Shown piece by piece: positions 1 through 55,978 of a stretch of DNA of 55,978 nt. The stretch covers positions 1 to 55,978 of IMG/VR virus record IMGVR_UViG_3300022413_000014. The stretch is one strand, 5' to 3'. The translations under genes were made by a program, and so were the position numbers. The notes beneath the pieces are model-generated. The model saw nothing but the letters and a program-made list of their open reading frames with translations. It was not told the origin of the DNA and ran no database searches. How positions within the stretch are numbered: the stretch's first letter is position 1; every line of letters begins with the position of its first letter. The stretch comes from a virus. Lineage: Duplodnaviria > Caudoviricetes.

Positions 1-146
1 AGATAAGACAAGGCGCTCCCATCTTCGAACGGGTTTTCGCCTATCTCTGGGTATTCTGAGTCCGACTTCCTGCCAGCCTCGAATCCTCGGTCATACGCCA
101 TCTGCTTTAGATCATCGTCATCATCAACCTCATCCCGCACGCTCAT
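1..146 (-). CDS. Partial small protein, Rmf-like (runs off window)
   Basis: Manual translation MSVRDEVDDDDDLKQMAYDRGFEAGRK...ENPFEDG; AY..GF.AG...NP pattern of Rmf-like phage proteins; TGATG overlap with upstream ORF. Confidence 0.45.
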   Translation of the reverse strand, partial: MSVRDEVDDDDDLKQMAYDRGFEAGRKSDSEYPEIGENPFEDGSALSY

Positions 147-355
147 CAACGCCTCCCGTCCCTAAAGCCGTAGCACTCGTCAATCGAGTCGAAGCCATCG
201 CGCTTGCACGACGCGATGTTGGCGTCATAGGCGACGGCCAAGGCCACCAACAACGCGACCACCAGGAAGAACCCGAGCACGCGGAACACCCAGGGCAGGA
301 GGCCGCCGGGCTTGTCGTCATCGCCGATGCCGATGCTAATCTCGGTCTTAGGCAT
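146..355 (-). CDS. Small single-TM membrane protein
   Basis: Hydrophobic VLGFFLVVALLVALAVAY; overlaps both neighbours. Confidence 0.6.
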   Translation of the reverse strand: MPKTEISIGIGDDDKPGGLLPWVFRVLGFFLVVALLVALAVAYDANIASCKRDGFDSIDECYGFRDGRR

Positions 356-659
356 CGATCGTCACCTCGGCTCCAAGTCCGGCGGTAAAGCTCGGCTCCC
401 AATCGACCACGACGTCAAAGCGGATGATCATCAGGGCCTCGCCTTCCATTGGGCCACCAGGAGCACCCGGCACGCGCACCCAGACCGGACAACCATCTTT
501 CGGGAAGTCTGCCGGATCGGACTCCCACCAGGCCAACAGATATTCCTCGGCAGCCTCGGCTGGGCTATCGGCCTCGATCGCAACCCAGCCTTGCATTTTT
601 GGGTCGACCTTGCCCGCCATCGCTTGGGGGTCGTAGTGATTGACGGTGTACATGGTCAT
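348..659 (-). CDS. Hypothetical phage protein
   Basis: 103 aa in a tightly overlapping leftward operon. Confidence 0.6.
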   Translation of the reverse strand: MTMYTVNHYDPQAMAGKVDPKMQGWVAIEADSPAEAAEEYLLAWWESDPADFPKDGCPVWVRVPGAPGGPMEGEALMIIRFDVVVDWEPSFTAGLGAEVTIDA

Positions 660-937
660 GCTTTGCTCTCCAGCATGGTGACCGCCATCGCGATCACATA
701 GGCGGCGGTGGCCGCAAGGTCGCGCCCGAACTCGCCGGTCCCGGCCCTGAACGCGCGGCTCTCATCAGGCTTGATGGCGCTGACCATGAAGGCATGGCCC
801 TCAATGCGATGCTTGGTGAGGCGCAGCCTGGCAGCATGAAAACGCTCGATGCTGTCCTTCAAAGTCGGGCCGCCCGTGATCTTTTCCTGCTCAGCAGCGC
901 CGGCCTCGTTGGTGATTTCGATGAGAAATTCAGCCAT
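656..937 (-). CDS. Hypothetical phage protein
   Basis: Likely start ATG 937 (MAEFLIEI) after GAGGAGGAG SD. Confidence 0.6.
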   Translation of the reverse strand: MAEFLIEITNEAGAAEQEKITGGPTLKDSIERFHAARLRLTKHRIEGHAFMVSAIKPDESRAFRAGTGEFGRDLAATAAYVIAMAVTMLESKA

Positions 938-1217
938 CGCCGTGCTCCTCCTCGGCCGTATCCACCCAGGCCTGAAGACGAGTGATGACGGCGCGTGCCA
1001 TGTCGACGTCCAGATGGGCTGACATGCACGAGTCCGGGTGGGTGCCACGGTCGTACCAAGACCGATCGTCAACGTTGAGCCAGCAGGCCACATGTTCAGC
1101 TGAGGACGAGTCGCGAACAGTCACGGTCGAGCCATAAAGGCAGGTGACCGGCTCCCCGTAATCGCGCAGGCCACGGTCGTTGGTGCATGTTATTTCGATG
1201 GTTTTCTGTGCCATCAC
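930..1217 (-). CDS. Hypothetical phage protein
   Basis: 95 aa, GGGGAGG SD, coupled to upstream gene. Confidence 0.6.
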   Translation of the reverse strand: MMAQKTIEITCTNDRGLRDYGEPVTCLYGSTVTVRDSSSAEHVACWLNVDDRSWYDRGTHPDSCMSAHLDVDMARAVITRLQAWVDTAEEEHGDG

Positions 1218-1561
1218 GCCGCCTCCCCGGCCGCTCTAGCCACCTTAGCCGCATCGTTCTCCGCCCTGATCCTGATGACCTCGGCGCAACATTCGTCGGC
1301 AATCATCGAAAGGTCTGGGCGATTACGGACGCGCTTGACGCCATGCATGACGGTCGTATGGTCCTTGGTTTCGCTGTCACGCTCGCCTGAAAAGTGCCGG
1401 GCAATGTCCGGGTAGCTCATCCTGGTCATCGCCCTCAGCATGAACCACGTCACATGCCGAGCGTTGACATGCTCGCGGAGGCGACGACTGCCGAACACTT
1501 GATCCACGGTCACATCGAACCGGGCTGCGGCAATCGTCGCCATGGTTTTCAGCGTGATCAC
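1214..1561 (-). CDS. Stand-alone DnaA C-terminal (domain IV) HTH protein
   Basis: R.REHVNARHVTWFMLR..T.MSYPDIARHF...KDHTTVMHG matches the DnaA domain IV signature. Confidence 0.8.
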   Translation of the reverse strand: MITLKTMATIAAARFDVTVDQVFGSRRLREHVNARHVTWFMLRAMTRMSYPDIARHFSGERDSETKDHTTVMHGVKRVRNRPDLSMIADECCAEVIRIRAENDAAKVARAAGEAA

Positions 1562-1887
1562 TCGGCTACGGTGGTGAGCGACGGCCGCAGACGATGGGCC
1601 TCGGTCACAGAAGCTGACGCGATATCAGTCGACGCCACCCAATCGAGAATGTGATCAACAACTCGATCAACAACCGCCGACGGGATGAACGTCTTGATCG
1701 TCAGTCCATCGCTCATCGGCATCAACAGTTCGTATCCACCAGGCTTGGTCGGTGTCTTCTTGACGCCGCGTACCTTGCACTTAGCCTCGCCGCCGATCAC
1801 GTCGGACAATGCGTCGGCAGCAGCAAGCAGCCGCGTCTTCTGCTCGGTCTCGGCGCGGATGTCGTCGGTGTTCTCCTTGTCGGTCAT
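1558..1887 (-). CDS. Hypothetical protein
   Basis: ATG 1887 with AGGGAAG SD; overlaps next gene start. Confidence 0.55.
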   Translation of the reverse strand: MTDKENTDDIRAETEQKTRLLAAADALSDVIGGEAKCKVRGVKKTPTKPGGYELLMPMSDGLTIKTFIPSAVVDRVVDHILDWVASTDIASASVTEAHRLRPSLTTVAE

Positions 1888-1980
1888 GGTCTTCCCTATC
1901 CAATATGGTTGACGATTAATCACAGCTGGCTAAGGTTCTTAGCCTAACTCTGACTCTTACACGCCAATTTTTAATCACGG

Positions 1981-2262
1981 GTGACAAACTTGTCAAGCAA
2001 GCAGCAGAACAAAAAGGCGTTGCGCGAAGCCCTGGCGGTCGTCGACCGGGAGCAGAATGTGGGATGGTCATTCGTGATGCCGGTGTCGATGTATGGCGAG
2101 CTTTTGCGCCTTTCCGAGCTGACTGAGCAATCGATGGCCTATTATGCGCGTGATGCCTTGATGCGATATCTATCGACCGACGAGCACATCGCACATATGC
2201 GCAAGCTCGAACTACGCGAAAAGCAGCGCCTAGCGTTGATCAAGAAGGCGTCTAGCCGATAA
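1981..2262 (+). CDS. Ribbon-helix-helix-like regulator
   Basis: SFVMPVSMYGELLRLSELTEQSMAYYARDALMRYL has the strand-helix-helix RHH pattern; operator palindrome overlaps the GTG start. Confidence 0.5.
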   Translation: MTNLSSKQQNKKALREALAVVDREQNVGWSFVMPVSMYGELLRLSELTEQSMAYYARDALMRYLSTDEHIAHMRKLELREKQRLALIKKASSR

Positions 2263-2755
2263 TCCGCCCGGTCAGCTTGACGCCACCATCAAAGGTGATG
2301 GTCAGCCCTTCGGCCGCCTGTTTTAGCGATGGCAGGCACGGGGCCGGATAGCCGTTCGAGCTAGGCTTTACCGATCCATTTTTGATCATACCGATGAAGA
2401 CCTCGGGGGTGACGTCGAGTGATTTCCGTAGACTGTTGCACGCGCAGCAGGCGACGCGCAGGTTATCGGCGTCATGGGTGCCGCCTCGATATTGCGGGAT
2501 GACATGATCGAGGGTGCGCTGTGTAGGGTGGTTCATTCCCTGGGTGGTCTCGATCCCGCAATAGCTGCAATGCATGCCATCACGGGCATAGACCTTTTTC
2601 CTGGTGCTCTTGCTGGGCTGACCTGACGATCGCTTAAACGGCTCTTTGGGCTTGGCCTTGTCGAGGCGACGGTGCTTTTCGTTTTGTTCGGCTAGGGTCT
2701 TTTTGAATTTGTCGGCGCGTTTTTTAACGTAGCGTTTCATGGTGGCGTCGTGCAT
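2252..2755 (-). CDS. HNH endonuclease
   Basis: RDGMHCSYCG...TLDHVIP..GG...NLRVACCACN. Confidence 0.88.
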   Translation of the reverse strand: MHDATMKRYVKKRADKFKKTLAEQNEKHRRLDKAKPKEPFKRSSGQPSKSTRKKVYARDGMHCSYCGIETTQGMNHPTQRTLDHVIPQYRGGTHDADNLRVACCACNSLRKSLDVTPEVFIGMIKNGSVKPSSNGYPAPCLPSLKQAAEGLTITFDGGVKLTGRIIG

Positions 2756-2766
2756 CGGTTGTGGGT

Positions 2767-4170
2767 TTAGCGCTCTTTGATTTCCCTAACAGCAGGCCCT
2801 CGAACAATTACCAGCAGACGCTCATCATCGCTACCGACATTCTCCGCCGGTCCATAGCGCGCGTCGGTCACCTCGAACCAGATTTCGGCCTTACTCTTGC
2901 CGCCACGTAGGCCAACCTCGACCTTGTGAATGGTAGCCAGCCAGGAGCATTCGCGCTTGATGCCGTCCGACCAGAGATTTTTGCCCTCCCGGTTTTGCTG
3001 CAGCGCGATCACTAGGATCAGGTCGTTGGATTGGATAAACGCAGACAGCTTTTGCGCGACCTGCTCATAGAACGCGGCCTCGTTCTGACGTTGGGCCTTG
3101 CCGGCGATCTTGGTGTAGTAGTCGATGAAGAATACGCGGGTGCCGTGGTCGATCATCGATCTGTTCATGCGAATCAACAGATCATCGATCGTGATGCCCG
3201 GCACGTGGTCGAACTTGGCGTGCTCGAAATAGGGGTTGGTAACCGCCCAGGCATCGAGCCGGGCCACCGCCAGATCAGCGTTGGCCTTGTCCTCCAGCCA
3301 GGCCAGCGGCGTGTTGGTGTCGCCACAGAACTCACGGGCGACCAGATCGGTGGGGGATTGCTCTAGCGAGAAGAAATGGGTTTTGACGCCCGAGATCAGC
3401 GCGCCACGCTGCACGCCCGACAGCACGGAGGTCTTGTTCGACTTGGGTGGCGCGTCAAAGCCGTAAATGCAGCCGGGACGAAGCCCGCCGCCGAGCGCCG
3501 CATCGAGGCAGGCGTAGCCGGTGGAGACCTTGGGCGACGACTCCAGTAGTCTTTCCTTGAGGTGGTTGATCACCGTCATGCCATCCCACGAGCGATCATG
3601 CGGTTCGGTGATCGAGATGTCTTCGATGCTCGAGGTGATACGGTGCGCGATGCCCTTCCATTCGGACGCCACCGTCAGGCTGGGGTCCATGGCGGCGTTC
3701 AAGCCTTCCTGGCAGATCGCGGCAAGGGCGCGGCGCTGGGCCAAATCGAAAATCAGACGCGCGTAATCCTGGGTGTTGAGGATGGTGATTGCCGCTTGGG
3801 CGAGGCCTGCGAGATAGCGTGATCCATTGACCTGGGCAAGGCGCTCATCGGTCTCGAAGGCCGATGCTAGGGTGACATGATCCACCAGGAGGCCGTCTTG
3901 ATGAGTCTTGAGCATGACCTCGAAAATCGACTGGTGGACCGGCTCGTAAAAATGTTCAGGCTTCAAAAACTCAGCGGCATCAGCGAGGGTGGAGTCGTTG
4001 ACCATGATCGCACCAAGCAACGCCTGCTCGGCTTCGAGATTGTGCGGTGGCGCTTGAAAACCGAACGGCAGCCGGCCGTACGCTTCGCTGTCGGATGGGG
4101 TGTCGACCGGCTCAACATGGATGAGTCCGGGTTCAGCGACTCGGTTGCCGCCCTTGGTCTCGTCAGCCAT
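2767..4170 (-). CDS. dnaB: DnaB-like replicative helicase (divergent motifs)
   Basis: N-terminal PPHNLEAEQALLGAIM...F...HQSIF; FFSLEQ; FFIDY; atypical P-loop APPKSNKT. Confidence 0.8.
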   Translation of the reverse strand: MADETKGGNRVAEPGLIHVEPVDTPSDSEAYGRLPFGFQAPPHNLEAEQALLGAIMVNDSTLADAAEFLKPEHFYEPVHQSIFEVMLKTHQDGLLVDHVTLASAFETDERLAQVNGSRYLAGLAQAAITILNTQDYARLIFDLAQRRALAAICQEGLNAAMDPSLTVASEWKGIAHRITSSIEDISITEPHDRSWDGMTVINHLKERLLESSPKVSTGYACLDAALGGGLRPGCIYGFDAPPKSNKTSVLSGVQRGALISGVKTHFFSLEQSPTDLVAREFCGDTNTPLAWLEDKANADLAVARLDAWAVTNPYFEHAKFDHVPGITIDDLLIRMNRSMIDHGTRVFFIDYYTKIAGKAQRQNEAAFYEQVAQKLSAFIQSNDLILVIALQQNREGKNLWSDGIKRECSWLATIHKVEVGLRGGKSKAEIWFEVTDARYGPAENVGSDDERLLVIVRGPAVREIKER

Positions 4171-4198
4171 CGCATGGGCTCCGTTTCTTATCGTTCGG

Positions 4199-5302
4199 TC
4201 AAACTGCCTCTTCGGGCATCTCGAAAATCATGGTCTTGGCGAAGCCGTCGCTTTTGCCAAACTTATCGCACTCGACCAGCTTGACGCCGCTGCCGGCATA
4301 GTTGGGATCAACGCGCCAGCCCTGGCCGACGGTCAAGTTCCGGCCCCTGAACGGGAAGCTACGCCCGATGAGATCAGGCGGGCCGAACGGGGACGGCCTC
4401 TCGGCAGGCTTGCCGGGGTTGGGTCCAGGCAGGTCATCGGACCAGCAGGCCTGGTTCAGCCAGGTCTGTGGGTGCTTGACGTAGCGGGCTTCGGTCTGGT
4501 TGTCCCTGACATGCGCCATGTAGCGCTTGAGACCGGCCTCCAGCTCGTCCGCCGTGGCCAGGTTTTTGTCGATGATGCGCTTGTAGCATTTTTCAGCGGC
4601 TCCCCTTCCGCGTTTCATGCCAGGCCCCCAGAGATCCCACCAGCTGGAAAAATCAGCGGATGGATTAGGCGGTGGGGGATCGGGCACAACGGCCACCGGC
4701 CGCAATGCCACCACGGTATCATCGGCATCCGGGTCCGTCACCCAGTTTGGAACGTCCTCGTGATCAGAATCACGCCCGCCGTCAGGTGGGCAATGGTCGG
4801 GGAACAGATCACCGTTGGCATGGCCTGAACAAGAGTCTTTTTCGTCTTTACCGTCTATACCGTTTAGATTCGTTTGCCCTTTGCTTGCCCTTCGCTTGCC
4901 CTTTACCGTGCCCTTTTTCCCGAACACCTCGTCTAAGTCTATGGAATAGATAGAGATATTGTGCCTCGTAGTTTGCCCTTTACTTTGCCCTTTTTCGTGC
5001 CCATTCACTGCCCATTTTTTGGTGCTATTTTTGCGGCTAATCATGCCGATATTTTGCAGCCTATTGAGCGCTGTTCTGATGACCTTGACGCTATAGCCGG
5101 TGGCCTGGTGAAGACGCGTGAGCGACACGCAAACGTCACCACGATCGAGCATGAGCATCTGGCCGCTATAGTGCACCGGACGCGGCTTGTGGGCGCACAG
5201 CGATAGCAGCTCAACCATCACATATTTTGTCGCTGGGGGCAGGTAAGAGCAGTCGCTCGGGAACATGTAGCGGGGCACTTGAAAATACGGCTGATCGGAC
5301 AT
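4199..5302 (-). CDS. Phage replication initiator (lambda O-like; N-terminal wHTH)
   Basis: Upstream of helicase; wHTH-like N-terminus, C-terminal YVKHPQTWLN..CW.D motif; internal iterons. Confidence 0.75.
   Translation of the reverse strand: MSDQPYFQVPRYMFPSDCSYLPPATKYVMVELLSLCAHKPRPVHYSGQMLMLDRGDVCVSLTRLHQATGYSVKVIRTALNRLQNIGMISRKNSTKKWAVNGHEKGQSKGQTTRHNISIYSIDLDEVFGKKGTVKGKRRASKGQTNLNGIDGKDEKDSCSGHANGDLFPDHCPPDGGRDSDHEDVPNWVTDPDADDTVVALRPVAVVPDPPPPNPSADFSSWWDLWGPGMKRGRGAAEKCYKRIIDKNLATADELEAGLKRYMAHVRDNQTEARYVKHPQTWLNQACWSDDLPGPNPGKPAERPSPFGPPDLIGRSFPFRGRNLTVGQGWRVDPNYAGSGVKLVECDKFGKSDGFAKTMIFEMPEEAV
4875..5016. repeat. Putative replication origin iterons: 8 x TGCCC(T/A)TT
   Basis: TGCCC at 4875, 4886, 4897, 4909 and 4974, 4986, 4998, 5009 (11-12 bp period); two blocks flank an AT-richer spacer inside the initiator gene. 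Confidence 0.75.
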
Positions 5303-5304
5303 GG

Positions 5305-5688
5305 CTAATGCCCACCAACGTCATAGCCGAGGGCTTCGAGATCGATGCGATAGACCTTTTTATCACCGGGCTGGATGCCATCGGCAATGCACTCGATCGG
5401 GCCTTTTTCTTCAAGGTATTTGAGGATCGACCGAATGCGGCTCGGCTTATAGGTGGTGTGCGCGGTAAGCGCATCGTTGGACGTTAAAACGTCGCGACGC
5501 GTCAGTTCTATCGGACCACCGGGCGTTTCGACAAAACCAGGTTCATGGTCGTCGGCCATGTGGATCAGGGTCAGCAAAACAGGGATGCACCGCCCCTTGA
5601 TCGGCGATTCCTTCGTGAACAAAAAGCGGGGGGCGGAAAGGAATTGTGGGCTATGCATTTTCCGGCTCCGATCGCGGGGCCGAATCAT
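5305..5688 (-). CDS. wHTH protein, apparent paralog of the initiator N-terminus
   Basis: LTRRDV..S...L...T.Y....IR..L..L...G.I...Y.IDL aligns by eye with the N-terminus of 4199..5302. Confidence 0.6.
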   Translation of the reverse strand: MIRPRDRSRKMHSPQFLSAPRFLFTKESPIKGRCIPVLLTLIHMADDHEPGFVETPGGPIELTRRDVLTSNDALTAHTTYKPSRIRSILKYLEEKGPIECIADGIQPGDKKVYRIDLEALGYDVGGH

Positions 5689-5689
5689 T

Positions 5690-5906
5690 CAGCCCCTTGG
5701 TTGGCCTGATGGCAAGCTAGCGACGGTCACCAAACACAAAAATCCGTCAATAGCATCAGACCAACCAAGGGGCTGGTGATCGTGTTTGGTGATGTCGCAC
5801 CCCTGCCAAAGGGTGGTCCCGCCTGATGCTGCTCTAACCGAAGTGATGAAACCTCGACAGCGCCAGACGGTAGCTACAGCCTTAAATCGCTATGACAGGT
5901 CTGTCA
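5690..5906 (-). promoter_or_regulatory. Structured 5' leader and promoter/operator of the replication operon
   Basis: 22-bp stem 5690-5711/5754-5775; second pairing 5727-5737/5782-5792; palindrome TGACAGGTCTGTCA at 5893-5906. Confidence 0.6.
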
Positions 5907-6167
5907 ATCGTCATTTGGCTCGTCAACCGGCATATCCGGCACCTTAGAGCCATTTTCGCGCTGCCACGCCCTCATGGCCTGCGCATGGGTGACCACGCTA
6001 TTGATCACCTGCTGGCTGGCCCCATGGCCCGCAGCAAGGTCGGCATAGAACTCCAGCGCGGCAGGCGCGACCTTGTCTTGAGCCCGGATCAAAAATACCG
6101 GCTCGTCCTCGGGGATCAGCTTGGCTGGGTCCTGGATGCGATTGTAGTCGGGCCTGGCGTGTTTCAC
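5904..6167 (-). CDS. Hypothetical phage protein
   Basis: EDEPVFLIRAQDKVAP motif typical of small phage proteins; AGGAG SD before GTG. Confidence 0.65.
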   Translation of the reverse strand: MKHARPDYNRIQDPAKLIPEDEPVFLIRAQDKVAPAALEFYADLAAGHGASQQVINSVVTHAQAMRAWQRENGSKVPDMPVDEPNDD

Positions 6168-6207
6168 CGTGATCTCCTAATCCATCTGGCGCTTGGCTGT
6201 GCCGCCC

Positions 6208-6501
6208 TCAGTGAAGCTGCTCGTCGGACTCGGTATTTCGGTCTTGGGTCCACTCGGCCGCCTCATCGCTAAGCAGGCCTTGGGCGAACATGCCGCACAG
6301 CGTGCCGGCCTTGTCCGGTTCTAGGCTCGACACGACCGAATGCGAGAAGTCGACCGGACCTTTGGGCTCGTCCACGTCAGAAACCGACAACGCCACCATG
6401 TAATGGCCCGCCCCTGGGGTCTCCTTGATGATCTTATGGAAGCGCCTGGCCAGATCATCGGCCAGGGTTTCGCTCATGAAATCATCGTTGTCGTCAGCCA
6501 T
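6208..6501 (-). CDS. Hypothetical protein
   Basis: 97 aa, overlaps rusA stop. Confidence 0.55.
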   Translation of the reverse strand: MADDNDDFMSETLADDLARRFHKIIKETPGAGHYMVALSVSDVDEPKGPVDFSHSVVSSLEPDKAGTLCGMFAQGLLSDEAAEWTQDRNTESDEQLH

Positions 6502-7012
6502 CGGCCTGCTCCATCAGGGTGCGCCAGTCGGCATCATTGGGGTGATCCCCGAGACGTGTTACAGCGATATAGACTGACGGCTCCAGTGCATAGAATTTCT
6601 TGATGGTCTGATCGACCACATAGGCGTCATCGACGAATAGAATTTTAGAAAGCGCATCCTCGATGCATTTGGTCAGATTGGTGAGATCGGGGCGCACGCA
6701 GGGGCGGATCAGGCCCTTACAGGCGGCCTTGCGCTTGCCCTTGGGCCAGGATCGCGGCACCTCAAAATAGTAATGCAGCATCAGATGAACCGATCCCTTG
6801 ATCGGCGGCAGGCCCGCCATTTTGGCCCTGGCCTGGGTAGCCACCACCTGCTGAAAGGCGGCGGTCTCGGGGTCTTTGTCAGAAACGATTAGATAGCGCC
6901 CTCGCCCTTTGGGGCGCAGCACCTTGGCGCGTTCTCGATAGGGAGTAGGCCGATCCCTGACGTTGAAGGAAACGAACTCAACGCCAGGGATCAGATTAGG
7001 TTGATCCATCAA
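6494..7012 (-). CDS. rusA: RusA-family Holliday junction resolvase
   Basis: RPDLTNLTKCIEDALSKILFVDDAYVV catalytic motif. Confidence 0.9.
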   Translation of the reverse strand: MMDQPNLIPGVEFVSFNVRDRPTPYRERAKVLRPKGRGRYLIVSDKDPETAAFQQVVATQARAKMAGLPPIKGSVHLMLHYYFEVPRSWPKGKRKAACKGLIRPCVRPDLTNLTKCIEDALSKILFVDDAYVVDQTIKKFYALEPSVYIAVTRLGDHPNDADWRTLMEQADG

Positions 7013-7827
7013 TCGGCAGTGGCATGCAGGAAGCTGACGCCGGTCTCCTCGAAGATCTTCATAGCGATCTGCTTCATGAACACCTCGACCGCCGCATCGA
7101 GCTGGTCGATTTCATGGGTGAAGAGCACCTTGCCGTTGTCTTCGACGTGTGGCCGAAGGATCACCCTCAACCCAACATCATCACCTTGGTTCTCGTAGAT
7201 CGGCACACCGATCTCGAACGAGCCTGGAATCTCAAGATCACCGTCCTTGCCACCGTGCAGCGTGATGCTCTCGGCATAGGCATGGCTGCCGGCCCCGGTA
7301 TGCTCATCGATCTCCTCGGAAAACTCGACATTGGCCTTGCCACGGATCGAGCGAATAATGCCTAGCAGATCAGACGACTCCGGCGTCACCACATCTCTGC
7401 GGTGACGCTCGATAAACAGCGCGTAATTCCTTGCGTTCATGCCAACATTGGAAGCATTCACCCAGGTCATCAGTCGTTTCGACGGGGACGGGGAGAACTC
7501 ATAGCGGTGCCGTTGCCAGGATGGCGCTTTCGGCTGCCTGGCGTCGATCACGGCTGTGAATCGTGCAAAGCTCATATCACTGCTGACTTCACGCTGCTCG
7601 ATGAAGCCCCGTGTCGCCTCGGTCTGAAAAACCTTGACCATCTCGATAAAGGACGTCACGCGCTGGCACGAAACGGAGGCTTTATGCGCGCGCGGTGCGG
7701 GAAGCAAGTGCTCCAAGGTCTGCGTCTTGTAATGATCAGGCAAAATCAGGAACGGCATCCCGTCGAGCGTGCGCAGCTCCTGATCCACGGTCAGGGCCTC
7801 GTGCTGGGCTTCAGTTTCTGTTTTCAT
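7009..7827 (-). CDS. DUF2303 (YfdQ-like) phage protein
   Basis: LEHLLPAPR..K, TAVID...P.WQRHR, IPGSFEIGVPIYEN pattern; about 270 aa. Confidence 0.75.
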   Translation of the reverse strand: MKTETEAQHEALTVDQELRTLDGMPFLILPDHYKTQTLEHLLPAPRAHKASVSCQRVTSFIEMVKVFQTEATRGFIEQREVSSDMSFARFTAVIDARQPKAPSWQRHRYEFSPSPSKRLMTWVNASNVGMNARNYALFIERHRRDVVTPESSDLLGIIRSIRGKANVEFSEEIDEHTGAGSHAYAESITLHGGKDGDLEIPGSFEIGVPIYENQGDDVGLRVILRPHVEDNGKVLFTHEIDQLDAAVEVFMKQIAMKIFEETGVSFLHATAD

Positions 7828-7863
7828 GATGATGCTCTCACGTTTCGGTTGAGTGGGCTTTGA

Positions 7864-8244
7864 TCAGTCGTCGTCGACTTCGCCGGTTTTAATGTCGAAG
7901 CTCCTGACATTACGCGCCGGGGGCGTGAACTTCACGACGTCATCCATGGTCATCTGCTGCGGGTCATCATTGCTGATGGTGCCATTAGTGGTCAGGAAGA
8001 ACGCGGTCGGTGATGGGGTCGCCGTCGGCAGCTTCGACGTGACTTCGCCGGTTAGGCTAAACTGGCCATTGCTTTCAGGCCGGATGTTGATAGTAAGCGT
8101 CATCTTGGCGGATTTTTGCAGGCTTTCGACCCTGCCGATTGCTTGCTGCAGCTGATCAGCGAAGCTGCTCAACAGCGTGCCGCGCTGCAGCGGCTTCACC
8201 ACATCGATGACATATTGCTCATGGGCTTGGAGGTCGTCGGTCAC
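7864..8244 (-). CDS. YfdP-like protein upstream of DUF2303
   Basis: GTG 8244 after GGAAAAGGA; K..K.TLTI.I.P...FFLT..G.IS..DP.Q pattern. Confidence 0.65.
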   Translation of the reverse strand: MTDDLQAHEQYVIDVVKPLQRGTLLSSFADQLQQAIGRVESLQKSAKMTLTINIRPESNGQFSLTGEVTSKLPTATPSPTAFFLTTNGTISNDDPQQMTMDDVVKFTPPARNVRSFDIKTGEVDDD

Positions 8245-8632
8245 GAGTCCTTTTCCTTCCAGTTGAGGTTTTGCCGGCGGGTATTTTGCCGGCGGGCTTG
8301 CCCGTGCGTGGCCGCCTCTTGGCAGGGCCACGCTTGGGTTTCTCTTCCGCAGATGACTTGGCGACTGGACGTGCCATGGCGGCACGCCGTTTGATCACGA
8401 AGGCGGTTTCCCAGTCCATCAGCGTAACATAGGCGTCGGACATGACGTAGATGCGCTGAATGTTCTGGCAATCCGGGAAATGCGAGCCGTTGGCCCAGCG
8501 ATCAACGGTGCGCGTGACTACGTCCAGCTCGCGCGCGAGATCGGCACGCGACCAACCTTTGTCCGCCAGCCAGACGTCCATTTTGTGCGGGGTTTTGGTG
8601 ATGAGAGTTGTCGTCATATAGCGTTTGTACAT
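8219..8632 (-). CDS. Cro/XRE-family HTH regulator (true start may be downstream)
   Basis: WLADKGWSRADLARELDVVTRTVDRWANGSHFP HTH; sits at the divergence point of the two early arms. Confidence 0.8.
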   Translation of the reverse strand: MYKRYMTTTLITKTPHKMDVWLADKGWSRADLARELDVVTRTVDRWANGSHFPDCQNIQRIYVMSDAYVTLMDWETAFVIKRRAAMARPVAKSSAEEKPKRGPAKRRPRTGKPAGKIPAGKTSTGRKRTRDRRPPSP

Positions 8633-8636
8633 TACG

Positions 8637-8705
8637 GGACAAGCTTGTCAAGTTGTTGCTTTCTTGGGTGTTGATTGTTGACAAGGTTGTCAAGGGTAGT
8701 ATGAT
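8637..8705. promoter_or_regulatory. Divergent early promoters with two operator palindromes
   Basis: GGACAAGCTTGTCA 8637-8650 and TGACAAGGTTGTCA 8679-8692; rightward TTGACA(8678)-N16-TATGAT(8700). Confidence 0.75.
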
Positions 8706-8725
8706 GCCCATGGAAGGAGATCACC

Positions 8726-8959
8726 ATGAAGACCATGCATATCGGTGCGTTGACCTTGACGCAGGCTGAGAGCGGTAGCGGCGTTTACCTGGCCACCAAC
8801 GGGGCCGGTGAGCGCGTGGGCTCGCTGTGGCGTGACGATTACGGCTCGTGGGCGGCTTGCCGCCATCTGGCCGAGAACGTCACCGAGCAGCTAGGATCTG
8901 GCTCCACCAAACTTGAAAAGAGCGCTCGGTTTTTCTTCCGTGCGCATATCGGAGATTAA
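8726..8959 (+). CDS. Hypothetical early protein
   Basis: AAGGAG SD; first gene after the rightward promoter. Confidence 0.65.
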   Translation: MKTMHIGALTLTQAESGSGVYLATNGAGERVGSLWRDDYGSWAACRHLAENVTEQLGSGSTKLEKSARFFFRAHIGD

Positions 8960-8960
8960 G

Positions 8961-9404
8961 ATGACCCTGCCCGCCCTGTCGGTCTCCTGTGATTGCTGCC
9001 ACCGAACCGGGGCGCATCTGACCATCGACTGCCTGCTGAGCGGTGATCCCATCAGTCAGTGCTGGGAATGCTTTGATCATCGTGCCGTGCCGATTAGCCA
9101 TGTATTCGCCACCGCCAAGGCCATGGGCTGGGAGAACGTCCCCCTGGTGATCAGGCGCTCTGTGCGCGTCTACAGCTTCGAGCGCTACATGCCGGTATCG
9201 GTATGGATCAAGACCATCAAGCAGATCAGGAAGGCCAAGGCCAAGGCGAGGGAGCGGCAGGAGAAGCGCCAGCGCGATTGGGCTGATCCCCTGGTGGACG
9301 AGATGCGCGGCGCTTGGAGGCGGTCATCAGCCACGCGCATTCATGTTAAAATGCCCACGGAACAACGTGGATTTTTCAACCGGCTTTTGAGGAGGAGCGG
9401 ATGA
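8961..9404 (+). CDS. Hypothetical protein with CxxC motifs
   Basis: ATG 8961 after GGAG; CDCC and CWEC motifs. Confidence 0.55.
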   Translation: MTLPALSVSCDCCHRTGAHLTIDCLLSGDPISQCWECFDHRAVPISHVFATAKAMGWENVPLVIRRSVRVYSFERYMPVSVWIKTIKQIRKAKAKARERQEKRQRDWADPLVDEMRGAWRRSSATRIHVKMPTEQRGFFNRLLRRSG

Positions 9405-9622
9405 GCGAAGTAAGACGCCGTGACGTCACCAGGATCGCGCTAAAGCACACCGTGGCGCTGGATCGCATGCGCAAGGAGATCGCCACAATGATCGAGGAGA
9501 TGGACGCACTCCTGGAAAACCGTGAGGACCTGGGCCTGGACAAGGTCCTGGTCGAACGCTTCACCAACACGCGCGGCCATTACGGCAATATCAGACGAAA
9601 CCTAACGGCCTCGATGACCTAG
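9401..9622 (+). CDS. Hypothetical protein
   Basis: GAGGAGGAG SD, ATGA overlap. Confidence 0.6.
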   Translation: MSEVRRRDVTRIALKHTVALDRMRKEIATMIEEMDALLENREDLGLDKVLVERFTNTRGHYGNIRRNLTASMT

Positions 9623-9647
9623 GCCATAATCCTGGAAGGATAAAACC

Positions 9648-10706
9648 ATGAGCAACTACGCTTTGCCACTCGGACTGGTGCGCTACGGCAAGAACACCTT
9701 CGAAAAGCTGCACGCGCCCGGTTCCGAATGCATCACCGCATCGTCCATCCCGGACCTGTTCGGCATCGGCAAGAACGGCAAGCTGGCGCTGGCGGCGCAT
9801 ATCAAGGGCCTCGCCGACATGAGCCCCAAGAACAACAACATGCTGCGCCGTGGCCATCGCCTGCAGCCAATCGCGGCCCAGATGTACCACGAGGAAACCG
9901 GGCGGGTGGTCAAGAACATCCACGCGCGGGTCAAGCATGATGCACTGGCGTTCTACGCCAGCCCCGACATGCTGGAGCTTGAAGAAGGAGGGTTTTCCTT
10001 CCCGGTCGCGGGGACGGCCGGCGGCAGGACCCAGACCTGGCGACCGGGCGAAATCAAAGTGGTTGCCGAACCCATCTTCAACGCAACGTGGGAAAATGGC
10101 CCACCTCAGCGCGTCCTGATCCAGCACCAAGCGCAACTGATGCTCACGGGTGCGCCTGTCGGCCCGGTGGTCGCCCTGGTGGTCGGCGAGTTCGACATGT
10201 ACGTCAAGCATTGGGACATCGAGGCACACGCCCCCACGCAGCAGGTGATCGAGAAGGAGGTGGCGGGCTTTCTCGCGATGCTGAAGCGGAACGAGCTGCC
10301 CGCGCCCGATCTTGCCAATGAAGGCGATCAGAATGCGCTGATCAAACTGGCGCGCGCCGAACTGGATGATGTCATCACCCTGCCTGATGAAATGCGCGAC
10401 TGGATAAGCCTTTACCAGGACCACGGCGCTGAGATCTCCAGGCTGAAAAAGGAACGCAACGAAGCCAAGGCGCGCATGATCCACGCCCTTCAAGGCCACA
10501 AAGGGGGGCTGATCCACGCCGATCCTGACGACGCGGAGTCCAAGGACCAGATCGTGCAGATCAAGCGTATCGACGTGGCCGAGCGCTTTCAGGCGGCACA
10601 CACGCAAACCCGCATCTACATCAAGGACCAGGCCAAGCTGGAAAAGCGTGCCCAGGCGACCCTGGAAGAGATCCAGATCGCAAACCCCGTGCAGGCCGTG
10701 GGCTAG
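9648..10706 (+). CDS. YqaJ/lambda-exonuclease-like recombination nuclease
   Basis: ITASSI...G, RRGHRLQP, YASPD...EIK, QHQAQL (PD-(D/E)xK). Confidence 0.85.
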   Translation: MSNYALPLGLVRYGKNTFEKLHAPGSECITASSIPDLFGIGKNGKLALAAHIKGLADMSPKNNNMLRRGHRLQPIAAQMYHEETGRVVKNIHARVKHDALAFYASPDMLELEEGGFSFPVAGTAGGRTQTWRPGEIKVVAEPIFNATWENGPPQRVLIQHQAQLMLTGAPVGPVVALVVGEFDMYVKHWDIEAHAPTQQVIEKEVAGFLAMLKRNELPAPDLANEGDQNALIKLARAELDDVITLPDEMRDWISLYQDHGAEISRLKKERNEAKARMIHALQGHKGGLIHADPDDAESKDQIVQIKRIDVAERFQAAHTQTRIYIKDQAKLEKRAQATLEEIQIANPVQAVG

Positions 10707-10708
10707 CC

Positions 10709-11089
10709 ATGGCACGCGTCAAGAAGTTCGAGCAGGGCGAGCCGTTCGAATCGCTCGACGAGTTCGCCGACTGGTGCCGCAAAGGCAACTATGTCTGGGT
10801 GCGCGGCAAGCCTACACACGGCGCGTGGTGCATGTCCTGGCAGTTCCACATGGTGCGCTCGCTGCTGCCTAAGCTGCGCAAAGCCGCCGTGCGCCAGGAA
10901 TGGATCGAGGCAGAAAAGGAAGGAAGGATTACCGACGATGGATCAAGAGCAGGCAAAGCAACTCGCGGAGATTCACGCAACCGTCATTCGTGGTATGCCC
11001 TCGGACGTGAGGCTAAGAGCGGCCGCGCAGGAAGTGGTGGCAGCGTTTTATGGCCTGGACAACGACGAGCGGGTCAAGAACGCGATTGA
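10709..11089 (+). CDS. Hypothetical protein
   Basis: Protein-like N-terminal half; 3' part overlaps next gene. Confidence 0.5.
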   Translation: MARVKKFEQGEPFESLDEFADWCRKGNYVWVRGKPTHGAWCMSWQFHMVRSLLPKLRKAAVRQEWIEAEKEGRITDDGSRAGKATRGDSRNRHSWYALGREAKSGRAGSGGSVLWPGQRRAGQERD

Positions 11090-11126
11090 AGATCTAGCAT
11101 CGGCCCTTGAAGAGAACCAGGGCTGA
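10938..11126 (+). CDS. Hypothetical protein
   Basis: MDQEQAKQLAEIH after AAGGAAGG. Confidence 0.55.
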   Translation: MDQEQAKQLAEIHATVIRGMPSDVRLRAAAQEVVAAFYGLDNDERVKNAIEDLASALEENQG

Positions 11127-11167
11127 CGTATGATGCCCATGACAAACATGTCAGGAGAGCACAGACC

Positions 11168-12202
11168 ATGAATGCAAAAACCGCCGTCGCACAGGAACAG
11201 GGCAACATCGTGCCGCTGGGCGAGATCTCCAGCAACGAGATTGCCCTCAAGCCTGAAGACCGGAAATCCTATGGCGATCTCACCAAGCTGGCGATTGCTG
11301 TCTCGCAGACGGAAATGATCCCCACGGCTTACCAGGGTGAACCGCAGAAGACCGCCGTTGCCATGATGTATGCGCAGGAGGCTGGCGTGAATCCGCTGAC
11401 CGGGCTCAGCTTCATCGCGGTGATCAATGGCAAGCCCGGATGGTACGCCGAAGGCATCCCCGGCGTGGCCAAGATGAAAGGCCTGATCACGGGCTATAAG
11501 GAGTGGTTCACCGGCAAACCCTACGACGACGACTACACGGCCCATTGCAAGGTGTTGACCCCATCAGGGATGGAATACGAGAATCATTTCAGCGTCGCCG
11601 ACGCCAGACGCGCCAACCTTTGGGATAGGAACGTCTGGAAGCCGTATCCACGGCGCATGATGCAATGGCGGGCACGATCCTGGGCGGTGCGCGATGCGGC
11701 CCCCGAGGCGTTCATGGGTCCGACCGCTGAAGAGCTTCGTGACGCGTTCTTTGCCAATATCGGGCCGGATAACGCCAAGCTGATTCCCGGCGACCCCAAG
11801 TCCACGCTCGACGCCTTTGTTCGGGAACACGGCGGCGGCGATCAGGGGGAGGACGGCGAGAAGCCCGAACCGAATGAAGACAGCGCGGTGATCATCGACG
11901 CCGAAACCAAAGGCGCGACCGAGTCCAGCGCTGACGATCAGCCTCCTGACGTGAAGCCGCCCAAGAAGCAGCAGGCCGAGCGACCCAAGGTGTGGCTTAG
12001 CAGGGATCAGCCGGCCTACACGGTTGACGCGGGCAAGCTGGGGACGGTGTTGCTGACCGCAATCAACAAGGCCATGGACCCCAAGCAAGTCGAAGAGCTG
12101 ATGGCCTATAATAGCGGCGTGATCTCGGCGGTGCTGGACACCAAGGCCCAAGACGTGGTCAACGACGCCGGGGTTGCCAAGCTGCAGTCGTTCAAGCCAT
12201 AG
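11168..12202 (+). CDS. RecT-like ssDNA annealing protein
   Basis: MIPTAYQGEP...AMMYAQEAGVNPL.GL..IAVINGKP; W..YPRRMMQWRA.SWA.RDA; close to exonuclease. Confidence 0.8.
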   Translation: MNAKTAVAQEQGNIVPLGEISSNEIALKPEDRKSYGDLTKLAIAVSQTEMIPTAYQGEPQKTAVAMMYAQEAGVNPLTGLSFIAVINGKPGWYAEGIPGVAKMKGLITGYKEWFTGKPYDDDYTAHCKVLTPSGMEYENHFSVADARRANLWDRNVWKPYPRRMMQWRARSWAVRDAAPEAFMGPTAEELRDAFFANIGPDNAKLIPGDPKSTLDAFVREHGGGDQGEDGEKPEPNEDSAVIIDAETKGATESSADDQPPDVKPPKKQQAERPKVWLSRDQPAYTVDAGKLGTVLLTAINKAMDPKQVEELMAYNSGVISAVLDTKAQDVVNDAGVAKLQSFKP

Positions 12203-12242
12203 ACGTGACCGGGCTGTGTTGTCGTGTCATCATGCCGACGTC

Positions 12243-12470
12243 ATGGCACCACAGCCTACGACCTATTACGTGGTCACGCCCAAGACCGCCATCGTCTGGA
12301 GCGCCTGTCTCGCCTTCAGCGCGCTGATCTGGGCAGGCCTCTATTACCTCTTGGAGATGTTCGCGCCGTCCTTCGCCGTGGCGTTTGCGGTGATCGCCTG
12401 GGTCTGTCTGGCGGTCGCGGTGGTCATGGCCATAGTGTGGGCGGCGCTCCTGCTGCAGCGTCTTCGCTAA
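12243..12470 (+). CDS. Small two-TM membrane protein
   Basis: Two long hydrophobic segments. Confidence 0.55.
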   Translation: MAPQPTTYYVVTPKTAIVWSACLAFSALIWAGLYYLLEMFAPSFAVAFAVIAWVCLAVAVVMAIVWAALLLQRLR

Positions 12471-13321
12471 AGCGTCTTCAGCCAGGCCTCGGTGACATCC
12501 CACCAATCGCCGAGATCATTCCAGTCGGTCTTGTCGGACGTCCGATCATCCCAGATGACGACGCCATCGGCATATTGGCGGCAGGTGTCCAGCTGTAGCT
12601 GCCAATAGTCGCCGGGGATCTCGCCAGCATTGCCGGGGTGATAGCGCGGCCATAGAACTGCATAGACCTTCTTGCCGTCCCCGATACGCCGGGCCTCCTC
12701 GATATTGGCGCGCGCATAGGTCACCCAGCCCTGGCGCGGGAATTTGTTCAGGTCGTTCTTGTCGTAAAACGTGTAGAGCGATGGCATCAGCCGGTCGACA
12801 TGGGCCACGATCGGTGCAACCTCGTTGTTCCACTTCTGCCAGGTCTTGTAATCCTGGCTGTTGGGATTGCTGACCGCGTCCCAATAGTTCCTGACCGGCA
12901 GGATCGAATACAGGCCGGTGAGATAGCCATTGCCGAGATTGGCCTGATAGACCTGCATCGCCTCGATATAGCGATCGACGTTCTCAGGGGTGACGCGCCA
13001 GGTATGCTTGTCCGCCCAACGCTCGATATCAACAACCGAGTCCCGAGGCGCTTGCTGGGCGGCGGCAGCGACCTTGCTCAGGTTCACGTCCATGGTGGTC
13101 CGGTTGTCGAACAGCGCACCCTCATACCAGATCTTCAAGGGCTTCATGCCGAGCGCCGCCAGGTCAGGCATATTGCGGTGGTCGATGATCTCGAACACCT
13201 CGAAATCACCATCAGGCGGCGGCGGAGGTGGCTTTTCCTCCATCCCCTTGTCGATGGTGTCGACCAGGGCAAGGATGCCGTCCCTGACCAGGGACCAAGG
13301 CGCGTAGTCATCGATGGGCAT
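12467..13321 (-). CDS. TIM-barrel glycoside hydrolase, hyaluronidase (GH56)-like
   Basis: VVDIERW (DxE), LMPSLY, NIEEARRI, ADGVVIW in the same order as GH56 motifs. Confidence 0.55.
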   Translation of the reverse strand: MPIDDYAPWSLVRDGILALVDTIDKGMEEKPPPPPPDGDFEVFEIIDHRNMPDLAALGMKPLKIWYEGALFDNRTTMDVNLSKVAAAAQQAPRDSVVDIERWADKHTWRVTPENVDRYIEAMQVYQANLGNGYLTGLYSILPVRNYWDAVSNPNSQDYKTWQKWNNEVAPIVAHVDRLMPSLYTFYDKNDLNKFPRQGWVTYARANIEEARRIGDGKKVYAVLWPRYHPGNAGEIPGDYWQLQLDTCRQYADGVVIWDDRTSDKTDWNDLGDWWDVTEAWLKTL

Positions 13322-13482
13322 GGGCCTCTCCAGCGCTAAACCGCAGAAGATCCTAAGCCCCGGATGTGATCAGCCGTATTCGCGACGCCATCCGCTATTA
13401 AGCGTCGATGATGCCCGTTGACCGGGCGCTGGCTCTGATGTGAAATGTGCCCGGCCACCCACGCTAATGAAGGACCGAGCAC

Positions 13483-14241
13483 ATGACGACGTTATGCCAA
13501 GTTGACGGCTGCGACAAGACCGCTTGCAAAAAGGGGATGTGTGATCGGAATTACCGGCAAGCGCGCCGCGCCGAAACCCTCACGCCATGCAAGATCGACG
13601 ACTGCCAGACCAATGCCTATCGCAAAGGCCTTTGCCCAAAGCACTACAAGGCATCGCGAACCGATCTAGCGCCGTGTAGCGTTGAGGGATGCGATAGCAA
13701 GGTCATCGCACGCGGATACTGCACCAATCACTACCACCGCTTCATGAAATACGGCGACCCGCTCGCCGGCCAAGCACCGCCCAATGCCGGCCTTGATCTG
13801 ATCAAGGCTACGGTGGCCAATCCCCCTGACGAATGCGTCTTCTGGCCATATGGCAAGACGGAAGCAGGCTACGGCACGCTGATCTACCAAGGTCATAGGA
13901 TCACCGTCCCGCGTCTCACCCTCACGCTTTACGAAGGCCTAGATGAGCCGCCGGGTCCTGGCATCGTCACCCGGCATAAATGCGGCAACGGCCTGCAAGG
14001 CTGCTTCGGACCGAAATGTCTGGAGTGGGGGACGCCTGCTGATAACATCCAAGACACGGTCGATATGGATCGCGTGCCGAAAGGCGAAGATCATTGCCAT
14101 GCGAAGCTGACGGAAAAGGCCGTTCAGCATATCCGCGAGTCGGAACTGCACAACGAGACGCTAGCGGCGATGCATGGCGTTAGCCGCTTCACTATTCATG
14201 CTGTGAAAACGCGAAAGAATTGGGCATGGCTAGATGACTGA
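13483..14241 (+). CDS. Free-standing HNH homing endonuclease with three N-terminal Cys/His repeats
   Basis: 3 x C-x4-C-x7-G-x-C-x2-[HN]Y; RHKCGN...C..P.CLEWGT.ADN..D; antisense to neighbours. Confidence 0.8.
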   Translation: MTTLCQVDGCDKTACKKGMCDRNYRQARRAETLTPCKIDDCQTNAYRKGLCPKHYKASRTDLAPCSVEGCDSKVIARGYCTNHYHRFMKYGDPLAGQAPPNAGLDLIKATVANPPDECVFWPYGKTEAGYGTLIYQGHRITVPRLTLTLYEGLDEPPGPGIVTRHKCGNGLQGCFGPKCLEWGTPADNIQDTVDMDRVPKGEDHCHAKLTEKAVQHIRESELHNETLAAMHGVSRFTIHAVKTRKNWAWLDD

Positions 14242-14244
14242 ACT

Positions 14245-14291
14245 AGAGCGCCTGGAATGTAACAGAGCTACATTGACATCCCAGGCGCTTT
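14245..14291. terminator. Hairpin between convergent genes
   Basis: AGCGCCTGG...CCAGGCGCT inverted repeat. Confidence 0.5.
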
Positions 14292-14305
14292 ATGTTCATG
14301 TTCAT

Positions 14306-14725
14306 TTAGGACTGCGGCAGTGTCAAAGTCAAAGAGGTAAGACGTACTTCCTGTGCGGCAGTAATAGATAAGTTGTCGATCTCGAAATCTCCTCCGCCAG
14401 AAGTAATAGTGACGTCGCCCGTCCATTTGACCACGGCATCGCCGAGCACCGCGCCATAGCCGGCCGTGCCGGTATTGTCCGCCGAGGCGTCGGTGAGCGG
14501 TACGCCGAGAAGGGTGGCGACAGCACCCGAACCGGATGCGGCGGCAGCACCGAAGGCCGGGTCCTGCAGGGTGAAGGTGGCGAGCACCGTGCCGGTGAGC
14601 GCGCCATTGACTGCCGGCTGCGTGCCGGTGCGGATTTCAATGGTAGCGGCGGCACCGATGTCGACATCGTCGACGATACCATCGCAGCCGGCTTCGACCG
14701 TGGCGTCATAGATCCTGAGAGTCAT
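14306..14725 (-). CDS. Putative virion structural protein
   Basis: Ala/Thr/Gly-rich, TIEIRTGTQPA...GTVLATFTL; coupled to the fibre-like gene. Confidence 0.6.
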   Translation of the reverse strand: MTLRIYDATVEAGCDGIVDDVDIGAAATIEIRTGTQPAVNGALTGTVLATFTLQDPAFGAAAASGSGAVATLLGVPLTDASADNTGTAGYGAVLGDAVVKWTGDVTITSGGGDFEIDNLSITAAQEVRLTSLTLTLPQS

Positions 14726-16986
14726 GGGCTTTGTCCTTGTAGAGTTGACATCGCGCGCACCGCCACGAGCTGACGATCAACGCATTTTTGGCCGGCAAGC
14801 CCGATCGACGGCCTTTGACCGATGATCAGCTGCGCGGCTTGGGTGGGCAGGAAGGCGGTCTGCGCCGCCGTTAGCTCTGCCACGACATCGACCTCGCTGG
14901 TCTGCACGGCGAGGAACGCCGACTGATCCGAGGACAAGGTCGAAAGGAGCCCCAGGACAGCGCTCTGCTGCGCCAGGAAAGCGATGTGGTCGCCGGTAAG
15001 GCCTGGTGCCGTCAGTTCCAGGGTCGACGCCTGAGCGGCCAGGAAAGCGGCCTGAGATGCGGAAATTGACGCTAAAGCGTCAAACGCGGCCGCTGACGTC
15101 GCCAAAAACGCGGTCTGGGTCGCGTTGACCTTGGCGATCAGGTCGACGTCGGTGGCCTGTGTGGCGAGGAAGGCGGCCTGATCACCGGCAACGTCGACCA
15201 CCACCTCGACGGTCGAGGATTGGGTGGCGAGAAAGGCGGTATGCTGACCGACGATGCCGGCTTGGGTGAGAATGAGCGCGCTTTGGGTGGCCAGGAACGC
15301 GGACTGGTCAGACGTGATCTGAAGGGCCACCGTGAGCGCTGACGCCTGGGTCGCCAAGAAGGCGCTTTGCCCAGCGGTGATGTCGGCAATCAGATCGAGG
15401 CTGGCGCTCTGCGTCGCGAGGAACGCCGTCTGCGCGCCATCGACGCTGGCGATCAGGTCAAGGACGGAGGCTTGCGTTGCCAAGAACGCCTGGTGATCAG
15501 CGGTGATGCCGGCCTGGGTGGTGATCGACGCGGCTTGGGTCGCGAGGAACGCATCCTGATCAGCGGCAATATCCGCGATCAGGTCAAGGGGTGCCGCCTG
15601 CGTTGCCAGAAACGCGGATTGTGCTGCCGTAACATCGGCGATGAGATCCAGCGTTGAGGCTTGGGTGGCGAGAAACGCCTGATGGTCGCCACTAACATCA
15701 GAGCTAATGATGCCTTCCAGGGCCGCCGTTTGCGTAGCCAGGAAGGCCGCCTGCGCCGCGCTGACCTTGCTGATTAGGTCAAGAGGGGCAGCCTGCGTTG
15801 CCAGGAAGGCGTCTTGCGCCGCTGTTGCCTTGCCGATCAGCTTGGCCGCCGCCGTTTGCGTCGCGAGAAACGCATCCTGATCAGCGGTAATATCGCGCTC
15901 GCGGACCAGCGTTGCCGATTGTGTGGCCAAGAACGCGTCGTGGTCGGCGGTGATCGAGCGATCCGGTCCAGCCGCCACGAACTCATAGGCACCGATCGAT
16001 GGCGTCGCCGGCCTGGTGACGCCTGCGATGTCGATGGTGGCGTCAACCCGGCTGTCTGGCAGCGATCCGCTGCGATCCGTGCCCGCCAGATAGAGATCTG
16101 AATCTGTATCGAGTATAGTCAGATCAAAATTGGTAGGGTCCGTCCATGCGTCGGCGTGAACGATGTTAGCAACAAACCCAGTAGCCGAAATGTCGTTGAA
16201 AGCTAGATTATTATCGGCTGCGTTATTCGCGCCGTTAATGGTAGCGACCGCGTCTTCAGAATGGAAAATAGTCTGTGAAGCGCCCTTTCCGTTGACTTCA
16301 GCATAGCCGTTAAAGCCACCAACCGTATTGTAGATATTGGCAACTGCTGTGGTGGCACCGCCGCGAGGGTACATATAACCTTGTCGCTGGCCGCCGTTGG
16401 TTTCCGTGATGGCGCATCGGTAACCAGTGCAAAATTCAAGATTTATCGTGCCATCATAATTAAAAAGATCGACCCATCCGCGATCGGCGTCGATCATGAC
16501 AGTATTGTAGAGCGTTAGCGGCGTATTGGAATCGCTCTGAGTGTAAAAACAGTCACCGTCAGTTGTGGTTCTGTTACGGGCCTGGGCGTCGAGAACACAA
16601 CGATCAACCAGTATATTGGTGCCAGTGCCGACGCGAATACACTCATTTGAGTTGCCGGAACCCGTTGACAGTTGAACGAGCATTTTTGAAACGCGCGCAA
16701 AGTTCTCGGTTACTTCGATCGAGTGGTCAGCTGCTGTCGGCGCAACGCGCGCGCCAGTTGTTGCATCACCAGCATGGTAAGCTGCGTCCGTCGCCGTCAG
16801 ATGCAGATAATTCGCAATTGTCGGCGTGCCGGTCGATCCGCCAAGCGTCAGGTTTTCGGCATACGCCGCGTTGTTCTGAACTTCGACGATGTAATCTTCC
16901 GTCGAGACGTCGGATGCGTCGATCGCAGCCTGAATGGTGGTGTAGTCAGCGCCGCCGCCAGAATTGACTGTTACGGTCGTCGTCAT
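14722..16986 (-). CDS. Fibre/spike-like protein: pectin-lyase-like beta-helix plus 18 C-terminal repeats
   Basis: GADYTTIQAAID beta-helix start; PSIGAYE; 18 copies of an approximately 22-aa AFLATQ repeat. Confidence 0.65.
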   Translation of the reverse strand: MTTTVTVNSGGGADYTTIQAAIDASDVSTEDYIVEVQNNAAYAENLTLGGSTGTPTIANYLHLTATDAAYHAGDATTGARVAPTAADHSIEVTENFARVSKMLVQLSTGSGNSNECIRVGTGTNILVDRCVLDAQARNRTTTDGDCFYTQSDSNTPLTLYNTVMIDADRGWVDLFNYDGTINLEFCTGYRCAITETNGGQRQGYMYPRGGATTAVANIYNTVGGFNGYAEVNGKGASQTIFHSEDAVATINGANNAADNNLAFNDISATGFVANIVHADAWTDPTNFDLTILDTDSDLYLAGTDRSGSLPDSRVDATIDIAGVTRPATPSIGAYEFVAAGPDRSITADHDAFLATQSATLVRERDITADQDAFLATQTAAAKLIGKATAAQDAFLATQAAPLDLISKVSAAQAAFLATQTAALEGIISSDVSGDHQAFLATQASTLDLIADVTAAQSAFLATQAAPLDLIADIAADQDAFLATQAASITTQAGITADHQAFLATQASVLDLIASVDGAQTAFLATQSASLDLIADITAGQSAFLATQASALTVALQITSDQSAFLATQSALILTQAGIVGQHTAFLATQSSTVEVVVDVAGDQAAFLATQATDVDLIAKVNATQTAFLATSAAAFDALASISASQAAFLAAQASTLELTAPGLTGDHIAFLAQQSAVLGLLSTLSSDQSAFLAVQTSEVDVVAELTAAQTAFLPTQAAQLIIGQRPSIGLAGQKCVDRQLVAVRAMSTLQGQSP

Positions 16987-17811
16987 CTACAGGTCCAGAA
17001 CGTCTGTCATGTGAAGACGAAAATTCGCGGCGCTCATCTCCTCATAGCCGCCGGCTGCTGCGATCCGGTCGATTTCGGCATCGGCCAAGCGCCAGCGCCT
17101 CAACGCAAGCTTGCGGTCAAGCCGACGTTGGACATCTTCTTCGAACAGCGCCTTCGCTTGATCACGCGTTATCGAAAAATCAATGATGTTGGCGGCCGCA
17201 TCTTGAGCGACAAAGGTGGCGCAGCTCTCGACCGTTAAGCGGACTTCATCATCTTTGTTAGGCCGCACTGCGCCGTAATCCATGCGGATGACATGCTCGC
17301 CCGTCGCCTGGTCGTAAGACTGTTCTGCAAACGTCGAATTTGAGAGTTGACGCCATAGCCCGCGAGACGTCGCCATCCAGAAAATTGTGGCGCGACCACG
17401 CGATCGGTTCGGCAAATAATCTTGATTTCGGAAGCCCCAAGCATCGAGGAAACCTTTTCCTCGACCTTCATTCATGCCGCCATGGCCGTCGCGCGCGCGC
17501 ACCAGCCCAGAGACCACGATCACGCGCCAGCGGTCAGCGCCGACGTTCAGCGATTCCCAGGTGAATTGCGGCTCGGGGAGCCAGGGCCGGCAGAATTGCT
17601 CGGCTTCAGCTTCCGTCAGATCACAGCGCACCACGATAAAGCCGGGCGGGACCTGCTTGCCGCTGAGGTGACGGCTGGGGGTTTCTGGGCCTGCTGGAAC
17701 GCAAGAAGTAATCGCGCCCTTGCGGTTGGAGCACGCCATGCACTCGTCATCGGTCAGCGTTCCGTCGCCGACGACCTTGTTGAGACCACGAATGATAAAA
17801 TCGAACAGCAT
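16987..17811 (-). CDS. Hypothetical protein
   Basis: 274 aa, abuts the fibre gene. Confidence 0.6.
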   Translation of the reverse strand: MLFDFIIRGLNKVVGDGTLTDDECMACSNRKGAITSCVPAGPETPSRHLSGKQVPPGFIVVRCDLTEAEAEQFCRPWLPEPQFTWESLNVGADRWRVIVVSGLVRARDGHGGMNEGRGKGFLDAWGFRNQDYLPNRSRGRATIFWMATSRGLWRQLSNSTFAEQSYDQATGEHVIRMDYGAVRPNKDDEVRLTVESCATFVAQDAAANIIDFSITRDQAKALFEEDVQRRLDRKLALRRWRLADAEIDRIAAAGGYEEMSAANFRLHMTDVLDL

Positions 17812-17894
17812 GCGCCGGCTGGCCCCGTTTAGCTGGACGGTGTCCTGCCGATCTTAGGAACCGGGCTTTTGGCCTCAATGAAGCCGGGCTGGCG

Positions 17895-18101
17895 TCATTC
17901 CTTGTTGATGACGGCACGCCCGAAGCGTTCATGTACGAACGCAACTTCACCGAGCAGCCTGGCCCAGGCCTTGGGCATCTTGCTGGCGATGTCAGGGTCA
18001 TCCTCATAGGCCATCAACACGGTTCTGAGGCTGGAGCAGGCGGTCGCCATGATCAGCGCGAAGGTTTCGGGCTTCACCGGACAATCCGGCGCGGCGCTCA
18101 T
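17895..18101 (-). CDS. Hypothetical protein
   Basis: ATGA overlap with holin stop. Confidence 0.45.
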   Translation of the reverse strand: MSAAPDCPVKPETFALIMATACSSLRTVLMAYEDDPDIASKMPKAWARLLGEVAFVHERFGRAVINKE

Positions 18102-18520
18102 TTCGCTTTGCCCGTGACCTTTTCACCGGTGCGTAGCAGACCGAGGCCGAGGATGGGGCCGAGCAGCGCGACCACGTCGGCGGTCGACAGGCCCACGGCG
18201 GGCAAAGGTTTGCCGCCGGCAATGAATACGATATCGCTCATCAGCATGCGGATCGGCCACATGTAAGCCAGCGCCCAGCCACACACCCAGATGATGAACG
18301 GGCGGCCGCCAGCGACGAAGACCGAGCGATGCTGGGCCTGAAGGGCATTGACCGCCGTCTGCAGCTTGGCCGGCTCCTGGCGCAGCTTGGCGAGCACGAT
18401 CTTGGCCGCGTCCTTTTCTTCGCGTGACGTGTGCAGCTCATCGATCACCCCGCCAATGGCATCGATCGGCGCGGCGATGCCGGCCCCACCCACGCTAAAA
18501 ATCTTCGACCAGATTGACAT
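18098..18520 (-). CDS. Holin (3TM/GTA-type holin family)
   Basis: AQHRSVFVAGGRPFIIWVCG.ALAY...LGLGLLRT.EK signature. Confidence 0.85.
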   Translation of the reverse strand: MSIWSKIFSVGGAGIAAPIDAIGGVIDELHTSREEKDAAKIVLAKLRQEPAKLQTAVNALQAQHRSVFVAGGRPFIIWVCGWALAYMWPIRMLMSDIVFIAGGKPLPAVGLSTADVVALLGPILGLGLLRTGEKVTGKAK

Positions 18521-18531
18521 GGGCTTATCCC

Positions 18532-19083
18532 TTATTGGTGGTCAGACGGTGGGTCATGTGGCGGCAGCACGGTGAACGGTGGCGTTTCATAGGTGGTCTC
18601 GCGCGACATCATGCGCGCCGCCACCGTCGAGCCGTCGCCATCCGGGCAATCATAAGTGAGCCGGGAAATGATCTTCCAAAGGCCGGGCTGCATCAGCCCA
18701 TAATCGTCGGCATGAATCGGCGCGGTCGGCAAATTCAAGGCCAGTATCTGTTTTTTGCCCGGCCCCAATTGCAGCACAGGCCGTTGCTCGGAGAGGTAAT
18801 GCCAGCCGCGCTGCAGCTCCAGCATATGACGCACGACGCGCCCGTTTTCACAGTCGCCACGTCGTTTATCGAGGACCAATTCCACTTTATAAAGGCCGCC
18901 TAGGGCGACACGATCAAACGGCGCGCTGACGTCAATGATATGCACGGGATGGTCCAGGACCTTTGCATTGCGCAAATCGACCACGCCAAGCAAGGCACCA
19001 GCCCCGATGCCAAGGCCGGTTATTAGCCACAGCCAATGTCCAAGATCACGGCAATTGAACCAACGGGGATCAATTTTGATCAT
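18532..19083 (-). CDS. Membrane-anchored hypothetical protein in lysis cassette
   Basis: N-terminal TM followed by a soluble domain. Confidence 0.55.
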   Translation of the reverse strand: MIKIDPRWFNCRDLGHWLWLITGLGIGAGALLGVVDLRNAKVLDHPVHIIDVSAPFDRVALGGLYKVELVLDKRRGDCENGRVVRHMLELQRGWHYLSEQRPVLQLGPGKKQILALNLPTAPIHADDYGLMQPGLWKIISRLTYDCPDGDGSTVAARMMSRETTYETPPFTVLPPHDPPSDHQ

Positions 19084-19441
19084 GCTGGTCGCCATGACGC
19101 GCTTGCTTCGCCTGGACATCGCGCAGTGTGACATCCATCAGCCGCACCGTTTCTTGCAGCGTGTCGAGGCGGGTCGAGATGCGATTTTGCAGCGATTGCA
19201 GATTATCGAGACGCCAGCCCAGCTGCGCGATTTCCGTTTGCCGCTCGACTAAAATCTTCAGTTCGTTTTTGACATCGCGCAGTTCACTGGTCAGGTAGGT
19301 CTGGGCGGCTCTGATCTCAAAAACATACCAACTCGCCGCGATAAACGCGCCGATCACGACAATGATATTGACGCCGCCAAGGCCTTCGACAAGCCAGTGC
19401 GTCTTGCGCTCTCCCTGCTCGTTCATGGTCTGATCCGTCAT
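19070..19441 (-). CDS. TM plus coiled-coil protein in lysis cassette
   Basis: IIVVIGAFIAASWYVF followed by heptad-rich segment. Confidence 0.6.
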   Translation of the reverse strand: MTDQTMNEQGERKTHWLVEGLGGVNIIVVIGAFIAASWYVFEIRAAQTYLTSELRDVKNELKILVERQTEIAQLGWRLDNLQSLQNRISTRLDTLQETVRLMDVTLRDVQAKQARHGDQHDQN

Positions 19442-19446
19442 GGTTT

Positions 19447-19917
19447 CTAGCTAGCGTCATAGGTCCAAAACGCCGGATTTTTCCGGCCTACCCAACAGTC
19501 AAGATGAACAAAGCGTCCCAGAGGTTTGCCATGCTGAAGTGCGCCGATGCCGATGAAGCCGTAGCTGGGTGCGGCCTTGATCACTTCATAGGCTTCGGTA
19601 AAGCGCACCGCGAGGTCGACCGCCTGGCAGTCAGGGTGCGGTCCCACCAGGCTATTGGTCGAGGACACCGCCTGATTATGCTTGGGGGATCGGTAGCCCG
19701 AGGTGACCGGCAAGGGCACGGCGACGGCCGTGCGCATCGACTGCAGCCGGTCCATGAAATTGGGATCGATGAGCACGCACTGGGTGCCCTGACAGGCCAT
19801 CTCCTGGGGCGTAAAGCTCGGCCATAGCCATTCGCCGCGCTTGACCGCAGACGGACGCGCCCAGCGCCATAGCTCAGCCTGGTCAAGCCTGCGCTTGGTG
19901 ATTTCACGTGAAACCAT
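19447..19917 (-). CDS. Endolysin, peptidase M15A family
   Basis: F...EMAC, VTSGYRS..HN, H...QAVDL, FVHLD motifs. Confidence 0.85.
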   Translation of the reverse strand: MVSREITKRRLDQAELWRWARPSAVKRGEWLWPSFTPQEMACQGTQCVLIDPNFMDRLQSMRTAVAVPLPVTSGYRSPKHNQAVSSTNSLVGPHPDCQAVDLAVRFTEAYEVIKAAPSYGFIGIGALQHGKPLGRFVHLDCWVGRKNPAFWTYDAS

Positions 19918-20294
19918 CAGAAGCGCGCGGTCAGCTTGAAGGTGCCGGTCAGCGCCGGGTAGCGGTCGTTGGCCGCGTCCAGGATTTCCGCCTGATGATA
20001 GTAGGAGCCGGGCCAGAGTGATTTGGTGTCCGCCGGCAGGATCTCGACTTCGAAGATGCCGCCGGCCGCATTGGTGACCGTGACCCCTGAGCCCAGGGTT
20101 TTCGGGATGATCGCCGGGGCCTCGAAGTCCTTGTCGGGGCTGACACCATAGATGCCGTAATTGATTTCCTGAACATTGGTTAGGTCGGTGACGCTGCCAC
20201 CGGGGTCGGTCACCGCGACCGACAGCCGCACGGTGGCGTTGGGGTAAACCGGATCAGCGGCACTGGTGCCGACATTTTGGTTGACTGCCGTCAT
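19917..20294 (-). CDS. BppU-like structural protein
   Basis: DLT...G.FEVEILPADT..L.PGSYYHQAEI.D pattern. Confidence 0.55.
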   Translation of the reverse strand: MTAVNQNVGTSAADPVYPNATVRLSVAVTDPGGSVTDLTNVQEINYGIYGVSPDKDFEAPAIIPKTLGSGVTVTNAAGGIFEVEILPADTKSLWPGSYYHQAEILDAANDRYPALTGTFKLTARF

Positions 20295-20481
20295 CGCTCG
20301 CCTCGCTCCTGGCCATCTCTTTTCGGCCAAGACGATGAGCAAGCCTTTGAAGGCGTACAATCAATTCACCAAAGCGCTATCCACAATCATCTATGGCAAA
20401 TGATGCCCTCTCGGGATGTTTGAGATCTAGCCCGCGTTCCCTGAACCTCGCTCGAAAGTCCATGCAAGAAGCGGGGTTCCC

Positions 20482-22074
20482 ATGGTTGCTGTCGACAAGA
20501 TTGACTCAAATGTAACCGGCCTTTCGATCGCACGCGAAGCCTCCAATGGGGTCCTCCCCGGCTCGCCGATCTGGATCGCGATGCAGCCCAATGAATACGG
20601 CAATTTCGGTGCGGCGCTCACCACCACCGCCCGAACCCCGATCAGTCGGCTGCGCCAGAACCGAAAGGGTGTCACCACAGACTTCGATGCGGCAGCGTCG
20701 TTCGGTCAAGACCTGACGATGTACAGCTTTGCCGACCTTTGGCCGGGCATGATGCTCGCCAACACCAAGAAAACGCCAACCTTTGGCGGGCGCAATGAGG
20801 CGACCACGGTCACGGCGGTGACTGCCAATACCATCGATTTCGGTACTGATGCCGCCACCCTCGGCTTTGTGGTCGGCATGCTGATCCATACCGAAGGCTT
20901 CGGCGCGGCCGCCAACAACATCGTGGGCACGGCCTACCGCGAGATCACGGCGGTTACCGCCAACACCATCACAGCAGCCGGCTATGTAACCGAGGCGACG
21001 CCGCCGCAAGACGCGATCGTGCGCGTGATCGGCTTTGCCTTCCCCACCTCTGATGTTGATGTCGCCAGGCCAGCGAGTGACTTTCCGCGTTTGACCGCAG
21101 CCGCCACAGACATGACTGATTTCGGTCTGGAGATCGGCGATTGGGTGCGCGTCGGAGGGGCGGTCACCGCGAATCAGTTCGATGATGCCGGCAATACCAC
21201 CTTTGCTCGGGTCGGGCAGGCCGTGACCGCCACCGACATGATTTTTGATCTGACCACCGGCGGCACCGATGCCTCGACCGAGATGACCGCCGAGGTCGGC
21301 ACCGGCAAGGACATCACCATTTTCTTCGGCAACGTCAACCGCAATGTCTCAGCCGATAATGCCGACTTCGCGCAGATCACCTACCACATGGAGCGCTCGC
21401 TTGGTGAAGCCGATGACACCAACGGCGAGGTGCAGGGCGAGGTGGTCGCAGGCGCGCTGTTCAACAACGCCACGATCAACGTGCCGACTGCCGACAAGAT
21501 CGCCGTCGATACCGAGTTTCTGGCGACGTCCGTAACCAACTACACGGGGGCTGTCGGCGACGAGCTGCCCACCGATGGCGCGACCATCAACGAGCTAGAG
21601 AATTCAGACGCGTTCAACACCACCGACAACGTGCCTGACATCCGGCTGTTCCTGCGCTCGACTGATCCGGCGGCGGTGGTGCCATCGGCGTTCTTCGCCT
21701 ATGTGGCTGAGGTCACCATGAACGTGTCCAACAACGCCACAGCGAACAAAGCGGTCGGTGTGCTCGGGGCGTTCGCGGTCACCGCCGGCAACTTTACGGT
21801 GTCGTCCGAGATGACCGGCTATTTCCAGAACGTTACCTCGTTGAACGCGGTGGTGAATAACTCGGATGTCGGTCTGTTCGCGCTGATCAAGCAGACCTTG
21901 GCAGGCCGTCCTGCGGCGCTGTTGATGGATCTGCCGTTCGGATCGGTGACCACGCCAGGCTTGAACGTCGTTGGCGATGCGCCTATCACCGCACCTCTAA
22001 CGCTAGAAAGCGCTGTTGATCCTGTAAGCAGCCGAACCATGACCATCGTTGAGTTTTGGGGGCTGCCCGTCTAA
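20482..22074 (+). CDS. Major tail tube protein
   Basis: DSNVTGLSIARE...G.LPGSP.W...PN.Y..FG...AR.PI...RQ.RKG..TD; followed by frameshifted chaperone pair. Confidence 0.8.
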   Translation: MVAVDKIDSNVTGLSIAREASNGVLPGSPIWIAMQPNEYGNFGAALTTTARTPISRLRQNRKGVTTDFDAAASFGQDLTMYSFADLWPGMMLANTKKTPTFGGRNEATTVTAVTANTIDFGTDAATLGFVVGMLIHTEGFGAAANNIVGTAYREITAVTANTITAAGYVTEATPPQDAIVRVIGFAFPTSDVDVARPASDFPRLTAAATDMTDFGLEIGDWVRVGGAVTANQFDDAGNTTFARVGQAVTATDMIFDLTTGGTDASTEMTAEVGTGKDITIFFGNVNRNVSADNADFAQITYHMERSLGEADDTNGEVQGEVVAGALFNNATINVPTADKIAVDTEFLATSVTNYTGAVGDELPTDGATINELENSDAFNTTDNVPDIRLFLRSTDPAAVVPSAFFAYVAEVTMNVSNNATANKAVGVLGAFAVTAGNFTVSSEMTGYFQNVTSLNAVVNNSDVGLFALIKQTLAGRPAALLMDLPFGSVTTPGLNVVGDAPITAPLTLESAVDPVSSRTMTIVEFWGLPV

Positions 22075-22085
22075 GCGGAGAAATC

Positions 22086-22646
22086 ATGCCCCAAACCCGA
22101 GCTAACGGAAAAGACCGCAGCAGCATCGCGGCGGCGGTTGGTAGCCTACACGTCCAGAAGACCGAGCTTTTGGAATTGGGAACGATCTGGATCGAGCTTC
22201 TGATTCCGAACCCGTCCAACCAAACCTTTCGCGCTCGGGCCGTCCAGATGAAGGACAAGCTGGATGCGCTCAAGGATGTCTCGGTCGATAACCTCTCGGC
22301 CTTTGTCGACGAGGATGGCCAGTTCACCGATGACGTGATCGAGCTGATCCATACCATCTACATTGAGGACTGGGGTGGCTATGACGACAAGGGCAAGCGC
22401 GTGCCGCTCTACGATGCCGATGGTGATCCGGTGCCCTGCACCCTAGATGAATTCAGCTCGGTGGTGCGTGACATGGACGGCGGTAGCGAGCTGTTCATGG
22501 CGATCCAGCAGCATGTCGCTAAGCTGAACGCCGGGAAGATCCAGGTGGCGAGTGCGGAAAAAAACTCTTCCGAGGTATCGCCCACGCCGCGCGCCTCGGC
22601 TCCCAGCCGGCGGACCCGAAAAGGCCCAAGGCGGGCACGCGCCTAG
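22086..22646 (+). CDS. Tail assembly chaperone (gpG-like)
   Basis: GGAG SD, ATG 22086; IEDWGG motif; slippery site near the 3' end. Confidence 0.75.
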   Translation: MPQTRANGKDRSSIAAAVGSLHVQKTELLELGTIWIELLIPNPSNQTFRARAVQMKDKLDALKDVSVDNLSAFVDEDGQFTDDVIELIHTIYIEDWGGYDDKGKRVPLYDADGDPVPCTLDEFSSVVRDMDGGSELFMAIQQHVAKLNAGKIQVASAEKNSSEVSPTPRASAPSRRTRKGPRRARA

Positions 22647-22957
22647 AAGCCATCAGGGCGGTTCAGCGCCAAGCCGCCGCCCATGGCCAAGATTTCAACA
22701 ATCCGATTTTGGACGCGCTCGATCAGGTCGAGCCGTGGATGGAATTCTATTTTGCCGCCAAGGCCGAGCTAAACACCTGCGTTGGCCCGGTCGGCAAGAT
22801 CCCCTGGACCGCGATCAATGACTACGCCATCGCCTATGGGCTATCGCTTGATGAGATGGACGACCTAACACGCATGATCCGGGCCATGGAAGATGGGGTC
22901 AGCGATGCCGAGGACGCGCTCAAGGACGAAAAGCCCGCCGATGGCAAAAAGTCATGA
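22086..22957 (+). CDS. Tail assembly chaperone gpGT-like -1 frameshift product
   Basis: A AAA AAC at 22559-22565; -1 frame open into the IPWTAINDYA..YG ORF ending 22957. Confidence 0.7.
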
Positions 22958-23371
22958 TGACAAATTTTGGCCAAACTTGCGCAAAATGTGTTTTTTCATT
23001 CTGTTGGCGTTGCCAATTTGCGATTCTGCTGGTGATCGGAGCTGATGCTCCTTAGCCAAACATTCCTCTCGGGTCATGTCGTCGAGCTTAACGAACTTCC
23101 TTCTGCCATTGCGCATCACCGGAAACCGGGTAGAGAGACCGTTAATCCCAGGCAGCATACCCTGGTCTGTTGCGTTCGCTTTATTGGCTTTCTGAACCAT
23201 CTTTTCAAACGCCAAGGACACGGCGTAATCAATGCAGGCTTCCGCCATCCTAGGGTCATCCTTGACCGTGCCTTTAGCGCGTTCACAAAGGTCCCTAATA
23301 TCGAGGTCCCCGTGGCCGTCAGAATTAGCTAGGTGCATGGCCGCAATTTCGATAACACGTCGGTAGCTCAC
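22952..23371 (-). CDS. Hypothetical protein (moron-like)
   Basis: 139 aa, more AT-rich than flanks. Confidence 0.5.
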   Translation of the reverse strand: MSYRRVIEIAAMHLANSDGHGDLDIRDLCERAKGTVKDDPRMAEACIDYAVSLAFEKMVQKANKANATDQGMLPGINGLSTRFPVMRNGRRKFVKLDDMTREECLAKEHQLRSPAESQIGNANRMKKHILRKFGQNLSS

Positions 23372-23542
23372 GGCTTAGAGCCTCTTCTTGATCATCATCC
23401 AGGGATGACTTTAATCTCACCACCTTGGAATCGATAGGGCCGAACCTCCCATCGGAAGTCCGGCCCGGTCCAGCTTTATGGTGAGAGCACAAAGGTAGGA
23501 CAATCCCTTATTCGCTGAAGACCTGCGTCACGTCAACTCCAG

Positions 23543-24076
23543 CTACGCGCCGAAGCGCTCGCCCGCATTCACAGTATCGACGAAATTGAAAAAGGTGTCG
23601 TTTTGGTCGAACCTTGCCTGATCGGCTGCCGAGAGGCGAAGATCATTCGAGCGGTCGATCTCGGCGAATACGCTGTCAATCTTGACGGCAACGTCACTGC
23701 CCTGGTCATCCTCGACGATCTGAATGTCCTGCATGGTGCCGAAGATCAGGGTCTCTGAGGCTTCGACCACGCCAGCGGCGTTGATGTTGCCGAGACGGAT
23801 GCGGGCATCACGGCATTGGAATTGCTCGGTCAGCCCCGCGTTCCTGATTTCGTCGGCAGCCCCGCTGATCTGTGCGGCAATGTCGAGTGACGATTGCTCC
23901 AGACTTTGCCGGATGGCCAACGCGCCGGTAATGCCAGCTAGAGGTTGATAGGTGGTGCCGTCAAACTCGCCTTCGAAAGGGCGCGTCCATAAGCTGATGG
24001 TGCCGCTATCGAAAAACAGATCGACCAGCACCACGGGCTTTTGCTGGAGCGCAAAGCTGTCGGTGAGCGCGGTCAT
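23543..24076 (-). CDS. Minor tail (tip) protein
   Basis: LVDLFFDSGTISLWT..F..E.DGTTY..L; DQ....ND.FF.FV. Confidence 0.65.
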   Translation of the reverse strand: MTALTDSFALQQKPVVLVDLFFDSGTISLWTRPFEGEFDGTTYQPLAGITGALAIRQSLEQSSLDIAAQISGAADEIRNAGLTEQFQCRDARIRLGNINAAGVVEASETLIFGTMQDIQIVEDDQGSDVAVKIDSVFAEIDRSNDLRLSAADQARFDQNDTFFNFVDTVNAGERFGA

Positions 24077-24312
24077 TCGACCGCCTGCCAGGTCAGGCGC
24101 GATGACGTGCTCGTGGCGTTGCTAATACGAAAACCGATGTCATCGTCGATTAGGGTGAAGCTGCCGGCGATCACATGGCTATCCTTGACGCAAAGCTGAT
24201 AGCTGCCGCCACCGAGCGGTTTGATCTTGACCGGCTTGGCGTTCCAGTAATGCGGGCCGCCCCGGCCATGGCGCACGAGATAGCCCCAAACATTCATCGG
24301 CGGCATGGTCAT
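24073..24312 (-). CDS. Hypothetical protein
   Basis: ATGA overlaps on both sides. Confidence 0.5.
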   Translation of the reverse strand: MTMPPMNVWGYLVRHGRGGPHYWNAKPVKIKPLGGGSYQLCVKDSHVIAGSFTLIDDDIGFRISNATSTSSRLTWQAVE

Positions 24313-25121
24313 GGCACGTATCGCTGCAGATATTGATCATCGAGCGAGATCTGAAACGGGCTTGTCATCCACACGGCAAAGACAGGCCCCTGATAAGGCG
24401 AGTTGTCGGTCAAATCGAGCGGGTCATAGATGTTGCCGACCACGAAGTCACCCGCCGCGTCACTCGCCTTGGTGGAACTGCCGCTGGCGGTTGTGACCGT
24501 GCCGGTTTCAACGAACGAGCTGCCATTCCACAGGCGGAACGTCCCCGAATTGCTGGTATTGCCACCATCATAGCGAATCGAACCGAGCACGAGATCATCG
24601 ACGCTGAAAAATCCGCTGGCTTCCAGCAGCCAAAATGCGCCATTGCTCATGTAATGTCGGAACAAAATCGTACCATCCGGGGAAAGCCGAAGAACCCAGC
24701 CCTCATCTAGGCCGAAGCTGTAGCGTTTGGACGCGATGGTAGAGGGAAGGTTGAAGGTAAAGTCGGCGGTTCGATCCCAGCGTGCGGCAAAGCTGATCGC
24801 CTTGGTGCCCGAGCCGAAAAAGAAATCATCAAGCGCGCCCGCAGATGACCCTATCTTCCGATTGATCGGGTCCGGCGCGGTCGTCTCTTCAAATGAAATA
24901 CCGTCAAAGCCATTTTGGGTGTTGCTTTCCAATTCCGGCCCCGGTTGCACGCCCAATTGGCTCAGCACGATCGATGATTTCTGATCCGTCCAGGTGTCGA
25001 CCTCGCCACCGGTATCGGCGACACTGGTTTCCGACTCCCAAAACGCCACCAGATTACTGTAATTGAGCGGCGTGCCGCCGCCAGCGGCAGCGACCGAGCC
25101 GAGCTGTCCAGGAAATGGCAT
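24309..25121 (-). CDS. Lectin/LamG-like tail-associated protein
   Basis: LVAFW...V..W.DQ.S, NG..G..F; beta-sandwich-like composition. Confidence 0.55.
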   Translation of the reverse strand: MPFPGQLGSVAAAGGGTPLNYSNLVAFWESETSVADTGGEVDTWTDQKSSIVLSQLGVQPGPELESNTQNGFDGISFEETTAPDPINRKIGSSAGALDDFFFGSGTKAISFAARWDRTADFTFNLPSTIASKRYSFGLDEGWVLRLSPDGTILFRHYMSNGAFWLLEASGFFSVDDLVLGSIRYDGGNTSNSGTFRLWNGSSFVETGTVTTASGSSTKASDAAGDFVVGNIYDPLDLTDNSPYQGPVFAVWMTSPFQISLDDQYLQRYVP

Positions 25122-26041
25122 TAGCTATTCTGCCCGTAAATAAATACGCGGGTCGTGGTGACATATTCGACCGTGCAGACCTTCTGCTGACCCAAGGTCA
25201 AGCCACCGGCAGCGATGGTGACGCCGCCACCGGCCGCAAAGGTAATGTCGGCGGTGCCGTCGTTCATGATCGGGTAGACCTCGCCGGCCGTGCCCGTGTT
25301 GATGGTCCAGGTGGACGCGGATGAGCCGGTGAAGCGGTTGCGCTCGCCACGGGTGACGCCGGTCGGAACGGTCACAGACGTGCCGGTCTCAGGGTCCTCA
25401 GTAAAGGTCGCTTTCTCGGTCTCGATCAGGCTAGCGACCGTGGTGCCGCCCTGCTCTAGCGTGGTCGCGTTGAAGGTCCCGGTAACCGTGACCTCGTCGC
25501 CGATGGTGATCTTATTGGTAAGGGAACCGCCACGAATGACGCCGAGATCGGCCTCCGTGTCCTCCGAGGCGTCGGTGTTGTCGGTCACCCTAAGATCGAG
25601 CGAAAACCCGATGGTGTCCTCATTGGCGACGTTCTCGAAGCCGAGATCCAAAAACGACGCCAGACCGGTATCGATATCGCTTCTGACCACCAGAGAGGCG
25701 GTGCCGCCGGTGACGTCGATGATCTGTGACGCGGTAAACGGGTCGGTATTGCTGAGCGAAACCACAGCAGCAGCCTGCGAAAACAGCTTGACTCCCGTAC
25801 TGGCATCGATCTCGGCGACTTTGTCCCAGGCGGTGTTAGCCTGGTTCCTCATGTTCAGCTCGGGCGGAGTCTGGCTGGTGTCGATCCACCACATACCATC
25901 AAAGGTCGTGGACGGGGCCGTGGTGCCTGAATTCTTGGTCAGGATGCCGTCGAAGTAATCGGCCTCATTGGTCCTGATGGCCGTGCCGGACGCGCCGGAC
26001 GGTTGGCTGTAGTCGCTATCGGTCGGCTGTGACATGGACAA
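25121..26041 (-). CDS. Tail fibre-like protein
   Basis: NSGTTAPSTTFDGMWWIDTS...MRN.AN.AW fibre-root motif; Thr-rich. Confidence 0.65.
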   Translation of the reverse strand: MSMSQPTDSDYSQPSGASGTAIRTNEADYFDGILTKNSGTTAPSTTFDGMWWIDTSQTPPELNMRNQANTAWDKVAEIDASTGVKLFSQAAAVVSLSNTDPFTASQIIDVTGGTASLVVRSDIDTGLASFLDLGFENVANEDTIGFSLDLRVTDNTDASEDTEADLGVIRGGSLTNKITIGDEVTVTGTFNATTLEQGGTTVASLIETEKATFTEDPETGTSVTVPTGVTRGERNRFTGSSASTWTINTGTAGEVYPIMNDGTADITFAAGGGVTIAAGGLTLGQQKVCTVEYVTTTRVFIYGQNS

Positions 26042-26140
26042 GCCCGCATGTGGTCAACCCAGTTGCGCCGAGATTGGCGGTCCTTTGCGCGGGATCAAAA
26101 GAAACCGGCTAGCATCATCGATGCTTAATGGTGCGATCGC

Positions 26141-29100
26141 CTAGACATCGACCGGTAGCTCGCGCGCGACGATGCGCAGCTCGGTGATACGGATGTTGAC
26201 GGTCGGCACCAGCGATTTGGCCTTAAGCCTAAATTCCCAGGAGCGATGGTTGAAGATGCGCGATTCCAGGCGCTCCCACGGGCCGAAGGTGTCGGCGGCG
26301 GCAGCGTCAGGGCTATAGCGCGCCTCGATGAAAGCGGTCGCCTGGCCAACCTGGGCGGTGCCAGCACCGATCGCGTCGATATTGGGGATCAGGTCGATAT
26401 TGTCGATCGAATCGATGCCGGTGGCGACGTCGACCACCTCGGTGGTGACCACGGACTCGAGCAGCACGCGGGCGCGGGCGGACAGGTCGATGTTGGTGGC
26501 GAAGAAGTACAGGCCTTCAGGGGCGACCGAGTTCGAGGCCGGAATCGCGTCGATGTCGGTCACCGTGTCGATGTCGGTAATGCTGTCGATGCCACCTTCG
26601 AGCGGCAGGGTCAGCCAGTCGTTGGGGTCATCCTCAACGAGGGTATTGCTAGGATTGGTCGACGGGAATGTCGGGTCCTCTTGAATGGTGATCTGGTCAA
26701 GCGTCGAGTTGTTGGCGTCGAACACGCCGCCGGTAATGGTCTGGCCAAACGGCACGGGCCTGACGCCATCGGTGGACCACTCGGCAAAGCCCGAACTATT
26801 GCCGGTCTGATCGATGAAGCGGATGTAATAGGTACCGAGCACGAATGGCACCTGCACCACGGCAGCGTCACCGCTGATGATGGCGAGGTCGCGGGAATCG
26901 CCGGACTTGCCGCCCGCATCATCGGACTGATGGCGGATCTCGACCACGCCGCCCTGGCGCACGTCCAGGTCAACCGACCGATCCCATTGCAGGATGATGC
27001 CGGCGCTCAGCGTGATCTGACCGTTGAACCCGGTGGGGTCCGATGGCGGGGCCGATAGGCCCAAGATCTCAATATTCGACGTGGTCGCAAAGTCACTTTC
27101 AAGTCCAAGAGTGTTAAGCGCAACAACGCGGAAAGTATAGACGCCGGGCGACAAGTCTTTAATCACAACTTCAAGGTCTGGCGTCTTCGGCAAGAAAGTA
27201 AAGTTGACGTCGGCGTCTTCTTTATAGGACACGACATAGCTCTCGACAAAACCGCCCTCCGAGGGGGTCCAGGTGACGGTCGCGAGGGTGCGCACGCCAG
27301 CGCCTTCCGAGGTCGAGAACAGGCTTTCGGTGACCAGCGGGTTGCCAGGGGTGCCGACGTTGAACGGCGACTCGATGCCGGGAATGCGCGTTTCCTCAAC
27401 CAGTTGCTCATCGCTAGCGCTCAGATCGAAGGTTGAGGATTCCAGCTGCCGTCCGGTGACGTCGATGCCGATCGTGGGCACATCATCGGCAATCTCGACG
27501 AACAGGGTATGGTCGCGCACTTCGAAGGTGGTGTTGACGTCGAGGCCCAGCGATGGCTTGTCGAGTGTGAAAATCGTGCCGGGGGAAAGACGGTAGAGGC
27601 TGAGATCGCCCGAAAACGAGACGGTTCGTTCTTGGCGACTGCGCCGAAGCCGGATCAGCGCTTGACGTTGAGCAACGCCGGCCTTGCCTGTGAATGGCAG
27701 GTCAAAACGCCCCGGTGCGGCCTTGCCGTTGTCCAACACCTGATAGATGCCGCCGCCGTCGACCGTGGGGTAGTCCTTGGGCGTGAACAAGTTCAGGGCT
27801 GAATTGTAGATGCCGGTGAGCGCGGTGACGCGTTCGGATGAGGGCAGCCGGTTGTTCAGGGAGATCGCGCCTAGGATATCATCCTCGGTGACCGTTTCGG
27901 TTGAGACCGGGAAGGACGTCTGCGTGATCGCGATCTTGCCGTCACTGATATACAGAGACGCGCTGCAGCTTTCCAAGATCTTCTGGACGACCGATGACAG
28001 CACCTCGTTCGACTTGTAGGTAAAGCCGGACATATGCCGGATTTCCGCGACCTTTCTGACATCGATATCGGTGGTGCGCGTCCCCTGCAGGATATAGGTG
28101 CCATCGAGCGCATCGTTGAGCGAAGCCGCCAACGCGACCGCAGGGAATTGGAAGTTGTTGATCCTGTGGCGGATCGGGATGACGTGATAGCGCGTTCCGG
28201 GTGAGAAATTGGGCGGCATGCTTTGCCCTGCCGAAGCCACGACCTCAACCACATCGCCATAGGTGAAGGGGGTCACGCCTTGATTGAACTCGAATAGATG
28301 ATTGGCAAACGACTTGTTGGTGTCGGTGGTGACCAAGGCGGTGCGCGTGACGTTGGGAACGTCAAGCTCCATGTCCGCCCAATTGGCCCCAGCTGAAAAC
28401 GTCGTGCTGTCGATCGAGGCCGGGTCAATCTCGGCACCGCCGATGGCCTTGTCCTTGGTCAGCAGGTCATAGAGCTGGACATAGGGGTTGAAGCTCCAGC
28501 CAGCGGTCGAGGTGCGCGGGTCAACAGCCTTGCGTAGGCGCGCGAGCACGGTGACCTCGGGGTCGCCTTCGAACCGCCCCTGAATGAAGACCCACTTCGA
28601 ATAGGTGTAGGCGATGCCAGTGCCGACAAAGGTCGAGTCCGCGTCGGTCTCGTCGACGAACGGCTGAATGAAGGTCTGCCCGGGCGCGCCCAGACGCGGG
28701 ATGATCTTGGCTCCGATCGGGTCGCCTTTGCCGTCAACACCCGTGCCGGAAAAACGGCCTGATGTGATCGTCCCTTCAGGCTGCGGGATGCCATTCTTGA
28801 TCAAACCCTGATTGCCCGGAAAGTCCCCGGGAAACACCACGCCCTGCGATCCGCTCGGGCTTCCGAACACCACATAGGCCGAGATCCCGTCGATCTCGTC
28901 GGCGGTGATGGTGTTGATCAGATGCAAGGCCCCGCTGCTGTCGATCTCACGAAAAACCTTCTCGGTATCGACTCTGACATAGCCATAGCCATAAGTGCGC
29001 GGCTGCGATGTCCCGGACTGCTCAGCCTGGAGTTCGGCGACCCCGGCACGCAGCGCTCGGGTTAGGCGATCGGCACGGGTCACAGTGATCCGCGAGGTCA

Positions 29101-29170
29101 GCCCGTTCTGGCGGATCGTAATGGTGCGCTTGGCCCCTTGGGCCGAGGTCATGTACTTGGATGATGTCAT
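26141..29170 (-). CDS. Central tail tip/host-specificity protein (gpJ-like, Fn3)
   Basis: YG..RV, DPR...WS.NP..LYD.L, Fn3 motif DLSPGVYTFRVVALN. Confidence 0.8.
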   Translation of the reverse strand: MTSSKYMTSAQGAKRTITIRQNGLTSRITVTRADRLTRALRAGVAELQAEQSGTSQPRTYGYGYVRVDTEKVFREIDSSGALHLINTITADEIDGISAYVVFGSPSGSQGVVFPGDFPGNQGLIKNGIPQPEGTITSGRFSGTGVDGKGDPIGAKIIPRLGAPGQTFIQPFVDETDADSTFVGTGIAYTYSKWVFIQGRFEGDPEVTVLARLRKAVDPRTSTAGWSFNPYVQLYDLLTKDKAIGGAEIDPASIDSTTFSAGANWADMELDVPNVTRTALVTTDTNKSFANHLFEFNQGVTPFTYGDVVEVVASAGQSMPPNFSPGTRYHVIPIRHRINNFQFPAVALAASLNDALDGTYILQGTRTTDIDVRKVAEIRHMSGFTYKSNEVLSSVVQKILESCSASLYISDGKIAITQTSFPVSTETVTEDDILGAISLNNRLPSSERVTALTGIYNSALNLFTPKDYPTVDGGGIYQVLDNGKAAPGRFDLPFTGKAGVAQRQALIRLRRSRQERTVSFSGDLSLYRLSPGTIFTLDKPSLGLDVNTTFEVRDHTLFVEIADDVPTIGIDVTGRQLESSTFDLSASDEQLVEETRIPGIESPFNVGTPGNPLVTESLFSTSEGAGVRTLATVTWTPSEGGFVESYVVSYKEDADVNFTFLPKTPDLEVVIKDLSPGVYTFRVVALNTLGLESDFATTSNIEILGLSAPPSDPTGFNGQITLSAGIILQWDRSVDLDVRQGGVVEIRHQSDDAGGKSGDSRDLAIISGDAAVVQVPFVLGTYYIRFIDQTGNSSGFAEWSTDGVRPVPFGQTITGGVFDANNSTLDQITIQEDPTFPSTNPSNTLVEDDPNDWLTLPLEGGIDSITDIDTVTDIDAIPASNSVAPEGLYFFATNIDLSARARVLLESVVTTEVVDVATGIDSIDNIDLIPNIDAIGAGTAQVGQATAFIEARYSPDAAAADTFGPWERLESRIFNHRSWEFRLKAKSLVPTVNIRITELRIVARELPVDV

Positions 29171-29796
29171 CAGATGGCCTCACGGCAGACGACATCGAAT
29201 CCATGGATCACGGGCGACGACAGCGAGGCATCAACCGTATCGGTCAGGCGGAACAGGCAAAGCGGCGCTGAGAAACTGACCGAGTCGCCGCTGATGGTGC
29301 CTTCACGGATCGGCGGCCAGACGTCAATGGTGGCGTTGCCGGAGCCATCGGTGTCGACATCGGCGAGCACACGGTGCCAATGCGGGCGGTTGCTTGGCCC
29401 GACCTGAATGATGTCACCGACCAGCAGCCATCCGGTTTCTGAAACGGGCGCGCTGGTGACGATCAGCTCATCACTGCCGGCTTGGCCTGAGCCGTTGACG
29501 GTCGGTGATGACGGCACCGTCGAGGCCGTGCCCAGCGGGCTGGCATAGCCTGGAAAGGGGATGACAAAGGTCCCAACCGGGCCTTTCAGCGAATCCAGCG
29601 CGCCGATCACGGGTTGCGCCAGCGTCCGGTCGATCGAGCGATAGACCAGAGTGGCCTCCCACCAGGCCCCTTCATATTCCTGGACCTGCCCACGGCCGGT
29701 AAAGGGCGAGGCCTGAAAGGTGCTGGAATTGCGCGGGCGCACATTGATCTCGGCGACATCATTCAGCGGCAAATCGATGGGATAGCTGATGGCCAT
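29170..29796 (-). CDS. Distal tail protein
   Basis: SPFTG..QVQ.Y.G.WWEA; L.G..GTF; directly after tape measure. Confidence 0.7.
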   Translation of the reverse strand: MAISYPIDLPLNDVAEINVRPRNSSTFQASPFTGRGQVQEYEGAWWEATLVYRSIDRTLAQPVIGALDSLKGPVGTFVIPFPGYASPLGTASTVPSSPTVNGSGQAGSDELIVTSAPVSETGWLLVGDIIQVGPSNRPHWHRVLADVDTDGSGNATIDVWPPIREGTISGDSVSFSAPLCLFRLTDTVDASLSSPVIHGFDVVCREAI

Positions 29797-32700
29797 CAAA
29801 AGTCCCCGAGCAAGATGCGCTCGGCAGCGATGCCCGCGCGGAATTCGACCGAGGCGTCAAGTTCGAGCACCTGGCTGGTCAGGCGGTCAGTGGTCGAGCG
29901 ATCAACGCCCTCGATGATGAAGACCTTGGTCAAACTGCCGCCTAGGCCTGCCGCGCTGACACCGAGACCACGGGAGGTTTGCGTGAGCGGCAGGATCGCT
30001 TCCGGCCCGGCTTCACCGGCAAGGCCGAGGTCAGCGGTGCCGAGCACATTGTCGACGCCGCCGATCAGGGTCGGGGACGACAGCGTACCACCGGTCCTGA
30101 ATTCCTTGCCATCGGCATCGGGGCCGGACAGGGACACCGGGCCGGTGATCACGCCACCCTCGGCGAACAGCCCGCCGATCTTCTTGCCGATGCTCTTGAT
30201 GCCACCGCCGACCGACTTGGCAATGCCGCCGATGGCGCTGCCGACGCTACCGACCGAGCTGGTGATGCCGCCGAGGATGCCACCGACCGTGCCGGCGGCA
30301 CTGTTAGCAATGCTGATCACGGAATCGAAAGCGCTGGAGGCGGCACTGACAATCCCGCCAAAAGCACTAGCGGCGATTCCGACCAGCGAGCCAAGCGCGC
30401 TGCCGATCGCGCCCACGGCAGACTGGGCAATGCTAACTATGGCGCTAAAGGCCGAGGACGCGGCCGAGACGATGCCGCTAAAGACGCTTTGCGCGGTGCT
30501 AAGAATGGCACTGAAGGCTGACGTGAACGCGCTCAAGAGGGTGCTGATGATCCCTTGCAGCGCGCTGAGCATGGCGGAGGCGGCGGAGATGATGCCGCTC
30601 ATCACGCTTTGCACCAGGCTCAAGATCGCGGTGAAGGCCGAGGTGAAGGCGCTCAGCAACGTGCTGATGATGCCCTGCAAGGCGCTGAGCATGGCGGAGG
30701 CGGCGGAGATGATACCCGTGAGCACCGTTTGCGCGATACTAAGCACCGCGCTGAAGGCAGCGGTGAACGCGCTCAGGATGGTCGAGGCGATGGCGCTGAG
30801 CACGTCCAGCATCACCGAGGCGGCAGCCTGGATGGCGCTAAATACCGCTGTGACCACCGTCTGGATGGCGCTGAACGCCGCCGAGAACACTTCGACGATC
30901 AGGCTAACCGACGCGGTCAAGGCCTCGACCAGCAGGCCCGCAGCCGCCTTGATGACGTCAAAGGCTACGGTCGCCACGGTCGAGATCAGGCTGAACGCGG
31001 CCGAGAAGATGTTGCCGATAACGCTGACGATCCCGACCAGGGCGTCGACCATAAATTCGGCGGCCGAGACCACGGCGTCAAAGGCGAATTCCGCGACGTC
31101 GCTGATGGTGCCGAACACGTCGACGCCGGCCAGCTCCAACACGCCAAGGACGGCGACCACACCGAGGATAGCCAGACCGATCGGGCCTAGGAAGGCGAGG
31201 AAGCTGCTGGCGGCCGCGCTAATGCCGCCAAAGCTGCTGATGCCGGTCGAGCCCAGGATGCCAAAGCCGGATGAGATGCCGGGGATCAGGCTGGTGATCG
31301 ATGTCATTGACTCGAACAGGCCGGAACCGCCCGAGAAAATATTGATGATGCCGGTGACCGCGCTGATGGCAGCGTCACCCAGTCCGGTAAACTCAAGGCC
31401 AAAGAAATTAAACACGCCTTCGGCGATGCGCTCGATCTCATCGAAGTTGAACTTAAAGAACGTGCGGAAGGCCTCAATAACACCGCCGGCTTTCTTGCCG
31501 AAGATGTCTTCGAGACTTATGCCGATACCATCGAGGACTTGAATAACGTCATCGACGAAGTTGCCAATTTTCTCACCACTTTCGCCGCTGAAGTCCTCGA
31601 TGATGGTCGGTGCGCGCTCACCGAAGACCACCTCGATTTCATTGGCGACGTCTTCAATGACGTCAGGCAGTTGCTCGAAGGACTCATTGGCGGTCTGGGC
31701 GAAGGCCGCGACCTCGCCGCCGGCAAAGGAGGCGGCGAAGCCGAGCTGCTGGAGGTTGTCGGCGGTTTCCTCAGCCGCGCCCGAGCTATCACCGAGGATG
31801 TCAGAAAGCTCACCACCCTCTTCGTTCAGCCCGCCGAGGCTATCGGCAGCGTCATCAGCGCCTTCACTGAGCGCGCCCAGGTTTTCGCCGGCTTCCTCGG
31901 CCGCCTCGCCAAGGCCGATGACCGACTTGACCGAGTCCGGCAGGAAGTCGAGTAGACCCTTGATGCTTTCGAGCGCCTTGCCAAAGGCGTTGGTGATGGT
32001 GTCACCGAACTCCAGCACCGGCTGGATCGCATCCCTGATGGCATCGGCAAAGCCTTCGACAGCGTCTACGGCCTTATCGAACAGGTCGCTAAAGGCCTCG
32101 ATCGCATCACCGACATCGACCAGCTCCCCGATGCTTTCAACGGCATCTCCGATCGATTCCGCGACCTCCTTGGCAAAGTCCACCAACGGATTGTCGGTAA
32201 ACAGACCGTTGAAGGTCGCGATGATGCCTTCGACCGCATCCAGCTCGCCGAACTTGGTGAGGACCTCACCGATCGAGGCGACGACGTCATCAACGAAGAC
32301 AGCGACGGGATTGTCATCAAATAGCCCGGCGAAGTTGTCGATGATCTGCTTGATGCCATCGAACTCGGTGAAGCCCTCGATGATATTGGCGATCGAAAGC
32401 AGGATCGATGCGCCGAATGCCTCTAATGGGTTGCCCTCGAATAGCCCTAGGAAGGCCTCGACAAAGCTGTCAGCGGCCGCCAGCTGGGAAATGACGTCGA
32501 TGACGTTGGAAACGGTCTCTAGAACGCCCTCACCAAAGCCGGCGATGATCTCGCCAGACGTTTCAAAGAGCCCACCGAAGGTGGCAAGAATCTGCTGGAC
32601 GCCGTCGAGCTGCTTAAAGTCCTCGACGATGCCGTTGAGCGTAGTCTTAACCTGGGACCCGAAACTGGTGAACGGCGTGGTGATCCCGAGAATGCCCGTC

Positions 32701-33725
32701 CCGAATTCAACCGCTTTCTTGGTCAGGTCGAAGAAAAACTCATCAAGGGCCTCAAAAGGTCCCTTCAGGTCGATCAGGCCGCCCGATAGCTTCTTGAGCC
32801 CGTCAAGGATCTCGCCGCCAATGAGGTCGGCTAACGGCCCGAAGGAAATGCCCGTCTCTGCGACGTTATCGGCCAACGTTCCGAACGCTGTGGCCAGGCC
32901 GTCCAGGAGCTTTGTAAGCCCACCGGTGACGCCGGTGGCCTGGCTAACAATACCAACCAGGCGGATTAGCTCATTCGAGAACGCAGCGCCCGCCTGAGGC
33001 AGGGATCGACCCAAGCGCTCTGCCGTTGCGTCGACCTCTTCTCTTAGGAGCGCGAAGGCCTTGACCATCACCTCGCCGGTGATCCTGCCCTCTTCACCTA
33101 GCTGACGAAGGCTCTCGACCGGTTCCCCAAGGACTTCGGCGAGCGCTTCGGACAGCTTCGGGAAGACCTCAAGGACGGTCTTTAGCTCATCACCGTCAAG
33201 CTTGCCCTTGGAGAAAGCCTGAGCGAGCTGCGTGGTCGCCGCTGCGGCTGCCTCTGATGATCCGGCAAAGGTGCCAAGCGCCTTGACGATGCCGCCGACA
33301 AGCACGATCGTCTCACTGGTCGAAAGCCCCAGGCTCTTGGTGGCTACGCTGTATTGTTTGAAGGCCTCGGCGACCTGAACCACGCCGACGCCGGCATCAT
33401 TGGCGATGTCAACGAGCTGGTCGACGACTTCATTCGCTTGGGTAATATTGGGAATGACCGTGCCGACCGCACGTTCGACCTGCTGCCATGACGTGGCATA
33501 ATCAATAATCTTCTTGACTGCCCCGACCGTGACGATGGTAGCGATGATGCCTTTGATATTGGTGAGGATGCCGCTGGTCTTCTGCGCGGAAGTCCCGGTT
33601 TTTTCGAAGCCATCATCAAGGTCGTCGAGGCCAGTGCCCTTGCCGAGCCCGTCGAGATCCTTATTGATCTGCTGGATTTGCTGCCGTAACCGGGCAACGT
33701 CGAGTTCGACAACAATTGTCGCCAT
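29796..33725 (-). CDS. Tape measure protein
   Basis: 1309 aa, Ala/Gly/Ser-rich amphipathic repeats; QLAQAFSKGKLDGDELKTVLE N-terminal motif. Confidence 0.92.
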   Translation of the reverse strand: MATIVVELDVARLRQQIQQINKDLDGLGKGTGLDDLDDGFEKTGTSAQKTSGILTNIKGIIATIVTVGAVKKIIDYATSWQQVERAVGTVIPNITQANEVVDQLVDIANDAGVGVVQVAEAFKQYSVATKSLGLSTSETIVLVGGIVKALGTFAGSSEAAAAATTQLAQAFSKGKLDGDELKTVLEVFPKLSEALAEVLGEPVESLRQLGEEGRITGEVMVKAFALLREEVDATAERLGRSLPQAGAAFSNELIRLVGIVSQATGVTGGLTKLLDGLATAFGTLADNVAETGISFGPLADLIGGEILDGLKKLSGGLIDLKGPFEALDEFFFDLTKKAVEFGTGILGITTPFTSFGSQVKTTLNGIVEDFKQLDGVQQILATFGGLFETSGEIIAGFGEGVLETVSNVIDVISQLAAADSFVEAFLGLFEGNPLEAFGASILLSIANIIEGFTEFDGIKQIIDNFAGLFDDNPVAVFVDDVVASIGEVLTKFGELDAVEGIIATFNGLFTDNPLVDFAKEVAESIGDAVESIGELVDVGDAIEAFSDLFDKAVDAVEGFADAIRDAIQPVLEFGDTITNAFGKALESIKGLLDFLPDSVKSVIGLGEAAEEAGENLGALSEGADDAADSLGGLNEEGGELSDILGDSSGAAEETADNLQQLGFAASFAGGEVAAFAQTANESFEQLPDVIEDVANEIEVVFGERAPTIIEDFSGESGEKIGNFVDDVIQVLDGIGISLEDIFGKKAGGVIEAFRTFFKFNFDEIERIAEGVFNFFGLEFTGLGDAAISAVTGIINIFSGGSGLFESMTSITSLIPGISSGFGILGSTGISSFGGISAAASSFLAFLGPIGLAILGVVAVLGVLELAGVDVFGTISDVAEFAFDAVVSAAEFMVDALVGIVSVIGNIFSAAFSLISTVATVAFDVIKAAAGLLVEALTASVSLIVEVFSAAFSAIQTVVTAVFSAIQAAASVMLDVLSAIASTILSAFTAAFSAVLSIAQTVLTGIISAASAMLSALQGIISTLLSAFTSAFTAILSLVQSVMSGIISAASAMLSALQGIISTLLSAFTSAFSAILSTAQSVFSGIVSAASSAFSAIVSIAQSAVGAIGSALGSLVGIAASAFGGIVSAASSAFDSVISIANSAAGTVGGILGGITSSVGSVGSAIGGIAKSVGGGIKSIGKKIGGLFAEGGVITGPVSLSGPDADGKEFRTGGTLSSPTLIGGVDNVLGTADLGLAGEAGPEAILPLTQTSRGLGVSAAGLGGSLTKVFIIEGVDRSTTDRLTSQVLELDASVEFRAGIAAERILLGDF

Positions 33726-33727
33726 GG

Positions 33728-34114
33728 TTAGGTCACCCTAGTGAAGCGGGCATTGATCCGGGTGGCGACTGGCTCGGTGACGCCTTGCGGGGCCTGGCTA
33801 GATGAACCGGCATCCAGATAAATCGCGTAGTCGACACCATTGGCGAAGAAGATGTTGCCGTTGGCGATCGTCCAGGTGCCACCAAAGCCGCGATGGCCGT
33901 AGGTGCGGTTGGGATCACGACTGCCGCGAACACTGCCGTTGGGCGAGCCGAAGGACTTGTTCCAGTTCGAACGGAAAAAGCCGGTATCGACCGGTGAGTC
34001 AGCCAGGACTTCGGTCCCGGTCGATCCTTCGATTTGGCGGACGATGGCTTCGACTTCGTCGGTCACTCTGGCGATGTCTTGAGCAACGCCAGTAACGGTC
34101 ACCTTGGCGGGCAT
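33728..34114 (-). CDS. HK97 gp10-like tail completion protein
   Basis: SPVDTGFFRSNW...N.V.YA..L..GSS.QAP.G. Confidence 0.8.
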   Translation of the reverse strand: MPAKVTVTGVAQDIARVTDEVEAIVRQIEGSTGTEVLADSPVDTGFFRSNWNKSFGSPNGSVRGSRDPNRTYGHRGFGGTWTIANGNIFFANGVDYAIYLDAGSSSQAPQGVTEPVATRINARFTRVT

Positions 34115-34117
34115 GGG

Positions 34118-34531
34118 CTAACCCCTGATGTCGTAAATCAGGCGCACGCTGACGCGTGATTGGGCATACCCGCTGACGGTGTTGCCGAAGTCGCGCTTGC
34201 TCAACCGTTCCTTGCGACCGCTATTTGGCAATATTAACCAATTGATGGTTTCGCGGACGTCGTCGGCGATCTGTTCGACCTGCAGCAGGTCTTCACCGGT
34301 GGGCACGTAGATGTCGACGGTGAAGAGTACGGTCTGGGTGACCGCCTTGCCGATCGCCTCATAACGGCCTTCCTGCTCGGCATAGATCACCTGCAAATAA
34401 GCTTCATCAGGCGGCGGCAGGTCTTGCGAGCGCGCAAAGACGATGTTGGCAACCGGGAATGATGGACGAACGGTCTGAAAGCCGCTTAGGAACCCTGAGA
34501 GAACGGCGGTTCGAAAGGTCTCATAGGACAT
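34118..34531 (-). CDS. Tail terminator-like protein
   Basis: Position; VDIYVPTGE...A pattern. Confidence 0.6.
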   Translation of the reverse strand: MSYETFRTAVLSGFLSGFQTVRPSFPVANIVFARSQDLPPPDEAYLQVIYAEQEGRYEAIGKAVTQTVLFTVDIYVPTGEDLLQVEQIADDVRETINWLILPNSGRKERLSKRDFGNTVSGYAQSRVSVRLIYDIRG

Positions 34532-34532
34532 G

Positions 34533-34907
34533 TCACCGCTCCGTCGATATCAGGAGCGTGTAAAGGACCTCGATGTTGCCGGGCTTCAGCGGCAGGATCT
34601 CCGCGACGCCGTAGATAACGCCCTCGTCCTCGATCTTGTCTCCCTTGCTGGGGGTGAGCGTGATCTCATTGGGTGAGATCAACGCTTTCTTGGTGAACTC
34701 GATTTGCGGCCAGGCCTGGTGATCGGCGCTCGTGCTATCGAGGATTACGCCGGTCACGGTGACCGCTGGAGCCGGCTGGCGGCCGCGCCAGGGCTCGCCC
34801 GGCGAAATCTCGACGGTGCCGCCAGGACGATAGGAAATCGAGCGCCCGAATTCGGTGATCAGATCCTCGGCGTCGGCGGCAAGTTCAGTGTAAAACGCAT
34901 CGGTCAT
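34533..34907 (-). CDS. Head-closure/head-tail joining protein
   Basis: FY.ELA..A..LI.EFGR...P..GD.I...PLKPG. Confidence 0.65.
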   Translation of the reverse strand: MTDAFYTELAADAEDLITEFGRSISYRPGGTVEISPGEPWRGRQPAPAVTVTGVILDSTSADHQAWPQIEFTKKALISPNEITLTPSKGDKIEDEGVIYGVAEILPLKPGNIEVLYTLLISTER

Positions 34908-34910
34908 GCG

Positions 34911-35534
34911 TCAGTACCGCACGAAGCGTGATGCGCCCGATCCGCCCGCCTTGAGCCATCGGCGCAGGAGCGTGACCACCGCCGGGAATTCCTGAATCGA
35001 GACGCCGTTTAGGGTGGTAGCGGTGGGCAGGCGATGAACGCCGCCGATTGCGCCGCCATAGGTCTTTTGCGTCTCGATCACATCGACCTTTTTCCTGACG
35101 CTGACCAACGGGCCGTCAGTGACATCGGCGGTGACACCATCGGCGTCGGCGACCGGATAGGGCGACGGCGGATCAGGCAGGAGTCGATCCAGGCCTTGGG
35201 CGCGCTCTGCTAGCTCGATGGTGGCGCGCACGACCCCTGTCGGCACACCCGTGACAAGCTCCCCCAGCTCGTCATAGACGTAATCGCGTGGCCATGAGAG
35301 GGCTTGCGATGACGTCATGGGCGTACCGACAAAGGACCGGCCCCAGCGCTGCTCGATATAATCGGTCGCGCGGATCAGAAGGGCTTCGATCTGCTCCTCG
35401 GTAAGATTTTGCAGGATGGTGCGGTGGCGGCCAGCCGCATAGTCGCGCGCCTGGTCTGGATCGGCGTAGGAATTGGCATTCGGCAGGCCCGCACCGAGTT
35501 CATGAACGAGATCGACCTCGAAGGTGACGGTCAT
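34911..35534 (-). CDS. Head-tail adaptor (family often labelled DnaT-like)
   Basis: ANSYA...Y...R...LIRATDYIE...QALSWPR...ELA. Confidence 0.75.
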   Translation of the reverse strand: MTVTFEVDLVHELGAGLPNANSYADPDQARDYAAGRHRTILQNLTEEQIEALLIRATDYIEQRWGRSFVGTPMTSSQALSWPRDYVYDELGELVTGVPTGVVRATIELAERAQGLDRLLPDPPSPYPVADADGVTADVTDGPLVSVRKKVDVIETQKTYGGAIGGVHRLPTATTLNGVSIQEFPAVVTLLRRWLKAGGSGASRFVRY

Positions 35535-35926
35535 TTGGTGACATCCTGCTTGATGCGCCAACGACCCTTGGCGATGGTCTTGATGACACCGAGCGCCGCA
35601 TCGTCCTCGTCATAGGTCATCTCGATATCGTAGAAATACGCGCCGGCGGTGGCGGCAGCATCGCCTGCGCTTAAGGGAAAGCGGATCTTGCCGGCTTCGG
35701 CGTCGACGATCTCGCCGGTCAGCTCATAGATCTCATTGACGTCTGATGTCGGTTCGCTGCTCGGGTCGACGGCCAGGCGGAAGGTGCGCCCGGTGACGTC
35801 GATGACGGTCATGGTGCGGTCGACGAGCTGATAGTTTTGCGGTGACGTGTCGCCACGGCTCCGCTGGACGTTGACCCTTGATGGCTTGTCACCAATGACG
35901 ATCAGCAGGGGGTTGATTTCCGCCAC
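35531..35926 (-). CDS. BppU-like structural protein
   Basis: RGDT...DVTG..F...DAEAGKI...GAYFYDIE...G...I..DVT. Confidence 0.6.
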   Translation of the reverse strand: MAEINPLLIVIGDKPSRVNVQRSRGDTSPQNYQLVDRTMTVIDVTGRTFRLAVDPSSEPTSDVNEIYELTGEIVDAEAGKIRFPLSAGDAAATAGAYFYDIEMTYDEDDAALGVIKTIAKGRWRIKQDVTK

Positions 35927-35943
35927 GCCGATCTCCCGTCAGT

Positions 35944-36576
35944 TTATGTCTTTTCCAGCAGGAAGCCATCGGGCCGGTTTGTCCCAAACGCGCGCCGATC
36001 TTTCATCGCCTCGTCCAGCGGGGATCGCCTGCGCGCATGGCGCTCATGAACCGCATGGCGGGCACGGCGCTCGCTGGCTTCGCGTGATCGGGCCGTGTAT
36101 TCCATGACCGCCTCTTGTGGCTTCACCGCCGGGAACAGCGCCTGATAGGCCATGGTCAAGAGCCGTTCTTGGCCGGAAAGCGCCGAGAGTTCGCGAATGG
36201 CTTCATCACGTGCGGCCGTAGCCTCAACGGTTTTTTGCCGGATATCGGCAATCGCCGCCTTCAGCTTTTGCTTTTCCTCGCCTTCGACGGCCGCGTCCGG
36301 CCGCTCGATGTCGCCCTCGGTCTTGGCAACGCGATTTGTCACCTTTTCCGGCTCGATCACCACAGGCTCGGGAACCGTTTCCAAGCGCATAAGGTCAGGG
36401 GCGAACCTGATGACGTCGGCACGCGTGGCATCATCGACGCCAGACAGTTCGCGGACGACGTCGATGCGCGGCTTGCCGCCGCTGGTCCAATGCTCTGCAT
36501 TGCCATGGTCAAGCTGGTTCAGCCCGGCCTCAATCTGTTGACGGCGAGTCATCATGGGCTCCTTAGTCATCGCCAA
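35944..36576 (-). CDS. Hypothetical protein in head module
   Basis: LD..N.EHWT.GGKP motif plus coiled coil. Confidence 0.65.
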   Translation of the reverse strand: MAMTKEPMMTRRQQIEAGLNQLDHGNAEHWTSGGKPRIDVVRELSGVDDATRADVIRFAPDLMRLETVPEPVVIEPEKVTNRVAKTEGDIERPDAAVEGEEKQKLKAAIADIRQKTVEATAARDEAIRELSALSGQERLLTMAYQALFPAVKPQEAVMEYTARSREASERRARHAVHERHARRRSPLDEAMKDRRAFGTNRPDGFLLEKT

Positions 36577-37066
36577 GAGCGACGACGGCTAGGGTCACAT
36601 AGCCGGTCACCGTCACGGCAACGCCATCGGCCGAGATGTCGGCGTCATCAACTAGCAAGTTGAGGTTGACCTCGCCGGTGCCTGCGGAATTGTCGATCAC
36701 CGCCGGGGTGGTGACATCGGCGGCCGCTGAGGCGACGCCAGCCGTCGCTGGGCCAAGCGCGGTCGAACCGACGAGATCGACATCAGCCGCCGTGATCGTG
36801 CCGTCATCAGCGGGCGTGGTGCCGATACCAAAGTCACCTGACCAGGTGTCGCTCATGCCAGCGTCAGCCTCGGTGAAGGTGAGGTCGGCGCGACCTCCAA
36901 GAAAGAGCAAATGGGCTTCCGGCAAACCGGCGATGGCCGCTGAGCCAAAGCCAATGCCCGTAGCCCCGTCAACGGTGATCGTGGTGTTGACGGTAGCTCG
37001 AACAGCGACCGAAGCCTGCTGCAGCGCGTTGCCGCGCGAAATGGAGCGAGAAAGTCCCTTAGTCAT
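36563..37066 (-). CDS. Putative capsid decoration/virion protein
   Basis: GGAGG SD; follows capsid gene; Ala/Thr/Gly-rich. Confidence 0.6.
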   Translation of the reverse strand: MTKGLSRSISRGNALQQASVAVRATVNTTITVDGATGIGFGSAAIAGLPEAHLLFLGGRADLTFTEADAGMSDTWSGDFGIGTTPADDGTITAADVDLVGSTALGPATAGVASAAADVTTPAVIDNSAGTGEVNLNLLVDDADISADGVAVTVTGYVTLAVVALGDD

Positions 37067-37123
37067 CGGCCGTGCCTCCAAAGGCGCGGCTCTCCCCCGT
37101 AAAGAGGAGAGCCGCTTTCATCA

Positions 37124-38323
37124 TCAGGATTCGCGCGTGATCAGGCGGGTGATCTTGATCTGCTTGCGCTGCGGGAAGACACGCTGCCAGCTGGCGACAT
37201 GCGACAGGCCACCGGTCGAGTTGTCGTTGATCGGACCACCGACAGGCGGCGAAGCGATCTGGAAGGCGTGGCCGGACGGGTGGACCATCCACTCAACGCG
37301 GTTGGTCAGCACCTCTTGGCCAGCACCGTTGCCGGCAAGCTCTTCACGGTGGATCGCGGTCGGCACGGCAGGATCGGCGGTACCATAGCGGAAGGCATCA
37401 CGCCCCAGCAGCCAGGTGTGATAGATGCCGGCGGCGGTCTGGGCACCGAGCGTGGTGTCGCCAGCCGGGTTGGGCATCGTGTCATCCTGGATCAGCCGGC
37501 GGCCCTGGAAGGTCGGGATACGCACGGCGAGGCCGTTGATGCTGTCGGGCACGAAGTCGATCAGGTTGTTCTTCCTGAGCGTTGCCATCACGGTCGAATG
37601 CACCATCATCGCCACGATGTCGTCCGAGCTGTCGCCCATCAGCGCCAGGGTGTCGATGACGTTCTCAGCCTGAATGTTGGTGGTGCCGTCGATGAAGCCG
37701 CCACCCGAGACATCATTGGTGAGATCACCTTGAACATGCTCGGAACCGGCGGGAGCGGCATCATTGTCATTGAAGATGCCCTGCGCGGTCGCGACCATGA
37801 CTTTCTGCAGACGGATGCGCCACCAATCGGCCTGAAGGTCCACAATCGCGTCCATGGCATCGTCGCCGGCAAGACGCGATGCCAGGTCGTTCGCGGTCCA
37901 GGATTTGTTACGGCTAAGACGGACGGCGGTTTCCAAGCTGGACTGGATCTTGGCCGGCACCGAGTCGCCGCGTGCGGTGGCCGCAAGAATGGCACCGGTA
38001 AGGCCGGAACCGAGGGACGCGCCTGACGTCAGCGCATCGAAGATCTCGCCAGCAATGCCGCCGCCGGTCAGGCGCAGAATGTCTGCCGTGGCATCGGTCG
38101 AGACGTTTTCAGGGTCGGAACCGTCGAGCGGCTGCCAGCTGGGAATCTGGAACAGCACGCCGCCGCCTTGCTGGCTGGCGTTGCCTTCGAGAAGATTGTC
38201 GAGGAAGGGGTCGCGCGCCACGACACCGGCTTGGAGAAGGTTCCATTTTTCCTCGGTGCGCTGACGCACGTAAGAAGAAAAGGTTTCCGGGGTGACGACG
38301 TCTTCAATACGGGTCGTAGGCAT
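37124..38323 (-). CDS. Major capsid protein
   Basis: MPTTRIEDVVTPETFSSYV, RNKSW..NDL...LAG.D, HPSG..F; downstream of scaffold. Confidence 0.88.
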   Translation of the reverse strand: MPTTRIEDVVTPETFSSYVRQRTEEKWNLLQAGVVARDPFLDNLLEGNASQQGGGVLFQIPSWQPLDGSDPENVSTDATADILRLTGGGIAGEIFDALTSGASLGSGLTGAILAATARGDSVPAKIQSSLETAVRLSRNKSWTANDLASRLAGDDAMDAIVDLQADWWRIRLQKVMVATAQGIFNDNDAAPAGSEHVQGDLTNDVSGGGFIDGTTNIQAENVIDTLALMGDSSDDIVAMMVHSTVMATLRKNNLIDFVPDSINGLAVRIPTFQGRRLIQDDTMPNPAGDTTLGAQTAAGIYHTWLLGRDAFRYGTADPAVPTAIHREELAGNGAGQEVLTNRVEWMVHPSGHAFQIASPPVGGPINDNSTGGLSHVASWQRVFPQRKQIKITRLITRES

Positions 38324-38361
38324 GGCTACTGGCTCCGATGAGGTTCAAACGACCAGCAGTC

Positions 38362-38470
38362 AGCGCCCATGCGCTTTAGCCGGATGGTTCAAATCCTTCG
38401 GACGCCCATGCGCCTTAGGATGTCAGATGATGAGACGGCCCCATGGCCGGTCGCGGCACCCATGCGCCGC
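38362..38470 (-). promoter_or_regulatory. Array of four hairpins with identical AUGG loop in the capsid leader
   Basis: Stems at 38362-38375, 38401-38414, 38436-38449, 38453-38470, all C-AUGG-G on the minus strand. Confidence 0.65.
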
Positions 38471-38477
38471 TAGAGGG

Positions 38478-39347
38478 TCAGATCTGAACCTGACCGTTCG
38501 GGGCAGGCGGCCGCTTGGGCCGCTTAGGATCAACACCCGCCGCACGTGCCTGGGTCTCCCAGGCATCACGGCCCTTGGTGCGCAGCAGCTCGTTCTGCGC
38601 TGCCATGCTCCAATTGTTGAAGGTGAACGGGTTTTTGGTGACGCCGCCGGTGCCCCCACCGCCTTTGCCACCGCCACCGCCGCCTGTGGGCTTGTTCCAG
38701 GTCGGCCGCTTGTCGAGCATCTCGGTCATCCACATTTCGACCGGCATGCCCGGGGCGATTCCGTCAAGGCCATCCTTGGTTACGGTCTCGCCGTCTTCAT
38801 TGCGCTCCAGCATGAACTTGGCCGCCATGCGGACGTCAGGGAGCGCATCAGGATTGCACGACTTGATCCCGAGGTCATTGACCTGCTGGGAGATGATCGT
38901 GGTATCGAGGTCGGCGCGCAGCGTGGTGCCGAGCTGTACGGCCTGATCGCGCTCTGCGGTCACGGTGTCAAGCTGACGCTGCAGCGGCTTGATCGAGCGC
39001 GCCATGCGCTTCTCGACCAGCTCCTCAAGTTCCTCTTCACTGAGCTTGCCGCCGCCTTCCCCGCTTTCAATGCGGGCGCGCAATTCCTCAACCTCGTCGA
39101 GGGCTGCGGTCACGTCTTCAGGATCTCGATCACCGAGAGCCTTCCAGCGGTCGCGCGCCTTCCTGTGGTCGTTGCGTTCTTTGGTGAGGGCGGACTGAAG
39201 TTTGGTGACGTCGGACTCGGATTTCAGACCGGCAATCGGGACAATGCGATATTTGCCATCCTCGCCTTCCTGAAACAGGTCGGCAATCGGCACGGCCTCG
39301 GGTAGGCCATCGAGTGAGTCTAGCTCGGCTGAAAGATCAATTGGCAT
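38478..39347 (-). CDS. Capsid scaffolding protein
   Basis: Charged coiled coil, L..AL.KER..H, GGG linker and KNPF...WS C-terminus; upstream of capsid gene. Confidence 0.8.
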   Translation of the reverse strand: MPIDLSAELDSLDGLPEAVPIADLFQEGEDGKYRIVPIAGLKSESDVTKLQSALTKERNDHRKARDRWKALGDRDPEDVTAALDEVEELRARIESGEGGGKLSEEELEELVEKRMARSIKPLQRQLDTVTAERDQAVQLGTTLRADLDTTIISQQVNDLGIKSCNPDALPDVRMAAKFMLERNEDGETVTKDGLDGIAPGMPVEMWMTEMLDKRPTWNKPTGGGGGGKGGGGTGGVTKNPFTFNNWSMAAQNELLRTKGRDAWETQARAAGVDPKRPKRPPAPNGQVQI

Positions 39348-39424
39348 GGGCTCGTGCTTGGTTCGACACGTTGATTCGATGCTTATATGCCCATGCCGAC
39401 CTTGGCAAGGATTTTCCGCCTAGG

Positions 39425-39865
39425 TCATTTGGGATCGATGTCCCAGCGGTTATAGATCTCTTCGATCATCTCATCCCAACGCGCGGCATGATGGACCGAT
39501 CGGAGCACGCGCAGACCATCGCCGAGGCCGGCCTGGGGGAAGTCGAAGCAAAAGCCCTTTAGGAAGATCATCACCTTATCGACCACCTGGCGTTCGGCCT
39601 TGATGCGCTGGTCTTGCGGGAGGTTCTTCATGCTGAACATGTCGCTGTCGATCGCGGACAAATAGCCGAGCACCCATTGCTCGATCTCGAATGCTGGCTG
39701 TCGTCCGGGGTCATGGCCAAGCGCTCGGCAAGAGAGTGCGCCGGCCCCTAGAAAGTCAGAGCCTTCGACGCGCTGATCCTCGGGCGGGGCCATAGCGTAG
39801 GCTGGCGAGGCGAGCACGCACCACCAAACGACCAAGGGAAAGATGATGAAACCGAAGACTGCCAC
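39425..39865 (-). CDS. Exported Cys-pair protein (HdeA/Rap1a-like pattern)
   Basis: Signal-like N-terminus (ASPAYA), SC...WVLGYLSA...FC..FP. Confidence 0.45.
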   Translation of the reverse strand: MAVFGFIIFPLVVWWCVLASPAYAMAPPEDQRVEGSDFLGAGALSCRALGHDPGRQPAFEIEQWVLGYLSAIDSDMFSMKNLPQDQRIKAERQVVDKVMIFLKGFCFDFPQAGLGDGLRVLRSVHHAARWDEMIEEIYNRWDIDPK

Positions 39866-39936
39866 GGCGGTTCGCTAAAAAGAACGGCCGTCGCCGGCCG
39901 CCAAGGTCGTGTTCAGAGAGGCTAACGCAAGCGACG

Positions 39937-40245
39937 CTAGTCGGGCTTGCCGTCACCGTCAATGTTTTCAGTCTGGGCGCTGTAAATCAGCCTGGGGCCT
40001 GCGCCGGGTTCCTCGATGTCCTCGCCCTTGGCGTGGCGGTGGATCTCATCGATCAGCCCTTTCAAGATGGTGATGTCATCATCAGACAATTCCGGGTAGT
40101 CCCTGACCGGCTGCATATGCTCATCGTCGACGATACCGCCATAGCGCACGCCCCACAGGGAATCGACGTAATAGACGCCCTCATGATCGGCGACATGGTT
40201 CAGATAGCGCTTCAGGAGGGATCGGTAATCAGTTTGATCAGTCAT
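39937..40245 (-). CDS. Hypothetical protein (paralog of 48398..48673)
   Basis: DYRSLLKRY...EGVY...YPELSD. Confidence 0.6.
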   Translation of the reverse strand: MTDQTDYRSLLKRYLNHVADHEGVYYVDSLWGVRYGGIVDDEHMQPVRDYPELSDDDITILKGLIDEIHRHAKGEDIEEPGAGPRLIYSAQTENIDGDGKPD

Positions 40246-41167
40246 CGCTCACTCCGTTGACATAGGGCACGGCGTCGACGTCGTCGCCCTCGCCATGCGC
40301 GTGTTGATGCAGATGCTCGGCCGTGTCCAGCACGCGGTTGATGCCATTGCGCGCGGCATGGCTGTTGGCAAGGTTGGCATGGGCGATGAATTCACTGGGA
40401 ATGTCACCCTTGGCGACGGACTCGGGGTCCATGATGTTCGGGATCGGGCAGACCACGGTCGCGGCAGGGTTGGCTGCAATCGTCTTGAGCGTGCCCATCC
40501 AGCGCAGTTGCATGCCATGGGGGGAACTGCCGAGGATGTCAGCGGCCTCTGCGGTCATCTTGGCGGCTTCCAGCTCGCCCTGGGCGTCGATGATCCTTGC
40601 CCTGCGGTCACGTTCGGCCATGGCTTGCCGGGCGATGCTTCTGACCATCTGCTCGTCAATCTTGATCTCCTTGACTTCGACCGCGACCGTACGCACGCCC
40701 CATTCGGCTGTTCGGATAGCCAGCGCAGCCGTGACCTTGCGGCCCATGCCTTCGGTGTCGGCGATGTCGTCAAGGTCAGCAGATCCTATGCTGGCGCGCA
40801 GTACGGCCTGCGCCATTTCGGTCGTCGCCTTGCAGTGGTCCTCGGTCTCGATCACCGCCTTCTCACAATCCTCGACTTGGTAATAGACGACGCCATTGAC
40901 CCTCACCAAGACGTTGTCACGGGTCAGGATCTCCTGCAGCGGGATGTCGTCGACCATCTGCTGGACACTGACACGACGCGCCACCTGGACGGTGGGGACC
41001 ACAAACCGAAGCCCAGGCCCGCGTATGCCTTTGAACTTGCCAAGGCTAAGCACCACCAAGCGTTCGTATTGATCGACCACAACCGCCGAAAGCGCCGAGA
41101 TAATGGCCGCAAACAACAGCGCGATATAGATCACTCCCGCAGCATTGCTAAACATCCAATTAGGCAT
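40238..41167 (-). CDS. SPFH/band-7 (stomatin/slipin-like) membrane protein
   Basis: VVDQYER.VV..LGKF...GPGL.F..P, QEILTRDNV, QA.AER.RRA.II.A.GE, .QLR...TL. Confidence 0.9.
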   Translation of the reverse strand: MPNWMFSNAAGVIYIALLFAAIISALSAVVVDQYERLVVLSLGKFKGIRGPGLRFVVPTVQVARRVSVQQMVDDIPLQEILTRDNVLVRVNGVVYYQVEDCEKAVIETEDHCKATTEMAQAVLRASIGSADLDDIADTEGMGRKVTAALAIRTAEWGVRTVAVEVKEIKIDEQMVRSIARQAMAERDRRARIIDAQGELEAAKMTAEAADILGSSPHGMQLRWMGTLKTIAANPAATVVCPIPNIMDPESVAKGDIPSEFIAHANLANSHAARNGINRVLDTAEHLHQHAHGEGDDVDAVPYVNGVSDD

Positions 41168-41181
41168 CGATATCCATCCAA

Positions 41182-41517
41182 TTAGGCATTCCAGCGCCCC
41201 CCATGGCTCATGATGCCCGCGCGCTGATCGGCCCTCCTGATGGCATCGAGCAGCAGCGCGCCGAGTACCAAGGCAGCGCTGATCAGGGCAAAGCCCCAAG
41301 CGCCGACGCTATTGACGGCAAGCGGCAGGGACATCAGGCACAGGGCGGCGGCCAGACCCGAGCGCCCCCAAGTCACAAAGCAGTCGATCCTAAAGACCAG
41401 CGCCATGACGATGACGGCAATCGCCAAGCCCGCGAACAGCAGCGCCCATAGGCCCTCATGGCCGAGCGACGCCGAAATCAGGATCAGATCGATGAAGGCG
41501 ATCACGGCGGACTTCAT
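41182..41517 (-). CDS. Multi-TM membrane protein
   Basis: About four hydrophobic segments; ATGA coupling. Confidence 0.6.
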   Translation of the reverse strand: MKSAVIAFIDLILISASLGHEGLWALLFAGLAIAVIVMALVFRIDCFVTWGRSGLAAALCLMSLPLAVNSVGAWGFALISAALVLGALLLDAIRRADQRAGIMSHGGRWNA

Positions 41518-41888
41518 GACGATCTTCCTATGCGTGATCGCCTGTCCTTGACCCCGCGCGATAGCGTGATGCTGCCGATGATGATCATGTAAAGAACGGC
41601 TGAGGCGGGGCCGACGATCTGCCAGAAATATTCCCAGGACCATGGCTTTAAAAACGTCGTATCGGGGTGGGCAAACAATGAAATGATGCAGTTGATCCCG
41701 ACGATGATGTCAGCGACATGGAAACCACGCTGGCGCACCTTGTCCCACCATGCCGGATCGCGCCTTGGCATGACCTGATGCGCACGCTTCTTAGGCTGTG
41801 GCCTACGCTTGGCGAGGGGCAGACCGCTAGCCGTGGCGCGCGGGTCGACGCCCATCAGCTTGCCGACCAGCCTGAGCAGCATCCTCAT
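41514..41888 (-). CDS. Two-TM membrane protein
   Basis: Two hydrophobic segments; ATGA coupling. Confidence 0.55.
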   Translation of the reverse strand: MRMLLRLVGKLMGVDPRATASGLPLAKRRPQPKKRAHQVMPRRDPAWWDKVRQRGFHVADIIVGINCIISLFAHPDTTFLKPWSWEYFWQIVGPASAVLYMIIIGSITLSRGVKDRRSRIGRSS

Positions 41889-42088
41889 AGCGTGTCGACG
41901 ATAGGCTTGATGTGGTTGTAAAGACTGACCGCCATGAACAGGACGGCAACGCCGCTGAGGACAAAAATCAGAGGTGGAATATCAGAATAGGCCTGATCAA
42001 GAACAAACGCGAATGCGCCAATTAGCAGCAGAAACAAGGCGAAGGCGATTTGGTAGAGCGCGCGCAAGTTGCGCAGTTCTTCGGACAT
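41885..42088 (-). CDS. Two-TM membrane protein
   Basis: Two hydrophobic segments; AAGGGGTG SD. Confidence 0.6.
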   Translation of the reverse strand: MSEELRNLRALYQIAFALFLLLIGAFAFVLDQAYSDIPPLIFVLSGVAVLFMAVSLYNHIKPIVDTL

Positions 42089-42227
42089 GGTTCACCCCTT
42101 TAGCTCTCACACTGGATTCAGGGGCGAAGATTTCATAGAATGACAATCTTGTCAAGATTCCTGCTTGAATGATACAAAGAAATAATGTACGGATCGCAGA
42201 CCGTTCAAATGTTAGGGAACAGAAAAG

Positions 42228-42584
42228 ATGATCATTCACCAAAAGCGCGGCTTGATGATGCTGGCCGCTATCGATGCGCTGGCGCAGGACTGTGGTCCCG
42301 AGTCCTATATCCATAATCGCGATATCGCCGCCGAGCTGAAGATTGCCGAGCGCTATGCCGAGGCCACCTTGCAGGCATTGGTCAGGAATGGCTGGTTAAC
42401 ATCCAAGCTCAGCCGCTATGGCGGTTATCGTCTGACCGACAGGGCAAAGGCCGCTGGCGCGGCCGGGTTCTACTACGAAAATATGCCCGATGAAGACGCC
42501 TGGCTGGACCTGATCACGCCGCAGCCGAAGCGCCCAAAGAAAGTCGCCTTTCGTGATCTTCTGCCGGCCTTCAAGATTAGCTGA
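42228..42584 (+). CDS. Rrf2-family wHTH regulator
   Basis: DIAAELKI..RY.E..L..L.R.G.L.S...YGGYRL. Confidence 0.75.
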   Translation: MIIHQKRGLMMLAAIDALAQDCGPESYIHNRDIAAELKIAERYAEATLQALVRNGWLTSKLSRYGGYRLTDRAKAAGAAGFYYENMPDEDAWLDLITPQPKRPKKVAFRDLLPAFKIS

Positions 42585-42888
42585 CCGGCTGATATAGCAT
42601 CGGCTCGCGCTCGATCCTGGTGATCAGTGACGCCAGCGCACCGTTGAGGGTGAAGATCGAGCCGGTGCCTGGCGTGTAAGCCGTGGCAATCGAACGGTCA
42701 GCATAGACCACGGCAACACCCACGCTTTGCAGATAGCCCTCGGTCAGGGCGTCATAAAGGTGATAGAGAATCGGCCACGCGTCATCCCCTGATGGATTGA
42801 TCTGCTCGACCTTTTCGGGATAGCGCGGCTTGACCTTGGCAATGCGGCAACGCGTATGCTGCCATTGCCAGGCAGGCTGATCGGTCAC
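42577..42888 (-). CDS. Hypothetical protein
   Basis: 103 aa downstream of Imm-like gene. Confidence 0.5.
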   Translation of the reverse strand: MTDQPAWQWQHTRCRIAKVKPRYPEKVEQINPSGDDAWPILYHLYDALTEGYLQSVGVAVVYADRSIATAYTPGTGSIFTLNGALASLITRIEREPMLYQPVS

Positions 42889-42890
42889 GC

Positions 42891-43112
42891 CTATGCGCTT
42901 CCGTGCGCAACGCGGTTGCTACCGGGCTCGTTCTTGACCGCCCAGACCAGGGCGGCGATCCAGCCGAGGAACGTCCAGCCCAGGAACAAGTTGAGGAGGA
43001 AGATCGCGTTCGCGTTGAGGTGATGCCGCCGCCAGGCAACAAGAGACGGCGCAAAATAGATCGCCAGGCAAATGGCGATGAATATCAAGGCCGCAACAAT
43101 GTCGCTATCCAT
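42891..43112 (-). CDS. Superinfection immunity protein (T4 Imm-like)
   Basis: YFAPSLVA.RR.H.N..AIFLLNLFLGWTFLGWIAALVWA signature. Confidence 0.9.
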   Translation of the reverse strand: MDSDIVAALIFIAICLAIYFAPSLVAWRRHHLNANAIFLLNLFLGWTFLGWIAALVWAVKNEPGSNRVAHGSA

Positions 43113-43175
43113 GTCAGTCCCTTCCATTCTCACATCTGACAACGCTATTAACTAAGTAGGAACGAGGGCGAGCCC

Positions 43176-43283
43176 ATGTCAAGGAAATGGCAGATCATGA
43201 TTGTTGTGCTAGTTGCTGTAATCGTCTTGTGGTTCATGGTCGAATTGATCGACTGGGCGCAGGTCATGGGCGAGGCATCCTGA
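43176..43283 (+). CDS. 35-aa single-TM protein (below ORF-track cutoff)
   Basis: MSRKWQIMIVVLVAVIVLWFMVELIDWAQVMGEAS; GAGG upstream. Confidence 0.45.
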   Translation: MSRKWQIMIVVLVAVIVLWFMVELIDWAQVMGEAS

Positions 43284-43354
43284 TCAATCTGACGCTGGCG
43301 CACCCACGGCCATGTAGACAAGATTGTCAGTTATCGTCACATACTGATCCCTGT

Positions 43355-43624
43355 CTACTGACGAGGAAATAGCCACTCCACGACGTTCAGCCCACGCCCA
43401 CGCCATCGAATGGCGCGAATGTCAGCCATCAGTAACAGCGTGATCGGCCACATCCCCGCCTGAAACAGGAAGATATGCGGTCGGAGCAGCCTCCAAGGTT
43501 TGGTCCGACCGCGCCGCTTTTCCTGATAACCGCTTTCCACGCCATCATAGAGCGCGATCAGACAACCGATGATTAGCCACCAGCTAAGCGACGTCCAGAA
43601 ATCAGGCAGGTCAGATAAACCCAT
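43355..43624 (-). CDS. Small membrane protein
   Basis: Two hydrophobic Trp-rich segments. Confidence 0.5.
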   Translation of the reverse strand: MGLSDLPDFWTSLSWWLIIGCLIALYDGVESGYQEKRRGRTKPWRLLRPHIFLFQAGMWPITLLLMADIRAIRWRGRGLNVVEWLFPRQ

Positions 43625-43636
43625 GTCGGCAGCCTA

Positions 43637-43792
43637 TCACCCCTTCCGACGTCGTTTGCGCGCCTTTTTGCGCTTATCTGCTTGATGGAATTCCTTGGCA
43701 ACGCTTGGCTTGATCCCAGCCTTCTTGGCGAAGGCCGGATTGTGCGCGGCAATCCTCATGAAACGCCGCTGCTTGGCGGTTTTCGACGGCAT
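43637..43792 (-). CDS. 51-aa basic protein (below ORF-track cutoff)
   Basis: MPSKTAKQRRFMRIAAHNPAFAKKAGIKPSVAKEFHQADKRKKARKRRRKG; GGGGAG SD. Confidence 0.65.
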   Translation of the reverse strand: MPSKTAKQRRFMRIAAHNPAFAKKAGIKPSVAKEFHQADKRKKARKRRRKG

Positions 43793-43827
43793 GACTAGGG
43801 CTCCCCGGAAGTCTGTGGGGTCTATGG

Positions 43828-44064
43828 CTAGGGCTCATCAATCCATTCCTGGTATTCACCGCAGCATTCATGGAATGCGGTTATAGGCCAGATCGCCATG
43901 GGATATCGGCCTTCATTGGTCATAAAGGTCTTGCCGTCATGGATGACCGGGGCACGGCGACGGCAAAGCCCGTAGAACGGCCCACCGATCGGCGCTTCGT
44001 TCTGAACGCCTTCGAGTTCGACCTCATGCCAGAATCGGCAGGTGTCGCAGCATTCGCGCTTCAT
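43828..44064 (-). CDS. Small Cys-rich protein
   Basis: CDTCRFW...CRRRAP...WP....CCGEY; ATGA overlap. Confidence 0.6.
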   Translation of the reverse strand: MKRECCDTCRFWHEVELEGVQNEAPIGGPFYGLCRRRAPVIHDGKTFMTNEGRYPMAIWPITAFHECCGEYQEWIDEP

Positions 44065-46520
44065 TCCAGATAATCCTCAGGATCAAGACCGGCGGCCAAA
44101 AACGCGTCCTTCTCCGTCTTGGCCAGCTCGGCAAGCGTAAGCGGTCGCCCGTGGCGGTCAACTAGCCTGCCGATCGATAGATTGCCCCTGCGGAACAGCC
44201 TGGACCGGGTCACGCCCAATAAGTTGCTCTGATCGGAAACGCTCAATCCGTTAAGAAAATCTTCTGACGACGGCACGCCGGGGATGCCGCCGACCTGTTG
44301 CCGGATGCTTTCACGCACGAAGCCATCGAAGCGTGCGCGCTGGCGCGCGGTGAGCTGACCGACCGAGCTGACCGGTTGCATGTTCTCGCGCCGGGTGAAG
44401 TCCCTGAGATAGCGGCGGCGCTCGTCTGACGTCAGTTGTTGCCGCACCAGCGCGGTGTTGGAGATGAACGGCACCCGCCGTGATCGGCAGTTGTGGTGGG
44501 CTGGAGGATATATTCCTTTTCCTGCGTCAAAAATCCTACCATTAAGGTCTAAGCAGATGTGGCTATTATGAGCAACCACCCCGCCGACGATAAAGCTATG
44601 ATCATCGGCTACTTCGATGTCATAGACGACCGCGCCGGCATTGACCGCCTCAACCCCGGCAACGGCAGCGTCATCTGGACATTCGTTCGTTTCGCTTCGG
44701 CCTGCATGTGACAGCGTCGACATCGCGTCGCCAGATTGCTCAACGCGTTCGCCTTCCGTGAATCCGTAAAGTTGTGGAACGGAATGATGTGGTCGACATC
44801 CAACGAACGCCCTGCCTCGGCTTTCTCCTTGGCCTCGGTCTTGCCACAGTCGACGCAAGTGTGGACATCCCGTTTCAAGACGCGCCGCCTGATAGCCTTC
44901 CAGCCGATGCCCCGAGCGCTCGACGTGCGACCGCCGCCTTTCCAGTTCGGATGAGCTTGTCCTGTGAAAGCCTTGCTGATCTTGTCCTTGCGCGCCTGGT
45001 TGTTTGACGTCCATGCACGATTGCATGCTTGCGAGCAGACCTTGCCGCCATTGTGCGCCACCATCGCCATGCCGAATTTGCGTTTGATCGGCTTGACCGG
45101 GGAAAACATGGCTCGGCAATTCACGCAACGGCGTGGCCTTGGCTTTTTGGCCGCCACCCGACAGGCATGCGAACAATATTTCTTCTTGGTTCCACCCGCC
45201 GGCAAGCGCTGCCCACAATGAGCGCATAAACCGCGTTGCTCGATCCGCCATTGATCGTAGCAAGCGCGCGAACAGAAAATCTTGTCTGACGCCCCGCTGA
45301 CCCGTGTCTGACAATGGCCGCGCAGGACTTCCTTGCCGCAGCGATGACACGCATTTCGATGTATGCGACGGCCCGCTGCCTTGCAGGCATTGCCGCAATA
45401 AGTTTGATGTGGATGACCTGAGAAAACGCGAAAGCGTTGACCACATGTCGCGCAGTGGCGATGATCGTTTGGCATGGGCGACTCCTCCAAAGTCATTCAT
45501 GCTCGCGAGGATCATCGTTTGTGCCGATGGTCCTCGCTGCGTTTTGGCAAGGCGGTCACCGTTCCTAAGCGTTCCGGCTTCCTGCCATGAGCCGTCAGGT
45601 CGAAGGAACAGATGATCGCTGGTGCAGGTAAAGCTTTCGCCATTGGCTAGCATCACGCGTACCAGATCATCACTATATTTCGCTTGCGTGGCCCGTACAA
45701 CCCGAGGCGCGCCGCTGCCGCCGATGACCAGGTCTCCAGGTTGTATCGTCTCTATGGGGCGTTTGCCAGTGGGCGTCTCGATCAGCGTGCCGGCAACAAA
45801 ACACGTCCTATCATCGAGCACGGCCGCCCAGATCTCTTTCTTGAACAGCCGCTTATTGGCCTCGGCGAACTCACGTCCGGCAGCGGCGGCGATGTGGGTG
45901 ACCGAAGTGCGCACGATGGTCTGCGCCTGGGCTCGGGTGATCTGGGTCGCGCCGTCACGACCGGCCAGCTCAGCGGTGCCGACGATGCGCGCAGCAATGG
46001 CGTTGACGGTCTCGCCCTGGGTTAGGCCGATGCGGATTTCGTTCATGATGCGGCGGCGCTCGTCCGCTTCAAGCAGCCGCGTCCAGTCCTTGAGGATACG
46101 GCCCTGAAACGGCCTCGACGTCACAATCTTTCTCAGCTCGGATGAGGTCGGCAGCCTGGCCGTAGTGCTGACCGGGGCCGCCATCTTGGTGAGGTTGGCG
46201 AGAAAGCGCGGCTCGTCCAGCGCGATGGCGCTGAGTTCGCCGGTCAGCTCATCCAAGAGACCGCTAAAGGCAGGCGACCTGACCTTCTCGATCGTCTGCT
46301 CCAGGCGGGAAAGGCGCTGGCGTGCCGTCCGGTCTAAAGCGAAGCCACCGCCCGCTGACGACTGCAGCGGCGCGGTCTTGGCGATGATCTGGTCCTTGAG
46401 GTCGCGCTCGGTCCTTTGCAGGTGATTTAGGATCTGGGAGCGCATCCGATTCGACACCCGTACCAGGCCGATCTGACGCCTGATGCTGCTGTCTAGGATG
46501 ATCTCGTTGGCCGTTGGCAT
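44061..46520 (-). CDS. Minor head protein (SPP1 gp7/Mu gpF-like) precursor containing an intein
   Basis: A.TIVRT, W.AVLDDRT|SHIC..LNG...PPAHHNCRS after intein removal; follows portal. Confidence 0.85.
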   Translation of the reverse strand: MPTANEIILDSSIRRQIGLVRVSNRMRSQILNHLQRTERDLKDQIIAKTAPLQSSAGGGFALDRTARQRLSRLEQTIEKVRSPAFSGLLDELTGELSAIALDEPRFLANLTKMAAPVSTTARLPTSSELRKIVTSRPFQGRILKDWTRLLEADERRRIMNEIRIGLTQGETVNAIAARIVGTAELAGRDGATQITRAQAQTIVRTSVTHIAAAAGREFAEANKRLFKKEIWAAVLDDRTCFVAGTLIETPTGKRPIETIQPGDLVIGGSGAPRVVRATQAKYSDDLVRVMLANGESFTCTSDHLFLRPDGSWQEAGTLRNGDRLAKTQRGPSAQTMILASMNDFGGVAHAKRSSPLRDMWSTLSRFLRSSTSNLLRQCLQGSGPSHTSKCVSSLRQGSPARPLSDTGQRGVRQDFLFARLLRSMADRATRFMRSLWAALAGGWNQEEILFACLSGGGQKAKATPLRELPSHVFPGQADQTQIRHGDGGAQWRQGLLASMQSCMDVKQPGAQGQDQQGFHRTSSSELERRRSHVERSGHRLEGYQAARLETGCPHLRRLWQDRGQGESRGRAFVGCRPHHSVPQLYGFTEGERVEQSGDAMSTLSHAGRSETNECPDDAAVAGVEAVNAGAVVYDIEVADDHSFIVGGVVAHNSHICLDLNGRIFDAGKGIYPPAHHNCRSRRVPFISNTALVRQQLTSDERRRYLRDFTRRENMQPVSSVGQLTARQRARFDGFVRESIRQQVGGIPGVPSSEDFLNGLSVSDQSNLLGVTRSRLFRRGNLSIGRLVDRHGRPLTLAELAKTEKDAFLAAGLDPEDYLE
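44565..45803 (-). mobile_element. Intein (413 aa)
   Basis: Block A CFVAGTLI.T, block B TCTSDHLF, block F VYDIEV.DDHSF, terminal VVAHN followed by Ser. Confidence 0.92.
44609..45475 (-). CDS. Zinc-finger HNH endonuclease nested out of frame inside the intein
   Basis: GGAGGAG SD 6 nt before ATG 45475; four CxxC...[YFV]C(S/G)xxC modules; HPNWKGG, RD..TC.DCG, DVDHIIPF...NL.T.CRRCH. Confidence 0.85.
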   Translation of the reverse strand: MPNDHRHCATCGQRFRVFSGHPHQTYCGNACKAAGRRIHRNACHRCGKEVLRGHCQTRVSGASDKIFCSRACYDQWRIEQRGLCAHCGQRLPAGGTKKKYCSHACRVAAKKPRPRRCVNCRAMFSPVKPIKRKFGMAMVAHNGGKVCSQACNRAWTSNNQARKDKISKAFTGQAHPNWKGGGRTSSARGIGWKAIRRRVLKRDVHTCVDCGKTEAKEKAEAGRSLDVDHIIPFHNFTDSRKANALSNLATRCRRCHMQAEAKRTNVQMTLPLPGLRRSMPARSSMTSK

Positions 46521-46529
46521 TGATAGTCA

Positions 46530-48044
46530 TCATTCGCCGTCATTGCTGCGGGAATCGTTTTCGTTTTCGTCACCGGGCTGCTCGAAGGGCTGGCCAAAAC
46601 CGCCATTGGCCGGGGCCATGGATGACATCGCGGCCTTGTCGAGGATATCGGCTGGAATGACGCCCTCTTCCAGTTCAATCTCCTCGATCTCCTCTTCGAG
46701 GGTGCGGCTGGTAACATCACGCTTGAGCATAATCTCGTTGATGGTGCGATAGGAAATGACGCCGCCGCGCTGCTTGAAGGTCAGCATTTCATTCAGCTCG
46801 CTGGCCTCCATCGGATCGTCGGCAAAATCAAGATTGGGCTCGATAAGCACGCCGGCATCATCGACGCCTAGCCAGCGCGCGGCCATGCGCAGCGCTTCCT
46901 GCATGCCGGCGGCCGAGGCCTTGGCGATCGACGTCAGGCTGGCGGTCTGGGCGGCTACACGGATGCGTAGGGCATCACCGGACTCGACCGCAGAGCCACG
47001 CTGCACCAGGCGCGCCGATAGCGCGTTGGCGATCTGGTAGTCCTCGCCGAGGTTGTTGAGCTGGAACTGGATGCCCCGGCTGTCGACGCCGATGAACTTA
47101 GCGTCGCCGCCCTCCTGCATGGCGATGCGCGCGCCGGGGCCGATTTGGATGTCCTCGGTGAGCGTGTTGCCGATGGTGACCAAGGTTTCCTGCCCGGTCA
47201 TGAATAGCGCGTGCCGAAGGTCAGCCTCGCCTAGATAGATCGACATCGAGCGGTTAGCGAGGCCAAGCAGCGGCGGCAGATCGACATTGATGTCGATGTC
47301 GTGGGGGCCGATGAATACGAACGGGATTTCGCCCAAGGTCTGGCCGCGCAGCAGCACCGGCTGGGTTGCGCTGACGTCGAAGGTTTCATCCTCCATGAAC
47401 ATGCCCGAGCTATAGGTGCCGGCGCTCTCGTTCTCAGCGAATTCACCTAGGACCAGGACGCGGTATTTGCGTTCGGTCTTCCATTCCAGCCCGTCGCGGA
47501 CGTTCTCGGTTTCATCCAGCACGACGATGTTGAGGTTTTGCTTGGTGGGATCGCCGGCCTCGCCGTCATCCCAGTTGATTACGCTTTCCGCCGTGTAGGT
47601 CGACAGCAGCGGCAGGATCGACGGGATCTGTACTGGATCTTGCGGAACGTCGACATGAAGCCCCATGCGACCGGTCACTAGCTGTTGCTCGTGGATCTTG
47701 CGCAAGAGATCGACCAGGCTTTCGCCAAGGATGGTCGCCTTGTCCCTAAGCGGTTCCATGGCCTCGGGAAGCTGGATTGACGGCGGCTTGCGGTTGAGGA
47801 TGCCGACCAGAATGTCGACCGTGTCCTTCATCACCTCGGGGAAGACCGCGCGTCGAAGATAGGCTTGATAGCGGCGAAGCCCGTTCTGGCCGGTCAGCAT
47901 GCCTTCAAGATACATGCCTTCGGTCGCGGGGAGATAGGCGAGCCCCTTGGCCTTGACTGCATTCTGGCCGGCATGGCTATCGCGACAAAGCGTCCAAAGG
48001 TCGATGTGGGCCTGATAATCGGGATGCGTGCTGTCGATGGTCAT
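46530..48044 (-). CDS. Portal protein (DUF4055-like)
   Basis: HPDY...W...RD...G...VK.KG..YLP, Y..YL.RA.F, Y.AE.VINW, IPFVF, PPLL.LA. Confidence 0.85.
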   Translation of the reverse strand: MTIDSTHPDYQAHIDLWTLCRDSHAGQNAVKAKGLAYLPATEGMYLEGMLTGQNGLRRYQAYLRRAVFPEVMKDTVDILVGILNRKPPSIQLPEAMEPLRDKATILGESLVDLLRKIHEQQLVTGRMGLHVDVPQDPVQIPSILPLLSTYTAESVINWDDGEAGDPTKQNLNIVVLDETENVRDGLEWKTERKYRVLVLGEFAENESAGTYSSGMFMEDETFDVSATQPVLLRGQTLGEIPFVFIGPHDIDINVDLPPLLGLANRSMSIYLGEADLRHALFMTGQETLVTIGNTLTEDIQIGPGARIAMQEGGDAKFIGVDSRGIQFQLNNLGEDYQIANALSARLVQRGSAVESGDALRIRVAAQTASLTSIAKASAAGMQEALRMAARWLGVDDAGVLIEPNLDFADDPMEASELNEMLTFKQRGGVISYRTINEIMLKRDVTSRTLEEEIEEIELEEGVIPADILDKAAMSSMAPANGGFGQPFEQPGDENENDSRSNDGE

Positions 48045-48163
48045 GGGCGGGCTTGGCTCCGTGGCGACGGCGATCGCCAGAGCCTAGCCAGGCCTGTCAA
48101 GCAGCGTGATGATCGAAGCGAAGTGCTATTGACGTTTGATGATGGTGCCGGCAAGCCTACGCC

Positions 48164-48304
48164 ATGAAACTTGACCGCTATCTAGAGACCTTGCGCCGTA
48201 TGCTGCGCGACCTGTGGGCGACGTCCATGGTCGGCGGCGGCATTGCCATGATTGTGCTGATCGCTGGCGCGCTCCTCATCGCTTGGGCGCTCAATGCGGG
48301 TTAA
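48164..48304 (+). CDS. 46-aa single-TM protein
   Basis: Manual translation MKLDRYLETLRR...GIAMIVLIAGALLIAWALNAG. Confidence 0.4.
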   Translation: MKLDRYLETLRRMLRDLWATSMVGGGIAMIVLIAGALLIAWALNAG

Positions 48305-48398
48305 AAGCTGGATATTCTGGCTGGCAGTTCTGGTCAGCGGACTTGGCGGCGGTGTCGCCGCCGGCGTGGCCATCATCATCTTGAGGGACGGGCTTTAA
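48294..48398 (+). CDS. 34-aa hydrophobic protein
   Basis: MRVKSWIFWLAVLVSGLGGGVAAGVAIIILRDGL; TAATG coupling to next gene. Confidence 0.4.
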   Translation: MRVKSWIFWLAVLVSGLGGGVAAGVAIIILRDGL

Positions 48399-48673
48399 TG
48401 ATCAAGACGGCGGACATCCCTATCGGTCGGCGCTGGCATGACACCGAGTCCGACCAGGTAAAGGTATGGGACGGCGAAGCCTGGCAACTCGACTACCGTG
48501 AGCTTTTAAAGCGCTACATGGCCAACGTCGAGGCGCGCGAAGGCGTGTATTTCATCGAGCCTGGATGGGATGAAAACCCGGATTACGATGTGACCCCTTA
48601 TCCCGGTCTGTCGGACGCCGACCAGATCGAACTCGGCAAGATCGCGAGCGAGATCAGCTATTATGACGGATGA
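48398..48673 (+). CDS. Hypothetical protein (paralog of 39937..40245)
   Basis: DYRELLKRY...EGVY...YPGLSD. Confidence 0.6.
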   Translation: MIKTADIPIGRRWHDTESDQVKVWDGEAWQLDYRELLKRYMANVEAREGVYFIEPGWDENPDYDVTPYPGLSDADQIELGKIASEISYYDG

Positions 48674-48914
48674 GTCATTCCGGAGTATTGTGATGAACAA
48701 GAACCACGCGACCGGCGCTGAAGTCGATGCGCTTTTGGCTGCGATGCCGGATCGCTGCATCGTCTGGCTAAGCGTCGACTCCGAAAGCTATTTCGTTAGG
48801 GCTGTTGGGACCAGGCCTCATGAACAGCCTGATATGCTCGCCTTCAAAAGATCACGTTCAGGCATCGATCAGGCCGTTGCGTTGGCGCGCATGGCCGCTG
48901 CCGAGCAGTCCTGA
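48663..48914 (+). CDS. Hypothetical protein
   Basis: Overlap-coupled ORF. Confidence 0.5.
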   Translation: MTDESFRSIVMNKNHATGAEVDALLAAMPDRCIVWLSVDSESYFVRAVGTRPHEQPDMLAFKRSRSGIDQAVALARMAAAEQS

Positions 48915-49180
48915 TGCCGCTTATTCGTGTTCTTGAGATCCCGCCGCCGACTGGGACATATCATTTCCGTAGCGGCGAGCCCCAGACCTTCATCGAGGTC
49001 GATTGGTTCCGTGATGATGATTACATCGAGGGCCACCCGGACGCGCCGGTGATGACCACCGAGCGCGGTCGCGAACTGATCATCGCGTTCATTAAGCAGA
49101 AGCGCTATTTCAAGCCCGGCAAGGCGTTTCTGGTGCTGCACCAGGACTACAGCATGACCATCGGCTATAGCGCGCCTTAA
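48914..49180 (+). CDS. Hypothetical protein
   Basis: TGATG coupling. Confidence 0.55.
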   Translation: MPLIRVLEIPPPTGTYHFRSGEPQTFIEVDWFRDDDYIEGHPDAPVMTTERGRELIIAFIKQKRYFKPGKAFLVLHQDYSMTIGYSAP

Positions 49181-49482
49181 TAGGGCGTGACGCAGGCGTG
49201 CGCTAGACAGGCGTAATCGGTGGTCCAGTAGCCGACGACGGTACGCCCGTCCGCTAGCTCACCACGACCATAAACCAGCTCGGCATGCTCATATTCTGGA
49301 GGCGTCAGCAGGTCATCGGCATCGCCGGCTGTCACCGTCTCCAGCGAGCGGCAGATTTCCAGCACGATGATACGGCTTTCGGGGGGCAGCAAGCTGCAAA
49401 ACCCGATGATGGTGCCGCGCTGGCGATCTCTGACGGGAATTCCCGGATCGCCTTGGGGAAGGCTTTGGTCCAGGGAAGACAT
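49177..49482 (-). CDS. Hypothetical protein
   Basis: ATG 49482 after AAGGA. Confidence 0.45.
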   Translation of the reverse strand: MSSLDQSLPQGDPGIPVRDRQRGTIIGFCSLLPPESRIIVLEICRSLETVTAGDADDLLTPPEYEHAELVYGRGELADGRTVVGYWTTDYACLAHACVTPY

Positions 49483-49579
49483 GGCTAGGTTCCTTGTCGA
49501 GACGGGCGCGGTGGAAGGATTGAGCCCGCGCCCGTCTCTAGGAGAACATCGGGGCAATCTTATTCATTTCAAATGAAAA

Positions 49580-50048
49580 AAGCAAAAAAGGGCGGTGGCT
49601 TGTCATTTGCCCGAAGGCAGGGGAGAACAAGACACCGCCGAAATCGATTGACCTTGTATAGGTCAAAGCCCATGCCAGCTGCGAGGTCCGTCACAGGAAT
49701 GCAACTGACAATAGGTAATTTAGGGCTATTGACGGTGAATGACTAGGGGGGCTAGCTGTCTGTGGGGAAGGCGGGCCGATGACCGTATGTTGTGATGGCA
49801 TTCCCATCGAGCCACCGTACGGGATTCTTCATCACTGGGTAGCAGTGGTCATCGGCCCCACCATCGGTCTGCGTCTGGCTGGCGAGACAGACCGTTCATG
49901 AAACCATCATCAACAATTATCAACGGTTATTTTCCATCCGACGGAAAAGGGGGCCGACTGGTGCCGGCCCCCTCCCCTTCGTACATTGCGGGATTTCACG
50001 ACGGGTTTTCTGATCGCCTCCTTTCGCTAGCTCTCACCACTAATCGAG
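49580..50048 (-). ncRNA. Candidate structured non-coding RNA
   Basis: No ORF of 60 aa or more; consecutive hairpins; upstream TTGACA-N17-CATGAT; ends in GC hairpin plus U-tract. Confidence 0.45.
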
Positions 50049-50054
50049 ACCGTG

Positions 50055-50083
50055 ATCATGATCTGTGCTGACAACGTTGTCAA
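50055..50083 (-). promoter_or_regulatory. Sigma70-like promoter overlapped by operator
   Basis: TTGACA(50083-50078)-N17-CATGAT(50060-50055); palindrome TGACAACGTTGTCA. Confidence 0.65.
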
Positions 50084-50367
50084 GTATCAGCATCGGTGAT
50101 CACGAATACATCCTCGACGCCGATGCGCATCAGCCGGAGATACCCGGTCTTGATCTCGACCGAGAGCATGTGCCCGCGCGGCACCTCGATATATCCGTTG
50201 CTCTGTGCGTCGCACACGAGCCACATGCGATCATAGCCGTGGTGACTTTCGGCAAAATAACAGTCACCAGGAAGCAGGACGCGCGTGTTGACCTTGACGA
50301 TGTCAAGCCCGGCCGGCATCTCGCCGTCGCCACGTAGGGCTGCCCATAGCTTCCTGATGACCGTCAT
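50080..50367 (-). CDS. Hypothetical protein
   Basis: GAGGAG SD. Confidence 0.5.
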   Translation of the reverse strand: MTVIRKLWAALRGDGEMPAGLDIVKVNTRVLLPGDCYFAESHHGYDRMWLVCDAQSNGYIEVPRGHMLSVEIKTGYLRLMRIGVEDVFVITDADT

Positions 50368-50372
50368 GATGA

Positions 50373-50759
50373 TTACTCCTCGAAAACGTATCCGCGATCT
50401 TCCAGCCACTTCCTTTGCGACGGGGTCAGATCGATATAGCCGTTAGCACCTGGCGTCATAAGGCGCTTGGCGTCTTCGTGTTGCCATCTTTCTATCTTGG
50501 CCCCCACGGTCTCAACCTGGTATTCCTTGGCCGTGACATCTCCGAAGCGCTCGCGGGCTACCGCGTACCATGCGCGCTGCTCTGGCGTCAGATCCTCATG
50601 TCCTGGCAACGGCACCCACATCTCGCTGACGCCATCGAAGTGGTGGGTGCAGCTGATCAGCGCTTCCATGGCGTCGGTCTGCTCCTTCGATCCGGTGACC
50701 TTCATGGCATCGCCATCGCCGACCAGATCGATCCACATCTCGTAGTTCTGCATTGCCAT
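50373..50759 (-). CDS. Hypothetical protein
   Basis: AAGGAG SD. Confidence 0.65.
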   Translation of the reverse strand: MAMQNYEMWIDLVGDGDAMKVTGSKEQTDAMEALISCTHHFDGVSEMWVPLPGHEDLTPEQRAWYAVARERFGDVTAKEYQVETVGAKIERWQHEDAKRLMTPGANGYIDLTPSQRKWLEDRGYVFEE

Positions 50760-50770
50760 TGTGCTCTCCT

Positions 50771-51340
50771 TTACGCTTTCTTCTCCAACGTCGCCCGCGT
50801 GCTGAGCTTGTGCATGTCGAGCAACAGCGCCAAGGCCTGCTTGGCGTGATCATAGGGGACGTATACGTCGACCTTGATCCTGACCTCGTCCCCGTTGCCT
50901 ACGGCAGAAGCCCATGGCGAATATCGACTCATGAATTCGCGCATCTCATTGGTGAACAGATCTTCGATACGTTGCTTAGCTGCCTTGCGCTCGGAACTTA
51001 ACTGCCGGCTATGGACTTTCTGGCCGACCAACATTCGCAGACGCTCGGCGATCTTCTTGATGTTGTACGCGCCTGACCTATTCGGCTTATAGGTCACCGC
51101 CGGTGACGTCCTGATGTTGATCTCTGCATAGCCCGTGTCCTCGCGATGCCACGAATCGCCCCGGCAATACTGGCGAATTGTCAGATCGAAACCGTCGAGA
51201 TTCTCGCCGTTGACGGTCCATCTGCGCTGCCGCCCGGTTTGATCATCATGCGAAAGCGCGACGCCTTCGCCAGCGAGCTGCTCGATGAGCCATGCTGTCC
51301 ATGCAGACTCGTCGTACGTGGTTGGCTGTTCGGTGGACAT
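50771..51340 (-). CDS. Hypothetical protein
   Basis: 189 aa, AAGGGG SD. Confidence 0.65.
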   Translation of the reverse strand: MSTEQPTTYDESAWTAWLIEQLAGEGVALSHDDQTGRQRRWTVNGENLDGFDLTIRQYCRGDSWHREDTGYAEINIRTSPAVTYKPNRSGAYNIKKIAERLRMLVGQKVHSRQLSSERKAAKQRIEDLFTNEMREFMSRYSPWASAVGNGDEVRIKVDVYVPYDHAKQALALLLDMHKLSTRATLEKKA

Positions 51341-51518
51341 TGCTTTCCCCTTCCTTGGTTGGTGGTCTCAGTCGGTGACCGCCCGTAGACGGCCACCTGC
51401 TGACATCACCTCCTTTGCTGATTAAGCCGCTAGCTCGGCCATCTTCTCGGTCAGGTGCCACATGAGGCATAGGACCAGCGCGACGAGCGCGCCGACCCCG
51501 ATGGCCTTGACGATGGCC

Positions 51519-51929
51519 TTATCGACCTGGTTCATCCTCGATCTCCTCGCCCAGAGCTGGAATGAAGCTGGCATCCAGATCCCAATCCCAAGCGAACCGG
51601 CTGAGCGCAATCGCGAACCCTTCAGGACTTTCAATGGCGGTCTGTTCGAGGTTGTCATGAACGCCCTGCAGTTCCGTCAGGAATTGATCCTCACACTCAG
51701 CGAAGAGCGGGGCGATGCTAGGGGCCTGCTTCAACATCTCGATGACGCCCAGGCCCTCGGTGACCTCTCCATAAAGCTCGTTGGGGATCAGATGTCCGAT
51801 GGCGCATTTGTTGCCATCGGGGTCACGATAGGCGCAGGTTGAGCCGTCATCGACCAACGAAAAGTCGTTCTGAGCGATCAGCGCTTTGGCCGCCGTCTCG
51901 AACGCGGTCTGATGGGTGTAGGGTGTCAT
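51519..51929 (-). CDS. Hypothetical phage protein
   Basis: CAYR...G.KCAIG.LIP...Y...LQ.VHD motif; AAGGA SD. Confidence 0.7.
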   Translation of the reverse strand: MTPYTHQTAFETAAKALIAQNDFSLVDDGSTCAYRDPDGNKCAIGHLIPNELYGEVTEGLGVIEMLKQAPSIAPLFAECEDQFLTELQGVHDNLEQTAIESPEGFAIALSRFAWDWDLDASFIPALGEEIEDEPGR

Positions 51930-51946
51930 TTCTCGTTCCTTCCAAT

Positions 51947-51970
51947 GAAAAGGCCCGCCGAAGCGGGCCA
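51947..51970 (-). terminator. Intrinsic terminator-like hairpin
   Basis: GGCCCGC-TTCG-GCGGGCC-TTTT on the minus strand. Confidence 0.6.
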
Positions 51971-51976
51971 GGGTGA

Positions 51977-52186
51977 TCAGGTCCAGCCGAAGCGGGACTT
52001 GAGGTCATCAAGTTCCTTGCGCGTTCGCGCGTCGAACCCGTCCCGCCTAGTCTGGGGCCACCAGCTTTGATGGCGGTCAGGGTTGGCTAAGCGCGCCTCA
52101 AGCGACTTACGCTTGCTCTCGCCGGCCTTGCGGTCGACGGCGTCAAGCTCGGCCTTCAGTCGGTCGAATGCACTATTGACGGTCAT
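51977..52186 (-). CDS. Hypothetical protein
   Basis: AAGGAG SD. Confidence 0.6.
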   Translation of the reverse strand: MTVNSAFDRLKAELDAVDRKAGESKRKSLEARLANPDRHQSWWPQTRRDGFDARTRKELDDLKSRFGWT

Positions 52187-52239
52187 GATGGTCTCCTTGG
52201 TTGAACGATCCTTAGGGGTGCCTGCCGTGGTTGTGCTGG

Positions 52240-52449
52240 TTAGCAGCGTTCCAGGCGGGTTGTTTTTACGAATTCATATCGCTCGCTGACGATGTGCTGG
52301 ATGCGGGCGAAGTTGCCTTTTGACGTCCTGGCCAAGCCGATGATCTGCCACGTTCCGGCAGCCTCGGCCTCGGGGTGCTTCATGACGATGTGATCTCGGC
52401 CGATAACCTGGCCCTTGGCATCTTTTGTTGAGTTGATAAATGCTAGCAT
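52240..52449 (-). CDS. Hypothetical protein
   Basis: ATG 52449 after AGGAG. Confidence 0.55.
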   Translation of the reverse strand: MLAFINSTKDAKGQVIGRDHIVMKHPEAEAAGTWQIIGLARTSKGNFARIQHIVSERYEFVKTTRLERC

Positions 52450-52529
52450 GGGATGTCTCCTGCTCTTTAGGCAGGCACTCCCAAGGGTCGTCGCATTGGC
52501 TTGAAGGTGCCCGCCGAAGCGGGCTTGGC

Positions 52530-52853
52530 TCATTCAATGTCGGCGACAAGATCTGCAAGTGATTCGGTGCGGGCGTTTGCACTGTAGTCGGACAGGACGT
52601 CGATGCCGTTGCCGTGAATGAATAGCATCCATCCAACGCGCTTTGATGCACCCGGAAGAGCATCATCAGTTAGCTTGATGATTGTCTCGTCTGACGATCC
52701 GACATGATAGCCGATCTCTTTGAGGTCAGAACTGTCGACCAGGGTCTCATCTTCGCCGTCGCTGACGGTCACCTTCATGCTTGCATCTATGGCTGCTTTT
52801 AGGATGCGCTCGATGATAAGTCGCTCGATGATGTCAATCTGCGATATGGACAT
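52530..52853 (-). CDS. Hypothetical protein
   Basis: ATG 52853 after GGAGG; V.DGE...GNG.DV.SDY motif. Confidence 0.65.
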   Translation of the reverse strand: MSISQIDIIERLIIERILKAAIDASMKVTVSDGEDETLVDSSDLKEIGYHVGSSDETIIKLTDDALPGASKRVGWMLFIHGNGIDVLSDYSANARTESLADLVADIE

Positions 52854-53028
52854 GGAAGCCTCCAAGCTTAGGGTGGACACTTCCAAGCCAATGTCTTGTT
52901 CTCTGCGCTCCCTACTGGAAGCCCTTCGGGCCCGCGACCTATCCGTCTGACTGTCTGATCCTTGGCTAGAAGGACCGGGCTATCTGGGATCGGTTGGCTC
53001 CGATCGCTTGCCCTTTAACCATGAAACA

Positions 53029-53057
53029 AGTGTACGGACCTATGACAAGCTTGTCAA
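53029..53057 (-). promoter_or_regulatory. Near-consensus sigma70 promoter overlapped by operator
   Basis: TTGACA-N17-TACACT; palindrome TGACAAGCTTGTCA 53043-53056; A/T tract upstream. Confidence 0.8.
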
Positions 53058-53088
53058 CGATGTCGGATAAAAAAATTGCGTTTTGTTT

Positions 53089-53331
53089 TTACCCTGATGA
53101 CGTCCCCTCCTTGGGATTGTTCAGTGTCGTCAGGCAGGCGCGTGCCATGGCCTCAGTCAGGCTGTAAGGGTCGTTTCCCCTAATCGGCACGCTGATCGAT
53201 GGATAACGCGCCATCACCAGAACGTGACGCTGATCAATCGGTGAAAAGTCGACTTCATAGGACGAGAGGCCAGGCTGGCTGATCACGGCGCGGAAGCCGC
53301 CACCGGGCTCGGTCAAGATGACGGGCTTCAT
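53089..53331 (-). CDS. Hypothetical protein
   Basis: AAGGA SD; overlaps upstream stop. Confidence 0.5.
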   Translation of the reverse strand: MKPVILTEPGGGFRAVISQPGLSSYEVDFSPIDQRHVLVMARYPSISVPIRGNDPYSLTEAMARACLTTLNNPKEGTSSG

Positions 53332-53714
53332 AACGGTGTCCTTTTGATCTGGATGTCTGTGCCGCCGCAGTGCTTGCAACGCGCGGTGATGATCTGGTCG
53401 GACTCAGGCTCGTCATCATCAGGGACATAGTCAGGATGCTGCTCGTCCACATGCAGCGTCACCTCACCTCGATCACCCCTCTTGAACGAGATGTCGCAGA
53501 AGCGTTGCAGGCCAGCGGGGAGGAACGCCAGATTGAGGCGAAGGACGCCGTATAGGAGCGCTGCTGCCACCACGATCAGCGCGACGGCGAACCCGGGACC
53601 AGCGTCAGGGACTCGCTCGCGATAGCTACCGAAGACAGCATCGGAAAAGGCCACGATGCCGAGAAGCGCTAGCGGGATGCTGGCTGCTGACTTGATCAGC
53701 TGCGATAGGGTCAC
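53328..53714 (-). CDS. Two-TM membrane protein
   Basis: Two hydrophobic segments; GTGA overlap. Confidence 0.55.
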   Translation of the reverse strand: MTLSQLIKSAASIPLALLGIVAFSDAVFGSYRERVPDAGPGFAVALIVVAAALLYGVLRLNLAFLPAGLQRFCDISFKRGDRGEVTLHVDEQHPDYVPDDDEPESDQIITARCKHCGGTDIQIKRTPL

Positions 53715-54031
53715 TTGTCCGCCCCCTTGAAGATGGCATCTGCCAGCTCATCGAAGGTGGTTGCGCTGATCACTTCGACCTTGGCGTCAGGTCCTCGGCC
53801 TTCGCGCACCCAATCAGCAAAGCTCATGTCGGCCGGGCAGCGCGCCTTGATGTGGTCAAGCTCGTTAAAGCGCTTGGCATCGGCCTCCAAGCCTGGTGCG
53901 CAGTTCGGGCAGGTGGCCTTCGCGCCGAAGATGAAGCCGCCGGACTGATCGCTTGACGTCCAATCTTCATTGCACCAGTCGCACAGCACCAGCGCGCCGA
54001 GGTGGGTGATGGTCTCACGAGTGATGGTCAT
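53711..54031 (-). CDS. CxxC zinc-binding hypothetical protein
   Basis: CDWC...CPNC. Confidence 0.6.
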   Translation of the reverse strand: MTITRETITHLGALVLCDWCNEDWTSSDQSGGFIFGAKATCPNCAPGLEADAKRFNELDHIKARCPADMSFADWVREGRGPDAKVEVISATTFDELADAIFKGADK

Positions 54032-54261
54032 GACCGTTCCTTCCCATCTTTATCGACCGCGCTGTCAAGATCATCCATCAGCACAGCAAGCGAGCGTGCC
54101 ATCAGGCTGTCCGCCGTTGGGTGCAACGTGCTGACGTTCATTATGATCAGCGGGATCGCTTTCTTTATGTTGACCCCAGATGGGTATATCCGAGCTGTGA
54201 TCACGCTATAGGAGGCAATAACCTCAGCCTGATGGCGCTTGCTGTTGATGATCCGGCTCAT
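54028..54261 (-). CDS. Hypothetical protein (paralog of 54574..54822)
   Basis: SK.H.A...IYP...N.K.A.PL...NVS...DSL.A. Confidence 0.55.
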   Translation of the reverse strand: MSRIINSKRHQAEVIASYSVITARIYPSGVNIKKAIPLIIMNVSTLHPTADSLMARSLAVLMDDLDSAVDKDGKERS

Positions 54262-54581
54262 GACCTGGCCACCTTGATCGCGATGTGCTGGACGTGCTCG
54301 CCGTGGGGGATGTCAGGGATCTTGATCGAGGCTTTCTTATAGCCGTCATGGTCATAGTCGATGCGGCTGTCGATGATCTCACCTTTGACGGGGCCACCCT
54401 CATGGGTGCGGTCACGATAAACCGCGATATGCGCCCAATAGGTGCCGTCAGACGTGCGCGTGACCTCGACGTTGCCGCCGGGGAACTCGATTGCTGCGGT
54501 CGAAGGCTCGGGGTGCTTGCGGTCGCCCTCGAATACGATCACGCAGCTGTCGGTGCTATGGGTGACCTTGGCTCTAGCCAT
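54258..54581 (-). CDS. Hypothetical protein
   Basis: Coupled ORF. Confidence 0.6.
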   Translation of the reverse strand: MARAKVTHSTDSCVIVFEGDRKHPEPSTAAIEFPGGNVEVTRTSDGTYWAHIAVYRDRTHEGGPVKGEIIDSRIDYDHDGYKKASIKIPDIPHGEHVQHIAIKVARS

Positions 54582-54822
54582 GTTCCACCTTCCTATTCAG
54601 TTCCAGTGCCTGCTCGACCTTCTGGTCAAGCGCATCCAACAGCGTGGACACGGCCAACGCCGCGAGACTGTCGCTTATTAGGTTGATGTGGCTGACATTG
54701 ACGGTCATCAGCGGCGATGCCGTCTTGACGTTGGCGTTGATCGGGTAGATCTGGATCTCGTTGCATGAGATCGCGGCCGTCAGATGCGCCTTGTGATGCT
54801 TGCTTCTGGTGGTGCTGGCCAT
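54574..54822 (-). CDS. Hypothetical protein (paralog of 54028..54261)
   Basis: AGGAG SD. Confidence 0.55.
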   Translation of the reverse strand: MASTTRSKHHKAHLTAAISCNEIQIYPINANVKTASPLMTVNVSHINLISDSLAALAVSTLLDALDQKVEQALELNRKVEHG

Positions 54823-54831
54823 GGTGGACTC

Positions 54832-55146
54832 CTATTTGAAAGCGCCTGGAACTCGCGGCAAGACCGGACGGCCCTGCGCACGCGTCAGCGCATCGTCGAA
54901 GCTGTTGGCCGGGCGGAAGCCCGAGCGATAAGTAGCGAAGGCGGCTTCCAGCTCAGCCTCGTCTATGTCCTTCAGCCTGTACTTGCCAAGGCACTCGGCC
55001 GCGAGCACGTCGTCGCTGTCGCTGATCAGCCGCTGCTCGATCGAGGCCATGCTTTTGTCGAGAGCGCCGCGCGTCAGCCAGCGCTGCACGATGGCCGCAA
55101 GCATGCCGTCACGCGTGGTGTAGTGCTTATCCTGGAAGATGTTCAT
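54832..55146 (-). CDS. Hypothetical protein
   Basis: Tightly packed ORF. Confidence 0.55.
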   Translation of the reverse strand: MNIFQDKHYTTRDGMLAAIVQRWLTRGALDKSMASIEQRLISDSDDVLAAECLGKYRLKDIDEAELEAAFATYRSGFRPANSFDDALTRAQGRPVLPRVPGAFK

Positions 55147-55152
55147 TGCCGG

Positions 55153-55485
55153 TTACCCTGCCTCAGCGGTCACAAAACCCTCATATTCACAAAGGGCCTC
55201 GACCTCGTCGATCGTCTCTTGATCCTGTCCGTCTCGGACCACTGTGACAGCTTCGCTGCCACGCACGTCTACTCGATAGACGTGGTAGCCGGTGCGCGTG
55301 TCTGCTGGGTTATTGCGTTGGAAATCGTAGCTTCTTCCATGCTCGCCTATATCAGAATCGATCAATTTAGCGGCGGCAATTCCAGCCTTTTCGGCGTCGC
55401 TGTAATCGCTGTTGCTATAACCGACCAAGTCGCGGCTATCTCCAAAAATGTAACCGCTGCCGTTATCTATAAGGATTACGTGCAT
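55153..55485 (-). CDS. Hypothetical protein
   Basis: AGGAG SD; first gene after promoter. Confidence 0.65.
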   Translation of the reverse strand: MHVILIDNGSGYIFGDSRDLVGYSNSDYSDAEKAGIAAAKLIDSDIGEHGRSYDFQRNNPADTRTGYHVYRVDVRGSEAVTVVRDGQDQETIDEVEALCEYEGFVTAEAG

Positions 55486-55525
55486 GTCTCATCTCCTACC
55501 TGCACTACGGTTTACCCATAAAGCA

Positions 55526-55554
55526 AGTGTATGGATAAAAGACAAGCTTGTCAA
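55526..55554 (-). promoter_or_regulatory. Near-consensus sigma70 promoter overlapped by operator
   Basis: TTGACA-N17-TACACT; AGACAAGCTTGTCA 55540-55553. Confidence 0.8.
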
Positions 55555-55602
55555 GCATCGGAATGGCAGGGCGGGGCTTACCCTGATGCTAGGGCGGGGA
55601 TG

Positions 55603-55978
55603 TCAAAACCCGCCTGCTACCTTGCCCTTGGTGCCCAGCATCGACAGCTTGAAGAATGCCGAACTTCTAAGTGCATCGGCGTAGTGCGAACTCCAATTAT
55701 GATTCGGTCGCCGATTGACCTCGCGCTTTTCGTCCCGATCCCATTGATAGGCCTTGAGCGCACGCAGGCCTTCGGCACATTCGATTTCGTCGAATTCGAA
55801 GAACGGAAAGATATTTCGAATCTCATTGATGCCGAGAATAGGGTCACCGCGCGCCATCACACGCACGGGTTGGCCGGTCAAGCGCTTGACGCAGTTCTCG
55901 GTGCTCTCGCCGCTGTTGCGGTCGCGGTTGGCTCCGTCATGGGGCAGGACATGGCCACGATAGCTGATGCCCAGCTCG
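55603..55978 (-). CDS. terL: Terminase large subunit, C-terminal nuclease part (partial)
   Basis: Frame open to window end: HVLPHDG...GI...R..F...C.EGL.AL..Y...P.HNWSSH.ADALR. Confidence 0.8.
   Translation of the reverse strand, partial: ELGISYRGHVLPHDGANRDRNSGESTENCVKRLTGQPVRVMARGDPILGINEIRNIFPFFEFDEIECAEGLRALKAYQWDRDEKREVNRRPNHNWSSHYADALRSSAFFKLSMLGTKGKVAGGF

Follow-up and report, generated by a model that had tools for sequence, protein, structure and literature searches.

Textbook accounts present inteins as single proteins read in one frame. The locus described here, the gene for a MuF-like head morphogenesis protein (gpF) in a stretch of 55,978 nucleotides from a Caudoviricetes virus record (IMGVR_UViG_3300022413_000014; the window), raises the question of what to make of an intein that seems to hold its nuclease in a different reading frame of the same DNA. 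Such a locus might be a mobile element, a decayed one, a gene in two functional pieces or an error of assembly. The host frame is laid out as follows.

44061–46520, minus strand: MuF-like head morphogenesis gene (gpF), 819-aa precursor, from its ORF translation and Pfam/PHROG matches
45804–46520, minus strand: N-extein, 239 aa, with the conserved MuF-motif residues LDDRT at its C-terminal end; alignable to L003 and L004, homologues that lack the intein
44565–45803, minus strand: predicted class-1 intein, 413 aa, 1239 bp, gpF residues 240–652
44061–44564, minus strand: C-extein, 167 aa plus stop, N-terminal SHIC
45534–45803, minus strand: predicted N-terminal Hint splicing region, intein residues 1–90, pLDDT block means 79–90
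44679–45533, minus strand: host-frame filler, intein residues 91–375, Ser/Gly/Arg-rich, stop-free, pLDDT block means 22–34
44565–44678, minus strand: predicted C-terminal Hint splicing region with blocks F and G, intein residues 376–413, pLDDT about 80

The gene lies immediately 3' of the portal gene (46530–48044), and its 819-aa ORF matches the PHROG head morphogenesis family phrog_241 (1.6e-82) as well as Pfam Intein_splicing (4.6e-9) and Hint_2 (4.7e-9), both above cut-off. Phage_Mu_F is also matched (4.7e-5), with 24.5 bits against a cut-off of 29.6, because the intein breaks this domain after about two thirds of the profile (position 78 of 112). The intein begins with Cys1, ends with H412-N413 and is followed by Ser at +1, with T61..H64 (TxxH) in block B and D401-H402 (DH) in block F, and all of these splicing residues are invariant in a three-sequence alignment (A3). 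It splits the MuF motif into LDDRT and SHIC, and taking it out restores the motif, which is contiguous in intein-less homologues (LDNRT-SQIC in L004, LDGRV-TLTC in L003). In Foldseek, the AlphaFold model of the intein matches the mini-inteins MchDnaB-1, gp41-1 and Mtu RecA with probability 1.0 and a target TM-score of about 0.6. By its sequence and modelled fold, the insertion, which the initial annotation had taken for an intein from its ends and the split motif, is a class-1 intein with a Hint fold, and splicing itself is predicted.

The same DNA carries a second gene, shifted by one base downstream of the gpF frame (+1 phase).

44609–45475, minus strand: predicted zinc-ribbon HNH endonuclease gene, +1 phase, 288 aa, stop codon included
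45023–45454, minus strand: four CxxC...CxxxC zinc-ribbon modules, nuclease residues 8–151, presumed DNA-binding part
44690–44881, minus strand: HNH catalytic domain, nuclease residues about 199–262 (C207, C210, H229, N243, N247, C252, C255, H256)
44609–44678, minus strand: the only overlap of the folded host-frame part (C-terminal Hint region) with the nuclease ORF, nuclease residues 267–288, a low-confidence tail

This nested ORF (44609–45496, minus strand) comprises 295 aa counted from its first ATG and 288 aa from the ATG at 45475, which has a GGAGGAG Shine-Dalgarno sequence 6 nt to its 5' side, and its TAG stop (44609–44611) falls within intein block F. Its length, phase, initiation signal and stop position had all been read correctly from the sequence at the outset, and the four zinc modules and intact HNH domain claimed with them are equally evident in the translation, where the HNH domain adds its own CxxC...CxxC pair. 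The protein matches the Pfam HNH profile (1.6e-8, 35 bits, cut-off 21.4) and the PHROG HNH family phrog_1271 (8.9e-24). It retains 18 of 18 invariant columns of a 23-sequence family alignment, catalytic and zinc residues included, and its N-terminus agrees with those of stand-alone relatives in the same alignment. The top Foldseek match of its model is the GVE2 phage HNH (5h0m, probability 1.00), at a whole-model E-value of only 6.6e-3. Motif and fold identify the nested protein as a zinc-ribbon HNH (His-Me finger) endonuclease with predicted activity. Profile searches of both frames separate cleanly, with splicing domains in the gpF frame and HNH in the +1 frame, and intein residues 91–375 of the host frame are without a Pfam match.

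What, then, does the host frame encode opposite the nuclease? Its filler is rich in Ser (11.6%), Gly (11.2%) and Arg (11.2%) and has pLDDT values below 50, against a mean of 83.1 for the nuclease frame. The confident nuclease fold stops at base 44678, the same point at which the confident Hint fold restarts. In these models the Hint domain is built from intein residues 1–90 and 376–413 only, with 91–375 as non-folding filler. The host frame across the nuclease gene contains no stop codon, compared with 10.6 expected from synonymous shuffles and 11.7 from shuffles of codon order, a null that conditions on the nuclease's own codons, and none of 20,000 shuffles with these codons as input was free of host-frame stops. 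Elsewhere in the window, the same offset frame of 13 long ORFs has 4.4 stops per 100 codons and a longest open run of 100 codons, a rate at which zero stops in 289 codons has a Poisson probability of 2.7e-6 (expectation up to 12.8), while the third frame across the nuclease gene has 6 stops against 4.6 expected. T-ending codons make up 57 of the 289 nuclease codons, and none stands before a codon beginning with AA, AG or GA (0 of 59). The openness of the host frame thus exceeds chance, and zero stops against about 11–13 expected therefore speak for selection for read-through. The earlier description of an open, Arg/Ser/Gly-rich frame with no nuclease motif agrees with this composition, the stop count and the profile search. 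The +1 phase would be favoured in such an arrangement because only there can all host-frame stops (T/AA, T/AG, T/GA) be removed by NNT-to-NNC changes that are silent in the nuclease codons.

Relatives of the element extend this pattern. In five further gpF precursors (P0001, P0002, P0033, P0035, P0036) the filler aligns with that of the window, and their +1 phase is compatible with the window's nuclease, with scores of 326–654 against about 60 for shuffled nulls; the test was run on protein records and overlaps with host-frame similarity, and is hence non-independent. In this indirect, protein-level comparison, 62–64% of filler positions in the gpF group are compatible in the +1 phase, against 42–48% in the +2 phase and 39–56% in the exteins. 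Direct measurements of frame-specific selection come from terminase relatives only, with nested nucleases about 24–27% identical to that of the window. Among viral terminase loci with an HNH nested in a contiguous intein, 23 of 23 same-strand loci checked are open in the host frame and in phase +1, and the 14 unique loci have no host-frame stop where 136.6 in sum would be expected. In one pair (L200/L209), differences in the filler at host codon positions 1, 2 and 3 number 79, 32 and 17, compared with 10, 3 and 17 in the N-terminal Hint region, and the nuclease codon-position order 3 > 1 > 2 is found in 71 of 91 terminase pairs. Substitutions in the terminase overlap follow the nuclease frame, which is under purifying selection there. 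The uniform +1 phase may in part come from shared ancestry and not from the genetic-code argument.

These observations bear on whether the arrangement is real, since two compensating indels could mask a canonical in-frame HNH intein in what is, after all, a metagenome-assembled virus record, and in-frame HNH inteins are described in a preprint on actinobacteriophages (bioRxiv 10.1101/2025.01.02.630785, in the text available). The initial annotation had named such indels as its own refutation. Logan contigs of run X1, probably the source sample, are 100% identical to the window and free of indels. Indels are likewise absent from a 151-nt contig of run X5, the only independent contig that backs the nested sequence. 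An in-frame nuclease would not explain a stop-free second frame, and the nested ORF has a Shine-Dalgarno sequence, start and stop of its own and an N-terminus like that of its homologues. The filler frame is common to five independent protein records, and the same phase recurs in 23 other loci and in cultured phages for which both CDS of the overlap are annotated. A fused form of nuclease and intein was not found among longer proteins, which weighs less. We therefore see scarcely any chance of a sequencing or assembly artefact.

If both frames are genuine, is the element mobile? An intein-less allele occurs on contigs of 19.4–19.6 kb from runs X2 and X3 (another study), with flanks about 94–96% identical to the window. 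These contigs connect 44509 to 45811 via 62 letters and are shorter by exactly 1239 bp net, the length of the intein, so that a comparison with intein-less alleles, suggested at the start, reveals presence/absence polymorphism among close relatives. We consider it quite probable that gpF holds a mobile class-1 intein with a separately encoded homing nuclease. Ribosomes in the host phase would produce the 819-aa precursor, in which intein residues 1–90 and 376–413 would fold as Hint and the 285-residue filler would act as a non-folding tether whose sole requirement is to lack a stop codon; splicing would then rejoin LDDRT to SHIC in a gpF of 406 aa. In the +1 phase, the 288-aa nuclease would be made by internal initiation and would cut or nick the intein-less gpF of co-infecting phages, and repair would copy the whole 1239-bp unit. 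The proposal of a dual-coding mobile element thus holds for the out-of-frame gene and the stop-free host frame, on the strength of stop counts, folds, the retained invariant nuclease residues, the X2/X3 allele and the terminase loci, while translation of the nuclease independently of splicing is a prediction. Two mRNA hairpins may matter for this step.

45505–45537, minus strand: 13-bp mRNA hairpin, 17 nt 5' of the nuclease Shine-Dalgarno sequence, within the host coding frame
45472–45502, minus strand: smaller predicted hairpin, pairing part of the Shine-Dalgarno sequence (45482–45488) and the ATG (45473–45475) of the nuclease gene

The 106-nt fold at the 13-bp hairpin has -39.7 kcal/mol (z -4.09, 0 of 200 shuffles equally stable), and L169, L003 and L004 have comparable hairpins 5' of their nuclease genes. 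Support is weak for the one that covers the ribosome-binding site (-11.6 kcal/mol, z -1.98, 9 of 200 shuffles equally stable). If it forms, it may gate the nuclease start, with host-frame ribosomes melting it, but it could equally silence the nuclease gene.

Silencing would suit an alternative in which the intein splices while the nested HNH is silent or inactive, leaving a vertically inherited mini-intein with a long spacer. The terminal branch of the window's nuclease is long (1.61, with the median at 0.91), which could reflect relaxed constraint, and it is without the C-terminal helix-turn-helix repeats found in most stand-alone relatives, as are the nucleases of the split loci L168 and L169. 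No promoter-like site was found upstream of the gene on its strand, and homing-cycle theory predicts such decay (bioRxiv 10.1101/2025.01.02.630785; 10.64898/2026.09.14.751524). A relic is nonetheless hard to reconcile with an intact 288-codon ORF that keeps every invariant column and a confident fold, since a dead +1 ORF would gather stops as the third frame has done. The intein-less allele in a phage 94–96% identical also argues against a relic, as does the purifying selection on the nuclease phase in terminase relatives. We regard a relic as unlikely.

The hairpin could also be read as a sign of programmed frameshifting, since both ORFs share one mRNA and a stable hairpin stands just 5' of the nuclease start, so that ribosomes would pass from the N-terminal Hint region into the nuclease and by a second shift return to the host frame, so that the protein would have its nuclease domain in frame. 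This would require two precise shifts in a locus where the nuclease ORF is equipped with initiation signals and an N-terminus that aligns with stand-alone homologues, and the hairpin is upstream, not downstream, of any plausible shift site. No slippery heptamer was seen when the sequence was read by eye, and we give frameshifting almost no credence. The window stretch was found in none of the RNA runs.

A mobile intein with a separate nuclease gains further context from other forms of the gpF site. The same nuclease family is free-standing immediately 3' of an intein-less gpF in L003 and L004, and lies between split-intein halves at the gpF site in L168 and L169; the site also hosts a nuclease-less mini-intein. 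Fractured genes, in which a free-standing nuclease gene stands between the halves of a split intein, were described in 2009 (PMC2677866) and share with the window's element a nuclease cassette in the intein that has an upstream hairpin, starts independently and at its 3' end runs into the coding region of the C-intein. The nucleases there are GIY-YIG and Vsr-like, with an HNH type predicted and unobserved, whereas that of the window is HNH. In L168 and L169, fractured loci with the window's own nuclease family, the host is split into two ORFs with intein halves, whereas that of the window is one uninterrupted ORF.

The window's gpF might nevertheless behave as a split gene if host translation usually ended in the filler, for example at the strong hairpin where the N-terminal Hint region ends, with halves that splice in trans and an open frame that is incidental. 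The fractured gpF loci lend this some plausibility, as do about 30 of the best 150 profile matches, which resemble the gpF N-part plus N-intein (confirmed in 5 of 5 inspected). The absence of stops from the host frame speaks for selection for read-through, and the fractured loci have 14 (L168) and 6 or 14 (L169) stops in their host frames across the nuclease gene; the C-terminal Hint region of the window, moreover, has no preceding host-frame start codon. A functionally split gpF is in our estimation very unlikely.

The gpF site thus presents one nuclease family in several configurations, namely an empty site with the nuclease adjacent, a mini-intein, a fractured gene and the contiguous out-of-frame form, and therefore makes a proposed route testable on real sequences, by which a free-standing nuclease would invade a mini-intein and give rise to a split or a contiguous composite element. 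More tentatively, and with chances that we put somewhat below even, out-of-frame nesting may be neither a chance rarity nor a passing stage but a stable and selected form that is widespread among the terminase and MuF genes of phages, is tied to the +1 phase and arose in at least two separate nuclease clades, with every gene-breaking stage kept at gpF and nuclease translation perhaps coupled to that of the host frame. In one scan of viral metagenomes the arrangement is common (23 terminase loci), always in one phase and kept by measurable selection. Nested nucleases of this kind escape gene callers, and intein surveys will class such inteins as nuclease-less or as having a degraded nuclease. 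If splicing is confirmed, a Hint domain that perhaps tolerates a 285-residue unfolded tether would be of use to intein engineers.

An out-of-frame nuclease in a cyanobacterial dnaX intein reportedly goes back to Gorbalenya 1998. This nuclease is an overlapping ORF in a contiguous intein like that of the window, with the nuclease frame under purifying selection and the host frame relaxed, but it is a LAGLIDADG enzyme in a cellular gene and not an HNH in a phage gpF (bioRxiv 10.64898/2026.09.14.751524). In that preprint a mini-intein is proposed to have been invaded secondarily, and no ancestral free-standing nuclease was found, whereas stand-alone relatives adjoin the same target gene at gpF. 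A close precedent is the brucellaphage terminase large subunit, reported in 2015 (PMC4422536) to have inteins with an out-of-frame HNH, and like the window's gpF it combines a class-1 intein in a structural or packaging gene, an open host frame and a +1 zinc-ribbon HNH. Both overlapping CDS are annotated in Brucella phage Pr (NC_019447, gp07/gp08; (3170-2347) mod 3 = 1), where the GenBank note labels the nuclease 'intron-encoded', and the accessible text of PMC4422536 contains no dual-coding test. The host gene there is terminase and here MuF; in the tree the brucellaphage nuclease belongs to a 19-member clade of terminase-nested nucleases and the window's to a different clade, and the window's nuclease had no match in these phages at E 1e-5.

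Precedents had been thought possible from the start, and together with the preprints cited here the brucellaphage pair bears this out. Recent preprints call out-of-frame intein nucleases rare, and the window element is a further example of this rare published arrangement in which the host gene is new, extending it to MuF head genes. An out-of-frame HNH has also been described within a phage methylase, the ShiLan domain (PMC11855218, 2025), where a hidden HNH ORF likewise occupies another phase of an insertion that is stop-free in the host frame. That insertion is without splicing domains and stays in the protein, whereas the window's nuclease lies within a complete intein, and the ShiLan ORF has a GTG start and no detectable ribosome-binding site, in contrast to the strong Shine-Dalgarno sequence of the window.

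Actinobacteriophages, finally, have 'non-canonical' inteins with the nuclease inside the intein and off the host frame, for which the authors propose that a free-standing nuclease gene invades an intein, and the hosts include minor capsid (MuF-type) and terminase genes (bioRxiv 10.1101/2025.01.02.630785, as far as its main text goes). In that text HNH nucleases are in-frame only and the out-of-frame type is 'endonuclease VII-like, frame 3', unlike the out-of-frame HNH of the window, and its minor-capsid inteins have antisense LAGLIDADG where the gpF intein has a same-strand +1 HNH. Gordonia phage Clown, mentioned there for the size of its terminase intein, has within this intein, whose host frame stays open, a +1 four-zinc-ribbon HNH ORF like that of the window.

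The intein in the gpF gene of this virus is a genuine dual-coding element, under selection and probably mobile, in which a class-1 gpF intein is combined with an independently encoded zinc-ribbon HNH nuclease in the +1 phase; splicing across a 285-residue tether, translation of the nuclease, and its cleavage site are predicted. The arrangement is known and little studied, and the MuF-gene case is an addition to it; what our comparison contributes is the finding of free-standing, split, mini, and contiguous states all at one insertion site, as well as family-wide stop avoidance in a single phase. The relevant features are these, with the host frame being that of gpF, the MuF-like head gene, and the +1 phase lying one base downstream.

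46530-48044, minus strand: portal gene (phrog_145, 2e-98), directly preceding the 819-aa ORF
44061-46520, minus strand: gpF precursor ORF of 819 aa, whose ends match MuF-like head morphogenesis phrog_241 (1.6e-82)
44565-45803, minus strand: intein of 413 aa (host residues 240-652), with Cys first and His-Asn last, then Ser
44609-45475, minus strand: nested nuclease ORF of 288 aa in the +1 phase, with GGAGGAG 6 nt 5' of its ATG
45505-45537, minus strand: 13-bp hairpin, 17 nt upstream of the nuclease Shine-Dalgarno

The middle of the 819-aa ORF matches intein splicing domains (Pfam Intein_splicing 4.6e-9, Hint_2 4.7e-9), which together with the coordinates bear out the initial annotation's proposal of a 413-aa intein at 44565-45803 that splits a conserved MuF motif; the comparison with intein-less gpF that it had suggested finds the same motif intact in the homologues. 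In composition the intein differs from the gpF sequence upstream of it: third-position G+C is 0.59 in the N-terminal part of the intein and 0.66 in the nuclease gene, compared with 0.82 in the N-extein (45804-46520) and 0.69 in the C-extein (44061-44564). The window itself is an IMG/VR virus record of 55,978 bp with a G+C content of 59% and an estimated completeness of 69%. Upstream of the portal gene, 48045-50770 holds small ORFs alone, on both strands, with no ORF of at least 150 aa and no terminase-like gene. A 17-nt inverted repeat (44428-44444 and 45791-45807), 82% complementary, was taken as chance.

Searches with HMMs in both frames (Pfam, PHROG) place the splicing domains in the host frame and the HNH domain in the +1 frame. 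In the nested protein, four CxxC...CxxxC modules precede an HNH domain (Pfam 1.6e-8; phrog_1271 8.9e-24), so that every structural statement made earlier about a 288-aa ORF with its own Shine-Dalgarno, zinc modules, and HNH is correct. Of the 18 columns that never vary in an alignment of 23 family members, the protein retains every one, catalytic His/Asn and zinc cysteines included. An AlphaFold2 model of the nuclease frame has a mean pLDDT of 83.1, with low confidence solely at residues 178-186 and in the tail (267-288); its top match is the phage HNH protein 5h0m (probability 1.00), although the whole-model E-value is just 6.6e-3. The host-frame model matches solved mini-inteins with probability 1.0 and is confident at intein residues 1-90 and 376-413, the Hint splicing fold, while block means across the intervening filler (residues 91-375) are 22-34. 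The nuclease model stops being confident at base 44678, which is precisely the point where the Hint model becomes confident again, and almost no stretch of DNA therefore has to encode two folded parts.

The supposition that the host frame must stay free of stops is also upheld. In the nuclease gene, 57 codons end in T and 59 begin with AA, AG, or GA, from which about 11.6 host-frame stops are expected and none is observed. The count stayed above zero in every shuffle, whether synonymous codons (20,000 shuffles, mean 10.6) or codon order (20,000 shuffles, mean 11.7) were permuted. The third frame across the same gene has 6 stops, matching expectation. Elsewhere in the window, the corresponding offset frame of 13 long ORFs carries 4.4 stops per 100 codons, with no open run longer than 100 codons, and the Poisson probability of 0 stops in 289 codons is 2.7e-6. 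The open host frame is more than chance. It also argues against the explanation that two compensating sequencing errors displaced a nuclease originally in frame, since an in-frame nuclease leaves no reason for a second stop-free frame. Such indels are found neither in contigs of run X1, probably the source sample, nor in a single 151-nt contig of run X5, all of which are identical to the window, with 44849-45153 lacking contig cover from any run compared; no RNA run was found to contain the stretch.

Contigs from two runs of another study, X2 and X3, have flank identities of about 94-96% to the window and join 44509 to 45811 via 62 letters, a net loss of exactly 1239 bp, the length of the intein, from which it follows that a close relative has the empty allele. 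At 85% identity, 44510-44564 (55 nt after the insertion point) and 45804-45810 (7 nt before it) are unaligned in these intein-less contigs. These tracts flanking the empty site may represent a co-conversion tract; the listed differences grow denser towards the C-extein side of the junction.

Other states of the same site are found among relatives of the nuclease and of gpF.

L003:2658-4810 and L004:2324-4274: free-standing nuclease gene directly downstream of an intein-less gpF
L168:2597-5380 and L169:3551-5663: fractured gpF, comprising an ORF for the gpF N-part and N-intein, the nuclease, and an ORF for the C-intein and gpF C-part

The free-standing genes in L003 (40% identity over the aligned stretch) and L004 (47%) are the closest nuclease relatives with DNA, in the gene order portal-gpF-nuclease-scaffold, and judging by gene order their slot after an intein-less gpF would be the position expected of a nuclease targeting its neighbour. 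They carry C-terminal helix-turn-helix repeats, as do most of the 22 nuclease relatives in protein databases, all separately called genes (one to three repeats); the window nuclease has none. Besides the window's own locus (L002), gpF adjoins the nuclease gene only in these 2 of the loci L001-L083, which confines the adjacency to the nearest subfamily. Searches with the nested gene returned one distant locus from genome_contigs and, by tblastn against the phage collection, solely stand-alone HNH genes below 46% identity.

The split-locus nucleases (298 or 292 aa in L168/L169) belong to the window's family and have no helix-turn-helix repeats. Stops in the intein frame across the nuclease gene number 14 in L168 and 6 or 14 in L169, and the 3' end of the nuclease gene runs into the ORF that follows, for 17 nt in L168 and for as many as 79 nt in L169. 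About 30 of the best 150 profile hits are proteins of 300-360 aa ending just past the N-intein; all five inspected are confirmed gpF N-halves, and the rest are probable ones. In the gpF protein P0074 (454 aa), this site is occupied by a mini-intein of ~130 aa that has no nuclease. Five further gpF precursors (P0001, P0002, P0033, P0035, P0036) are candidates for the contiguous nested state, their filler aligning with the window's over its full length. In an indirect, protein-level comparison, their +1-encodable residues score 326-654 against the window nuclease, versus ~60 for shuffled controls; likewise indirectly, filler identity is 31-33% in the host frame, with 62-64% of positions +1-compatible and 42-48% +2-compatible. 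Two further proteins have a long filler and no clear match to the window nuclease in the +1 phase, where a different nested gene may therefore hide. One is the portal-MuF fusion P0006 (1139 aa) and the other the MuF-like P0083 (724 aa); both have their intein at the homologous site, with ~290 filler-like residues.

Among contigs, the 819-aa protein found no match in viral_contigs. The A3 profile, built on three gpF inteins including the window's, matched 47 viral_contigs and 37 metagenome_contigs loci through the N-terminal Hint in other host genes (gpF exteins in 0 of 84), with weak matches across residues 1-413 in L108, L120, and L160. A fused in-frame form of the window nuclease was seen in none of 813 longer candidates, which is weak evidence. 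The metagenome contig L143 has an HNH relative (69-344) and, ~1.6 kb downstream of it, a match to the N-domain of an intein (1958-2095) within a host gene.

The same architecture is present in terminase genes. A profile from three of the five candidate gpF precursors retrieved 80 viral loci, 27 of them with an HNH-family match.

Within L178-L247 (e.g., L189:1612-2635): terminase-nested loci

In all 23 same-strand loci checked, a count that leaves out L236 and L238 (apparent duplicates of L235) and the opposite-strand L198 and L199, the intein is in the terminase large subunit (Pfam run on four host ORFs), no stop closes the host frame anywhere along the nuclease ORF, which always lies in the +1 phase; the six nested ORFs tested all exceeded the Pfam HNH cut-off. 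Across 14 unique loci no host-frame stop is seen, against 5.8-13.7 expected per locus (sum 136.6), and the third frame has 6-16. Per-frame selection, a check proposed earlier, could be run on these terminase relatives, and substitutions follow the nuclease frame. Between L200 and L209, differences at host codon positions 1, 2, and 3 are 10, 3, and 17 in the N-terminal Hint and 79, 32, and 17 in the filler, where selection follows the nuclease frame. Because host-frame alignment gave filler identity above 62% in just 1 of 78 pairs, loci were re-aligned in the nuclease frame; the order 3 > 1 > 2 then holds in 71 of 91 pairs, with summed differences of 6921, 6283, and 9848 at nuclease positions 1, 2, and 3. 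The terminase gene of L179 has a second intein too, with an in-frame LAGLIDADG domain. In L198 and L199 (~2278-2553), a GDERT|C site in a gpF-like gene holds an intein whose interior matches the zinc-ribbon part of the nuclease family on the opposite strand, and this may be an antisense-nested variant.

FastTree places 19 terminase-nested nucleases in one clade (support 1.0) and the window nuclease in another, gpF-associated clade (0.93) together with the stand-alone and split-locus genes, a division that relies on midpoint rooting and local supports; +1 nesting thus appears in two nuclease clades. The IQ-TREE nuclease tree was too poorly resolved to group the window nuclease with free-standing or split forms. 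The genetic code may account for the use of this phase. With the nuclease in the +1 phase, a host stop arises only where T is the last base of a nuclease codon and the next codon begins with AA, AG, or GA. Changing NNT to NNC is silent for any codon, which means that all of these stops can be erased with the nuclease protein unaltered. In the window, none of the 59 nuclease-codon junctions before AA, AG, or GA carries T, and C is commonest there (31 of 59). In fractured L168 and L169 the nuclease uses the alternative phase with respect to the N-intein, a contrast with the contiguous +1 form that, from two loci only, is a hint. The shared phase within each nuclease clade may simply be inherited.

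The caution that out-of-frame intein nucleases may have precedents was well placed, as brucellaphage (PMC4422536), actinophage, and dnaX cases exist. In GenBank NC_019447, a terminase CDS ("intein present") is overlapped by an HNH CDS in the +1 phase, and tblastn with a terminase-nested nuclease hit 45 phage records (41 Brucella, 2 Gordonia phage Clown, 1 Ralstonia, 1 Synechococcus). The Clown intein, whose host gene is terminase, resembles the window's in that its +1 phase encodes an HNH protein with four zinc ribbons. In its main text, the 2025 actinophage intein preprint gives HNH in frame only (10.1101/2025.01.02.630785), and the 2026 dnaX intein preprint describes frame-specific selection for an out-of-frame LAGLIDADG whose ancestor was not findable (10.64898/2026.09.14.751524). 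With these precedents, the nested-nuclease kind is already in print. Full-text literature searches turned up no MuF-gene intein described as containing a nested HNH, although such cases may be listed in the supplementary intein tables of the 2025 preprint. That genes carrying inteins might be fractured by HNH genes was predicted in the 2009 paper on fractured genes (PMC2677866); L168 and L169 are of this HNH type, which that paper predicted and did not observe.

In the start region of the nuclease gene, the 106-nt fold has a stability of -39.7 kcal/mol (z -4.09), equalled by none of 200 shuffles, and a second, smaller hairpin, weak alone (z -1.98), pairs part of the Shine-Dalgarno with the ATG. 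A consensus scan found no internal sigma-70-like promoter on the nuclease strand. Hairpins upstream of nuclease genes are described in the fractured-genes paper, where they are compared to one attenuating nuclease-gene translation in phage Aeh1 nrdA (PMC2677866). We infer that an entire nuclease cassette of hairpin, ribosome-binding site, and ORF would have entered a mini-intein, and ribosomes translating the host frame could possibly open the hairpin. In L169, L003, and L004, too, stable hairpins lie 5' of the nuclease gene; the AT-rich L168 has none.
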